64,000 nt of DNA from the human T2T-CHM13v2.0 reference genome, Homo sapiens, in assembly GCF_009914755.1 (NCBI RefSeq), contig NC_060938.1. The stretch is one strand, 5' to 3'. A program made the translations under genes and the position numbers. This document shows, piece by piece, positions 1-64,000 of the stretch. How positions within the stretch are numbered: position 1 is the first letter of the stretch; every line of letters starts with the position of its first letter. The notes beneath the pieces were generated by a model. It was given only the letters and a program-made list of their open reading frames with translations. It made no database searches and had not been told where the DNA came from.

Positions 1-182
1 CTGCCTCAGCCTCCCAAATAGCTAGGATTACACCACCATGCCCAGCTAGTTTTTGTGCTTTTAGTTGAGACAGGGTTTCCCCATGTTGGCCAGGCTGGTA
101 TCAAACTCCTGACCTCAGATGATCCACCTGCCTCAGCCTCCCAAAGTGCTGGGATTACAGGTGTGAGCCACCACACCCAGCC
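1..182 (-). mobile_element. Alu, partial at window edge
   Basis: Reverse-complement Alu sequence. Confidence 0.9.
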
Positions 183-442
183 CAAAATACAGCATATTAA
201 TTTTTAGTTTTTAACTCGTTTTTACAAGTCAATATATATTTTCCCATTAGTCACGTATTTTGTTAATTTACTGCTAACTACAAGGTGTTTTATGTATCTC
301 ATACTCTTTAAAGCATATCAGATTATTAAAATACTTTCCATCTTAAAAAATCAATGATGCCTACTTTGAAAATTACATTGTGTAAATTATTTCACTACTA
401 GTTTTAAAATTTGTATTATACTAATTTTATATTTACTTGCAG

Positions 443-561
443 GGTTTGGGGGAGATACCATTAGATACTCCTTCAGCAAAAGGAAGACGATCTCATACTG
501 GCAGTGTTGGAAATACAAGATCATCATCTGTTTCTAGAGATGCTTTCAATTCAGCTGAAAG
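443..561 (+). CDS. TOGARAM1: TOGARAM1 internal coding exon (GLGEIPLDTPSAKGRRSHTGSVGNTRSSSVSRDAFNSAE-R)
   Basis: ttgcAG acceptor 441-442 and AG|GTAAGA donor. 119 nt (39 codons + 2) with an open frame; phase matches the exon at 12590. Confidence 0.9.
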
Positions 562-944
562 GTAAGATGATGTAATAGTCCTCATCAGAGAAATTACTCC
601 CTTGTGATAGTAGTCTCATTTGGATGTTTTCATAAACTACCCCAGGGGTATTTGCCAAAATTTAATGGAGTTTTAAAAGTTTGCTTAGGATCCAGAAAGT
701 GTGAGGTAATTAGATTTAATAAGGCAATTATATATTTACAGCAACTTGCTTTTATTTGCACTGGACATTAGCAATGCTTTAGTGTTATTGAACTGGTCGA
801 TGTTAGGCCTATTTTGGACAACTCTGATTAATTTTTTAAAAATTTATAGCCTTTATTTTTCCCCCGATTGTAAAGTAATACATAATTATGGTTAAAGGGG
901 AAAAAAAAACCTTTAGAAAATGAAAGCATTACAAGGATTTGGAA

Positions 945-1097
945 GGCCAGAAGTGGTGGCTTACACCTGTAATCCAAGCACTTTGGGAGGCTGAGGCAGG
1001 CAGAATTGTTTGAGCTCAGGAGTTCGAGATCAGCCTGGGCAACATGGCAAAACCCTGTCTCTACCAAAAAAATACAAAAATTAGCCGGGCCTGGTGG
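945..1097 (+). mobile_element. Alu left arm / truncated Alu
   Basis: GGCCAG...CCTGTAATCC...AAAAATACAAAAATTAGCCGGG. Confidence 0.85.
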
Positions 1098-1533
1098 TTT
1101 TTGTTACCTGTGATTTTGAGGTCTTAGTCTTGAATTATTTACATAGACCAATGTCCAGAAGAGTACTGCCTAGATTTTCTTCTTGTATTTTTATAAATGT
1201 AGGTCCCAAATTTAAGTCTTTAATCCATTTAGTTGATTTTTATATAAGGTGAGAGATACTGTTTCATTCTGCATATGGCAATCTAATTTTTTCAGCATCA
1301 TTTATTGAAAAGAGTGCTCTTTCCTCCATGTATGTTCTTGTCAGCTTTGTCAAAGATCAGTTGGTTGTAGATATGTGGCTTTATTTCTGGGTTCTCTATT
1401 CTGTTCCATTAATGTATGTATCTGTTTTTAGACCAGTACCATGTTGTTTGGGTTTTATAGCCTTATCGTGTAATTTGAAGCCAGGTAATGTGATGCCTCT
1501 AGCATTGTTGGTTTTGCTTAAGGTTGCTTTGGC

Positions 1534-1901
<368 letters not shown>

Positions 1902-4268
1902 TTAGGATTGTTTTTTCTAAGTCTGTGATAAATGATATTGGTATTTTGATAGGGATTGCATTCAGACTGTAGACTGCTTTTGGCAGTATGGTCGTTTTAA
2001 TTATTCTGATCCATGAACCTGGGATGTTTTTCCATTTGTTTGTGTCATCTACAACTTCTTTTGTCAGCGTTTTTTAGTTTTCCTTGTAGAGATCTTTTAC
2101 CTCCTTGGTTAAAAATATACTCCTAGGTATTTTATTTCTTTTTTAGTTATTATAAGTGGGATTGTCTTCTTGATTTGTTTCTCAGCTTACTCCTTATTGG
2201 TATATAGAAATGCTATTGATTTTTTTAAGTTGATTTTGTATCTTGACATTTTACTGAATTCGCTTATCAAATCTAAGAGTCTTTTGGTGGAGTCTTTGGG
2301 GTTTTCTAGATATAAGATCATATCATCAGCAAACAGGGATAATTTGACTTTTGCAGTTGGGTGCCTTTTATTTTTTTCTCTTGCATGATTACTTTATCTA
2401 GGACTTATAGTACTGTGTTGAATAGAAGTGGTGAAAGTGGGCATCTTTGACTTGTTCCAGTTCTTGGAATGCTTTCAGCTTTTTCCTATTTAGTATGATG
2501 TTGGCTGTGGGTTTATTGTATATGGCCTTTATTATGTTGAGGTATGTTCCTTCTGTGCCTATTTTGTTGAGGATTTTTATCATGAAGTGATGATGAATTT
2601 TATCAAATGCTTTTTCTGCTTCCTTTGAGATAATCATATGGTTTTTGTCCTTAGCTATGTTTGTGTGATGTATCATATTTTTTTAATTCCGTGTGTTAAA
2701 CCATCCTTGCATCCCTGGTATAAAACCCAATTGATCCTGATATTTTATCTTTTTGACGTGCTGTTGTTGCTAGTATTTTGTTGAGGATTTTTACATCTAT
2801 ATTTTTAGGGGATGTTAGTCTGTAGCTTTCGTCTTTTGTTGTGTCTTTGCCTTGTTTTGGTATCAGGGTGATATTGGCCTCATAGAATAATTTAGGGCAG
2901 ATTCCCCCTCTGCAATTTTTGGAAAGTTTCAGGATGATTGGTATAAGTTTTTGTTTTATTTATTTATTTATTTATTTGTTTGTTTGTTTATTGTACATTT
3001 GGTAGAATTCGACTGTGAACCCATCTTGTCCTGTGGGGTTTTTTTGCTTACTGATTCATTCTCACTACTCACTGGTCTGTTCAGGATTTCTGTTTCTTCC
3101 TAGTTCAATCTTGGGAGGTTGTATGTTTCCAGGAATTGAAATGTAGTTGCTCATAATAGTCTCTGATGATCCCTTGTTTATTCTGTCGAATCAGTCCTAA
3201 TGTCTCCTTTCTGATTTTGTTTATTTGGATCTTCTGTCTTAAGCTAGGTAGCGATTTATTAATTTTATCTTTTTGAAGAACCATTGATGAATCTTGCGGG
3301 GTATGGGGGTTATTTCATTTAGTTCTCATCTGATCTTTGTTACTTATTTTGTTTGGCTAACCTTGGGGGTTTGTTTTATTATGTTTTTTCTAGTTCCTTG
3401 AAGTGTGATGTTAAGTTGTGATCTTTTTACTTTTTTGTTGTTTATTTTTTTTTATAGAGACAGGGTCTCACTCTGTTGCCTAGGGTGAAGTGTAGTGGCA
3501 TCATCATAGCCCATTGCAGCCTCAAATTCTTGGGCTCAAGCAATCCTCCTGCCTCAGCCTCACGAAGTGCTTTCTACTTTTTTCATGTAGGCATTTAATG
3601 CTATAAATTTCCCTCTTAACACTGCTTTTGCTGTATCCCACAGGTTTTGGTATTTTGTGTTTCCCTTTTCATTTACTTCAAAAAATGTTTTAAATTTTTG
3701 TCATTGACTCTGTGGTCGTTCAGGAGTATGTTGTTTAATTTCCATGTATTTGTATAGTTCCTAAATTTCATCTTGGTATTGATTTCTAGTTTTATTCTGT
3801 TGTGCTCTAAGAAGATACTTGATTTGATTTCAGTTTTTAAAAATTTGTTGGGACTTATTATGTGACCTAATATATGGTCTGTGTTGAAGAATGTTCCATG
3901 TGCTGATGAGAAAGATGTATATTCTGCAGTTTTGGGGTCAAATGTTCTGTAAATGTTTGTTAAGTCCATTTGGTCTAAAGTTCAATTTAAGTTCAGTGTT
4001 TCTTTGTTAATTTTCTGTCTCAATAATCTGCCTAGTACTGTGAGTGGAATGTTGAAGTCCACACTCAAAACAGGATTGTTTTGCTGTCTCTTTCTTTAGG
4101 TCTAGTAAATATTTGTTTTATGAATCTGGGTGATCCAGTGTTGGGTGCATATATATTTGGGATTGTTATAGCTTCTTGCTGAATTCATCCCTTATCATTA
4201 TCATCCCTTCTTTGTCTTTTTTTTTACTGTTTTTGATTTGAAGGTTGTGTTATCTGATGTAAACATAG

Positions 4269-4604
<336 letters not shown>

Positions 4605-4957
4605 TAGAATATCTTTTTCTACCCCTTTAATTTTAGTCTATGTGTCTTTTCAGCTAGAGTGAGTTTTTTATAAGCAGCATATAGTTGGATCATGTTTTTT
4701 ATCCAGTTTGCCAATCTGTAACTTTTAAGTAGAGCATTTAACCCATTTGCATTCAAGGTTAATATTGATATGTGAGATTTTGTTCCTGTCATATTGTTAA
4801 GTGTTATCTCCCTGTTTTATAAATTATTTGTTTCTTTTTCTCTGTTTTCGTGGTTTGGTGGAATTCTGTCATGTTGCCATTTGATTCCTTTCTCTTCCTT
4901 TTTATGATTGCTTTATATGACCTATGAGTTTTATACTTTCTTATGTTCTTATGATAG

Positions 4958-5706
<749 letters not shown>

Positions 5707-5925
5707 CACTATTGAAAAATTATACGAATACATCATATTCATAGTATACATAGGTATCTCTCATATTTTCTGTATTTGTTTATCTTTGAAATATTTCATA
5801 AACTAAAGTAATGACATAAAAAATAAAGCTGTATGTGAAAATATATGCTTTGGGACCTTGATATTTTAAGTACAGCCCACAAAACAGCCACATTGACATC
5901 ACCTAGGAGCTTTTTAGAAATGCAA

Positions 5926-6527
<602 letters not shown>

Positions 6528-6699
6528 AGAAATGCAAAATGTTATTCTCCTTCCAGACCTACTAAATAAGAATTGGTAATTTTTCTACCTTGATATTATA
6601 TAATCTCATAAGATCCTGGATCAGATATCTTGGTCAAAAAATGTTTTTTGGAACCCATTAAAAAATGCTTTCTTAACATCTATTCAGAGCATACTGTGT

Positions 6700-9480
6700 G
6701 GGAGGCCTTTTCCAAACACTTAACTTATTTCATAGATATTTCTCAAGTTGGGTTTATCTGATATTTTCTCACAATTAAAAGAAGTTATGCAAGAACACCA
6801 CAGAAGTGATGTTGTACCCTTCTCACTGTATTACATCACAAGGTACATGATGTTGTTATGTCTTACTACTGATAACTTTGATCATTAGCTTATGGTGGTT
6901 TCTGCTAGGCACTGTACTATTTTTCCATTTATAGTTAATAGATATCTTTGGAAACTTTGAGACTGTGTAAATATCCTATTTCTCACCATACATATGCCCA
7001 CTAATTTTATCCACCACTGAGAGATTTTGCCTACAGCAATTAGTACATGGTTTTTTGCCTAATAATGATCTATTTTCTTGATTTCTTCTATATTCATTGG
7101 TTGATTTTTTTCTTTACAGAAAAACTGTTCCATTTCCTTCATATGTTTATTTATGCAAATATTCATTTATATTCGTGAAGACTAATGGATTTCTATTTTA
7201 TTCTGTGGGGTATAATCAATCGAATACTGCCATTATTTCCCTCTTCAAATGGTTCTAGCTTTAGGAGCTCCCTCGGGTTGGCTGCTGTGCTTTTACAACA
7301 TGCCCCATCCATTTACTTTCTGTCAGCAAATGATTCTCCAGCATCTTCTTGTATTTCATTTCCTCCTTTCAAATCTGTATGCATCTAATTTATTTTTCCT
7401 ACCTTAATACTGTGCTGGTTAGAATATCAAATATAATGTTAAATAGAAGTAATAACAGACATCTTTACCTTATTCCTGATCTTTGGGACAAAATGTTTAG
7501 CATTTCACCACTGTGTATGATATTAGCTGTAGGTTTCATAGAAAGCTCTTTATCAAATTAATGAAGTTTCCTTCTAGTTTGTGAGTTTTTAATCATGAAT
7601 GAGTGTTGAATTTTTCTCAAATGCCCTTCCAGCATCTATTAAGATAATTATATTTTTTGTTTATTTTGTTACTATTGTGAATTATGTTATTAAAAATGAT
7701 AACTTGTATTCCTTGGATTAGCCCCACTTGGTGATGATGATGTGTGATATTTTTAATATATTACTGGGTTTTATTTACTAAAATTATTTAAGTATTTTTG
7801 TATCTATAATCATGAGGTCTTTAGTTTCCTTGTCTTAGAATGTCTTTGGATTTGGTATTGGGATAATGCTGAATAATCCCTTGTGGTTTCTTCTTTAATA
7901 CAGGTGCTATTTAGAAGTGTATTTAATTTTCAAATATTTGGAGATTTTCTAAATATCGTTTTGTTAATGATTTTAAATTTAGTTCTGCTCTGTCATTGAA
8001 CATGCTCCATAGGATTCTAGTTCTTTTAAACTTCTTGAGACTTGTTTTATGGCCCAGCATGTGTTCTATATTACTGACTATTTTATATCTACTTGAAAGA
8101 ATGTACATTCTGCTCTTGTTGAATGTAGTATTCTATAAAATGTCAGTTAGGTTAAGTCGGTTGTTATTCAAGTGTTCTATAATCTTACTGATTTTTTTCT
8201 ACTTGTTCTATCAATTGCTGAGATAGGAGTATTGACATCCCCAATGTATTTGTGGATTTATTTATGCTTTCTGTTGTATCACTTTTTGCTTCATGTATTT
8301 TGATCCACTGTGATTACGTTTAAATACATTGAGGATAGTTGTGATTTCTGATAAATTGGTCCTTTTGTCATTATTAAGTACCTTTATCGCTGGTAATATT
8401 CTTTGTCCTGAAGTCTATGTTAGTAGACTATTTTAGTTTTCTTTTGATAGAAGATTTGCATGGTATGTCTTTCTTTAAATTACAGTGTTACGGAGACGTA
8501 ATTCACCTACTATATAATTCATCTATTTAAGACATGCAATTCAATGTTTTTTAGTACACATGGTGTCCAACTTAGGATCGTTCAACTTACGATTTTTCAA
8601 CCTTACAATGGTGCAAAAGCAGTATGCATTTAGTACAGTAGAAACTGTACTTTGAGTATTCATACAATCATTCTGTTTTTCACTTTCAGTATAATATTCA
8701 ATAAATTATTCATTATAAAATAGGCTTTGTGGTAGATTATTTGCCCCAGTATAGGATAATGTAAGTGTTCTGAACATGTTTAAGGTAGGCTAGACGTATT
8801 GAATGCATTTTTGATTTAAAATATTTTCAACATACAGTGGGTTTATCGGGATGTAACTCCATTGCAAATCGAGGAGCATGAGTATATTCATTGAGTTGTG
8901 TAACTGCCATCATAATTTTAGAATATTGTTGTCACCTTAAAAGAAATCTCATACTTATTAGCAGTCATGCCCCATTTCTCAACAATCTTCCCTTCCCCAG
9001 CCCTAGGCAGTTTGTCTTCTGTTTCTATGGATTTGTTTATTCTGGACATTTCATATAAAGGAAATCATATGATATGTGGTCTTTTGTGACTGGCTTCTTA
9101 TACTTACGTTTATATTAAGGCTTATCCATTTTTTTTAATCAAAATATCAAGGGCTCTTCCATGTTATAGCATTTATCAATACTTCATTCCTTTTTATGGG
9201 CAAATACTATTCCATTCATCCGTATATGGATATAGCACACATTGTTTATCTATTCATCAGTTTGGTTTTGTTGTGGACATATGTTTTCAGTTCTCTTGGA
9301 TGTGTAGGAGTGGAATTGCTGGATCATATGATAACTCTATGTTTAATCTTTTGAAGAACCAGCAGAAAGTTTTTCCAAAGTGCCACCATTTTACATCTCA
9401 CCAGTAGTGTAAAAGGGTTCAATTTTTTCACATCCTCACCAATACTTGTGATTATTTCAGTGGCTATAAACTAGTATCTC
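6700..9480 (-). mobile_element. Highly diverged L1M fragments; boundaries approximate
   Basis: ORF 7923..8108 is L1-EN-like (IEHMLGHKTSL.KF). L1M 3'-end-like sequence at 8890-9480. Confidence 0.7.
8557..8883 (-). mobile_element. MER47A-like (Tigger/TcMar) DNA transposon
   Basis: Reverse strand reads ..TGCTCCTCGA.TTG.AATGGAGTTACATCCCGATAAACCCA.., matching the recalled MER47 end. Confidence 0.75.
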
Positions 9481-9491
9481 ATTTGACAAAG

Positions 9492-9791
9492 TTTTTTTTT
9501 TTTTTTTTTTTTTGGAGACAGAGTCTCGCACTGTCGCCCAAGGTGGAGTACAGTGGCGTGATCTCACTGCAACCTCTGCCTCCCAGGTTCAAGCAGTTCT
9601 CCTGCCTCAGCCTCCTGAGTAGCTGGGACTATAGGCGCGTGCCACCATGCCCAGCTAATTTTTGTATTTTTAGTAGAGACAGGGTTTCACGATGTTGGCC
9701 AGGATGGTCTCCATCTCTTGACCTTGTGATCCACCCACCTCGGCCTCCCAAAGTGCTGGGATTACAGGCGTGAGCCACTGGCTTCTCGCCC
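9492..9791 (-). mobile_element. AluS
   Basis: Poly(T) plus reverse Alu; TSD GACAAAG. Confidence 0.9.
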
Positions 9792-9799
9792 GACAAAGA

Positions 9800-10250
9800 T
9801 TCTTCTGGACCAAACTGTAGACTTGCTTCTCTAAGCCCTATTTTCAATTCGGCCTTGACCTTGGGCCCTGTCCTTGACCTGCCTAACCCAGTCTTAGCAA
9901 GGTATCCTGCTAGCTCATCTCTCCTTCCTTTGATATGTTATCACCCTTGATATCTGATCAAGTTCCTCACCCCCACCACCTTTGATGTATAAGTCTTTGG
10001 ACTTCCTTTAGCACACATCTTATTAGGCCAGTTTTGCAAGAAACTTCCTACTTTTTAATGTCTCCTCTTAGTAATTTTCTATCCACTGACCCCCACCCCC
10101 CGCTCTGGTTGTGGGCCATAAATCCCTATCTGTCTTTACTATAGTCAGAGTTAAGAACAGTTGTTCTCCCTTATTGTAGTAGTCATGATCCCTCTTGAAT
10201 AAAGTCTTTCTTACCATTTTAACAAGTGTGAAAATAATTTTTCTTTAATG
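9800..10250 (+). mobile_element. ERV1-class LTR fragment (MER39-like)
   Basis: 3' end gaataaagtctttcttacc..ttaacaagtg..ttttctttaa; similar to the element at 29190-29664. Confidence 0.6.
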
Positions 10251-11307
10251 CATTGTGGTTTTTGCTTGTATTTCCTGGTATGTCTTCTTAATTAAAAAAT
10301 ATATTTTTTATTAATTTTTAATAAAAAGAGATGGGGTCTTGCTATGTTGCCCAGGCTGGTGTTGACTCCTGGGCTCAAGTAATCCTCCAGCCTCGGTCTT
10401 CCAAAGTGCTGGGATTATAGGTGTAAGCCACCATGCCCAGCTTATGTCTTTTTAAAGAGCATTTTTCTGGGCAGTACGTGACTCAGTCTTGTCTTTTTTG
10501 AGGGCAGGGTCTTGCTCTGTCATCCAGGCTGGAGTGCAATGACGTGATCATGGCTCACTGCAGCCTCGACCTCCCAGGGCTCAAGTGTCCTCCCACCTTA
10601 GCCTCCCGAGTACCTGGGACTACAAGCCCATGCCACCCCTACCCTGTCACTCAGCTAGTTTTTTGTATTTTTTGTACAGATGAGGTCTCAATTTGTTGCC
10701 CAGGTTGGAGTCTTGTCTTATTACCAATGTAACAGTCTCTGCTTTTTAATCAGGGTATTTGACCATTTAGGTTTAAAGTAGTTATTCGCATGGTTGAATT
10801 TAAGCCTCTCATTTTGATAGTGTTTTTCTATTTGTCTTATGTTTTCTGTTTCTTTTTCTTCTTTTTGTGCTTGGTATAAGATTGATTGAGAGGTAGGGGG
10901 TGTGAGTGCGTTTGTGTGCATTTTGGTATTTCATGTATTTCCTTCATTAGCTGTATCTTTTTGTTCCTTTTTTAAAGTGGTTGATCTAGACTTTATAATA
11001 TTATAATGTGCATCTTTACTGTCTCACAGTATACTTTCAAATAGTATTAGACCACTTTAAGTATAATGTAAGAACCTTACAATATACTTACATTGAGCTT
11101 ACTTGCAGTGAGCCAAGATCATGCCACTGCACTGCAGCCTGGGTGACAAAGTGAGACTCTTTCTCAAAAATAAATTAAAAATTAAAAAAATAAAATAGAT
11201 AGAAAGATAGAGTGAGACTCTGCATCTAAAATAGATAGACAGATTGACCAACCAACCTACCTGTCACTTTGCATGACTCTTTAGTTTCAAAAGGATGATC
11301 ATCTAAA

Positions 11308-11548
11308 CAGGGGTGTCCAATCTTTTGCTTCCCTTGCCACACTGCAGAAGAATTGTCTTGGCCACACATAAAATACACCAACACTAATGATGGCTGATGA
11401 GCTAAAAACAAAAAAACAAAAGAAAAAACATTCACATATACACAAAAATCTCATAATGTTTTAAGAAAATTTATGAATTTGTGTTAGGCTGCATTTAAAG
11501 CTGTCCTGGGCTGCATGCGACCTGCAGACCATGGGATGGACAAGCTGG
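11308..11548 (+). mobile_element. MER30 (hAT-Charlie) DNA transposon
   Basis: CAGGGGTGTCCAATCTTTTG...GGACAAGCTGG matches the recalled MER30. Confidence 0.8.
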
Positions 11549-11674
11549 ATCTACCACATTGAGTTACCCCTTTATAGCCACGAAAAATATTATGCTATGA
11601 ATACTGTCATTGCCATAATAATTCCTGCTGGTCTCTAGTTTCTCATTGTCCCATGAGTGTTCTCACGGATACTT

Positions 11675-12440
11675 TGCAGGAAAGAGTTAACATAACAGGG
11701 CCCAAGACTGCTATTCTTAGAAAGGCCTGCTTAGAGAGATTGCCCATTGGTTGACATCTGGGAACTTAGGTTTTGGAAAGATTTCAACTATTCCTCATAA
11801 GAGTGGTTCACTTAATCTTCTCTGGAGGATGAGTTTTTTGAAAGAGGTTCAAGGTAATTTATCTAGATCTCAACGGGCAAGGAAGCTGTTCAGAAAAAAG
11901 TTAACATTGCAGTCCTGAGACTGCTATCCCTAAAAAAGGCTGCTTGCAAGGTTAGCTCTTCGCTGACATGGGAAACTAGGATTTCAAGAGGATTCCCACT
12001 ATGCCCTAACTGATAAGATAGTTTACTGCGCCTAAATTGTTTGGGCAAACAATATGGTTTATGCTGGAGGCCTGGTTTCCTTCTGGGAGTCTGGAATTTT
12101 GGTATGTCCTAGGCAGACAGTCCCTACATTACCAGCTCCCAGTGAAAACTCTAGACATGAGGCCTCTAATAAGCTTACTTAGTAGACAACATTTCACATA
12201 TGTTGTCATAACTCATTGCTGAAGGAATTGTGTTCTGTGCGACTCTACTGGGAAAGGACTCTTAAAAGCTTAGATCTGGTTTCCTCTGGTCTTTGACTTG
12301 TGCACCTGTTCCCTCAGCTGATTTTGTTTGGTATCCTTCTGCTGTAATAAATTTTAGCCATGAGTAAAAGTATAGGCTAACTCTTACGAGTCTTCCTAGC
12401 AAATATCCAAATCCAGGGGAGATCCTGGGGACCCCCAGGA
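11675..12440 (+). mobile_element. MER68-like LTR (11888-12440) preceded by a partial 5' copy (11675-11815)
   Basis: aaagttaacat..gactgctat..aaagg.ctgctt occurs twice; LTR ends aataaa...ggggacccc. Confidence 0.65.
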
Positions 12441-12589
12441 GAGATACTGTGGCTATGGGTTAGCCACAGTTTTTTGCATTTTATGCATTTTGGAAAATGA
12501 ATGCATAATGAGATTTTTAAATTATGTTTGTATAATAGTTTTTATAGGAAAGTACAAATGAAATTACCTTCACCTTTCTTTCACTTTAG

Positions 12590-12779
12590 AGCTGTAACTG
12601 AAGTTCGTGAAGTCACCAGAAAATCAGTCCCTCGTAATTCCTTAGAAAGTGCTGAGTACCTTAAACTCATAACTGGCTTATTAAATGCAAAAGACTTTCG
12701 TGATCGTATTAATGGGATTAAGCAGCTTTTATCAGATACAGAAAATAATCAAGACCTTGTTGTTGGAAACATTGTGAAG
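12590..12779 (+). CDS. TOGARAM1: TOGARAM1 coding exon (AVTEVREV...DLVVGNIVK), start of the C-terminal TOG/HEAT-like region
   Basis: Pyrimidine tract + TAG acceptor and AAG|GTAAGG donor. 190 nt, phase 2 to 0, within ORF 12501..12800. Confidence 0.93.
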
Positions 12780-14435
12780 GTAAGGACTTGTCAGAATTAA
12801 TTTTAATGTGGGTATGGTGGCTCACGCCTGTAATCCAAGCACTTTGGGAAGCCAAGGTAGAAGGATCTCTTGAGGCTAGGAGTTCAAAGTTCAAGCCCAA
12901 CCTGGGCAACATAGCAAGACCCTGTCTCTACAAAAAAGAAAATAAAAATTTATTTTCATTTGAAATCTATGTCAAATGAAGTTTATCAGTTTAAAACATT
13001 GCCCTAAATCTTAGTGTTTTATATACCTTCTCTCTATATCTATATACAAATTACACAAATTTAAAATGGAATGTAACTAATAAATTACTTATATACATAT
13101 CATATATAGATATATAATTCTCAAGTGTGAAAATAAGCTTAGTGAAAAGAATGGATTTTCTAGGTTTTTCTAGGTTAAAAGCATACTAGAACAACTCAAA
13201 GTCACTGAAACAAAGTAAGAGGATAGCTATTTATTAGTCTGAATCCTGCCACAAGATGGTAAGCTCCTTGAAACTGCTATATTCTCAGAGCTCTCAGAAC
13301 CTGGCATCTAGTAAATATATGTTGAATTAATCAATACATATTTTTAAAAAGCAAAGACAGATAAGAGACTTGATATTGCTTTAGAACAGATAATAAAACT
13401 TTCCATATGTGGGTTAGAAATCTCTATATACTGACTCCTGTGTACCTATCTTTAGGAAGACAATAAGCAAAAGAAAGGGAAATATTAATAAATATTCATC
13501 ATGTCAGAGCATAGATTATTTTTGCTTGATCAGAATTTAGTTCAGTTAATTCTATTAATAATTTATTAATTAAATTTCATTTTAAATTTGTGTAATGTGC
13601 ATTATACTTGGCAAACATACCATAAGTACTCTTTACTTCTCATGGTATTGTCTCAGTTTTCTGAAGAAAAGAACCATATTACCATGTCATGGGAGCCAGA
13701 AAGTTATATTTTCTGATATCTATTGAGTAAAAATAAATCTCTTGGGAAGATTATTCTTAACATGAAAAATAATAAATAAGTATTAGAAATTATTAGTGAA
13801 TAGTCTCAGCTCATAGAGTAGCTCTTCACTCACCTGACATGACTAAAGGATTGTTTAGCATTCACTTTATTATATCTTGAGTTTATGAAAGTTAAGGATT
13901 CTGAAGAGCAAGGAATTATTGTTAAAAGTTTTCAGGTTAAGAGATAATAATACAAATTTAACTCTGAAATTGCATCTAAAATTTTCATAATAAACCTAAA
14001 CTGAAACTAGGTTAAATCTCCACAGTAAAACTTACAAGTCTACTTCTAGTGTGAAAAGAGATAAAAACAGAAACTTTTCTAAGTTCTTAGAGTTAGCTAA
14101 GCTAACCTCCATCTTCCAGAAAACAAGATGTTTATCATATTTACAGTCAGTCAGTCAGTCATCTGCCTACTGAGCCACATTTTTCAGCCTTTATTAGGAT
14201 GTCTTTTGGGGTGATTTTTGAGGCCTTCTCTTTTTGTTACAAGAAGATTTGACACTTAGATTTAGTACCCAAATTTTTATAAAGTTCCTGTTATCCAAGT
14301 TCAGGCAAAATAGGATGTTGTGTATATATTTAAACTGAGTAAAGTAGGAGAAATATTATGACATGCCAAGATACTTATAAATACAATAGCTATAAAAATC
14401 ATTTTACTTTAAATAATTTACCAATTTATTTTCAG

Positions 14436-14655
14436 ATTTTTGATGCTTTTAAATCTCGACTTCATGATTCTAATAGTAAAGTAAATCTGGTGGCTCTGGA
14501 AACAATGCACAAAATGATTCCTCTACTTAGAGACCACTTATCTCCTATAATCAACATGCTAATTCCAGCAATAGTGGATAACAATCTGAATTCCAAGAAT
14601 CCAGGCATCTATGCGGCTGCTACAAATGTTGTTCAGGCACTGAGTCAGCATGTAG
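14436..14655 (+). CDS. TOGARAM1: TOGARAM1 coding exon (IFDAFKSRLHDSNSKVN...QALSQHV), HEAT-repeat-like
   Basis: ttttcAG acceptor and TAG|GTAAGA donor. 220 nt, phase 0 to 1, within ORF 14358..14735. Confidence 0.93.
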
Positions 14656-15103
14656 GTAAGAAATCTTACTTCGGCACTCAAATTATTTTCACTTTCTTTT
14701 CATGTTTTCTGATTCCATCCATACTTTTTTTGTAATGCTGAAATCCTAGTTATTCAGTTTTTTAAACTTAATATTATCATAAAACTTTCTATTCTCAATG
14801 GTTTTAAAATTATTTTTAGTGATTAAATTCTGTCCCATTAAATTGACTTTCTTTTCCCTTATCTGTGACTTTTATTTCTTTTTCTGCCTCAACCTCACAT
14901 CTGCTAACAAAACTAACTCAATACTTCGGCATGAGATGATCCAGAAATAAAATAAAGAAAAAAATATAAAAATAAGAAAATAATAATAAATAAACTAACT
15001 CAAAATGGATCGTAGAGTTAAATGTACAACTTAAATGTAAAACTTTTAGAAGATAACATGAGAAAATCTTAGGACTTGGTGAAAAGTTTTACATATGGCA
15101 CTA

Positions 15104-15388
<285 letters not shown>

Positions 15389-15912
15389 TTAAAAAATTAA
15401 AAAAAAATAGATAAAGGGACAAGCTACAGACTGGGAAAAATATTTTCAAACCGCATATTTGACAAAGAACTCATACCTAGAATATGTAAAGAAATCTCAA
15501 AGCTCAACATAAAAAAAAACTCAAATAAAAAAATAGACAAAAGACCTGAAAAAATATTTAAACCATGAGGCTATACGGATGGCAAATAAGGGAGGATGTG
15601 TGACTGGTCAAATAAGCAAGTGAAAAGATGTTCAACATCACTAGCCATCCGGGAAATGCATATGCAAGTTAAGGCCATGATCACCACACAAGTATTAGAA
15701 CATCCAAAATAAAAAATAGTGACAATACAAAATGCTGACAAGATTACAGAGAAACTACATCTCATACACAGCTGGTGAGAATGTAAATAAAATGGTACAG
15801 CCACTCTAGGTTTGGCAGTTTCTTTAAAATCTAAATATACCATGGAATACTACTTAATAAAAAAGAACAAAATATTAGGAACATGAAACAAATTTGTATA
15901 AAAAGATTATTC

Positions 15913-16219
<307 letters not shown>

Positions 16220-16289
16220 TCATGTCCACGTGGAATTTATCCCAGGGATGCAAGGATGGTTCAACATATGCAAATGGATGGTTCTTAAG

Positions 16290-16782
16290 TATTTTTCATC
16301 AGGTTTACTATAATACCATAAAACTTGAGTGACACCATCAGACCTATATGAAGTGCCACTAGTGATGCTGGAAGTGCTCCCAATAAGCAGGGGAAAGTCA
16401 TGACATGATAAATTTGAATTGCTTGATATCTGAGTAGCTTGAGGTCTGCAGCTGTGGTTGCTCACCATTTCAGACAGATGACTAATCTTGTAAACAGATG
16501 ACATAAATTTGCATTATTGACAAATACAATACTGTAAATTTATTTTTCTTCTCTCTCCTAATATTTTCTTTTCTCTAGCTTACTTTTTTGTAAGAATACA
16601 GTATATAATACATATAACATCCAAAATATGTGTTCATTGACAGTTTATGTTATTGGTAAGGTTTCTGATCAACAGTAAGTTATTAGTAGTTAAGTTTGGG
16701 GAGTGTGAAAAGTTAAACACGAATTTTCAATTGTACAGAGGTTGGCTCCCCTAACCCCTGTGTTGTCCAAGGGTCAATTGTA
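16290..16782 (+). mobile_element. Tigger2-like DNA transposon fragment
   Basis: gccactagtgatgctggaagtgctccc, and 3' end ..cccctaacccctgtgttgtccaagggtcaattgTA. Confidence 0.7.
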
Positions 16783-16904
16783 GTTATTTAAGATGAAACC
16801 TTTGGGTGGAAGGTACACAGGACCTGTATATAATCTTTGTAAATTTCTCTGTTTCTATTATTATTTCAAAATTAAAACTTAAGAAAAAAATTCAGTAAAT
16901 GTAA

Positions 16905-17230
<326 letters not shown>

Positions 17231-17378
17231 TGCTTTTTCTGTTTTTTGATAAAACTATGTTATCGTTTGAAATAAGATGCCTAGGAGATTCAGGCAGTTT
17301 TTTTTTTTTTTTTTTTAAATACCACATGATAGCTCCTTTAAAACTGTGTGAGGTATTTTTAGTTCTCATTTGCTTTAA

Positions 17379-17579
<201 letters not shown>

Positions 17580-17723
17580 TAAATAGTGATTATGTAGATT
17601 TTTAAAGTGTTATACATTTGCATCCTAGAAGTGATTTTTTTTTTCTTTTCAATGCTATGTAATGGAAAGTAACTAAGAGCTCATTACTCTTTAAACATGT
17701 GTCTCTGTGTTCTTTTTGTTTAG

Positions 17724-17810
17724 ACAATTACTTACTTCTACAGCCATTTTGCACAAAAGCTCAGTTTTTAAATGGAAAAGCAAAACAGGACATGACGGAA
17801 AAGCTTGCTG
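17724..17810 (+). CDS. TOGARAM1: TOGARAM1 penultimate coding exon (DNYLLLQPFCTKAQFLNGKAKQDMTEKLA)
   Basis: tttgtttAG acceptor and CTG|GTAAAT donor. 87 nt, phase 1 to 1, open frame; too short for the ORF track. Confidence 0.9.
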
Positions 17811-18036
17811 GTAAATACTTTGTAATTTCTAAAGAAATATTTTATTAACTAAGGATAAACTGATAAACTGTTTCAATTTAATTTTAGGATAGCTACCAAC
17901 TTAATATAGCTACCCACAAAGTAGAAATAAATTGTGTAATGATCCACAAGAGAACCTTTTAAGACTTTTACCCCATACATTATTGTCAAAAGAATTTTAT
18001 CCTTTTTTTTCCAGTAAATGTTCAGTCCCCTATTAG

Positions 18037-18904
18037 TGTAGCCAAATGCAGTGCAGGTTCAGCCAGTCACCACTTGGAAAATTGAGTAACAAGGATGAGG
18101 TGCAGTGGAAGGAAAGTGACTTTATTTTCCAAAGTTAGCAGTTGGCAGGTGGTTCAGGCTCCTGCCTTAACAAAACTGCTTCAAAATTCTCAGGCAAAAT
18201 GCTAGGGTTTAAGAAGGAGCAGGTTTGCATAGAGGACATGCAGTGGGCCAGGCAGTACAGTTCTACATGATTTGTTCCTATGACTTATCTTGAGTTATTG
18301 CCCCATATGGTGAATGGTCCAGTGCTGTCTCAGGCCGGACTGGGTTGTAAATTAGCACCACAGCCTTGAAGTAATCTCCTGGTTAGAGAGAATTCCATAG
18401 ATATCTGAATTGTCTCAAGACGGAGTCTCTGGAACTTTTTTTTTTTTTTAATGTTTGAGACAGAGTCTCGCTCTGTTGCCTAGGCTGGAGTGCAGTGGCG
18501 CAATATCGGCTAATTGCAACCTCCGCCTCCTGGGTTCAAGTGATTCCTGCCTCAGCCTCCTGAGTAGCTGGGACTACAGGTGCCTGCTACCACGCCTGGC
18601 TAGTTTTTTTATTTTTAGTAGAGATGGGGCTTCACCATGTTGGCCAGGCTGGTCTTGAACTTCTGACCTCAAGTGATCCACCCACCTCGGCCTCTCAAAG
18701 TGCTAGAATTTCAGGCGTGAGCCACTGCACCCAGCCCAGTCTCTGGAACTTCTAAGCAAACATAATTAGATAGGTTAGCAATGCAAAGGAGTATCTAGTA
18801 GAAAGAAGGAAAGCAAAATTTATTATTTCATTAGTAAAACGTGAATACAAAGGGCCATAAAAGGAGAAGAAAAAAAGCCCTTAAAAATAGGGTACTTGGT
18901 TACA
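18037..18904 (-). mobile_element. ERV1-class solo LTR (family not assigned) interrupted by an Alu (~18438-18737)
   Basis: TG...CA termini with 4-bp TSD TTAG (18033-18036, 18905-18908); minus-strand AATAAA at 18121-18126; Alu TSD AGTCTCTGGAACTT. Confidence 0.7.
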
Positions 18905-19307
18905 TTAGTAGAAATAATACGGGAAAAGTAAAAAGACATTAAAATCAAATTTTGGTTCTTACAGAAAACTGCTATTTCAAAGTCATGTTTGATAAAAGGT
19001 CCATGGGTTAAAACTGTGTACATTTTTGTTTCACTACATTTGGAAAACATCGAGATGAATTTGGGTTCATTTTCTCTCCTTACCACTTTTGCATGAACTA
19101 ATTGTTCTATATGGGATTCTAATACCATATTTGAAGATCCCAATCTTTGAGAGAAAGGTTTCTTACATTGCTTCTTTTAAGAAGCCTAACTTTTTAGGAC
19201 AAATTACATAAGGAAGAAGCTTAGTATATTTTAGTTGCTTTTTATTTAGCAGAGCTTGGGCTTATTTATTAAGAAAAAACCCTGTTTTTTATATTTTTAT
19301 GTTTCAG

Positions 19308-19573
19308 ATATTGTTACGGAACTTTATCAAAGGAAGCCGCATGCCACAGAGCAGAAAGTGTTGGTTGTTTTATGGCATCTCTTAGGAAATATGACAAATA
19401 GTGGCTCTCTGCCTGGAGCTGGAGGAAATATACGAACAGCCACAGCTAAATTATCAAAAGCACTCTTTGCACAGATGGGTCAGAATCTGTTAAATCAGGC
19501 TGCATCTCAACCACCACATATCAAAAAGAGTTTGGAGGAATTACTCGATATGACAATTTTAAATGAATTATGA
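19308..19573 (+). CDS. TOGARAM1: TOGARAM1 terminal coding exon (DIVTELYQRKPH...LLDMTILNEL*)
   Basis: gtttcAG acceptor, phase 1, TGA at 19571-19573. C-terminus recognised as FAM179B/TOGARAM1. Confidence 0.92.
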
Positions 19574-20445
19574 ATCTTCGATAAAATACTGTATGATGAA
19601 CAAAAGTGTTTACATGATGACAAATGGAACTTTCTAAAAGTTATGTTATCAGTGCCTGCACTTCACATCCAGCAAATTAAGTCAATGGCTATTTTTATTT
19701 GCAGCCTATGAGTACACATCTGTCCTATATCAACCTTACCACTTATATTCATCACATAAAAACCTAAAATATTCATGAATAATTCATGAAATCTGAGTCA
19801 CATGGGATGAATTCAATTTTAATATTTTTGAGAAAAGTCCTGCTCATTTGCACTATTCTATAGAAACTACAATTTGTTGCCCTATATGTAAAATTAGAAT
19901 TGTAATTAAAAATACACATTTTATTATGTAATCATGTTCTGGTATGTCTCATTTCTCAGCCTTATTTTATAACGTGGAAGTCATTGAACTATGTTATCAG
20001 AAACTAAGTTTGTATATTATTTGTGAAAAACATGTATTTCTGAATCAGTCCGCTAATATGATTGTGCAGTATTAGCTTGCTTTTGCTGCTGTGTTAATGT
20101 CATATATTTGCTTACCTTTTGGGTTCAATTATCTACATAATTGTGAAATTTAACAAGTTATAATAAAGCATGACAACCAAAGTTTTAGAAAACATTAAAC
20201 ATTTTAAATGCACGTTTAAAAAACGTGTTGAATGTAACCCCCCTATTTTTGTGTGCAAACACTAAATTTTATTGCTTTATGTTTTGACCTTTATAAAGGT
20301 GTTATTCTGCTGCCCAGTTTTGTAATTCTCAAAAATAGTGCCAGGTCTTCTATAGCTTTTTTCAGAATTCATGGGCTTACAAGTACTGTATGCATCTTTA
20401 AAAAGAAAAGGAATGTTATAAAATAAAAGGATTTATTTCTTTAGA
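19574..20445 (+). other. TOGARAM1: TOGARAM1 3' UTR (AU-rich, no obvious interspersed repeats); end approximate
   Basis: Follows the stop codon; AATAAA at 20162-20167 and 20422-20427. Confidence 0.8.
20422..20427 (+). terminator. Distal poly(A) signal of TOGARAM1
   Basis: AATAAA followed ~20 nt later by GU/U-rich sequence (gatgtgtgagaggtgtcctgttttt). Confidence 0.75.
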
Positions 20446-20603
20446 TGTGTGAGAGGTGTCCTGTTTTTCCAACTTCCATACATGTTAAAATGGAAAAAAA
20501 TATATATATATATATACAGTAGTATCGACCTATCACTTTCACTTGATCTACTTATTATGATACTGACCTATCACTATTGACCTACAAATAGACGTGGGTT
20601 ATC

Positions 20604-20748
20604 ATTCTAACTTTGTAGGAAATTAGCTGTCTGACCTCGGACAAGTCACTTACCAGGTCTGGGCCTCAGTTTCCTCATGTCTAAAATGTAAGAGCTAGAC
20701 TAGAAGATTTTAAAGGTCCTATCCTGTTCTAAAATTCTATAATTCTAT
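20604..20748 (+). mobile_element. MIR/MIR3
   Basis: Core ctgacctcggacaagtcactt..ctgggcctcagtttcctcat. Confidence 0.75.
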
Positions 20749-20835
20749 GTTCATTCTTTTGTACTTCTGAGTCACTGACCAGTTTTCTAATGTATTTGGC
20801 TGTTTTTAAAATTGTGATTTAAAAAAATTTATCCT

Positions 20836-21428
<593 letters not shown>

Positions 21429-21679
21429 TTATCCTTAGCTTCTGAGAAAAAAAAAAAAAGGGTAAGGGGGTTGCTTCTATTTCAAGCTAAGCTAAAATAA
21501 GAGTAAAGAATTGGCTACTTTTTCTATTTATATAAACTTTTATATAATTATATACTTTTAAAATACCTTATATTTTCTTCTAAGTGTATTTTATTACAGT
21601 CCTCTAGTTTGGTGTACTTTATGTATAGGGCCATAGAGTAAATATTTTCGGATTTGTAAGCCCGTATTTTATTTATGTA

Positions 21680-21983
<304 letters not shown>

Positions 21984-23234
21984 TAAAAAATGTAAAAAAA
22001 TATTCTTAGCTCAGGTCATAGAAAAATAGGCCTCTGTTAGACTCATTTGATCTCAGTTGTAAACTCTGAAATCATTACATTTTGCTTCAACCCTACTTGA
22101 TATGCATCATTGATACAATAGTTACAGATTTTAAGTTTTATTAATTATGACTTCTGCCTTTGTATCACTGCACTTGTGCTAGCTAAATTTGCATCAATAG
22201 ATTGTTAGATATATTGAAGGTAGATTTTACATTTTAAAGGATAAAGAAGACCATTACTTCATGTATAAGCCTAATTCCTTAGTTTGAATTTTGCACTGAA
22301 AAGTACAATATTCTGATCAGTCTAGGGAGAAAAAAATACAGTAAATATAATCAATAATGTGGCAACTTTATTTTACATAATATGTGAGCTACCTTTTATT
22401 ATAAAGAAAATAGCCATTAATGTAACAAAAGAGTCTCAAGCCTAAAGAGTTTCTGTATTTTAGTAACTGCTTGATAATTGAGCACTCAGAAGTCTAGCAC
22501 TCTTATCGAGAACCATTATCAACCCAGAGGTCAACAAAGAAACAGACTGATCACTGATTGAAATAACTAAAGAAAAGCTGAAGTCCCGAATAAACAAACG
22601 CATTTACTTGGAATAAAGGAATGTCGTTTACTAGCAATGGTAATGATAAAAGCCTAACGTCACCCACCAATGCAACAACAAAAAATGTTAAATGATGTAT
22701 TTACCCAATGGAATGCATATCATATAGTCATTAAAAACGATGCCAAATACATGTTAAAGGAAAAATGTGACTACAAAATAAGTACAGTGTCTCCATTAAT
22801 ATATGTGCACTTAGAAAACAGAAGTAGTAGTATATATATACCAACATCTTAATGGTGGTAATCTGTGGGCAGTGAAGTTATTTTAATTTTTTTCAATGTA
22901 CTCTTCTGTAATTTCTATTTTTTCAGAAATGAACAAGACATATTGCTTATAGTAAAATTTAAATTACAATAAGTGAAGAGAATCTGAAGAGAATCTGAAA
23001 AGTAATTTGGAGAGGAAAAAATATATAGCAAAGAAGAGAGCAGTGAACATCACAAAAGTGCTAAGGGAGGTACACAGTGATGTGACTCAAAGGGAGATGA
23101 CCGAGGGAGGCAAGTATTATTCAGATAAAAAGCATAAGACTTTGATTCAGAAAGCATGAATTTGGAAACCCAGTTTTATAATTACCTGCTAAACCTTACA
23201 TACATCCTGGGATTATTGTGAAGTCCAAAATTTA

Positions 23235-23579
<345 letters not shown>

Positions 23580-23634
23580 CTATATAAAGGTAACATTCCC
23601 AACAGAAGGAAGACCCAACTGGCATGAGCAAAAA

Positions 23635-24625
23635 GGAATTATTTTATTGTGTATATTTATGAGGTACAACTTAATGTTTTTATACATTGTGGATCATAAA
23701 GTTAATTAACATATCCATCACCTTACAGACCTAACTTTTTTTTTGTGGTGATCACATTAAAATCCACTCTCATAGCAATTTTCAAATACACATTATTATA
23801 AACTATAGTCATCTTGTTATACAGTAGGTTCTGAAAACCTTTATTTTATTTTTCCTCTTTATTTTATTTTTAAATTATTTTTTGAGACAGAGTCTCACTC
23901 TGTCACCCAGGCTGGAGTGCAGTGGTGCAATCTCGGCTCACTGCAACCTCTGCCTCTGGGTTCAAGCGATTCTCTTGCCTCAGCCTCCCAAGTAGCTGGG
24001 ACTACAGGCAAGTGCCACCACACCTGGCTAACTTTTTGTATTTTTAGTAGAGATGGGGTTTCACCACGTTGGCCAGGCTGGTCTCGAACTCCTGACCTCA
24101 GGTGATCTGCCCAACTCAGCCTCCCGAATTGCTGAGATTAGAGGCGTGAGCTACCATGCCTGGGCTTCTTTTTTTTATTTTTAAAAATAGTCTTAGAGAT
24201 GGGATCTTGCTATGTTGCTCAGGTTGGACTTGAACCCTTGGGCTCAAGGGATCCTCCCACCTCAGCCTACCAAAACTGCTGAGATTACAGGCATGATCCA
24301 CCTTGCCCGGCCATAATTCTTCCTTTCTAAATGAAACTTTGGACCCTTTACCCATCCTTTTTTCCACTTCCCCACCCCAAGCCTGCCAGCTCCTGCAAAC
24401 CACCATCCTATTTTCTACTTCTTGGAGTTCAACTTTCTTAGATTCCACATGTAAGTGAGATCATGTATTATTTTTCTTTCTGTGCCTGGCTTATTTCACT
24501 TAACATAATGTCCTCCAGGTTTATTCATGTTGTTGCAAATGATGGGATTTCCTTTTTTAAGACTAGTATTTCACAGTGTCTATATACGGCATTTTCTTTA
24601 TTCATTCATCCACTGATGAACACTT
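23635..24625 (-). mobile_element. L1MA 3'-end fragment with nested Alu (23865-24165) and Alu monomer (24170-24312)
   Basis: L1M 3' UTR-like ttagattccacatgtaagtgagatcatg...; ORF 24116..24448 begins L1M-like (MESKKVELQEVENRMVV). Confidence 0.75.
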
Positions 24626-26265
24626 GATCAAGACTTTGAGGCACTCATCTCTATGATTCCCTCAAGGAATTGTGTTGCCTTTTGTTTCATATTTTCATAA
24701 GAGATATTTGATAAGAAAGGTTCCCTAAGTTTTATTATAGCTTCTAAGGCTGTTGTATCAGTTGGAATGCTTTTGACTGAATAGCAAACCAAACTAACAG
24801 TAGCTTAAACCAATTGGTATGTTATTTGTCTCATACTACAAGAAGTGTAAAAGCACTGGCTAAGCATTATGCCAATGGCTTGATGATATCAGAGCTGATT
24901 ATAAGACGGCAGCTTCCTCTCCAAATATCATAATTGTGCTTCAGACAGAAAAAAAAAGTAAAATGGATAACAAGCACAGGTATTTCTCTAGTGAGGCTTC
25001 GCTTTTTTATTTAGGAAAGAAGGCCCTTCCTATGTACTTCTACCTACATCTCATTGGCCACCCTTAGGTTCAAAGGAGGCTAGGAAATTGAGTATTTCGT
25101 TTCCCAGTCTCAATAGTACAGGAAGATAATAGAGAAGATAGTGGGCATGGATATTTCTAAGCTGACCTACAACATCTGCCATATTCCATAAGCCCCACTC
25201 TGATGAAACACAGTGGCATTCTATGCCCCAGGAATTGGTATTAATTCAGGTCCAATGTTTAATAAATTCCAAGAAGCCAGCATGTTTTCTGTTTCCTGGT
25301 GTGAAGTTACCCTAATAAGTAGCCATAAGTCTCTGAGGGAATAAGAGGAATGTGCAGAGTGGTATTACTATGGCGCTCTTCTTTAAGGTTATCCGGAAAC
25401 AGGAGTAACAATGATAACTCTCAGGAAGACTGAATTGAGGAGATATTAATACCATTTGAACTAAATATGAAAGACCAAATAGTAAAGAGGAAACAAGCTT
25501 CATGTTGTGTTTGGATTTAAATCTCCTGGAGCTACAGTTTTAACTTTACTTGCTTTACCAGTAAGGAGAAACACTAAATACAGGAGTCTGAATGTTTCCA
25601 ACAGAAGAGTCACCACAATTTATTTAGTGATGGATTATTTATAATGTAAACAAAGTTCATTCCCTAGAGCAATATATTCTGTAAATTAAATGATCCACAA
25701 AGTATTTTACGCACTTTTTCATGGCATGTTAACGTTTTGAAGAGAATAAACAGGAATCATACTGAACAGCTCAGAAATTGTGATTAACACTGGGTATCAC
25801 AAGATACATTTTGCTCTTATATCAATCAGGACCCAGAAGGAAATAGACAGCAAATCAAAATCGGCATAATTTGGGAAGTGGTTAATAAGGGAGTATTTAT
25901 AAAGGCATGGCTTAGGGAAACCTGGAACCTAGAATGAAGTTATATTGAGAGGGTTACCTTCATCAGAGCTGAGATCACCCACATGGAGGGAGCTGGAGGA
26001 ATAAATACCCTGACCTCACTCCTCAATTCCACTCTGCCAGGACTTTTTCTTGGCCATACTCAACCAGAAACCAGGAAGCAAGAGAACCTATTGATACGGT
26101 CTATAAGGGTCAATCTCCAAATAATGGAGCAGGGTGGATGATCTGTTGATCTGGAGGGGCAAATGGAAGAACTGCATTAATAAATAATATCATTTCCCAT
26201 TTGTCTGACTTCTTTGTTCTGTTTCTGAGATCACATGACTTTAAATATTGTTTTTTAGAACCCAC

Positions 26266-27686
26266 TGAGAGGTGACAGCGTGCTGGCAGTCCTCACAGCC
26301 CTCGCTCGCTCTCGGCGCCTCCTCTGCCTGGGCTCCCACTTTGGCGGCACTTGAGGAGCCCTTCAGCCCACCGCTGCACTGTGGGAGCCCCTTTCTGGAC
26401 TGGCCAAGGCCGGAGCCGGCTCTCTCAGCTTGCAGGGAGGTGCAGAGGGAGAGGAGCCAGCGGGAAGCGGGGCTGCGCCCGGCGCTTGCGGGCCAGCTGG
26501 AGTTCCGGGTGGGCGTGGGCTTGGCGGGCCCCGCACTCGGAGCAGCCGACCGGCCCTGCCGGCCCCGGGCAATGAGGGGCTTAGCACCTGGGCCAGCGGC
26601 TGCGGAGGGTGTACTGGGTTCCCCAGCAGTGCCAGCCCACCGGCGCTGCGCTCGATTTCTCGCCGGGCCTTAGCTGCCTTCCCTCGGGGCAGGGCTCAGG
26701 ACCTGCAGCCCGCCATGCCTGAGCCTCCCACCCCCTTCCTGGGCTCCTGTGCGGCCGAGCCTCCCAGATGAGCGACGCCCCCTGCTCCACGGCGCCCAGT
26801 CCCATCGACCACCCGTCGGCTGAGGAGTGCGGGCGCAGGGCGCGGGACTGGCGGGCAGCTCCACCTGCAGCCCCAGAGCGGGATCCACTGGGTGAAGCCA
26901 GCTGGGCTCCTGAGTCTGGTGGGAACTTGGAGAACCTTTATGTCTAGCTCAGGGATTGTAAATACACCAATCAGCACTCTGTGTCTAGCTCAGGGTTTGT
27001 GAATGCACCAATCGACACTCTGTATCTAGCTACTCTGGTGGGGCCTTGGAGAACCTTTATGTCTAGCTCAGGGATTGTAAATACACCAATCGGCACTCTG
27101 TATCTAGCTCAAGGTTTGTAAACACACCAATCAGCACCCTGTGTCTAACTCAGGGTTTGTGAATGCACCAGTCGACACTCTGTATCTAGCTACTCTGGTG
27201 GGGACTTGGAGAAGAACCTTTGTGTCCACACTCTGTATCTCGCTAATCTAGTGGGGAGGTGGAGAACCTTTGTGTCTAGCTCAGGGATTGTAAACACACC
27301 AATAAGTGCCCTGTCAAAACAGACCACTTGGCTCTACCAATCAGCAGGATGTGGGTGTGGCCAGATAAGAGAATAAAAAGCAGGTCGCCTGGGCCAGTAG
27401 TGGCAACCTGATTGGGTCCCCTTCCACACTGTGGAAGCTTTGTTCTTTTGCTCTTTGCAATAAATCTTGCTACTGCTCACTCTTTGGGTCCACACTGCTT
27501 TTATGAGCTGTAATACTCACTGCAAAGGTGTGCAGCCTCACTCCTGAAGCCAGCGAGACCACGGGCCCACCGGGAGGAATGAACAAGTCCAGACACGCCA
27601 CCTTAAGAGCTGCAACACTCACCGCGAGGGTCCGCGGCTTCATTCTTGAAGTCAGTGAGACCAAGAACCCACCAATTCTGGACACA
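26266..27686 (+). mobile_element. Full-length solo LTR12 (LTR12C-type, HERV9)
   Basis: TGAGAGGTGACAGCGTGCTGG...CCAATTCTGGACACA termini with 4-bp TSD CCAC (26262-26265, 27687-27690). CpG-rich 5' part, ~40-bp CCAAT-containing repeats, AATAAA-like TATA at 27372. Confidence 0.93.
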
Positions 27687-27788
27687 CCACTACCCTCTAA
27701 ACTACATTATTTGGTATAATATCTTTTTTCTTCCCAAAGTTTATAATTGTGATACACAATTTTAAAAAAGTCAACTAAGGGTAAATCA

Positions 27789-28105
<317 letters not shown>

Positions 28106-29189
28106 CTAAATCAGTTTTTAAGATAATGTATGTTTCTGCCAGCGGGGATCACATTTTAGGCAAAGAGAAGAGCCCACTTAAAGGTTTCCACGCATAAAAG
28201 GGCTGTGGGAACAGTAGGTTCTGTGGAGTTACGGGGAGGCAGAAACAGTGAGAAGGCTGGCATGATTATGAAAACACCGTATTTTCCATTCTAAAAGTTT
28301 AGGATTTCTTTAAAAAAAAAAAAAAAGTGGAGGAGGAAACCAGTGGAGGTTTTTAAGCGGGGGAGTGAGAGCAATAGCACCGGCTTGAAAGGTAAAATGT
28401 AAAAACTAGATAAAGGAAAACAACGAATCCACAGTGAATGAAGTTGAAGATGCAAGTAGATTTTTATAAAATGGCTATTTGAGTGAATGACATCTCAGAG
28501 ATAATCTTATTTACTGATAAAGAAATTGAGGCCACCTTAGAAAGACCAAAGAACCAGAAAAGGAGTGAAGGTCATGCCAAACAGTCCCTGCGTAACAGTG
28601 CCAGCAGCAAACTCTGGTCTGTCTTCCCAACGCACCACTCCCTTGACTATTCTTCCCACAGTAAACATTTAAAAGCTGCTGTTTAAACCTGTGAAACAAA
28701 CAAACAAAAAACATGGCCACACTGTCAGAGAATCCAAAAAAGTTAGCTTGGAAAGTAGAAGAGGCAAATGGAAAGGGAAAGCTACTACTAGGTGCAGTGT
28801 GATGCAAGTAAAAGGTAGGAAAAAAGACTGAATTTGGTATTTCGAACGAAAGGTGCTGGTGAGAGGATTTATGATTAACCTGCGTTGTGACAAGAAACGT
28901 CGTCTTGTAAATAAGTATTTCCAGAGGAGACAGATTTCAGATGAGGAACTTGGAGCCCAGTAGTAATACTAATGCACCTGGAACAACAGATTACATGGTA
29001 AGTGACAGGTGAATGCGGGGGCACCAATGTAACAGAATCTTAAAGGGAGAGAGGCCAGATTTGAAAGAAAATTTTTTTTTATTAAAGTGGAGATGGTGGT
29101 ACAACTGAAGAGGACTGCTAAGATTGTTAACGCACAGTCCCCCTCAATTTGTCCAGAGGATAACATATCCCTTCAGATACAAAGATTTT

Positions 29190-29664
29190 TTTTTTTGCTT
29201 GGCCAACTTTAGTCAGGTTTCTGAATCTTCTGCTAGGCTCTTCTGTACACTTTCTTTGTAAAATCCAGTTTAAGCAAAGAACTTTGCTAAGTCAGATTAG
29301 CAATAAACCCCCATCCTTGATAGCTGATCATCCTCAATATCTGATCAGGTTCTTCAGTCTCCACCATCCCCCAGGTGATGCCTCATTATCTTGGCTTGTC
29401 TTCAGCAAAAATCCTATTAGGTGGGTTTAGCCAAAATCCCCCTTACCCTGATGTTTCCTCTTAGTAATTATACATTCACTTACCACCGCTCCTTGGCTAT
29501 AAATCTCCACTTGCCCATGCTGTATGAGGAGTTGAGCCCAATATCTCTTTCCCTACTGCAAGTCTCCATTGCAGTCAGTGGTCCCTATACCTGTTGCGAT
29601 GGTCCTGAATAAAGCCCTCTTTTTGTGCTTTAACAAGTGTCACTAAATACTTTTTTCTTTAACA
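29190..29664 (+). mobile_element. ERV1-class LTR (MER39-like) just upstream of the PRPF39 promoter; start approximate
   Basis: TATA-like ctataaat at 29498, AATAAA at 29608, ending ..ttttctttaaCA. Confidence 0.6.
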
Positions 29665-29859
29665 ATAGCCCGTTCTCCAAACCCCTAACTCCAGAACTGT
29701 TTAGTTTTCAGGAAACCTGAGTGGGCCCAGGGTCTATACCATCGTGAGATTTGTGGGTTTAAGGCTGAATTTCTGCCCGTTTTTAGGTAAATGTTTTAGT
29801 GTGAAAGCTTGAACAATTGTAGGGAAAACCTTAGATTTGCCCCCAAAAATGACATTTTG

Positions 29860-30620
29860 CCGTTTTTGGTGGGGAGGGGTCAGGGCGCTGTGTTTAAGAT
29901 CAGGCGTGTGAAAGCCCCTAAACGCCCTCCTTTCCTTTGGGAAGTCCCTATGGAGGGAAAGGCAGGTAGGCGCAGCGGTCCCCGCCCTCGCTCGCGGCGG
30001 GGCGGGGCGGGGCTGCGGGGGCGGGGCTGGGGCCGCACGGGCAGCGAGGATCCCTGGGAGGGCCAGGCCTGCGCGCTGCGAACCCACGTGACTTTTTCGC
30101 CTCCAGGGACACTGACGCATGCGCATCGTGCCCTGGACCAGGCGGCCGTGGCGCGGGTGGCGGCTGCTGTGCTGGCTGTGGGGACGGAGGCGGTGAAGTG
30201 CCATCTTCGGCTAGGTCGTCACAGGCTCCGGCTCATGGCATCAAGTGGCATCCATCATAAGGTCTGCTGGGGCGGGCTCCTTGAAATTAGCTGGGGCAGA
30301 GGGTGGTACTTGGTACTGAAAGGGGCCTGCCGGGTTTCAGGCCGCGCTCTGGCCGCGGCCTCCCTCTCCCGCCCTGTTTGAGGCCTGGCTCGGATTCAGC
30401 GCTCAGCTGTCCATTCCTTTCTCCTTCCCACCTGTTGGGTGGAGCGGTGCAAGGTATTTTTTTCTTAGACCAAACGTTTCACTTGAGGGGTGCGTTAGGT
30501 AGGGTGGAGAAGTGTGGGCCTCCTTCGCCTGGATTTAGGAAGATATTTGGGGGTAATTCTAAAGCCCTTGCTTCTCCCGGAGCTGGAACACGGCTGGGGT
30601 GGCTGGAAGTGGAAGGAGCA
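29860..30620. promoter_or_regulatory. PRPF39: CpG-island promoter of PRPF39
   Basis: GC/CpG-rich. Tandem GGGGCGGGG boxes 29996-30032, E-box CACGTGAC 30085-30092, NRF1-like CGCATGCGCA 30116-30125, YY1-like GCCATCTT 30200-30207; no TATA box seen. Confidence 0.88.
30125..30261 (+). other. PRPF39: PRPF39 non-coding exon 1 (5' end approximate)
   Basis: Downstream of the core promoter motifs, ending at AAG|GTCTGC (weak donor). Joining to 41232 gives ...catcataag-atcgttaactgaagacaatATG. Confidence 0.75.
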
Positions 30621-31982
30621 CATTTGCAGCCGCCAGAGGATTGGGAAGATAATATACGTTCTATTACTAAGGCATGTGAGCGCCTTGTAGGGCACGTTCT
30701 GTCTTCTGACTACATAAGCAACACTTTTGCGACCCTAAGTCACAGCACCCACAGCTTTTGGCAGGATACTTTAAAACAGAAAAAACACATCATTGATCCT
30801 GGCAGGATTTTTTAAGGGATTGTGCTTAAGAATGTTTAACTTTGGTAATCAGAGACCACCACTGGTGTTTTTCTCCAAAATCACATCTTTAAGTTAATTA
30901 ATACTTGAAGTTAATAAATAATACTGCTCAGTGTATTAGTAATGATGCCATAATACCATGTGAATTTATGCTGATTCAAATGTTGTTTTTTTCGTTTGAT
31001 ACTCATATGGCCTTCTGTTTGAGGACTTCAGATTATTTAGCAACTGATTTAATCTGTTCAGAAATAAACTTTGCTACAGCTGGAAAGCGTGAGGCTTGAG
31101 AAAGCAAGTTTTGGACAGGGACGTATGAAGCTCATGTTGAAACTTAAGTGTTTTAGGCTGTATGGGAGCTTGAATGGAGTGAAAAGAACAAGCGTCTACT
31201 GTCAGGTTTTCCTCCTCCCTCTAGATTTATAACCTCATTCTAGAGTTGCAAAAGTTGGAACTTTCCACTGTTCACTCTCTAGTAGGGATAAAGTGATGGA
31301 AAGGAGTTCTGTTAAAGAGGACTAGTACTTAGATTGTGAACTTTGAAGTAGGGGTTGAGCATAGATGGCTCATAGGTGGTATGAGACACTATTTGTGTAA
31401 AGTCTCAGAATATTTTTCCTTGCTTATAATTGAATAAGAAAGAAGATGTTTAAAAGTCAAATGATAAAAATTGTATGTGCTGTTTTCTGTGGTATGTTTT
31501 AACAAATCTACATGGAAGATAGGACTTCAAAAAAAATTAAAAATAGCCGAAGGAGGAAGAAGGTAGTGTAGTTCCAGCCAAATGGTACGTTTTCCAAAAA
31601 GCCGAAGATTGATGTAGACGTTTATGTAAATACATATACAAAATCTAGTTTCTGGAACACAGTGTTTAATATGTAGAGACTTTAAAAAGTCGGCGTGTGA
31701 CTACTTAGCCCTTAAAAACAGCTGCCAAAACCAGTGGTTATGATAGTCTCTTTTCTTCTTACATCCCAAATCTCCAGATTGCCTTGTGGATGAGATTTGC
31801 TTATTGCAAAGCTACTTGTTTTGCTCTACCCAAAACTCCTTTCAGTCTTTAGTGATGACTTCAGATTTTTATATATTGCTGTGTTTATGAAAAAGAATAG
31901 TCAATGGTATAATTTTTAAGTACCTCTACAGGAATAAGAGGCATACAGAAAAAAAAAAAAAGGTATTAGGTCAAAAGATGGC

Positions 31983-32252
31983 ATTTCACTCTCGTTGCCC
32001 AGGCTGGAGTGCAATGGCGCTATTGGCTCACCGCAACCTCCGCCTCCCGGGTTCAAGTCATTCTTCTGCCTCAGCCTCCCCAGTAGCTGGGATTACAGAT
32101 GCGCGCCACCACGCCTAATTTTTTGTATTTTTAGTAGAAACGGGGTTTCACCATGTTAGCCAGGCTGGTCTAGAACTCCTGACTTCAGGTGATCTGCCTG
32201 CCTCGGCCTCCCAAAGTGCTGAGATGACAGGCATGAGCCACCGTGCCCGGCC
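31983..32252 (-). mobile_element. AluS lacking its poly(A) tail
   Basis: Reverse Alu beginning at tttcactctcgttgccc with no T tract. Confidence 0.85.
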
Positions 32253-33139
32253 CAAATGTCCCATTTTTAATTAAGTGTTAGTAATTGAAGTCATCCTCCA
32301 AAAGACCTTTTAAATTTTAAGATGGCATAATTGTCACTGAAATACTTAATGTACGTCATAATTATACTAAAAGTGAAAGGTATGATAAATGTATTTTTTA
32401 TATATTGCCTATTCACTTTATGTTATGTTTCATTTTATACTTGTGTCCTTTGTGCCTATCATATGATTTTATAATAAAGTGTAATGTAGTGAAAAGGAAT
32501 CGACTGGTTTGGTGAGTTGAAAAAGGGAGGACTTTTATTAGTCTGGGGGAACAGCTTTTGTCAAGGCTCAGAAAGGAAAAATCTAAGGGACTCTGGAAAT
32601 GGCAATGAGGAGGAGTATTGTAAGATTAATACTTTTGGAAAGTTAAGTTGAGACTGGATATATCATTCAGAGATATTTGTTGTGCTGTTACACGGCAAGT
32701 ATTATTTCAGGTTCAAGGGGGACAGCGGTGAACAAAACTGATAAGGCCTCATTCTCACCCAATTTAATTTTTTTTTCCTTTTACTCTTGTTGAGCTGTGA
32801 TCAGGAAATTTAATATTCGAGTAATATTAGTTTGCAGTAGTGCAGCAGTGTTTCTCAGTTTTTTTTTTTTTTTTTTTTTTTACTGCAGCCCACAATAAGA
32901 TGTACATGGACATCACTAACTCAATAAACAGTTCAATTGTGTGTGCTTCAACAGTGTGCCCTTAATGTGTGCATTCACTGTGGTATATCTGTTTTTCTAC
33001 ATTTAAAAAATGAGAAACTGGTTTGAAGCAATCTGCATTTGAAAACATTGATCCAGAGGGGAGAAAATAAATACTTAAATTATAACACTAGTAGTGTGAA
33101 TGGAAAGAAGGGGATAGTTAATTTTTTAAGGTGTATTAT

Positions 33140-33897
<758 letters not shown>

Positions 33898-34253
33898 TCA
33901 TAAGTGTTCTTCTGGCCTCTAAAACCCAAGTACTTATCACTTCCCATTTGGTTATGAAAGCAATATACTGGGTTTTAGTATGGGTTACTGAAGACTAATG
34001 TTACTTGTTTATTGTTCAATGAATTGAGTGTATACTAGGCCTCCAGGTGTACTGTATCCCTGTGTATTGGTAGATATGGTCCTTACTCTCAAGAATTGTG
34101 TAATCTGGTAGAGAAGATACACATTGAACAAGTATCACAAATGTGTTATGTGCTATGGAGAAAAAGAATGCTGTTGGGGCATGATTGAGGGCAACCTAAT
34201 TTATTTGGGGGGTATGATAACACTTTTCAGGAAATGATGTTAAACTTTGCCCA

Positions 34254-34342
34254 CTGTGATGATGGCATTTCTTAGGACAATTTTGGATTAATTATGAAAA
34301 CAACTACTCTCTGAGCAATTGTTGAAAAAAAAATTAAAAAGC
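34254..34342 (+). pseudogene. Retroposed SNORD58B(U58)-like C/D snoRNA copy with A-rich tail
   Basis: CTGTGATGATGGCATTTCTTAGGACA..TTTGGATTAATTATGAAAACAACTACTCTCTGAGCA resembles recalled U58B. A-rich tail 34325-34340; 12-bp TSD AAACTTTGCCCA at 34242-34253 and 34343-34354. Confidence 0.85.
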
Positions 34343-35009
34343 AAACTTTGCCCAGAAGATTAGGCTTTAGTTAGTTTGAAGGCACTGAGTCAGAGTGTGG
34401 TGTCAGGTAAAGGGATGAGGAAGCATTCAGGTAGAAGAAACTGCATGTACTAAGGTTCCTAAGCTGAAAGGAACAGAATTGGAAAAAACAGAAAGCAAAA
34501 CTCAACAGAAATAGAATGTCTGGGCTGTACAAGTTAGTAGAGAAGAGGCAAGAGTTTTGGTGTTAGGATGAGGTTGAATCTTAGCTCTGTTTCTTACTAT
34601 TCATGTACATTTAGACAAGTTATTTAACGTTAATGAATTTTGGTTTTGTCATCTTTAAAAGGGAAAGTAGCATTTAACAAAATATTTGCTCAATAAATAG
34701 CATATCTTATTATCATTAATAGCTAGTAATTGAAGTTATAGCAGTGCAGATGACATGCTTTCATTCATTCATTCTTCAGAAATAATGAGTGTCTTTGTGT
34801 GCCAGGCAACTCGATACACAGTAGTTGAATTACACATGTATATGTATTATTACATTAAAGTGTCATAAAACCATATACTTTTACTATGCAAAGCACTGTG
34901 CTAAAATTTTTTTCTATTCTATTTTCCATTTGAAGAAAGGTTCAAGAAACTGGTGTGAAGCAATCTACAGTTTGAAAATTACTGATACAGTGAAGAGATG
35001 ATTACTTAG

Positions 35010-35717
<708 letters not shown>

Positions 35718-36725
35718 GTTTTATTTCTTTCTTTTGATAGCTATTCTGTACCCTTTCCCATTTTATGTTGCTAGTTGAAAATTATTGGTTGTTGTTAAGA
35801 ATAAACTGATAATAATTGACATATAAATAATATGTTGGAGTAACTCATTAAAAAATAACTTTAGTGTATTCTTTTGACTCTGTGATTTGTGAAGTAATCA
35901 TCAAAATGATCTCTATAAGCATAAGGTTGATGTTCTTAAATCTTTTTACAACACTGTGATTGCAGGGTGTGGAGTAATTGACAGGCTCTGAAGATGCAGG
36001 GGTGTGGTAAATTTGCTGATTCCAGAAGAAACCCTTATGTCTCACCTAAGTGTGAAATTAGAATAGGGTAGCTAGTTAATGACTCAGAATGTATCAGCCT
36101 ACAGTCTTTTTTGTATTTTGTTTTTAGACTGAGCTCTGAAATACAAAACCACAAACTAGTGACTAATTTGCATTTGGAAAATTAATCTTCAAACGTATCT
36201 TTTTCTTTAAAGGAAGAGGGAAAAAGAACAAAATAAATTTACAAGTTACTTTGCCTTTTCCTAGGGCCTGAAGTGATTAAACTTGGAAAAGTTGATGACA
36301 TTAATCATACATTGAACTAGAAGGGAACTTATTTTTTCTGGTAGTCTACTACTTTGGACTCTCTTTTATTATGCATTGGCTAGATTTGCTTTTTCTGTAA
36401 TTTTTTCTCAAATTCTTTTGTCCATAATATGGCTCCATGCTACTTTGCTTTTACCCTTCTACTTCTCAATACCAACCTCTTCATTCTGGTCATTCTGTGT
36501 CTCTCTTATCTTTTCAGTCATCATTTCTACCTTCTTGTCTGCTGTCAAGGAGAGTTGTTTAATGGGTTGTTCCACATTCTAGAATAGTTTACCATTCTTT
36601 TTCTATTATTCCATAATTTTTCAAAGTTAATTATATTTCATGTTTTCATCTATAGATTGCTATTGTTTTCAAATGATTTTTTCAATAATCTTTCACTTTG
36701 TTTCATTTGAGAGCTTATCTCCAAA

Positions 36726-36768
36726 TGTGTGTGTGTATGTGTTTGTGTGTGTGTGTATGTGTTGTGTG
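36726..36768. repeat. Imperfect (TG)n microsatellite
   Basis: tgtgtgtgtgtatgtgtttgtgtgtgtgtgtatgtgttgtgtgt. Confidence 0.85.
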
Positions 36769-37026
36769 TTAGCTCTTTCTCTACCTGGTTAATAGACATT
36801 AGTGAGTAAGGACCTTATCTTACACTTATATGTCACTACGAGGAATGTAATACAGTGCTGGACATCCATCAGGCATTGAAAATTTTTTGTCCCCTTCCCC
36901 CATCCCCACATGTCCCATTTTTTCCTTTCAAATTTTTGTGTATTCCCTAGATTTACCTGGTTATAGCTAATTCTTTCAATGGCATTCAGACTCAGAAGGT
37001 CTTTTAACATTTAAAATTTATTCTTT

Positions 37027-37195
37027 CTTAGGAAAAAAATAGTTTCATACTATTTGTTCTTTCTTTTTCTTTTTCCTTGTTTTTAATAGAATCTTGCTCT
37101 GTCTCCCAGGCTTAGGAAAAAAATGGTTTCATACTATTTGTTCTTTCTTTTTCTTTTTTCCTTGTTTTTAATAGAATCTTGCTCTGTCTCCCAGG
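37027..37195. repeat. 84/85-bp tandem duplication at the tail of an antisense AluJ (Alu continues to ~37451)
   Basis: Copy 1 37027-37110 and copy 2 37111-37195 differ by one substitution and one T. Confidence 0.9.
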
Positions 37196-38331
37196 CTGGA
37201 GTGCAGTAGTGTGATCGTAGTTCACTGCAGCCTTGAACTACTGGATGATCAAGTGATTCTCCCACCCCAGCCTCCTCAGTAGCTAGGACTATAGGCACAC
37301 ACCACTGTGCCCAGCTAATTTTTAGATTTTTTTGTAGTGATGGAATCTCACTTTGTTCCCCAGGCTGGTCTGGAACATCTGGCTTCAAGCGATCCACCCA
37401 CCTTGGCTTCCCGAAGTGTTGGGATATAGGTGTGAGCCACCTTTCCTGGCCATGCTACATTTTGAAATGATGGAAATGTTTTAGAATCTGGGTTTTGTAT
37501 CCGTGTGACAATTTTAAAGGGTCACACATAGACACATGACCCCGAATGCAAAACTAATATGACAAACTTATAATAATATTTTACAATTTTGCAGAGATCT
37601 GGCTTTCTTAGTTTACGAAGAGTGTATACAAACCAATAAGAAAAAAATTAGTAATGAACAGAAAATATGGGCAAAAGATGTGAAAAGGCATTTATGAAAA
37701 AAAGAAATAAAAATTTTACTTACTCATAGTTAAGGAAATGAAAATCAAAATGAGGTGCTACTTTGTTAAAAAAAAATTAGATGAGCAAATGATAGCTATT
37801 GTTGCCGGGGATATAAAGCAATGGACAGTCTCATGCACTGTTGATGACTTAATTGGTTAGGAATTCATTTTGTCTCAAAGTAATAGAAAACTTGTATATT
37901 GATAGTAGTTTAAACAAATAGGAATTTATTTCCTTACACAATAGGAAGGTGGCATTTTGTTAGAGCTTGATGATGTCAAGGTTGGTATTTCTTAATTTTC
38001 TTGGCCAATCCCTTATAGACTACTTCATGGACATGAATCGTTTCAGATATGGTCAAATCCAAGGTAAGAATAAATTGGTAGAAGGAAGGACCACACTAGT
38101 TGTGATTGTCCCTTTTTATCAAAAAAGCAGAAGCTTTCTCAGAGCTCTGCAGCTGATGTTCTTTTCAGTTTTGTGGTCACTTACATGAGATTAACTATAT
38201 TGCTGCTTTGAATGAAATCAGTATTTTATTAGTAAGGAAATTACTAATAGTGAGAAGGGATATTGGGTAGGCAACTAACAGTGTCTGCCAGATGACTAGT
38301 GCAACTTTTCCAGAGAGAAATTGTCAGCATC

Positions 38332-39931
<1,600 letters not shown>

Positions 39932-41250
39932 TAAACAAATACATGTTTTTTCTGATTATTTCCATAGTATAAAATATGTACAGTTGCTATTTGGTACACT
40001 CATTATTTTGATTTATGTCTTTATTAGTAAAGATATAGGTCTTTTTTATGTTTATTGGTCATTTGCATTTCTTCCTTTGCATTATTGTCTTTAAAGTTTT
40101 AGTCATCTTTTTAATTAACTACTATTAATATATTAAGTAGTAGTATATTCTAAGTATATTTTAAGAGTAAATCAGTTTTATGGTCTGCTTAATTTTGAGA
40201 ATAATTCCTCATTTTAAAAAAAATGAGACATGCCCTATAATTTAATGATTTGGTTTCCATTTAAGCTGTTAGTGGAAGAGATGAAGGTAATTATGAAAAT
40301 ATAATGTGGTATTACCTTAAAGGGGTAATTGCTTATTACCTTATAGCCTTAAAAATTAGATGACATAATTTTAAGTATATTATGTAGTTATTATCCAGAC
40401 TGTAAGCCTTTCTCAAATATGTTTTTTAGAGGTAGGGTCGTGCTCTGTTGCCCAGGCTGGAGTATCGTAGCAGGGTCAATGCTTACAGCAGCCTTGAACT
40501 TCTGGGCTCAGGTGATCCTCCTGCCACAGCATCTCCTGAGTAGCTGGGACTGCAGCTGTGTGCCACCATGCCTGGCCCCTTAAATGTGTTTTAAGTAACA
40601 TTTATTCACTTTAAAAATTACTGTTTAATTTTTTAAAGCCATAATTTATATCTTATATAATAAAGTTGAAACCTAGCTGTCAGGATTTATAAATCGTAAG
40701 TATATAGATATATTTAAGCAATATGATTTTATCTTTTCTAAAACTTTATCCTGAGCCAAGTGATGAGCTTCCTTTTGAAATGTTTATACCCATGACCAGA
40801 ATTTTTGTCAGTTTTACTTTTAGCCTCCAGAACAGTTGTTAAAGATATGCCGTTTTCCAGTGATTGATAGCAAGGTAACATTCAGGCACCGAATCAGATT
40901 CTTACCTAAATAAGAAACATTGAATTTTAAATAGTATTTCTTCATTGGGTAGCAGGCAGTGTACTTATTTGTTGTTTGAATGAGGTAACAAATCCACAGT
41001 TATTTGGTTTTCATTCAAATACCAACAACAAAATGGCAGTTTTGTGAAGAATTTATAATTTTATTTACAATATAAAAACTAATGAACCTTCTGATTCTGA
41101 CTTGTAGGGGATTAAGACTCACATTAATATTTCTTTAATAGCTAAATTAGGGCTTTTTAAAAGGTGTTGTTGAGGCCAAATAATTTTATTGGCATTTGGA
41201 AGATATTTCTCTTTTTTTCGTGTTTCCACAGATCGTTAACTGAAGACAAT

Positions 41251-41574
41251 ATGCAAAATTCTCACATGGATGAATACAGAAATTCTAGTAATGGCAGCAC
41301 AGGCAACAGTTCAGAGGTAGTGGTAGAACATCCTACTGATTTCAGTACTGAGATTATGAACGTTACAGAAATGGAACAGTCACCTGATGACTCTCCCAAT
41401 GTGAATGCATCTACAGAAGAAACTGAAATGGCAAGTGCTGTGGACCTTCCAGTGACGCTGACAGAAACAGAAGCAAATTTCCCTCCAGAATATGAAAAAT
41501 TTTGGAAAACTGTAGAAAATAATCCTCAGGATTTTACAGGCTGGGTATATTTGCTTCAATATGTAGAACAGGAG
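41251..41574 (+). CDS. PRPF39: PRPF39 exon 2 coding part (MQNSHMDEYRNSS...YLLQYVEQE); exon starts at 41232
   Basis: ttccacAG acceptor 41230-41231, ATG at 41251 with A at -3, GAG|GTTAGT donor. 108 codons. Confidence 0.95.
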
Positions 41575-41900
41575 GTTAGTAACTATTAAAATGGTATCAG
41601 AAGGGACAAATTAATCAAGTCATTAATTTATAATGAAACAGTAGACCTTATTGTTTATGATTAAAATTGACTCATAATTTTCAAATGAAGTTGAATAACA
41701 TTAGGTAGCTACATTTTTAGCTTTGAAAATAGCTTACAGCTTTTGTATGTTGTAGAGAGTCAGTAGTGTCAAAGCTTAATGTTTTGTAATAATTGAGGTG
41801 TAAATGTGTGTGTAAAATTGCTGAAATAAAAAGTTGGCAAAATTAGTTCCTTCTGTTTCAATTGCGTTTAGAAGAAAAAGGGGGCTGCTGCCTGTGTAGG

Positions 41901-41987
41901 TTTTTTTTTTTTTTTTTTTTAAGTGAAAGCAAGTTTATTAAGAAAGTAAAGGAATAAAAGAAGGGCTGCTCCATCGGCAGAGCAGCC
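41901..41987 (-). mobile_element. Short polyadenylated MER41-LTR R-region-like retroposed insert
   Basis: Minus strand reads ggctgctctgccgatggagcagcccttcttttattcctttactttcttAATAAActtgctttcactt-A20; degenerate TSD. Confidence 0.7.
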
Positions 41988-42113
41988 TGCATGTGGAGTT
42001 TTTAAGCCTGCCATTTATTATTATTTTTTTAGATAATAACGTTTGAAAGGAATAATAAATATTTTTTTGACAGAAATTTCCACAATATTTAAATACTGTT
42101 TTATTTTTATCAG

Positions 42114-42239
42114 AATCACTTGATGGCTGCCAGGAAGGCATTTGACAGATTTTTCATACACTATCCGTATTGCTATGGTTACTGGAAAAAGTATGCAGAC
42201 CTTGAAAAGCGGCACGACAACATTAAACCATCAGATGAG
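42114..42239 (+). CDS. PRPF39: PRPF39 exon 3 ([42 protein letters not shown]), HAT repeat
   Basis: atcAG acceptor and GAG|GTGCGT donor. 126 nt; contains the Prp39-family [12 protein letters not shown] motif. Confidence 0.96.
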
Positions 42240-42897
42240 GTGCGTACATCACTGAATAAACTTATCTCCAATAGGTACTGTAAGCCAATTAATAACAAAA
42301 CAAAGATTTTTTTTTTTTTTTTTTTTTGGCTGGCAGTACCTACCATTTATGGTCAAACAATTTTTATAGGGTATTTATTTGCATTTGTCACTCTTGTGGC
42401 ATTTGTAGCTAATATTTTCTCTCTTTGTTGGCAGGTGCGTTAAACCTCTACAGTTTGTCAAGCTTTGCAGTGCAAGCCTCTGTATTACACTGCAGCTTAA
42501 CAAGTAGGGCAGGGCTTTTCTCTCACTTACATTTATTTCTCATTTTCCAAACAATATAGTTGGTTTGCTAGTCACATTTGCTACGTCTTATTGCATTTTT
42601 GGTCAGACGCTGTCATTGATGCTCTAATGGGTCTGTGCCCTATGGTCTGTAACCCAAAGCCTGCCCACACAACCCGGTCAGAATGCAGGGACTGCTGCGC
42701 TTTGAAGATCAAGACTCTGCACGTGGGGATCAGAACATTGCCATGTTCTATCCAACCTCCACCCAAATGGTAATGGTAGATTATTTAAACAAAATTCCAG
42801 TAATTAGTATTTCTAAGGTTCACCGGATAACACAGTGTTGCCTCTCTGTTAAGAAATAATTAAATATTTGAAGTACAGTTTGCTGTTTTCTTCTTAG

Positions 42898-43016
42898 GTT
42901 TATCGGCGGGGGCTTCAGGCAATACCTCTTAGTGTTGACCTTTGGATACATTATATAAACTTCTTAAAAGAAACATTGGACCCTGGTGATCCTGAGACAA
43001 ACAATACAATAAGAGG
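42898..43016 (+). CDS. PRPF39: PRPF39 exon 4 ([40 protein letters not shown])
   Basis: ttcttAG acceptor and AGG|GTATGT donor. 119 nt; HAT motif [10 protein letters not shown]. Confidence 0.95.
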
Positions 43017-44121
43017 GTATGTGGAACATTGATACTGAAATGTTTTTTATGATATAAATAATTATTCTGATGTTGATAATAGAGCTCATGAAAGCTAAGC
43101 TGGAAGTTTAACTTCTATTCCATTGTTAAAAAAATGATACATGTAATAAACTTAAGCTTTATGATTTGAAAATGCAGATAATAAAGCCCTCCTACAGTCC
43201 ATGCCTCTTATGTCCCCAATTCCACTCCTCAAGGTTAATAGCTTGGTGTGTGTTCTTTCAGATATATGTATAAGTACATGTTTATGCGTATGCTTTCATA
43301 CTGCTCTTTGACTTTTTTTTTTTAATAATGTTTGGGAATCTCTTCCTGCCATATTTTTTAACAATTACAAAAAGTATTTTATAATACTTTATAAAAAGTA
43401 TCTTATAAGCCAAAGTACTCTATTTCACCAAATCCTTATTTATAGGAAATAATCAGTGCTACAGTGAACATCTCTGTACAAGTCAATATTTTTTGTAGAA
43501 TGCACTAGAAATGGAACTTCTGTCAAAGGGAACACACAGCTCAGTTTTATCAAATGTTCCTTCAAAAATGGTATCGATTCTAAACTCCCACAGTGTATGA
43601 AAATAATCATTTTCCCACAGCTGTGCCACATTTTTTGTTTGTTTTACCTCCAGTGGCATCTCTTTTAATTTGTTTATGTCTTGATTGCTCATCCTGGTTT
43701 ACCATGTTCTCATATGCTTATATAAGCCATTTTTTAAATTACCTGTTGATATTATTTGCTCATTTTTCTATTACATTATCTTTTTCTTGATTACAGTAGT
43801 TTGCTAATGTACTTGTTTTTGGTTTTCAAAAAAAAGCATGTGCATATTGCTTAAGAAGTTAGCTAATGTTAAACTGCTTGTAACAAAAAGTACCACCTCC
43901 ACCTCCCTTCAAATATTTTAGCTCTTTCTTCTGGTATTTTCCACCATGTGTTTAACAGTAGATCTATGTTGCTTTCTTTCTTTCTCTGTTAGCTGTAGAC
44001 ATTATGTATCTGTTACGGTAAGTGAGAATTTTAACCCACTTACACTTTGTTTTCTCATTCCTTATCTTTCCAATATAGCTACAGAATAGGTTTCAATAAT
44101 CAGCTTCAGTATTTTTTTTTA

Positions 44122-44472
<351 letters not shown>

Positions 44473-45462
44473 AGAGAGAGAGATCAAAAACCTATAAATA
44501 TTTTTCATCATACTGTCTTTTCATTTTATAACCTTTTTGGTTTTTAATTGCTCCTCCCCTGCCCCTCATTTTTCCCGTTTGTCTAATTTTCTTTGAACAT
44601 TTAAGGTTTTTTCATACTCTCCAGCAGCTTTGTAGAAGGCTTTAAATATAGCTTTCTATACAATCAGATCTGTTAAAAAATGTGTAAGTCCCATTTTTTC
44701 CTCTCCTTTGAGCTGTCTCCTGGAAACCTTCCTACTATAATCTGGACTGGTCTTCTAGTTCTGCTGTACAAGAGTTGTCTTGGGATTTTCTTATCATCAT
44801 GGTTCTAGGAGATGTCTTTACCTCACTTCTGGGTGAGTTTATTATTAGATCTCACTCTTTTCTTGATTTCATGTCCAACTTTTAGAAGAGTGTGTCCTAT
44901 AACTTCTTGTTAAAGGATGCTTGGATGAAAAAATAATTTTAAGGTTTGGTAAGCTGTAGAATTTGGAGTTGAAAATTATTTTCTCCATAGAGCTTTGAAG
45001 GCATTATTTATTCCTTTATAGCTTCTGCTATTGCTTTTGAGAAGTCCAATACCATTCTTGCAGAATAGATTCTCTTTCTATAACGTGTTTTTCCTCTGTG
45101 GAAGCTGTTAGGATGTTCTCTTTGGGTCTGATGTAAATGAAGTTTTATAAAAATGAGCTTTGATGTGGATTTTCTTTTTCTTATTGTGATTATTGGGTGA
45201 TTGGGTGAGTCTTTTCATTCTGAGATTCTAATGTCCTTCTATTCTTAGAAATGTTATTATTATGGATATTCTTATTTTGACAGTTTCCTTGCCTTGATTT
45301 TCTCTGTTGTTTTTAATAGTTGGATGTTGGACCTCTTCTTTTAATTACTGAGTTTTTCTTTTCTTCTTCCTATTTTTCATATCTTAGACTTTGTCTGGCT
45401 TTTTGAGGTATTTCCTTGACCCTTGTATTGGATTTTTAACATCTTCCATCAGATTATTATTA

Positions 45463-48110
<2,648 letters not shown>

Positions 48111-48539
48111 CACGCCTGTAACCATTTCACCATGCCTCATGAAAATATTCTTAAATTGAGATAAAATTTGCCTCTCTTTAACTTCCTACTTGTTTTAATT
48201 TTGTCTTCTGTCATAAATCAATCTATACAATAGACATTTCAGATTTAACAAATACTTACATGTCTACTCTTACCTATTTGCAATGTGTACATTTTGTATT
48301 TAATTTTCTATTTGATAAAGTTACATAAAAAGTACATTTATCTATTCTCTTTGTTTTCTCACTCTTTTTAAGCAGCTGTTGTATGCTTTCTGTTATTCTG
48401 TCTACCCTTTAATCCCTACTTGCATAGGAAGCAGTTGAATATAATTTTTGAAGTTAGCATTATCTTCTAAATTTAGAAATAATATTTTAAAAGTGATTTT
48501 ATCTTGGAAAGATAACTTAAGAGTAATTTAATTTTTCAG

Positions 48540-48707
48540 AACTTTTGAGCATGCTGTTCTAGCTGCAGGAACAGATTTCCGTTCTGACAGACTGTGGGAA
48601 ATGTATATAAACTGGGAAAATGAGCAGGGAAACCTGAGAGAAGTTACAGCTATATATGATCGTATTCTTGGTATTCCAACACAGCTGTATAGTCATCATT
48701 TTCAGAG
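48540..48707 (+). CDS. PRPF39: PRPF39 exon 5 (TFEHAVLAAGTDFRSDRLWEMY...YSHHFQ-R)
   Basis: ttttcAG acceptor and GAG|GTAGGT donor. 168 nt, phase 2 to 2. Confidence 0.95.
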
Positions 48708-49402
48708 GTAGGTGGGAAATTCTGATCATTGAAACATCTTTGATTACTCAGATAGTTGGTAATATTAAGTATTATAATTATCTTGGAATGTTATGTAAGC
48801 TTTTATTATGTGGAAAGAGGAATAAATTTTGTTGCTAATCACAACCTACATGCTTGCTTTTGACATTTTTTCATATGCCTTATGAAATGTTTAGAAATTT
48901 TACTGTTTTTAGATAGAAGTTTCTCCTTATTCATTTTAATGGATAAAGAGAAACAGGAATTCTGTCTTGTCTAAGGTAGTTCAGAGTAATGAAGGAATGA
49001 GAAAATAGTACCTAAGTTGAGTTATTTATTTATGGCATTAAATTGACACAGTGCCTGGCACATGATAGATGCTTATTTTTTTTGAAACTTAATGATTTGC
49101 TAAATATACATTATTGTGATTGCTATAACACCTTATATCCAAAACAGTGAAGGATGCATTTTATATAGTAAGTAGTATCTATTTTCAAACACTCAGGTAT
49201 CATTCCATTTTAATTTTCTAAAATGATTTTTCTGTTACAATTGGTATCCTTTTATTTTAATGATTACTGTTAAAACAACTAATTCTGTGTCATTATTTTT
49301 GTGTTCTGTTTTCTGCTTTATTCAGAGTATCCCATAAATAAGGATCCAGAAAGTCTTTCTGAACGAGTATGAGGACTGTGTCTTTGCTTTTAAATTGGCA
49401 TG

Positions 49403-49502
49403 TTTTCTATTTTTTGTTATAATTTTTATGAGTAGTATTGTATAAACTTAGTATTTTCTATTTTTTGTTATAATTTTTATGAGTAGTATTGTATAAACTT
49501 AG
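49403..49502. repeat. Perfect tandem duplication, period 51 bp
   Basis: ttttctattttttgttataatttttatgagtagtattgtataaacttag at 49403 and 49454. Confidence 0.92.
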
Positions 49503-51536
49503 GTACTTTTTAAGTGAGTGATTTTCTAAATTTTTTTTTTAGTACCAAAAGTAGAAGACTTTTATGAAGCATTTGTAAAGTACTAAGGATCAATGTGCTA
49601 AAGGTAGAAGTTATACAGACTCAGGTTAGAAATAGGAAGCATATAGATAGGAATATTCTCTCTGCTCTTGATGAAATAGAGGAAGCAGGCAGGTTTCTAA
49701 GGTATAACGACCTAGGAAGACACTTGCTGAAAGATGTTAACACAAGTAAGAATTGGCATATGGAAATGCTTGGTAAATAGTTACCAAACACATAAGTACA
49801 AAAGTACTTAAATTACCTGATGGGCCAAAGAGGGTGTCTTTTCATAGACTAGTTCTTCTGTGATTTAAAGTATAGGAAAAATCTATGACTACAAGAACTT
49901 TACTGATGATGGAAAAAAAATATTTGTAGGAAACACACATAGCATTTTCTATATCCCAGACACTGTGCTGAGTGCTTTGTAACTCACTTAATCCTCCCAG
50001 TAACCCAGTGAGGCAAGTACTATTGTTCCCATTTTATGAAAGGGGAGACACAGGGAGATTAGCATATTTATCTAAGGCCACAGAGTTTGTAAGTGATTGG
50101 AAGCTACTTGGAACTTAGACAGTATGGCCCTGAAGTTTTTGATATGTTCTCCTACAAATCTTTTTTATTTCTAAATAAATATCCCACTAGGCTTTTATTT
50201 ATTTATTTTTCTTTAAGTTGTCAGTTACCCTAGGCTTTTAAAAATGCATATATACTTACAATAGATATTAGTGGGATTATATTACACATACTGATCTATA
50301 ATCTGATATTTTTCACTTAATGCATTTAGAACCACTTTCCTTATCAGTTATAGTGAACTCACAAGTAATCTTTATGCAGTTCTTATAGTTTATATAAGTT
50401 AATTCACATGACTAACTGCTTTGAGAACCACTGAATGTTTTGTTTTTTTTTTCCATAACACATGCCTCTTTCTTAAAGTCATTTATTTAGCATTTGCTGT
50501 GTACCTGTTGATAGGCTATTTAAGTTGTAGGAATGAAGGCCCAAAGAAGCCATGTGTAAATAGCGTTGCCTGTGAGTTGGTCAGAAGGATAGAGGAGGAG
50601 GCGTGTGTTAAAAAAGATATTCTAAGTGGTATACAGTAATAATGGAAATATTTTTATTGTGCTTGTGCATTAGGCTTGTACCATTGGATGTACCCTGCAC
50701 ATTATCTCTGAGATAATGTCTAATTTAAATCCTTCTTTAGCATGAGGACTTTGTGATCTGGTCTAACATCCAGGTCCAATCCCTGGTGGTTCCTGAGCTC
50801 TAGACACACCTAAGTCTGATAACTTCCCAAAGGGCAGTGTTGTTTTATATCTTTATGACTGTAATACCTTTTCCTCTTTCCACTTGTCTAGTGGACTTAT
50901 ATTCCCTGAGACCACACAGTTTTGTGTCTTCTCTGTGAAATTTTCTCTGGTTCTCCTATACTGAGATACCTAGTCTGTTATTTGTGCCATGACTTTACCT
51001 ACATTTATTTACATTTATATTAGCACCAGTAACACTGCTTTGAATTTATGTCTCTTATATCCTCAACATGCCTGTCAGTTTCTGAGGCTTAATTCTTTGT
51101 ATCTCTAATATTTAGGAATAGAGCTCAATATATATTAGGCAGTCAGCCAGTCTTTACTGAATAAATGTTAGCTTTATAATACAAAAAACTGCTGAAAAAA
51201 TACTGCTTAATATTATGCACATTTTGTCACTGTTTTAAAGAAGTTGTTACATGATGTAGCAATAAGTCATTTTAGATTTATGTACTGTATGTAGTTATTT
51301 TGAAATTTTACCTTAAGTTTTTAATTCATTTGTTGACCATTCTGAGTTTTAATATTCATCTGTAATTAAATCTGTTTTTTCATACTACATATTTGAGAGT
51401 TACTTCCTTATTTTTAATTTTTTAACATAAGGCAATCTTTGTTAATTTTTTTCCACCTGGTGCTGAAATGGGCCGTTAGCCTCTGTATCCATTGACTTTG
51501 CAAAATTTAAATTAGATTCCAATGTTATTTATATAC

Positions 51537-52394
<858 letters not shown>

Positions 52395-53461
52395 TCATTT
52401 TCAGATGAAGATGCCATACTTATTTTAAAATATTTCATATTTGAGGTTCCAAAGGTATATTCAAATTGTGATAGTGTAGATATTTTAGCTCCTCAACCTG
52501 GTATTTTTGATTACAATTTGTATGTATACAAATTATTGCATGTTTTTATAAAATAGTGAAATGATATTTTTTTCAAAAATCTTTTTATAGATTAGCTTAA
52601 AACTAATCCACATTTCTTTGTGCAGAGTATTGGCAGTTGTATATGCTAATGTGATTAGGAGAAAGGTTTGGACTTGTGTTGTAGTTTTGAGAGTCATCAT
52701 GGTATACTTATTTCAAGCTGTATGAATGAGATTGGCCAGAAGTATGTATTAATAAAAATAGATGAGAACCAAATGGAGAGTGGAATACTTGGGTATAGTA
52801 GCATTTAGGGCAGGTAAGAAGGGGAATAAGACATAGAGCAGCAGTCAGAGGCTTGGAGGACCATACTACAAAACAAGTGTCCATTTAATTTTATATATGA
52901 GGTAATTGATAATCTTAATTGGGCAGTTTCATTGGATTTTTGCGTACTCACATGTGGATGAGGAGTATTTGGGAGGTGGGAAGGAAATGCTATATTTGTT
53001 GGTTATTTACAAGTGATCATTTAGAATTTAAATATGGATTACAGTATTTAATTTTACTGTAACTTTTATGTCTTTGTAGTAAAATAGATTCTATGACACA
53101 CGAATAGGTATTATCATCTTATTTTACAATTGAGGAAACTAAGATTTAGAGAAAAGAAAACCTTCCCTAGTCAGATAACCAGTAACAGACAGAACTGAGG
53201 TTTGAATTTATGCCCGTCCATGCCTTCTCCATTCCACTGTAAAGGTAGGAAGAAATTGAAGATGTCTATAGACTGTTTTATCATATGGTAGTGTTTTATC
53301 ATATATGGTAGGATTTTACTATAGAAAAGAAGGAGAAAAGGTATGATATTTTGGTTTCTTTTTTAAATCAAATCCTTTGAAAGAGTAGTATATAGTAGGA
53401 ATCTCAATATGAGATCTAAAATTATGATTCAAATACATATATTTTTATTGTCTTCCTTTAG

Positions 53462-53627
53462 ATTTAAAGAACATGTACAGAATAATTTGCCTAGAGATCT
53501 TTTAACTGGTGAACAGTTTATTCAGTTGCGAAGGGAATTAGCTTCTGTAAATGGTCATAGTGGTGATGATGGTCCTCCTGGTGATGATCTACCATCGGGA
53601 ATTGAAGACATAACCGATCCTGCAAAG
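53462..53627 (+). CDS. PRPF39: PRPF39 exon 6 ([14 protein letters not shown]...EDITDPAK)
   Basis: cctttAG acceptor and AAG|GTAACC donor. 166 nt, phase 2 to 0. Confidence 0.95.
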
Positions 53628-53657
53628 GTAACCAGTCTTATTCTAAAGTTCGTCAGT

Positions 53658-54016
<359 letters not shown>

Positions 54017-54425
54017 TTATATAACTGGCCATTTACCCAGTGACTTGTAGCTTGTTTGAAGTTAATTTCTGATTAAGGCAAGTGGGGATTCAGTAGCTTG
54101 TATGTATAGATTTAAGGTAGAGAATCTATTTTACTACAAGACACCCCAAAAAAAACTTAGCTTAGAAGGAATATTTTGCCTAGGTTGTGTATCTACTAGC
54201 CCAATTTAAGAAAAAAAGAAAAAATATGAAAGTGGTTAATTAGGAAGTTGTGTGATAAGTTTTAGTGTTGTTAATTGGATTTTGCACATAATTGCCAACA
54301 GTTAAAAATCTACCACTATTCTAAGACTAAAATATCTGTGAATAATACTTAAATATAAGCAGTGATATTGAAAATTTTCAGTATACAGTTTGTGAGATTT
54401 ATTTTTTTCCCTTTTTCTTCCCAAG

Positions 54426-54533
54426 CTAATTACAGAAATAGAAAACATGAGACATAGAATCATTGAGATTCATCAAGAAATGTTTAATTATAATGAGCAT
54501 GAAGTTAGTAAAAGGTGGACATTTGAAGAAGGT
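54426..54533 (+). CDS. PRPF39: PRPF39 exon 7 (LITEIENMRHRIIEIHQEMFNYNEHEVSKRWTFEEG)
   Basis: Long pyrimidine tract with an AAG-type acceptor, and GGT|GTAAGT donor. 108 nt. Confidence 0.93.
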
Positions 54534-55626
54534 GTAAGTGTTTTTGTTTTGTAATAGTCTTTAAAATACAAAGTAGGAATAATTTATTTTTCTTTCAATT
54601 TTGATAGTACTATCTCTGTTGTAACTTTATTTTTGCATATTTAAGCCATAACTTCAGATGTTTGTCTCATTTATTGTAATCATTATCAGTTTTTCCATTT
54701 TCCCTGATGAGTTTTAGAATGTTTGAATCCAGATTTACTTGAATTGCAAGATATCTGCTTAATCTGAACAATTTTATTCTAATTGTTCAATTTTTAAAAG
54801 TCAACTTCTTGGGGTTATACTTTACATACATTACAATTCACCCATTTTAGATATATAGTAAAATGAGGTAATTTCCCACAGTTTTAATTCTTTGGTTTTT
54901 TTTGACTGCTTTACTGAGATATAATTCACATGCCATATAATTCACCCATTTAAAGTATACAGTTCAATAGTTCTTAGTATATTCACAGATATGTACAACC
55001 ATCACCACAGTCAATTTTAAAACATAATCACCACCTCAAAAAATAACACCTTAACTTTTAGTTGTCACTACCCCTACCTCCTCAGCTGCGACCCTCTACC
55101 CCCAGTGCTAAGATACCACCAACTGCTTTTTGTTTCTGTAGATTTCCCTATAATGGCCTTTCATATGAATGGAATCTTAGAATATGGAATCATTTCACAG
55201 ATATATGTATATACATTGTAGTCATCACAGCAATCAAGATACAGAACTCTTTTAGCACTCCAAAGGTCCCCTTGGCCCCTTTCCAGCCAGAGTTCCCCTC
55301 TCCACTCCTAGCACTAGGCAGCCATTGATCTGCTTTCTGTCACTATGGTTGTTCAATTTTAAAATATTCAACAAAGTATAAAATGTTCTGTACATTAAAA
55401 AGCATGTAATTGGCAAAATGGCAGAATAGAGAGAAAATGTATTATTTCATTTGTTTGTAAAGCTTAAGGAATTTAAGGGTTAATTTTAAAAGTTTTTTAA
55501 ATTATGAAATATGATTAAAAATTTTAATCATCAATTATATTTAAAATTATTTGTATTAACACTGTACATGTGCATATTTTGGTGATATTGGTTTACTTTC
55601 ATTGGCATGTTACAATTTCATTTCAG

Positions 55627-55791
55627 ATTAAAAGACCTTACTTTCATGTGAAACCTTTGGAAAAGGCACAACTAAAAAACTGGAAAGAATACTTAGAATT
55701 TGAAATTGAAAATGGGACTCATGAACGAGTTGTGGTTCTCTTTGAAAGATGTGTCATATCATGTGCCCTCTATGAGGAGTTTTGGATTAAG
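55627..55791 (+). CDS. PRPF39: PRPF39 exon 8 ([23 protein letters not shown]...YEEFWIK)
   Basis: tttcAG acceptor and AAG|GTAAGA donor. 165 nt; conserved Prp39 [11 protein letters not shown] motif. Confidence 0.96.
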
Positions 55792-56104
55792 GTAAGAAAA
55801 TCATGTGCTCTTAAACTTGAATATATTATAAACATTGATCTAGTGACTAACCTTTTTTGTACTTCTGTTGAATGTTGTTCATATAACTATATCTGTTGCA
55901 TTAGGAGATGGTCTGCTTGCAACCAGATTTGACTGCTGCATATGCCAACCTCGTTGCCTCTCTTCGTCCTTCCTTACAGAAACTAGTCTAGTGGTTCAAT
56001 AAAGGTGCTGAATGGGTTTAAAAATAGAATTTTATCGTTCTGTCACAAATTTAATGGCTTGTTCAACTGTAAATTATTCAGTATTTCCTCTTTTCTGTAT
56101 GTAG

Positions 56105-56231
56105 TATGCCAAGTACATGGAAAACCATAGCATTGAAGGAGTGAGGCATGTCTTCAGCAGAGCTTGTACTATACATCTCCCAAAGAAACCCATGGTGCAT
56201 ATGCTTTGGGCAGCTTTTGAGGAACAGCAGG
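56105..56231 (+). CDS. PRPF39: PRPF39 exon 9 (YAKYMENHSIEGVRHVFSRAC...AFEEQQ-G)
   Basis: TAG acceptor and AGG|GTAAGA donor. 127 nt, phase 0 to 1. Confidence 0.94.
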
Positions 56232-56321
56232 GTAAGAGTGGAGAAATTCAGTTGACATTTTTGAGATTTTAAGTTATTTCAGGAAACAGTGACAAATTGA
56301 GTGGTAAGGGATGGTGTAAAG

Positions 56322-56499
56322 CAGAGTTTGGCAAACTTTTTCTCTAAAGGGCCAGATAGTAAAAGCCACGTGTTCTGACTTTCAGGCTTTGTAAGCCATT
56401 GTAGCCCCGAAACAGCCATAGGCAGTGTGTAAATATGCATGGCTGTTTCCCATTATTAGTTGCTGGATTTAGCCCATGGGTGATTGTTGCCAGTATCTG
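56322..56499 (+). mobile_element. MER58A-like hAT element in PRPF39 intron 9
   Basis: cagagtttggcaaactttt..taaagggccagatagtaaa...gctggatttagcccatggg. Confidence 0.7.
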
Positions 56500-56559
56500 G
56501 TTATAAACGTTATTTTGGTTGTTTAAACCAAAGCATAAACATTTAATTACTGTTTCTAG

Positions 56560-56828
56560 GTAATATTAATGAAGCCAGGAATATCTTGAAAACATTTGAA
56601 GAATGTGTTCTAGGATTGGCAATGGTTCGTTTACGAAGAGTAAGTTTAGAACGACGGCATGGAAATCTGGAAGAAGCTGAACATTTGCTTCAGGATGCCA
56701 TTAAGAATGCCAAATCAAATAATGAATCTTCATTTTATGCTGTCAAACTAGCCCGGCATCTTTTCAAAATACAGAAAAACCTTCCAAAATCAAGAAAGGT
56801 GCTTTTGGAAGCAATCGAAAGAGACAAA
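56560..56828 (+). CDS. PRPF39: PRPF39 exon 10 (NINEARNILKTFEE...LEAIERDK)
   Basis: tttctAG acceptor and AAA|GTATGC donor. 269 nt, phase 1 to 0. Confidence 0.94.
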
Positions 56829-56893
56829 GTATGCATTTGTATTTTTAAGAGTATCTTCTATTAAAAAAACCAGTGGTCAGTGTATTTTCACTG

Positions 56894-56979
56894 TGGCAAC
56901 TGTGATGAAAGATTTGGTCTGTATGTAATAGATTTTATTACTAAATGAGGACAACAGTCCCTCTAAACTGATGTTGCCA
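56894..56979 (+). ncRNA. SNORD127: C/D box snoRNA SNORD127 in PRPF39 intron 10
   Basis: Terminal stem TGGCAAC/GTTGCCA, C box GTGATGA 56902-56908, D box CTGA 56968-56971. Guide GTCCCTCTAA is complementary to 18S rRNA UUAGAGGGAC (recalled target Gm1447). Confidence 0.9.
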
Positions 56980-57343
56980 TTTAAAAATTTTTTTCAAATT
57001 GTTTTGAATTAAAAGTTTTAGACATTAAGATTATTGGGTTAAAATTGTTGTAGACATTGTGATACTTTATATTTTCCCTTTAGAAATTATCAACAAATTT
57101 ACTGATTACTAAGTAGAACAGAGGACTTGGGAGAATACTTCATAAACAAAAGCATAGGCGTTGCCTATGTTGTAAGCACATTTAGAAGTGAGATGATTTT
57201 GCTTCTCCATAGAGTACTTTTTATATTTTTTATATATCAATTGAAAAAGGCAGTGTATAGGTAATAGGTAATTTCTCAAGTTTTAGGATTTTAGTTATTG
57301 CCAGGTCTGTTTAAGATACAGATTTATAGCAGTTTGCTTCTAG

Positions 57344-57979
<636 letters not shown>

Positions 57980-58328
57980 TAAATTATTTGAAGCATAGAG
58001 ATTTTTTTTTATGTTTTGTTTTCTAATTGTCATGGTAGGTCATGTCATACTAAATACAAGATAGGCTATAGAGTTTTAATTTACTGTCATTGAACAATTT
58101 GCATTGTTTAGGAGGTACTAGGATGATCAACTGATTGAAAAATTCATCAGTGTGTTAATGAATTTTTTCACCCCTTTAGATATATGCTGAAAACATTTAG
58201 CATGAGTTGTATTTTAATACAATTTTCAATATTTTTTCAAATTGAGACATAAAAACTAAGGCATTTTAAATATCTGTGCTCTAATAAAAATATTTTAGAA
58301 ATATTCATTGATGCTGCTTTTTACACAG

Positions 58329-58513
58329 GAGAACACAAAGTTATACCTCAATTTACTTGAAATGGAATATAGTGGTGACCTCAAACAAAATGAAGAAAAT
58401 ATCCTAAATTGTTTTGACAAAGCTGTACATGGTTCATTACCTATTAAAATGAGAATTACATTTTCTCAGAGAAAAGTGGAATTTCTTGAAGATTTTGGTT
58501 CCGATGTTAATAA
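58329..58513 (+). CDS. PRPF39: PRPF39 exon 11 (ENTKLYLNLLEMEY...FLEDFGSDVN-K)
   Basis: acacAG acceptor and TAA|GTAAGA donor. 185 nt. Confidence 0.94.
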
Positions 58514-60193
58514 GTAAGATATTAGTTATATTACCTATTTGAATGATAAATGAGCATTGATATTTTTGTATGGGGATTTGATGATTAGTATAGATTAATA
58601 CATTGTTAAATTTTAAAATGTTCGCTTAGTTTACTTTTTCCTCAGATATATATGGGGGTAAATTCAATTTTGTAAATGTATATGTACTTAACAGGAAGGC
58701 ATAAGGTTTGTCTTTCCTTCAAAACTGTTTTCCCAATTTTAGAATGACAATTTAAACCATGACTGAATGAGAGAAGGCAGGAAGGAGCAATCCTGTGAAA
58801 AGGGAAATGGGATAAGGATTGAACCCTGAAACCCAAATATTTAATATATAGGTCAATAAAGATGGATGGGATTAATCTCCAGTAGGAGTGCTATTTTCTG
58901 AGATTGGAGAAGAGGATGGATATGGTCCCACAGAACATGCCTAGTGGCCTCATCTTCCTTCATTGTAAAAGCCGAAAGTTGAGGATGGTTGAAGAGAATG
59001 CTCCAGTGGATTTGGGAAAAGGACAAGTTTAAGATTAAATTTACTAAGAGTACAAATATTGGCTAGAGCATTGCTGAAGTTCCAGTCTTATCTGATTGTA
59101 GTAAGCAAATACACCAGTTCCTGTTAGGCATGTGCCTTTTATGATTATTCGCATTTAGATTTCTGTTGAAACCACTGTAGATAAACTGAGAATTAGTTGT
59201 GTCTGGGTGTTTGTATATGTGTGTATATATTTTTGATGGCTGTGTAAAATTTCAGTGCAACTAATATAACAGCTAATGTTTATATTAGTGTATTTTAATG
59301 TATTAATGTATATATTTGCGTGCTTGGCATGATGCCAAATGTTTTATATTAGCTATCTTGCAGAAAATTCATAGCAGTAGAATGAGGGTGTAGGGTTCTG
59401 TTCTCTTAATAGATGAGAGGATTAAACAGAGATTAGGCATTTTTTCTGAGGTCATGTAGCTATTATCACATTGTGGAGCGAGGACTGAACCTACTTCAGA
59501 GTTTCTGCTCTTAACTGCTTGTGTGCTGTGTATTTAGTGTCTTATGTTTACACTGAAGAAGGTACACAAAAGATGAGATATGTAATTCTAGCTTCTAGTC
59601 TGGTTGAATGATATGATTAACAGGAAGTAAGTGTATGAGGTAGCAAATAACTGCTAGGAGGGCTGTGATGTCTCTCGATCAGAATGGATTTGTCATGCTT
59701 CATAGAGGAGGTTGGGCTTCATTTAGTTATTACTGGATTCTGATAAACTGAGCAGAGGACACAGTGGCGGAAGCAAGTTGAATCTCATCTAAAAGTAACA
59801 TCTGCTTGATTGGAGGTTTTTGTGAAGTAGTGGAAGCGTGATCTTGACTGTGTTGTGCATTGAAAGCTAGACTGAATTGATAGCACATGCAGTAGGTAGC
59901 TGACAGTAGTAAGCTATTGGAATTTTGACCAGTGATGTTAAATGACATTATTTTAATTTGGTAAAAACAGGCAGACAAATCGGAGATTCAACACAAGTGT
60001 CATTTAGTCCATTATAAGTATAGGGAATGGAGTGTCTGAGTATCAGGACTATGATTTTAGTAGTAGAAATTTTAAAAATAAAGGAGCCGCTTAGAAATTT
60101 TCTTAGGCAGTTTCCTAAGTAAAAACAACTTTAAATATTTAATAAAGTTTGTTTTTTGTATATTCCAGAGGATATTTTTTTCTTTCCTTTCAG

Positions 60194-60268
60194 GCTTCTG
60201 AATGCTTATGATGAACATCAAACACTCCTGAAAGAACAGGATTCTTTAAAAAGGAAAGCAGAAAATGG
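60194..60268 (+). CDS. PRPF39: PRPF39 exon 12 (LLNAYDEHQTLLKEQDSLKRKAEN-G)
   Basis: Long pyrimidine tract + CAG acceptor, TGG|GTATGT donor. 75 nt. Confidence 0.93.
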
Positions 60269-60504
60269 GTATGTCACTTTTTGCTAAGTCAAGAAGGCGT
60301 GCTTCATTATGGAAATGCCTTCAAAGACAAATGTTTTTAAGTGTTACTTTTATGTTGTAATTTACATACTTTATTTTCATGATTTGAAAAAGTCTTGAGT
60401 GATTCAGAACTTCAGTAAAACAAATATACAGATAACATTCATCTATTCGTTAAAGTTCTTACCTGTGGGAGTTTTGAAAGTTTCCATTCTGACGTTTTAT
60501 ATAG

Positions 60505-60625
60505 ATCAGAAGAACCAGAGGAAAAGAAAGCACATACAGAAGATACAACTTCATCATCTACACAGATGATTGATGGTGATTTACAGGCAAACCAAGCTGT
60601 ATATAATTATAGTGCGTGGTATCAA
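60505..60625 (+). CDS. PRPF39: PRPF39 exon 13 (SEEPEEKKAHTED...YNYSAWYQ)
   Basis: Branch-like CTGAC, TAG acceptor, CAA|GTGAGT donor. 121 nt. Confidence 0.92.
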
Positions 60626-60867
60626 GTGAGTCTGCATAATTATAATTCTTTGTTCATAGATGTTATTAGCATAAATTAGGATAGTTTCTTTTTTTTTAAA
60701 AAAAGTTTTTGTTCCAATTGTGTAATACATTCTTTGGTGGTTAAGTACTAGAATTTTAGCAGTGAACACTTGCTTGTTTTCTTAAACATAGCTGCTTTAA
60801 TTATACTTTTACATATGGAACTCTGCCACAGTTCTAATATGCTAACATACTTACTTTTTCCTTTCAG

Positions 60868-60924
60868 TACAATTATCAGAATCCTTGGAATTATGGACAA
60901 TATTATCCTCCCCCTCCAACCTGA
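60868..60924 (+). CDS. PRPF39: PRPF39 exon 14 coding part (YNYQNPWNYGQYYPPPPT*)
   Basis: GCTAAC branch point, pyrimidine tract, CAG acceptor, TGA at 60922-60924. The 13 coding exons sum to 2010 nt = 669 aa + stop. Confidence 0.94.
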   Translation, partial: YNYQNPWNYGQYYPPPPT

Positions 60925-61586
60925 TGGGAAAAATGTAAATTTCAAATGCAGTGTGTGAAAAGTATGAAATTATTATTTTTTTTAATGAGGGATGTAAACA
61001 GTATAAGCTTGTTGTATTTGATAACCTGTCTTCCTTGTTTCTGTGTAACATGATTTGTTTAGTAATAGGGGGAAAATGTCAATTAGTAGCTTACCACAGA
61101 TACTGTTTCCTACCATTTATAAAATTTACTTTTTATTGAAAAACTATTTTTTGATTTTTGCATTAAGTGGTCTAGAATTCTTTTGCAATGCATTTGCAAC
61201 AGAATTTTGTAGCCTTAAGGGGTAGGAAGAAAAACCTGACTGCAAATCATGTCAGTGTAGTACAAAATTCTGAAAACACATAAGGGCTGGTTATTTACCT
61301 CCTTTTTTTTTTTTTTTTTTAAAGAAAAAAGGACTTTTAACCTTTGCTGACAAGGTTTTGTCTGTTTCAGTTATACTTGTGAATTGTGATCTAACTGCAG
61401 AAAGGATACATTATTAAAATACTTTGCCTTGGAATAGATTATAAATGAGAAAATGGAATGTTTGCATCCCTTTAAAAATGAAAATCATATCAAAAGTATG
61501 TTGTTTCAGGAGACTTTGTATTTAGAATATTCATGTAAAACTTGTGAACAAGCTTTCATTTTGATCAAACTGATCTTCATTTTTGT

Positions 61587-61592
61587 AATAAA
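61587..61592 (+). terminator. PRPF39 poly(A) signal AATAAA (a weaker ATTAAA lies at 61413-61418)
   Basis: Canonical hexamer preceded by TGTA and followed by U/GU-rich sequence around 61612-61632. Confidence 0.7.
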
Positions 61593-61604
61593 ACGGAAGA
61601 CTCA

Positions 61605-62208
61605 TCCAGTAATTGTTTATGAATTTATTTTGGGGGGATCAATTAGTAATATTAACCTTATGTTCACCTTTATTAGTGGCTCATTGGTTTTGAAGTACAC
61701 CTTTTCTAAATTCAGGTCTTGATCTTCCTGCCAAGATTTTTCTGCTTTTAGCATTTTGTTTCCCCTCAAGCCTTATGCTTTTGCCTTCTCATTATACAGG
61801 CAATCTGTCCAGATAATTTTACTGGGAGTTACTCCCTGGTTTGATGAGGTCCTTAGTTCCAATTCCCTAATCAGAACAATAATATATTAACACCAAACAA
61901 ATCACAGTCAGATCAAGACAGTGGATCAATTTTTATTGAGCCACTTAAGTTTACAACATGAGGTAAAAGGAAAAAGTTCTCCTTGACCAGTATTTTACAC
62001 AGCTGTAGGAAAGTATTTTAGACCAGGGATTCATAAGGGATTTATCTCTCAAAAGCTGGGACCAAGTAAACAAATTTTATTAACTCCTTGAATTTTCCAG
62101 TTGACTCTTCCTTTACAATAGTAACAAGTTCTAACTAGTTGTGTAAATTTCTTCAAGGCCAAGTTTTATCATTGTTGCTAATATCCTTAGAGCTGAAGCA
62201 CTGCTATT
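61605..62208 (-). other. FKBP3: FKBP3 3' UTR with alternative poly(A) signals; end approximate
   Basis: Minus-strand AATAAA (TTTATT on +) at 62076-62081, 61932-61937, 61669-61674 and 61624-61629. Confidence 0.7.
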
Positions 62209-62263
62209 TCAATCAATATCCACTAATTCCACTTCAAAAGTGAGTTTTGCATTTGGTGGAATT
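62209..62263 (-). CDS. FKBP3: FKBP3 (FKBP25) last coding exon (K-IPPNAKLTFEVELVDID*)
   Basis: Minus-strand ttcttcaacAG acceptor, FKBP-domain C-terminal motif IPPNA.L.FEVEL, stop at 62209-62211. Upstream exons are outside the window. Confidence 0.93.
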
Positions 62264-62585
62264 CTGTTGAAGAAGTCAAGGTACATTTGATAAAAAGTGC
62301 CTCTCCCCTACCCCCATAACCTTAGTGTAGGATAGGCTGACTAGATAGGCTCACTAGATAAATTGAGCTTGGACTAGGATCCTCCTTACCTGGATGCTTT
62401 ACAAGTACTCCTAAATTAGCCACCACTTAATGAAGACTATTAAGTACTCCAAAACAAAAGTAATGTCATTCTAGCTGGGGGGGGGTGGAACAAAAAAAAT
62501 ATATATACATATAGAGAGAGAGTATTAAAGTTTTTATGAGGTAGTACATAATATTTACTGTGCATTTTAAGATGCTAAGTTCAAG

Positions 62586-63304
<719 letters not shown>

Positions 63305-64000
63305 TAAGAGAGCTATTATATTCCCAAATATGTTTATCTGCTAAGACTACAGAAAGCTGCCTCCCAAAGGACTTGTTTTTTCAAACTTAATCTGATGGGT
63401 CCAAGAGGAATGGAACCAACAAAAGCCATAAACTTACCTTCCCTCTTACCTATTGGATTGGTCTGGTCTTAATGGTCTGGAGTCATTCCTTATTTTTTTT
63501 TTAAATGTTCACAAACTGGACTTATCAGTGAGTATTGTCATTAGTAGTAATAATAAATGCTTACACTAACACTGTTGATTCTGTGGTCTCCTTCAGTTCA
63601 CAACTGGTAATCTCCCACATCTATTCCATTTCTAAGCTTTGAATTTAATTGCCTGAAATTATACTGTACCATAAAATTACCATGAGCCATATTTGCATCG
63701 TAGTTTGCTACAGTTTGTACTGGGCATGGTAACTTTTCTTAAACTCTTAAAAACATTAAGAATTGCTGTTTAAGCTTAAACTTCACAGTTAAGGTCTTGA
63801 AAGTTAAGAATTTGAATAAGAGAAACAAAAATTCTAGCTGAGGTTTGAACTTTATATCAATAGAAAATACTATTGCCTATTGGAGGTGCTGACACATAAG
63901 CATCTAAAGATCAGGAAGACTAGTCTGGACAGGATTCTTGATCCAGAAGTTTGCCTAGACAGCATCTTTCACATCCTCAAAGGTGATCTAGACGTTTTTT

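What the first reader, a model, noticed from the sequence alone, without database searches (positions are those of the whole stretch)
42408..42509. Candidate poison exon in PRPF39 intron 3 that regenerates the exact upstream 5' splice site (recursive-splice-type switch)
Seen: branch-like GCTAAT (42408-42413), a pyrimidine tract and a CAG acceptor (42432-42434) are followed immediately by GTGCGT. The genuine exon 3 donor is GAG|GTGCGT, so splicing exon 3 to 42435 recreates the identical 9-mer donor. If the competing donor CAA|GTAGGG is used instead, a 69-nt exon (42435-42503) is included that reads GTG CGT TAA, a stop at codon 3. Established: recursive-splice (RS) exons have this AG-GT layout and often carry premature stops. 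PRPF39 is the homologue of yeast U1 snRNP Prp39/Prp42, and I recall NMD-coupled splicing being reported for it. Inference: productive versus NMD mRNA may be decided by a two-step choice between 5' splice sites, which would suit autoregulation of a U1-associated factor.
Basis: partly seen in the sequence, partly recalled or inferred. Interest (0 to 1): 0.82.

Follow-up and report, generated by a model that had tools for sequence, protein, structure and literature searches.

The report
Annotated PRPF39 poison exon, recursive-type start

Summary
Exon 3 ends GAG|GTGCGT. A CTAAT branch motif, a pyrimidine tract and CAG (42432-42434) are followed by GTGCGT, then an in-frame TAA. CAA|GTAGGG lies 69 nt further on.

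By a rough scoring matrix the 42434 acceptor equals the real exon 4 acceptor. It is the best back-to-back acceptor/donor site in 528 kb of strand sequence scanned.

The acceptor is already annotated. A GENCODE-derived catalogue (Mironov 2023) lists two "annotated poison exons" in this intron. They map exactly to window 42435-42769 (335 nt) and 42607-42769 (163 nt) and share a weak donor at 42770.

In GTEx both events vary strongly (psiH-psiL 0.38 and 0.42) but show no drop in gene expression ("significant" = 0).

The published NMD-coupled, self-regulated PRPF39 exon is a different one, in intron 8, 13.5 kb downstream.

The long exon meets the sequence definition of a putative "RS-exon" (Blazquez 2018), as 3.6% of human exons do. 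Use of the rebuilt donor, its conservation and any autoregulation could not be tested. Verdict: a real, annotated poison exon; the recursive switch is plausible but unproven.

The parts
42237..42245 (+). Constitutive exon 3 donor GAG|GTGCGT (exon ends at 42239)
   Evidence: Recalled-frequency matrix score 9.14, the 6th highest of 17 annotated donors in the window.
42408..42434 (+). 3' splice site of the long poison exon: CTAAT branch-like motif (A at 42412), pyrimidine tract and CAG
   Evidence: Acceptor score 10.47, against 10.44 for the exon 4 acceptor. Annotated as an acceptor in the GENCODE-derived catalogue, where junction hg19 45565431->45565627 equals window 42239->42435.
42435..42440 (+). 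GTGCGT, the first six bases of the long poison exon. After ligation to exon 3 it rebuilds GAG|GTGCGT, a putative recursive 5' splice site.
   Evidence: [quoted passage not shown] Its use as a donor was not tested.
42441..42443 (+). In-frame TAA, the third codon of the exon
42435..42769 (+). Long annotated poison exon (335 nt), hg19 chr14:45565627-45565961
   Evidence: Mironov 2023 Tables S2 and S7. All three internal coordinates fall on AG| or |GT in the window.
42607..42769 (+). Short annotated poison exon (163 nt), acceptor CAG at 42604-42606, in-frame TAA at codon 7
   Evidence: Acceptor score 4.89.
42770..42775 (+). Shared weak donor ATG|GTAATG of both annotated poison exons
   Evidence: score 4.66. 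Junction 45565961->45566090.
42504..42509 (+). It is not annotated.
   Evidence: Score 6.10; 96 of 2766 intronic GTs score as high. Absent from the two PRPF39 events in the catalogue.
42600..42750 (+). GC-rich island (53-56% GC, against about 30% in the flanks) forming the body of the 163-nt exon, just upstream of the weak donor
   Evidence: 4 CpG in 163 nt.

Best explanation
The site is the 3' splice site and first bases of a real, already annotated unproductive ("poison") exon of PRPF39 in intron 3.

Three acceptors compete for the exon 3 donor: 42434, 42606 and the normal 42897. Use of 42434 or 42606, together with the weak donor at 42770, inserts 335 or 163 nt. Either insert places a stop codon 3 or 7 codons after exon 3, far upstream of ten further exon junctions. 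The mRNA should therefore be an NMD target or encode a stub of about 150 residues.

I think the productive-versus-unproductive choice is made mainly at this ordinary exon-definition and acceptor-choice step. Because the long form begins with GTGCGT, its junction with exon 3 rebuilds exon 3's own donor. That makes it a putative RS-exon by sequence. Re-splicing from that donor to 42606 or 42897 is possible, but it is probably a minor route held back by the exon junction complex.

Shown: the motifs, the annotation, and variable usage in GTEx. Inferred: NMD sensitivity, the competition model, and any recursive step.
For: - Motifs and reading frame.
- The catalogue built from GENCODE v35lift37 NMD transcripts lists exactly two PRPF39 poison-exon events, both in the intron hg19 45565431-45566090. 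That intron is 658 nt, the same length as window intron 3. With a single offset, the internal coordinates fall on window 42435, 42607 and 42769, each at an AG| or |GT.
- Both events passed the paper's read-support and variability filter (2754 of 5271 annotated events passed). Their psiH-psiL values are 0.381 and 0.417 (header).
- The 42434 acceptor is as strong as the authentic one by my matrix and is by far the best internal acceptor in the intron; the next best scores 7.18.
- In introns under 1000 nt, conventional lariats were preferred over recursive ones (Hoppe 2023, passages).
- The exon junction complex represses rebuilt donors at exon junctions (Blazquez 2018, passages).
Against: - The rebuilt donor (9.14) is stronger by my matrix than either downstream donor (6.10 at 42504, 4.66 at 42770). 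According to Blazquez 2018, citing Sibley 2015, that is the condition for efficient recursive removal. The recursive route could therefore be larger than I assume.
- The two catalogued events share the 42769->42898 junction. By my reading of the psi definition, the 0.38 value for the long form may partly reflect the short form. I saw no junction-specific count for 42239->42435.
- In GTEx neither event goes with lower PRPF39 expression: z for gene expression is +1.32 and +1.25, against the paper's threshold of z < -5, and "significant" = 0. A regulatory effect on mRNA level is therefore not shown.
- The RefSeq annotation in the hub table has no such exon.
- NMD sensitivity of these isoforms was not seen in any source I could read.
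Confidence: 0.6

Rival explanations
1. A true recursive-splicing switch; this is the reader's idea, adjusted to the annotated exon. Exon 3 is first joined to 42435. The rebuilt GAG|GTGCGT then competes with the weak downstream donors (42504, 42770). When the rebuilt donor wins, the exon is removed and productive mRNA or the 163-nt form results. When the exon junction complex blocks it, the poison exon stays. The level of the complex, or of U1/PRPF39, would set the outcome.
For: - The junction rebuilds a 9-mer identical to a constitutive donor.
- The rebuilt donor scores higher than both downstream donors.
- This layout matches the published definition and competition rule for RS-exons. [quoted passage not shown]
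- PRPF39 favours weak donors in GC-rich surroundings (Espinosa 2023), and the exon body is GC-rich.
Against: - No direct evidence for it was found. PRPF39 is absent from the supplement files held for Blazquez 2018 (3 files, 36,433 characters) and for Hoppe 2023 (3 files, 70,725 characters). Only one paper, an unrelated one, holds both "PRPF39" and "recursive splicing".
- 3.6% of human exons (6,837) meet the same sequence definition, and most are simply included.
- In short introns recursive lariats were the minority.
- The identity with the upstream donor could be chance; such a coincidence is expected 0.81 times per 17 introns.
- Conservation could not be tested.
Confidence: 0.25
2. One reading: the relevant poison exon is the 69-nt piece 42435-42503, defined by the donor CAA|GTAGGG.
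For: The 42504 donor scores higher by my matrix (6.10) than the annotated 42770 donor (4.66). A 69-nt exon is a typical size for exon definition (my knowledge).
Against: It is not among the PRPF39 events drawn from GENCODE v35lift37; only exons ending at 42769 are listed. 96 of 2766 intronic GTs in the window score at least as high, so the site is unremarkable. I saw no junction data for 42503->42607 or 42503->42898.
Confidence: 0.1
3. Splicing by-product with no regulatory role. A strong decoy acceptor close to a constitutive donor is used at some rate. The products are degraded or remain nuclear, and the GT after the AG is a coincidence.
For: - No negative association with PRPF39 expression in about 8,500 GTEx samples.
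- The demonstrated feedback on PRPF39 runs through the intron 8 exon.
- Back-to-back acceptor/donor motifs at or above the median scores of annotated sites occur about once per 66 kb of strand sequence: 8 in 528 kb, counting this site.
Against: A psiH-psiL of about 0.4 is large for noise. Two annotated exon forms share one donor inside a GC-rich island. A site pair this strong is rare.
Confidence: 0.3

Closest known systems
Annotated RS-exons repressed by the exon junction complex (Blazquez et al. 2018; examples named there include aCADM2, KPNA1, MRPS5 and AP1G2)
   Same: An annotated exon whose first bases, joined to the preceding exon, rebuild a 5' splice site. That site competes with the exon's own downstream donor, and here the rebuilt donor is stronger than the downstream one.
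   Different: Use of the rebuilt donor is not shown here. Most of the published exons are constitutive coding exons, whereas this one is an alternative, stop-containing exon. MaxEntScan, the published scoring method, was not run.
Cryptic RS-exons at recursive sites in long vertebrate genes (Sibley et al. 2015; recalled, and as cited in Blazquez 2018)
   Same: The AG|GT layout, an exon following the site, a premature stop in the exon, and a binary choice between the rebuilt and the downstream donor.
   Different: Those sites lie in introns of hundreds of kb: median 547 kb, minimum 172 kb, in the table of Hoppe 2023. This intron is 658 nt. Here the exon is annotated and seen in GTEx rather than cryptic.
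The published PRPF39 poison exon in intron 8 (De Bortoli 2019; Schmok 2024; Nat Commun 2026, PMC13408128)
   Same: Same gene, a stop-containing alternative exon, and a weak donor with C at +4 (AAG|GTGCTG at 56005).
   Different: It lies 13.5 kb downstream, where the published primer maps to 55975-55997. It has experimental support: a cycloheximide response, dependence on TRNAU1AP and PRPF39, and minigenes. Schmok 2024 called it unannotated. The intron 3 exons are annotated but unstudied.
Poison exons in splicing-factor genes generally (Lareau 2007 and Ni 2007, as cited)
   Same: A stop-containing cassette exon in a gene for a splicing factor.
   Different: Those exons are ultraconserved and shown to autoregulate. 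Neither property was testable here.

Membership tests
Poison (NMD-type) cassette exon | Bounded by splice sites that are used in real transcripts | tested here: met
The catalogue derived from GENCODE v35lift37 NMD transcripts lists 42435-42769 and 42607-42769.
Poison (NMD-type) cassette exon | In-frame premature stop more than 50-55 nt upstream of a later exon junction | tested here: met
   TAA at 42441-42443 in the long form and at codon 7 in the short form. Ten further junctions lie downstream (hub table).
Poison (NMD-type) cassette exon | Isoform rises when NMD is blocked | not testable with these tools
   No read data were available. The published cycloheximide test concerns the intron 8 exon.
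Poison (NMD-type) cassette exon | Inclusion goes with lower host-gene expression | tested here: not met
   Mironov 2023 Table S7: significant = 0, z for gene expression +1.32 and +1.25, against a threshold of z < -5.
RS-exon (Blazquez 2018 definition) | The junction with the preceding exon rebuilds a 5' splice site above the threshold that 90% of canonical donors pass (MaxEntScan 5.52) | tested here: met
   By proxy only. The rebuilt 9-mer is identical to the constitutive exon 3 donor. My recalled-frequency matrix gives it 9.14, the 6th highest of 17 annotated donors in the window. MaxEntScan itself was not available.
RS-exon (Blazquez 2018 definition) | The exon is first spliced to the preceding exon | tested here: met
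   Annotated junction hg19 45565431->45565627, which equals window 42239->42435. No read count specific to this junction was seen.
RS-exon (Blazquez 2018 definition) | The rebuilt donor is actually used (a lariat starting at the exon's first base, PRPF8 crosslinks, or more skipping on EJC knockdown but not on UPF1 knockdown) | not testable with these tools
   PRPF39 is not in the supplement files held for Blazquez 2018 or Hoppe 2023. Those files are small and may be incomplete.
RS-exon (Blazquez 2018 definition) | The rebuilt donor outcompetes the exon's downstream donor (needed for efficient recursion) | tested here: met
   9.14 against 6.10 (42504) and 4.66 (42770) by the proxy matrix. The rule is quoted.
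Classical vertebrate recursive site (Sibley 2015 type) | Located in a very long intron | tested here: not met
   Intron 3 is 658 nt. The published sites lie in introns of 172-875 kb (table).
Classical vertebrate recursive site (Sibley 2015 type) | The AG|GT site is conserved across vertebrates | not testable with these tools
   No vertebrate genome other than the window's own is held. The region is single-copy in that genome.

The most novel reading that the evidence does not exclude
PRPF39, a U1-associated factor that helps weak donors, senses its own dosage in two steps in intron 3. Exon 3 is first joined to a poison exon whose start rebuilds exon 3's own donor. The balance between that rebuilt donor, which the exon junction complex masks, and the weak, GC-flanked downstream donors, which PRPF39 favours, then decides between productive and NMD-bound mRNA. 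This would be a second feedback loop, recursive in type, beside the known intron 8 loop.
Probability: 0.08. Interest if true: 0.6.

Novelty: new member of a known kind. Interest (0 to 1): 0.3.

Why it matters
PRPF39 dosage matters. It shifts the use of weak donors, and with TRNAU1AP it controls RNase P/MRP-dependent RNA processing through feedback on an intron 8 poison exon. A second set of unproductive exons in intron 3 varies widely across tissues and has not been studied in any paper I could find, so it could be an extra control point. It would also be a convenient short-intron test case for whether a rebuilt donor is really used and whether the exon junction complex decides the outcome.

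If the rebuilt donor is never used, this is simply one of several thousand exons that happen to begin with a donor-like sequence.

Tried and rejected
- **Rfam scan of 41500-43100:** only two sub-threshold chance hits, so no RNA family.
- **Fold of 42400-42800:** z-score 0.07, no structure signal.
- **Repeat or duplication origin:** the 421-nt region matches only itself in the window's genome. The sequences after the two GTGCGT copies diverge at +7, so this is not a local duplication.
- **Literature searches:** PRPF39 with "poison exon", with NMD terms, with "recursive splicing", with "cryptic exon", and with EIF4A3 plus "exon skipping", plus the hg19 and guessed hg38 coordinates as text. No paper discusses the intron 3 exons.
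- **Supplements without PRPF39 or without useful PRPF39 data:** Blazquez 2018, Hoppe 2023, Schmok 2024, where only an antibody row mentions it, and the cryptic-poison-exon paper PMC11632617. That last paper concerns exons missing from current catalogues, per its abstract, so an annotated exon would not be expected there.
- **Sibley 2015:** could not be opened and is cited from recall and through Blazquez 2018.
- **Simulation of chance:** timed out and was replaced by an analytic Markov expectation.
- **Limits reached:** Zhang 2018 and the large NMD or EJC knockdown tables were therefore not checked and may bear on use of the site.
- **Not available:** MaxEntScan and any cross-species alignment.

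Full report
**1. Is the observation in the sequence?**

Yes. Searches show each element at the stated place:
- Exon 3 ends at 42239 and is followed by GTGCGT.
- GCTAAT lies at 42408-42413. Its CTAAT fits the yUnAy branch consensus, with the A 22 nt before the AG.
- A pyrimidine tract leads to CAG at 42432-42434.
- GTGCGT follows at 42435-42440, then TAA at 42441-42443.
- CAA|GTAGGG has its GT at 42504, which gives a 69-nt interval.

The coding parts before this point are 324 + 126 nt (hub table). Exon 3 therefore ends on a codon boundary, and the TAA is in frame.

**2. Is it more than chance?**

The hexamer identity alone is weak evidence. A first-order Markov model expects AG plus the intron's own donor hexamer 0.0018 times in intron 3. 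Summed over the 17 annotated introns of the window, the expectation is 0.81. In fact only intron 3 has such a match. AGGTGCGT occurs 3 times in the window against 0.32 expected, and the third copy sits in an antisense Alu.

The quality of the two abutting sites is more telling. I scored sites with a position matrix built from recalled, approximate human splice-site frequencies, so the numbers are rough.
- The 42434 acceptor scores 10.47, against 10.44 for the genuine exon 4 acceptor. 16 of 2930 intronic AGs score as high.
- The abutting donor scores 9.14 with exon 3's GAG and 10.18 in its own context. 6-7 of 2766 intronic GTs score as high.
- It is the only AG|GT in the window's 128 kb of strand sequence with both scores at or above 10 and 9. 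Two sites pass the medians of annotated sites.
- In 400 kb of flanking strand sequence, 6 sites pass the medians, 1 passes 10/9, and none reaches this site's scores.

Such motifs must still number in the thousands genome-wide, so the motif alone does not prove use.

The in-frame stop carries no weight. By my arithmetic a random 69-nt exon has one about two times in three.

**3. What is it?**

The decisive result came from the literature. Mironov et al. 2023 (NAR, PMC10123112) extracted unproductive splicing events from GENCODE v35lift37 transcripts labelled protein-coding or NMD (methods passage). Their Table S2 holds exactly two PRPF39 rows, both classed "annotated poison exon":
- junctions hg19 chr14 45565431->45565627 and 45565961->45566090;
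- junctions 45565431->45565799 and 45565961->45566090.

The outer pair spans 659, the same as window 42239->42898. With that single offset, the inner coordinates become 42435, 42607 and 42769. In one search each falls exactly after an AG (42433-34, 42605-06) or before a GT (42770-71), so the mapping is secure.

The exon it opens, however, runs 335 nt to a weak donor, ATG|GTAATG (score 4.66). A 163-nt form shares that donor. Both forms carry early in-frame stops. The RefSeq table supplied by the hub has neither exon.

**4. Usage**

Both events appear in Table S7 of the same paper. That table holds events surviving the filter for read support and variability in about 8,500 GTEx samples; 2754 of 5271 annotated events survived. 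Using the header recovered, the rows read as follows.

| Event | significant | psiH-psiL | Delta e_g | z (e_g) | z (e_l) |
|---|---|---|---|---|---|
| Long form (42435-42769) | 0 | 0.381 | +0.047 | +1.32 | -1.39 |
| Short form (42607-42769) | 0 | 0.417 | +0.172 | +1.25 | -1.33 |

Inclusion therefore varies a good deal between samples but does not go with lower PRPF39 expression; the paper's threshold is z < -5.

One caveat is my inference from the psi definition. The two events share the downstream junction, so the long form's psi may be inflated by the short form. I saw no count specific to 42239->42435.

**5.

- De Bortoli 2019 (passages) describes one alternative exon that is conserved between mouse and human and is a weak NMD target. 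Its product would lack the C-terminal dimerisation domain.
- Schmok 2024 (passages) calls it an unannotated poison exon driven by TRNAU1AP.
- The 2026 Nat Commun paper (passages) places it between exons 8 and 9 and shows cross- and self-regulation with minigenes.
- That paper's poison-exon primer (Supplementary Data 2) maps to window 55975-55997, 13.5 kb downstream of the finding.

None of these papers, in the passages I read, mentions intron 3. No paper in the library links PRPF39 to recursive splicing in a relevant way, and none cites the exon coordinates.

**6. The recursive-splicing reading**

Blazquez 2018 (passages) calls any exon that rebuilds a 5' splice site at the preceding junction a putative RS-exon.
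- 3.6% of human exons (6,837) qualify at MaxEntScan 5.52 or above.
- Most are kept because the exon junction complex masks the rebuilt donor.
- 26.8% of 1,105 HeLa-expressed examples were skipped more after eIF4A3 knockdown.
- Efficient recursion needs the rebuilt donor to beat the downstream donor.

Here the rebuilt 9-mer is identical to a constitutive donor. By my proxy it outscores both downstream donors: 9.14 against 6.10 and 4.66. Of the 13 annotated PRPF39 junctions plus the two poison-exon junctions, it is the only one that rebuilds a strong donor. The long poison exon therefore meets the sequence criteria.

The functional criteria could not be tested: lariats from 42435, PRPF8 crosslinks, and sensitivity to loss of the exon junction complex. 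PRPF39 is absent from the small supplement files held for Blazquez 2018 and Hoppe 2023.

Against a dominant recursive route:
- Hoppe 2023 found that in introns under 1000 nt conventional lariats outnumber recursive ones, and suggested stochastic use there.
- The classical vertebrate sites lie in introns of 172-875 kb (table). This intron is 658 nt.

**7. Other features**

- The body of the short exon is a GC-rich island, 53-56% GC against about 30% in the flanks. It lies just upstream of the weak donor. Espinosa 2023 reports that PRPF39-sensitive weak donors sit in GC-rich, A-poor surroundings. This makes PRPF39 dependence of the intron 3 exons a reasonable guess, but it is only an inference.
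- No RNA family and no unusual structure is present.
- The region is single-copy in the genome.

**8. Verdict**

The published PRPF39 autoregulation uses another exon. The recursive switch, its conservation and its regulatory value all remain open.

I put 0.6 on ordinary acceptor competition with at most minor recursion, 0.25 on substantial recursive control, and about 0.08 on a selected autoregulatory two-step switch. As a kind of thing it is a new, unstudied member of a known and populous class. Interest is modest.

Noticed in passing
window 55905-56006 (PRPF39 intron 8): The published, experimentally supported PRPF39 poison exon lies here; its qPCR primer maps to 55975-55997. A strong acceptor ends at 55979 (score 10.13), weaker ones at 55904 and 55926, and a weak donor AAG|GTGCTG starts at 56005. 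This would allow a 25-nt or a 100-nt exon, each with an in-frame TAG. It is absent from the RefSeq table and from the GENCODE-derived catalogue.
   Followed up: partly
window 42600-42750: A GC-rich island (53-56% GC, 4 CpG in 163 nt) inside an AT-rich intron forms the body of the annotated 163-nt poison exon, next to a weak donor. This resembles the GC-rich context reported for PRPF39-sensitive weak donors.
   Followed up: partly
window 42307-42327: A run of 21 T in intron 3, 68 nt after the exon 3 donor and about 110 nt before the 42434 acceptor. It could bind U-tract proteins. Not examined.
   Followed up: no
window 33252-33259: The third AGGTGCGT in the window lies in an antisense Alu in intron 1 (ACAG|GTGCGT), the kind of site known to be exonised from Alus. 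Not scored further.
   Followed up: no
window 42231-42250: One of the two guide RNAs used for the PRPF39 knockout in PMC13408128 (Supplementary Data 2) is, read by eye, the reverse complement of the exon 3 donor region. Edits there could also affect the balance between the intron 3 acceptors.
   Followed up: no
window 56231/56560 junction: The exon 9-10 junction rebuilds AGG|GTAATA (proxy score 4.02). This is the only other PRPF39 junction with a donor-like sequence, and it is weak.
   Followed up: no

What the first reader, a model, noticed from the sequence alone, without database searches (positions are those of the whole stretch)
42607..42769. Second intron-3 exon is both a poison exon and a potential alternative N-terminal coding exon
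Seen: acceptor ttgcatttttggtcAG and donor ATG|GTAATG define a 163-nt exon. In the exon 3 frame it reads ACG CTG TCA TTG ATG CTC TAA (stop 42625-42627). An ATG at 42683 (A at -3) opens MQGLLRFEDQDSARGDQNIAMFYPTSTQM, which ends in phase 0 and continues in frame into exon 4 ([10 protein letters not shown]...). That would give a 548-aa PRPF39 lacking the first 150 residues, with further in-frame ATGs at 42743 and 42767. I recall a database PRPF39 isoform with this N-terminus but cannot verify it. Inference: reinitiation or an internal TSS could produce an N-truncated HAT-repeat protein rather than simple decay.
Basis: partly seen in the sequence, partly recalled or inferred. Interest (0 to 1): 0.7.

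Follow-up and report, generated by a model that had tools for sequence, protein, structure and literature searches.

The report
Conserved second poison exon in PRPF39
A 163-base alternative exon inside intron 3 of the human splicing-factor gene PRPF39 is real and conserved from mammals to birds, and it most likely switches the gene off by introducing an early stop rather than making a shortened protein.

Summary
Exon X (42607-42769, 163 nt) has AG/GT borders. In the PRPF39 frame it stops at TAA 42625-42627 (codon 157). ATG 42683 opens 29 codons that run in frame into exon 4, giving 548 aa.

The splice motifs alone are not special: 247 intronic AG..GT pairs in PRPF39 score at least as well. The exon is real because 13 database proteins carry this N-terminus joined to exon 4. 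Seven are mammalian, including a 548-aa cluster of 136 members and contig ORFs identical to human. Six are avian, with 27 of 29 residues identical. Two further clusters, of 2 and 38 members, read exon 3 straight into 'TLSLML-stop'.

It is therefore a conserved cassette that truncates the frame 142 nt before the next junction, a classic NMD design. The published PRPF39 poison exon lies in intron 8.

The "N-truncated isoform" exists as a gene model, but nothing shows it is translated. Twenty ATGs precede 42683 in the cassette mRNA, two of them out of frame inside the exon, and intron 3 has no CpG island. The neighbouring intron-3 exon is equally conserved in non-coding frames. Verdict: a new member of a known kind; translation is unproven (about 0.1).

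The parts
42114..42239 (+). PRPF39 exon 3 (constitutive), ends in phase 0 at codon 150; donor GAG|GTGCGT
   Evidence: Annotation supplied with the finding; phase computed; donor scored (7 of 9 consensus matches, U1 duplex -7.8 kcal/mol)
42587..42606 (+). Acceptor region of exon X: branch-point-like CTTAT (A 17 nt from the AG) and a pyrimidine tract with 12 of 17 pyrimidines
   Evidence: The acceptor is mid-range among the 18 annotated acceptors of the window (9-17 of 17 pyrimidines)
42607..42769 (+). Exon X: 163-nt alternative cassette in intron 3. GC is 0.52 against 0.35 and 0.30 in the flanking intron pieces. Single copy in the genome
   Evidence: Junction to exon 4 in 13 of 13 database proteins. 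Junction from exon 3 in 2 of 44 N-terminal fragments
42625..42627 (+). Premature TAA in the PRPF39 frame (codon 157), 142 nt upstream of the exon X/exon 4 junction. A second frame-0 stop lies at 42703
   Evidence: The same TLSLML tail ends P0015 and P0023
42627..42644 (+). Two out-of-frame ATGs (42627, overlapping the stop as TAATG, and 42642). They open 67- and 62-codon frames that overlap ATG 42683 and end in exon 4
42683..42769 (+). 29-codon open frame from ATG 42683 (A at -3), in frame with exon 4. It is the N-terminus of the 548-aa gene models. In-frame ATGs at 42743 and 42767
   Evidence: Identical in 7 of 7 mammalian proteins and 27 of 29 identical in 6 of 6 bird proteins
42770..42781 (+). 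Weak donor GTAATG (6 of 9 consensus matches, U1 duplex -5.1 kcal/mol), followed 6 nt later by a second donor GTAGAT (-5.0)
   Evidence: It is the fourth weakest of the 18 donors scored. The published intron-8 poison exon has a similar donor (-5.3)
42898..43016 (+). PRPF39 exon 4 (constitutive), begins in phase 0 with [10 protein letters not shown]
   Evidence: Annotation
42435..42503 (+). The other intron-3 alternative exon ('exon A'). Its acceptor ttggcAG|GTGCGTTAA gives VR-stop after exon 3 and rebuilds the exon 3 donor 9-mer. The 3' end at 42503 (CAA|GTAGGG) is inferred only
   Evidence: A wombat model (P0030) and a bat model (P0019) use this acceptor
55905..56004 (+). For comparison: 100-nt exon in intron 8, read as the published PRPF39 poison exon. 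It is found on the same contig ORFs as exon X
   Evidence: The tail of P0005 maps here. Boundaries. The papers place the poison exon between exons 8 and 9 (PMC13408128, passages)

Best explanation
Exon X is a genuine, deeply conserved alternative cassette exon of PRPF39. When it is spliced between exons 3 and 4 of transcripts that start at the normal promoter, the reading frame stops after six extra codons (codon 157), far upstream of ten further exon junctions. The mRNA then encodes only an 18-kDa N-terminal stump and should be removed by nonsense-mediated decay. It is thus a second unproductive-splicing ('poison') exon of PRPF39, alongside the published one in intron 8.

Its weak donor resembles the intron-8 donor. 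This suggests, by inference only, that inclusion rises with PRPF39/U1 activity and so feeds back negatively on PRPF39 output.

The 548-aa 'isoform' with the N-terminus MQGLL... is the longest open frame that annotation pipelines find on these transcripts, not a demonstrated protein.

Shown here: the exon, both junctions, the stop, and the conservation. Inferred: decay, feedback, and lack of translation.
For: Sequence: exon borders, the frame-0 stop at 42625 and its 142-nt distance to the next junction.

Use of the X->exon 4 junction:
- All 13 proteins found with the 58-aa window query carry the exon X peptide fused to exon 4 sequence.
- P0004 equals the human X-4-5-6-7-8 translation plus intron 8 read-through (317 of 317).
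- P0002 equals a human X-4-2-3 translation (227 of 227).

Use of the exon 3->X junction from the normal start codon:
- P0015 (156 aa, 2 members) and P0023 (153 aa, 38 members) end ...KQSDETLSLML. That is 2 of the 44 N-terminal fragments examined.

Conservation:
- The 29 residues are identical in 7 of 7 mammalian entries and 27 of 29 identical in 6 of 6 bird entries, with no length change.
- NCBI names the bird and lemur entries isoform X2 or X3.

Nucleotide-level rather than protein-level constraint in this intron:
- In the neighbouring exon A, the human frame-0 reading after its stop is 18 of 18 identical to a wombat model.
- The frame-1 reading is 23 of 23 identical to a bat model.
- The TLSLML segment lies outside the 29-codon frame and is also conserved.

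Against translation of the 548-aa frame:
- 20 upstream ATGs.
- Two out-of-frame ATGs inside the exon.
- No CpG island in intron 3.

Precedent in the same gene: an NMD-inducing exon between exons 8 and 9, conserved between mouse and human, whose inclusion depends on PRPF39 itself and on TRNAU1AP (PMC6582350, PMC13408128, PMC11389820; passages read). Its donor scores -5.3 against -5.1 for exon X.
Against: - No expression data could be consulted. Inclusion level, response to NMD inhibition and dependence on PRPF39 or TRNAU1AP are all untested.
- The exon 3->X junction was seen only in non-human mammalian clusters. A human member may be hidden by the 90% clustering.
- The 29-codon frame, its ATG and its length are preserved from mammals to birds. 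That is also what a coding exon would show.
- I could not obtain orthologous DNA to separate synonymous from non-synonymous change. The attempt to get the overlapping frame from the protein database found nothing.
- De Bortoli et al. call the intron-8 inclusion isoform only a weak NMD target, so decay of exon X transcripts may also be partial.
- The contig ORFs come from assemblies, which can join isoforms that do not occur on one molecule.
Confidence: 0.75

Rival explanations
1. Dual use. Besides triggering decay, exon X transcripts are translated from ATG 42683 (or 42743/42767), by reinitiation after the 156-codon frame or from an internal start site. The product is a 64-kDa PRPF39 that lacks residues 1-150 but keeps the dimerising C-terminal HAT domain.
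For: - The frame is open and joins exon 4 in phase, with A at -3.
- The ATG, the length and 27 of 29 residues are kept in birds.
- Pipelines annotate the 548-aa product in many species (cluster of 136 members).
- ATG 42683 lies 56 nt after the stop. From general knowledge, that spacing suits reinitiation better than the two ATGs at 0 and 15 nt.
- Pfam still finds HAT_PRP39_N positions 65-168 of 168 and the whole HAT_PRP39_C domain in the 548-aa product.
- Dimerisation is through the C-terminal domain (PMC6582350, passages).
Against: - 20 ATGs precede 42683 in the cassette mRNA, so leaky scanning is excluded.
- By established knowledge, reinitiation after a 156-codon frame is inefficient.
- Two out-of-frame ATGs open frames that overlap 42683.
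- Only a start site between 42645 and 42682 would make 42683 the first ATG, and there is no CpG island.
- The truncation removes profile positions 1-64 of 168 of the N-terminal HAT domain, cutting inside the folded domain (mouse HAT-NTD residues 74-251).
- Conservation is equally high in non-coding frames of the neighbouring exon.
- The 30-residue peptide has no relatives of its own; the single hit is spurious.
- No paper holds the peptides or links PRPF39 with reinitiation.
Confidence: 0.12
2. Exon X marks incompletely processed, nuclear-detained or circular PRPF39 RNAs rather than a cytoplasmic NMD substrate. Its inclusion goes together with other unproductive events and lowers output without needing translation-dependent decay.
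For: - The contig ORFs that begin in exon X all end in intron 8. P0003 stops three codons into it, P0004 continues as intron 8 read-through, and P0005 continues as the intron-8 poison exon.
- P0002 has exon 4 followed by exon 2, the order expected of a back-spliced RNA.
- 26 of the 44 N-terminal fragments read into intron 2.
- A cancer study lists PRPF39 among factors with retained introns (PMC7733475, passages).
Against: - Assemblers can join isoforms that do not occur on one molecule.
- P0002 is a single sequence from one 953-nt contig, longer than the 751-nt exon 2-3-X-4 circle, and it ends in intron 3.
- The full 548-aa gene models join exon X to all downstream exons without retained introns.
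- No paper on a PRPF39 circular RNA was found.
Confidence: 0.08
3. Exon X is a chance pseudo-exon, or splicing noise with no function.
For: By crude site scores, 247 intronic AG..GT pairs in PRPF39 are at least as good. The supplied human RefSeq annotation lists only one transcript, without this exon.
Against: - It is used in transcript-derived ORFs and gene models of mammals and birds, with unchanged length and 27 of 29 residues identical.
- Its GC content stands out from the flanking intron.
- It is single copy and not repeat-derived.
Confidence: 0.05

Closest known systems
The published PRPF39 poison exon in intron 8 (De Bortoli et al. 2019, PMC6582350; Schmok et al. 2024, PMC11389820; PMC13408128, 2026)
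   Same: - Same gene.
- A short cassette (100 nt at 55905-56004, by my mapping) that breaks the frame.
- A weak donor (-5.3 against -5.1 kcal/mol).
- Conserved across species.
- Found on the same contig ORFs as exon X.
   Different: - Exon X lies in intron 3 and stops the frame at codon 157 rather than after codon 392. The product would lack nearly all HAT repeats instead of only the dimerisation domain.
- None of the papers read mentions an intron-3 exon.
- Regulation by TRNAU1AP or PRPF39 is shown only for the intron-8 exon.
Highly conserved poison exons of splicing regulators, such as those of SR protein genes (Lareau et al. 2007 and Ni et al. 2007, as cited in PMC9808567; not read by me)
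   Same: A cassette with an in-frame stop in a splicing-factor gene, conserved far more deeply than a neutral intron, with conservation that does not follow a reading frame (exon A control).
   Different: Nucleotide-level ultraconservation of exon X itself could not be measured here. Only protein-level proxies in one frame (29 residues) and in a second frame (6 residues) were available. NMD sensitivity is untested.
N-terminally truncated proteoforms made by reinitiation downstream of an early premature stop (general knowledge, recalled; no paper read)
   Same: An in-frame ATG with a fair context lies 56 nt after the stop, and the downstream frame is intact.
   Different: Here the preceding frame is 156 codons long, two out-of-frame ATGs intervene, and no translation evidence exists.

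Membership tests
AS-NMD poison cassette exon | Alternative exon with functional splice sites, joined in real transcripts to both flanking constitutive exons | tested here: met
   X->exon 4 in 13 of 13 proteins, two of them identical to the human translation. Exon 3->X in 2 of 44 N-terminal fragments, both from non-human mammals. The exon is absent from the one supplied RefSeq transcript, so it is alternative.
AS-NMD poison cassette exon | Inclusion creates a stop codon more than about 50-55 nt upstream of a downstream exon-exon junction | tested here: met
   TAA at 42625-42627 lies 142 nt before the X/exon 4 junction, with ten more junctions downstream.
AS-NMD poison cassette exon | The inclusion isoform is stabilised when NMD or translation is blocked | not testable with these tools
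   No expression data were available. For PRPF39 this is shown only for the intron-8 exon (PMC6582350).
AS-NMD poison cassette exon | Conservation beyond that of the surrounding intron and not tied to a reading frame | tested here: inconclusive
   27 of 29 residues are kept in birds, and the 6-codon frame-0 tail is kept in 2 mammalian clusters. Frame-independent conservation was shown for exon A only.
Alternative N-terminal coding exon / N-terminal proteoform | Open frame that joins the downstream coding sequence in phase | tested here: met
   ATG 42683 plus 29 codons ends in phase 0 and gives a 548-aa frame.
Alternative N-terminal coding exon / N-terminal proteoform | The start codon is reachable: first AUG of a transcript with its own start site, or efficient reinitiation | tested here: not met
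   20 ATGs lie upstream in the exon1-2-3-X mRNA. Two out-of-frame ATGs lie within the exon. There is no CpG island in intron 3. Start-site data (CAGE) were not available, so an internal start is not excluded.
Alternative N-terminal coding exon / N-terminal proteoform | Direct evidence of translation (initiation peaks, peptides) | not testable with these tools
   A full-text search for four predicted peptides returned 0 papers. Supplements and proteome repositories were not searched.
Alternative N-terminal coding exon / N-terminal proteoform | Codon-level signature of protein selection (excess of synonymous change) | not testable with these tools
   No orthologous nucleotide sequence could be fetched. 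Only three amino-acid changes are visible (L4P, I18M, Q28R).
Recursive splice site / RS-exon (for exon A at 42435, noticed in passing) | An acceptor directly followed by a donor motif, so that splicing rebuilds a 5' splice site | tested here: met
   ttttctctctttgttggcAG|GTGCGT. After joining, the 9-mer GAGGTGCGT equals the exon 3 donor, with the same U1 duplex energy of -7.8 kcal/mol.
Recursive splice site / RS-exon (for exon A at 42435, noticed in passing) | Evidence of two-step intron removal (lariats, intermediates) | not testable with these tools
   No RNA data. Intron 3 is only 658 nt, unlike the long introns in which recursive splicing is known (recalled).

The most novel reading that the evidence does not exclude
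The 29-codon frame of exon X is truly translated in amniotes. Inclusion of the exon would then switch PRPF39 from the 78-kDa protein to a 64-kDa form. That form lacks the disordered N-terminus and the first part of the N-terminal HAT domain but keeps the dimerisation domain. It could pair with full-length PRPF39 and change or poison U1 snRNP recruitment to weak 5' splice sites. One exon would thus work both as a decay switch and as a switch to a dominant modifier.
Probability: 0.1. Interest if true: 0.6.

Novelty: new member of a known kind. Interest (0 to 1): 0.35.

Why it matters
PRPF39 helps U1 snRNP use weak 5' splice sites. Its dosage is set by a feedback circuit with TRNAU1AP that has so far been described through a single poison exon in intron 8.

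A second cassette in intron 3, conserved from mammals to birds, and a third exon beside it would mean the gene has several unproductive-splicing switches. These may respond to different inputs. Knockdown, minigene and isoform-quantification studies that look only at intron 8 may therefore miss part of the regulation.

The result is also a caution for annotation. The 548-aa 'isoform' carried by many databases is most likely the longest open frame of a decay substrate.

Tried and rejected
- **Repeat or pseudogene origin.** The 163 nt match only themselves in the genome, so this is rejected.
- **Known RNA family or unusual RNA fold.** Rfam gave only sub-threshold chance hits. Folding z-scores were 0.20 for exon X and -0.42 for exon A. 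Rejected.
- **Structure of the 548-aa product.** AlphaFold2 on a 12-sequence alignment gave mean pLDDT 44 and pTM 0.29, too poor to say anything about the new N-terminus. No fold search was run.
- **Independent relatives of the 29-residue peptide.** The exhaustive representative search returned one protein, P0059. It is a 1459-aa tandem-repeat protein matched at 38% identity in 12 stretches, a summed chance match.
- **Overlapping-frame test of synonymous sites.** The frame-2 peptide of exon X found no database protein, so the test could not be made.
- **Literature.**
  - Nothing was found on an intron-3 exon in the PRPF39 papers read. Of the papers listed by the searches, I opened seven.
  - Searches for Q86UA1-2, four predicted peptides, PRPF39 circular RNA and PRPF39 with reinitiation each returned 0 papers.
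  - PRPF39 with recursive splicing returned one paper, which I did not open.
  - The supplements of PMC11389820 held only an antibody row and a blot label for PRPF39; one PDF there could not be read.
- **Malurus model P0052.** Its tail (VRRARGQHCHQSQSQQ) could not be mapped cleanly and is left unexplained.

Full report
**1. What is there**

The window is human chr14 with PRPF39 on the + strand. Intron 3 (42240-42897, 658 nt) holds the stretch in question.

- Reading the DNA confirms the acceptor ttgcatttttggtcAG|ACG and the donor ATG|GTAATG. They bound a 163-nt exon, 42607-42769, called exon X here.
- The annotated coding parts translate to 669 aa, and exon 3 ends in phase 0 at codon 150.
- With exon X included, the frame reads TLSLML and stops at TAA 42625-42627, which is codon 157. 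A second frame-0 stop follows at 42703.
- ATG 42683 (A at -3, C at +4) opens 29 codons, MQGLLRFEDQDSARGDQNIAMFYPTSTQM. These end in phase 0 and continue into exon 4, giving a 548-aa frame of 64.3 kDa against 78.4 kDa for the full protein.
- In-frame ATGs lie at 42743 and 42767.

- Two out-of-frame ATGs, at 42627 (overlapping the stop as TAATG) and 42642, open 67- and 62-codon frames that overlap ATG 42683 and end in exon 4.
- A second donor, ATG|GTAGAT, lies 6 nt downstream.

**2. Is it more than chance?**

Not by the motifs alone.

- The donor matches 6 of 9 consensus positions and pairs with the U1 5' end at -5.1 kcal/mol. That is the fourth weakest of the 18 donors I scored: 17 annotated donors plus exon X.
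- The acceptor has 12 of 17 pyrimidines.
- In PRPF39's 28,634 nt of introns, 302 acceptors and 115 donors are at least as good. They form 247 pairs 50-250 nt apart.
- These scores are crude. The U1 motif and the consensus were recalled, and no MaxEnt model was available.
- The exon does stand out by GC content: 0.52 against 0.35 and 0.30 in the flanking intron pieces. It is single copy in the genome, so it is not a repeat or part of a processed pseudogene.

**3. Evidence that the exon is used**

*X->exon 4 junction.* I searched the large protein database with the window's own read-through translation from ATG 42683 (58 aa, of which the first 30 equal the spliced product). Of 14 candidates, 13 passed, and all 13 are PRPF39 proteins in which the exon X peptide is fused to exon 4 sequence.

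- Seven are mammalian.
  - One is a 548-aa cluster of 136 member sequences whose representative is named PRPF39 isoform X3 of a lemur. It is 543 of 548 identical to the human conceptual product.
  - Two others are pig and deer entries.
  - Four are ORFs from assembled contigs.
- Two of those contig ORFs equal human translations exactly. P0004 is X-4-5-6-7-8 followed by intron 8 read-through (317 of 317). P0002 is X-4-2-3 (227 of 227). P0005 matches X-4..8 plus the intron-8 exon at 298 of 299.
- Because these are continuous ORFs across exons, the contigs must be spliced RNA.
- Six entries are avian, three of them named isoform X2 by NCBI. They carry MQGPLRFEDQDSARGDQNIAMFYPTSTRM or a close variant. 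That is 27 of 29 residues identical to human, with no length change.
- One starling ab initio model places part of the exon in frame inside a full-length protein.

*Exon 3->X junction.* A second search used the exon 2 translation and was restricted to short proteins. It returned 44 N-terminal fragments, sorted:

| Class | Number of 44 |
|---|---|
| End ...KQSDETLSLML, i.e. exon 3 spliced to exon X with the same six codons (P0015, 2 members; P0023, 38 members; both non-human mammals) | 2 |
| Read into intron 2 | 26 |
| Continue past exon 3 with 'VR' (3 end there, 3 one residue later, 5 run on with longer tails) | 11 |
| End exactly at the end of exon 3 | 1 |
| Other | 4 |

Exon X is therefore a cassette used in transcripts that carry the normal start codon.

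**4. What it most likely does**

- A stop at codon 157, 142 nt upstream of the next junction and followed by ten more junctions, is the textbook configuration for nonsense-mediated decay (established rule; distances).
- The encoded stump is 156 aa (18.2 kDa). It would contain the disordered N-terminus and Pfam HAT_PRP39_N positions 1-70 of 168 (P0015).
- PRPF39 is already known to be controlled this way, but by a different exon.
  - De Bortoli et al. describe an alternative exon, conserved between mouse and human, whose product would lack the C-terminal dimerisation domain (PMC6582350, passages).
  - The 2026 Nature Communications paper places the poison exon between exons 8 and 9. It shows that its inclusion needs both TRNAU1AP and PRPF39 (PMC13408128, passages).
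  - Schmok et al. report a TRNAU1AP-dependent 'unannotated poison exon' in PRPF39 without naming the intron in the text I read (PMC11389820, section 10). The 2026 paper equates it with its own.
- I mapped that exon to 55905-56004 (100 nt) through the tail of P0005. Its donor, AAG|GTGCTG, scores -5.3, like exon X at -5.1.
- PRPF39 promotes the use of weak 5' splice sites (PMC9808567, passages). I therefore infer that exon X inclusion could also rise with PRPF39 activity and feed back negatively. This step is inference only.

**5. The proposed N-truncated protein**

The recalled database isoform exists as gene models in many species. Those models are what a longest-ORF rule yields on a cassette-containing transcript. 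Several results argue against real translation.

- In the exon1-2-3-X mRNA, 20 ATGs precede 42683. Scanning ribosomes cannot reach it. Only reinitiation after a 156-codon frame could, which by established knowledge is inefficient.
- The two out-of-frame ATGs lie in the way.
- An internal start site would have to fall between 42645 and 42682 to make 42683 the first ATG. Intron 3 has no CpG island: observed/expected CpG is at most 0.54 in 200-nt bins.
- The truncation cuts inside the folded N-terminal HAT domain. The 548-aa product keeps Pfam profile positions 65-168 of 168. In mouse this domain spans residues 74-251 (PMC6582350).
- The 30-residue peptide has no relatives of its own.

The strongest point in favour is conservation of the ATG, the length and 27 of 29 residues in birds. 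An internal control weakens it.

- In the neighbouring intron-3 exon (exon A, from 42435), the human frame-0 reading after its own stop is 18 of 18 identical to the tail of a wombat model.
- The frame-1 reading is 23 of 23 identical to a bat model.
- The TLSLML segment of exon X lies outside the 29-codon frame and is also conserved.

Sequence in this intron is thus held constant at the nucleotide level regardless of frame, as is typical of poison exons in splicing-factor genes. I could not obtain orthologous DNA, and the overlapping-frame trick found nothing. The coding question therefore stays open, and I put it at about 0.1.

**6. Comparison and novelty**

Exon X works like the conserved poison exons of splicing regulators and like PRPF39's own intron-8 exon.

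- It meets the structural criteria that could be tested: alternative use, both junctions, and stop position.
- The functional criterion, stabilisation on NMD block, could not be tested.
- None of the PRPF39 papers I read mentions an intron-3 exon. The searches for the peptides, the UniProt isoform label, reinitiation and circular RNA returned nothing.
- The exon is, however, already present in automatic gene models.

I file it as a new member of a known kind, of moderate interest to people working on the PRPF39/TRNAU1AP circuit.

**7. Limits**

- All evidence for use comes from protein-database entries: automatic gene models and ORFs of assembled contigs. It does not come from read counts.
- The human exon 3->X junction was not seen directly.
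- The AlphaFold model was too poor to use.
- Figures and most supplements of the papers were not visible.

Noticed in passing
window 42435-42503 (acceptor at 42434|42435): There is another alternative exon in intron 3. The strong acceptor ttttctctctttgttggcAG is followed directly by GTGCGTTAA. Joining it to exon 3 gives VR-stop and rebuilds the exon 3 donor 9-mer GAGGTGCGT, a layout like a recursive splice site.

A wombat model (P0030) and a bat model (P0019) use this acceptor. Their tails are 18 of 18 and 23 of 23 identical to two different human frames. Three database fragments that end ...SDEVR (a seal and two birds) fit it but could also be intron read-through. The 3' end at 42503 is inferred only.
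   Followed up: partly
window 43016 -> 41232 (protein P0002): One 953-nt contig ORF equals the human exon X - exon 4 - exon 2 - exon 3 translation plus 6 nt of intron 3 (227 of 227). Exon 4 followed by exon 2 is the order of a back-splice, so this may be a circular or rearranged RNA containing exon X. The frame from ATG 42683 runs across that junction into the normal PRPF39 frame. It is a single sequence and could be an assembly artefact. No paper on a PRPF39 circular RNA was found.
   Followed up: partly
window 55792-56004 (intron 8) with 42607-42769: The three contig ORFs that start in exon X and run to exon 8 all go on into intron 8. P0003 stops three codons into it, P0004 continues as intron 8 read-through, and P0005 continues as the 100-nt intron-8 poison exon. 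The unproductive events may co-occur on the same molecules, or the assembler may have joined them.
   Followed up: partly
window 41575-42113 (intron 2): 26 of the 44 short N-terminal PRPF39 fragments in the protein database, from mammals, birds and other vertebrates, read from exon 2 straight into intron 2 (...VEQEVS...). This suggests that intron 2 is often retained in assembled transcripts.
   Followed up: no
window 42769-42781: Tandem donors lie 6 nt apart, ATG|GTAATG|GTAGAT, with nearly equal U1 pairing (-5.1 and -5.0 kcal/mol). Use of the second would add two codons (VM) to the 29-codon frame. All 13 database proteins use the first.
   Followed up: no
window 42688|42689 (protein P0014): A starling ab initio model joins exon 3 to an internal AG of exon X (ATGCAG|GG). 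This gives an in-frame 27-residue insertion with no stop. The human site has a poor pyrimidine tract, so this is probably a prediction artefact.
   Followed up: no
protein P0052 (Malurus model): After exon 3 its tail reads VRRARGQHCHQSQSQQ. It seems to mix two frames of exon X and could not be mapped cleanly.
   Followed up: no
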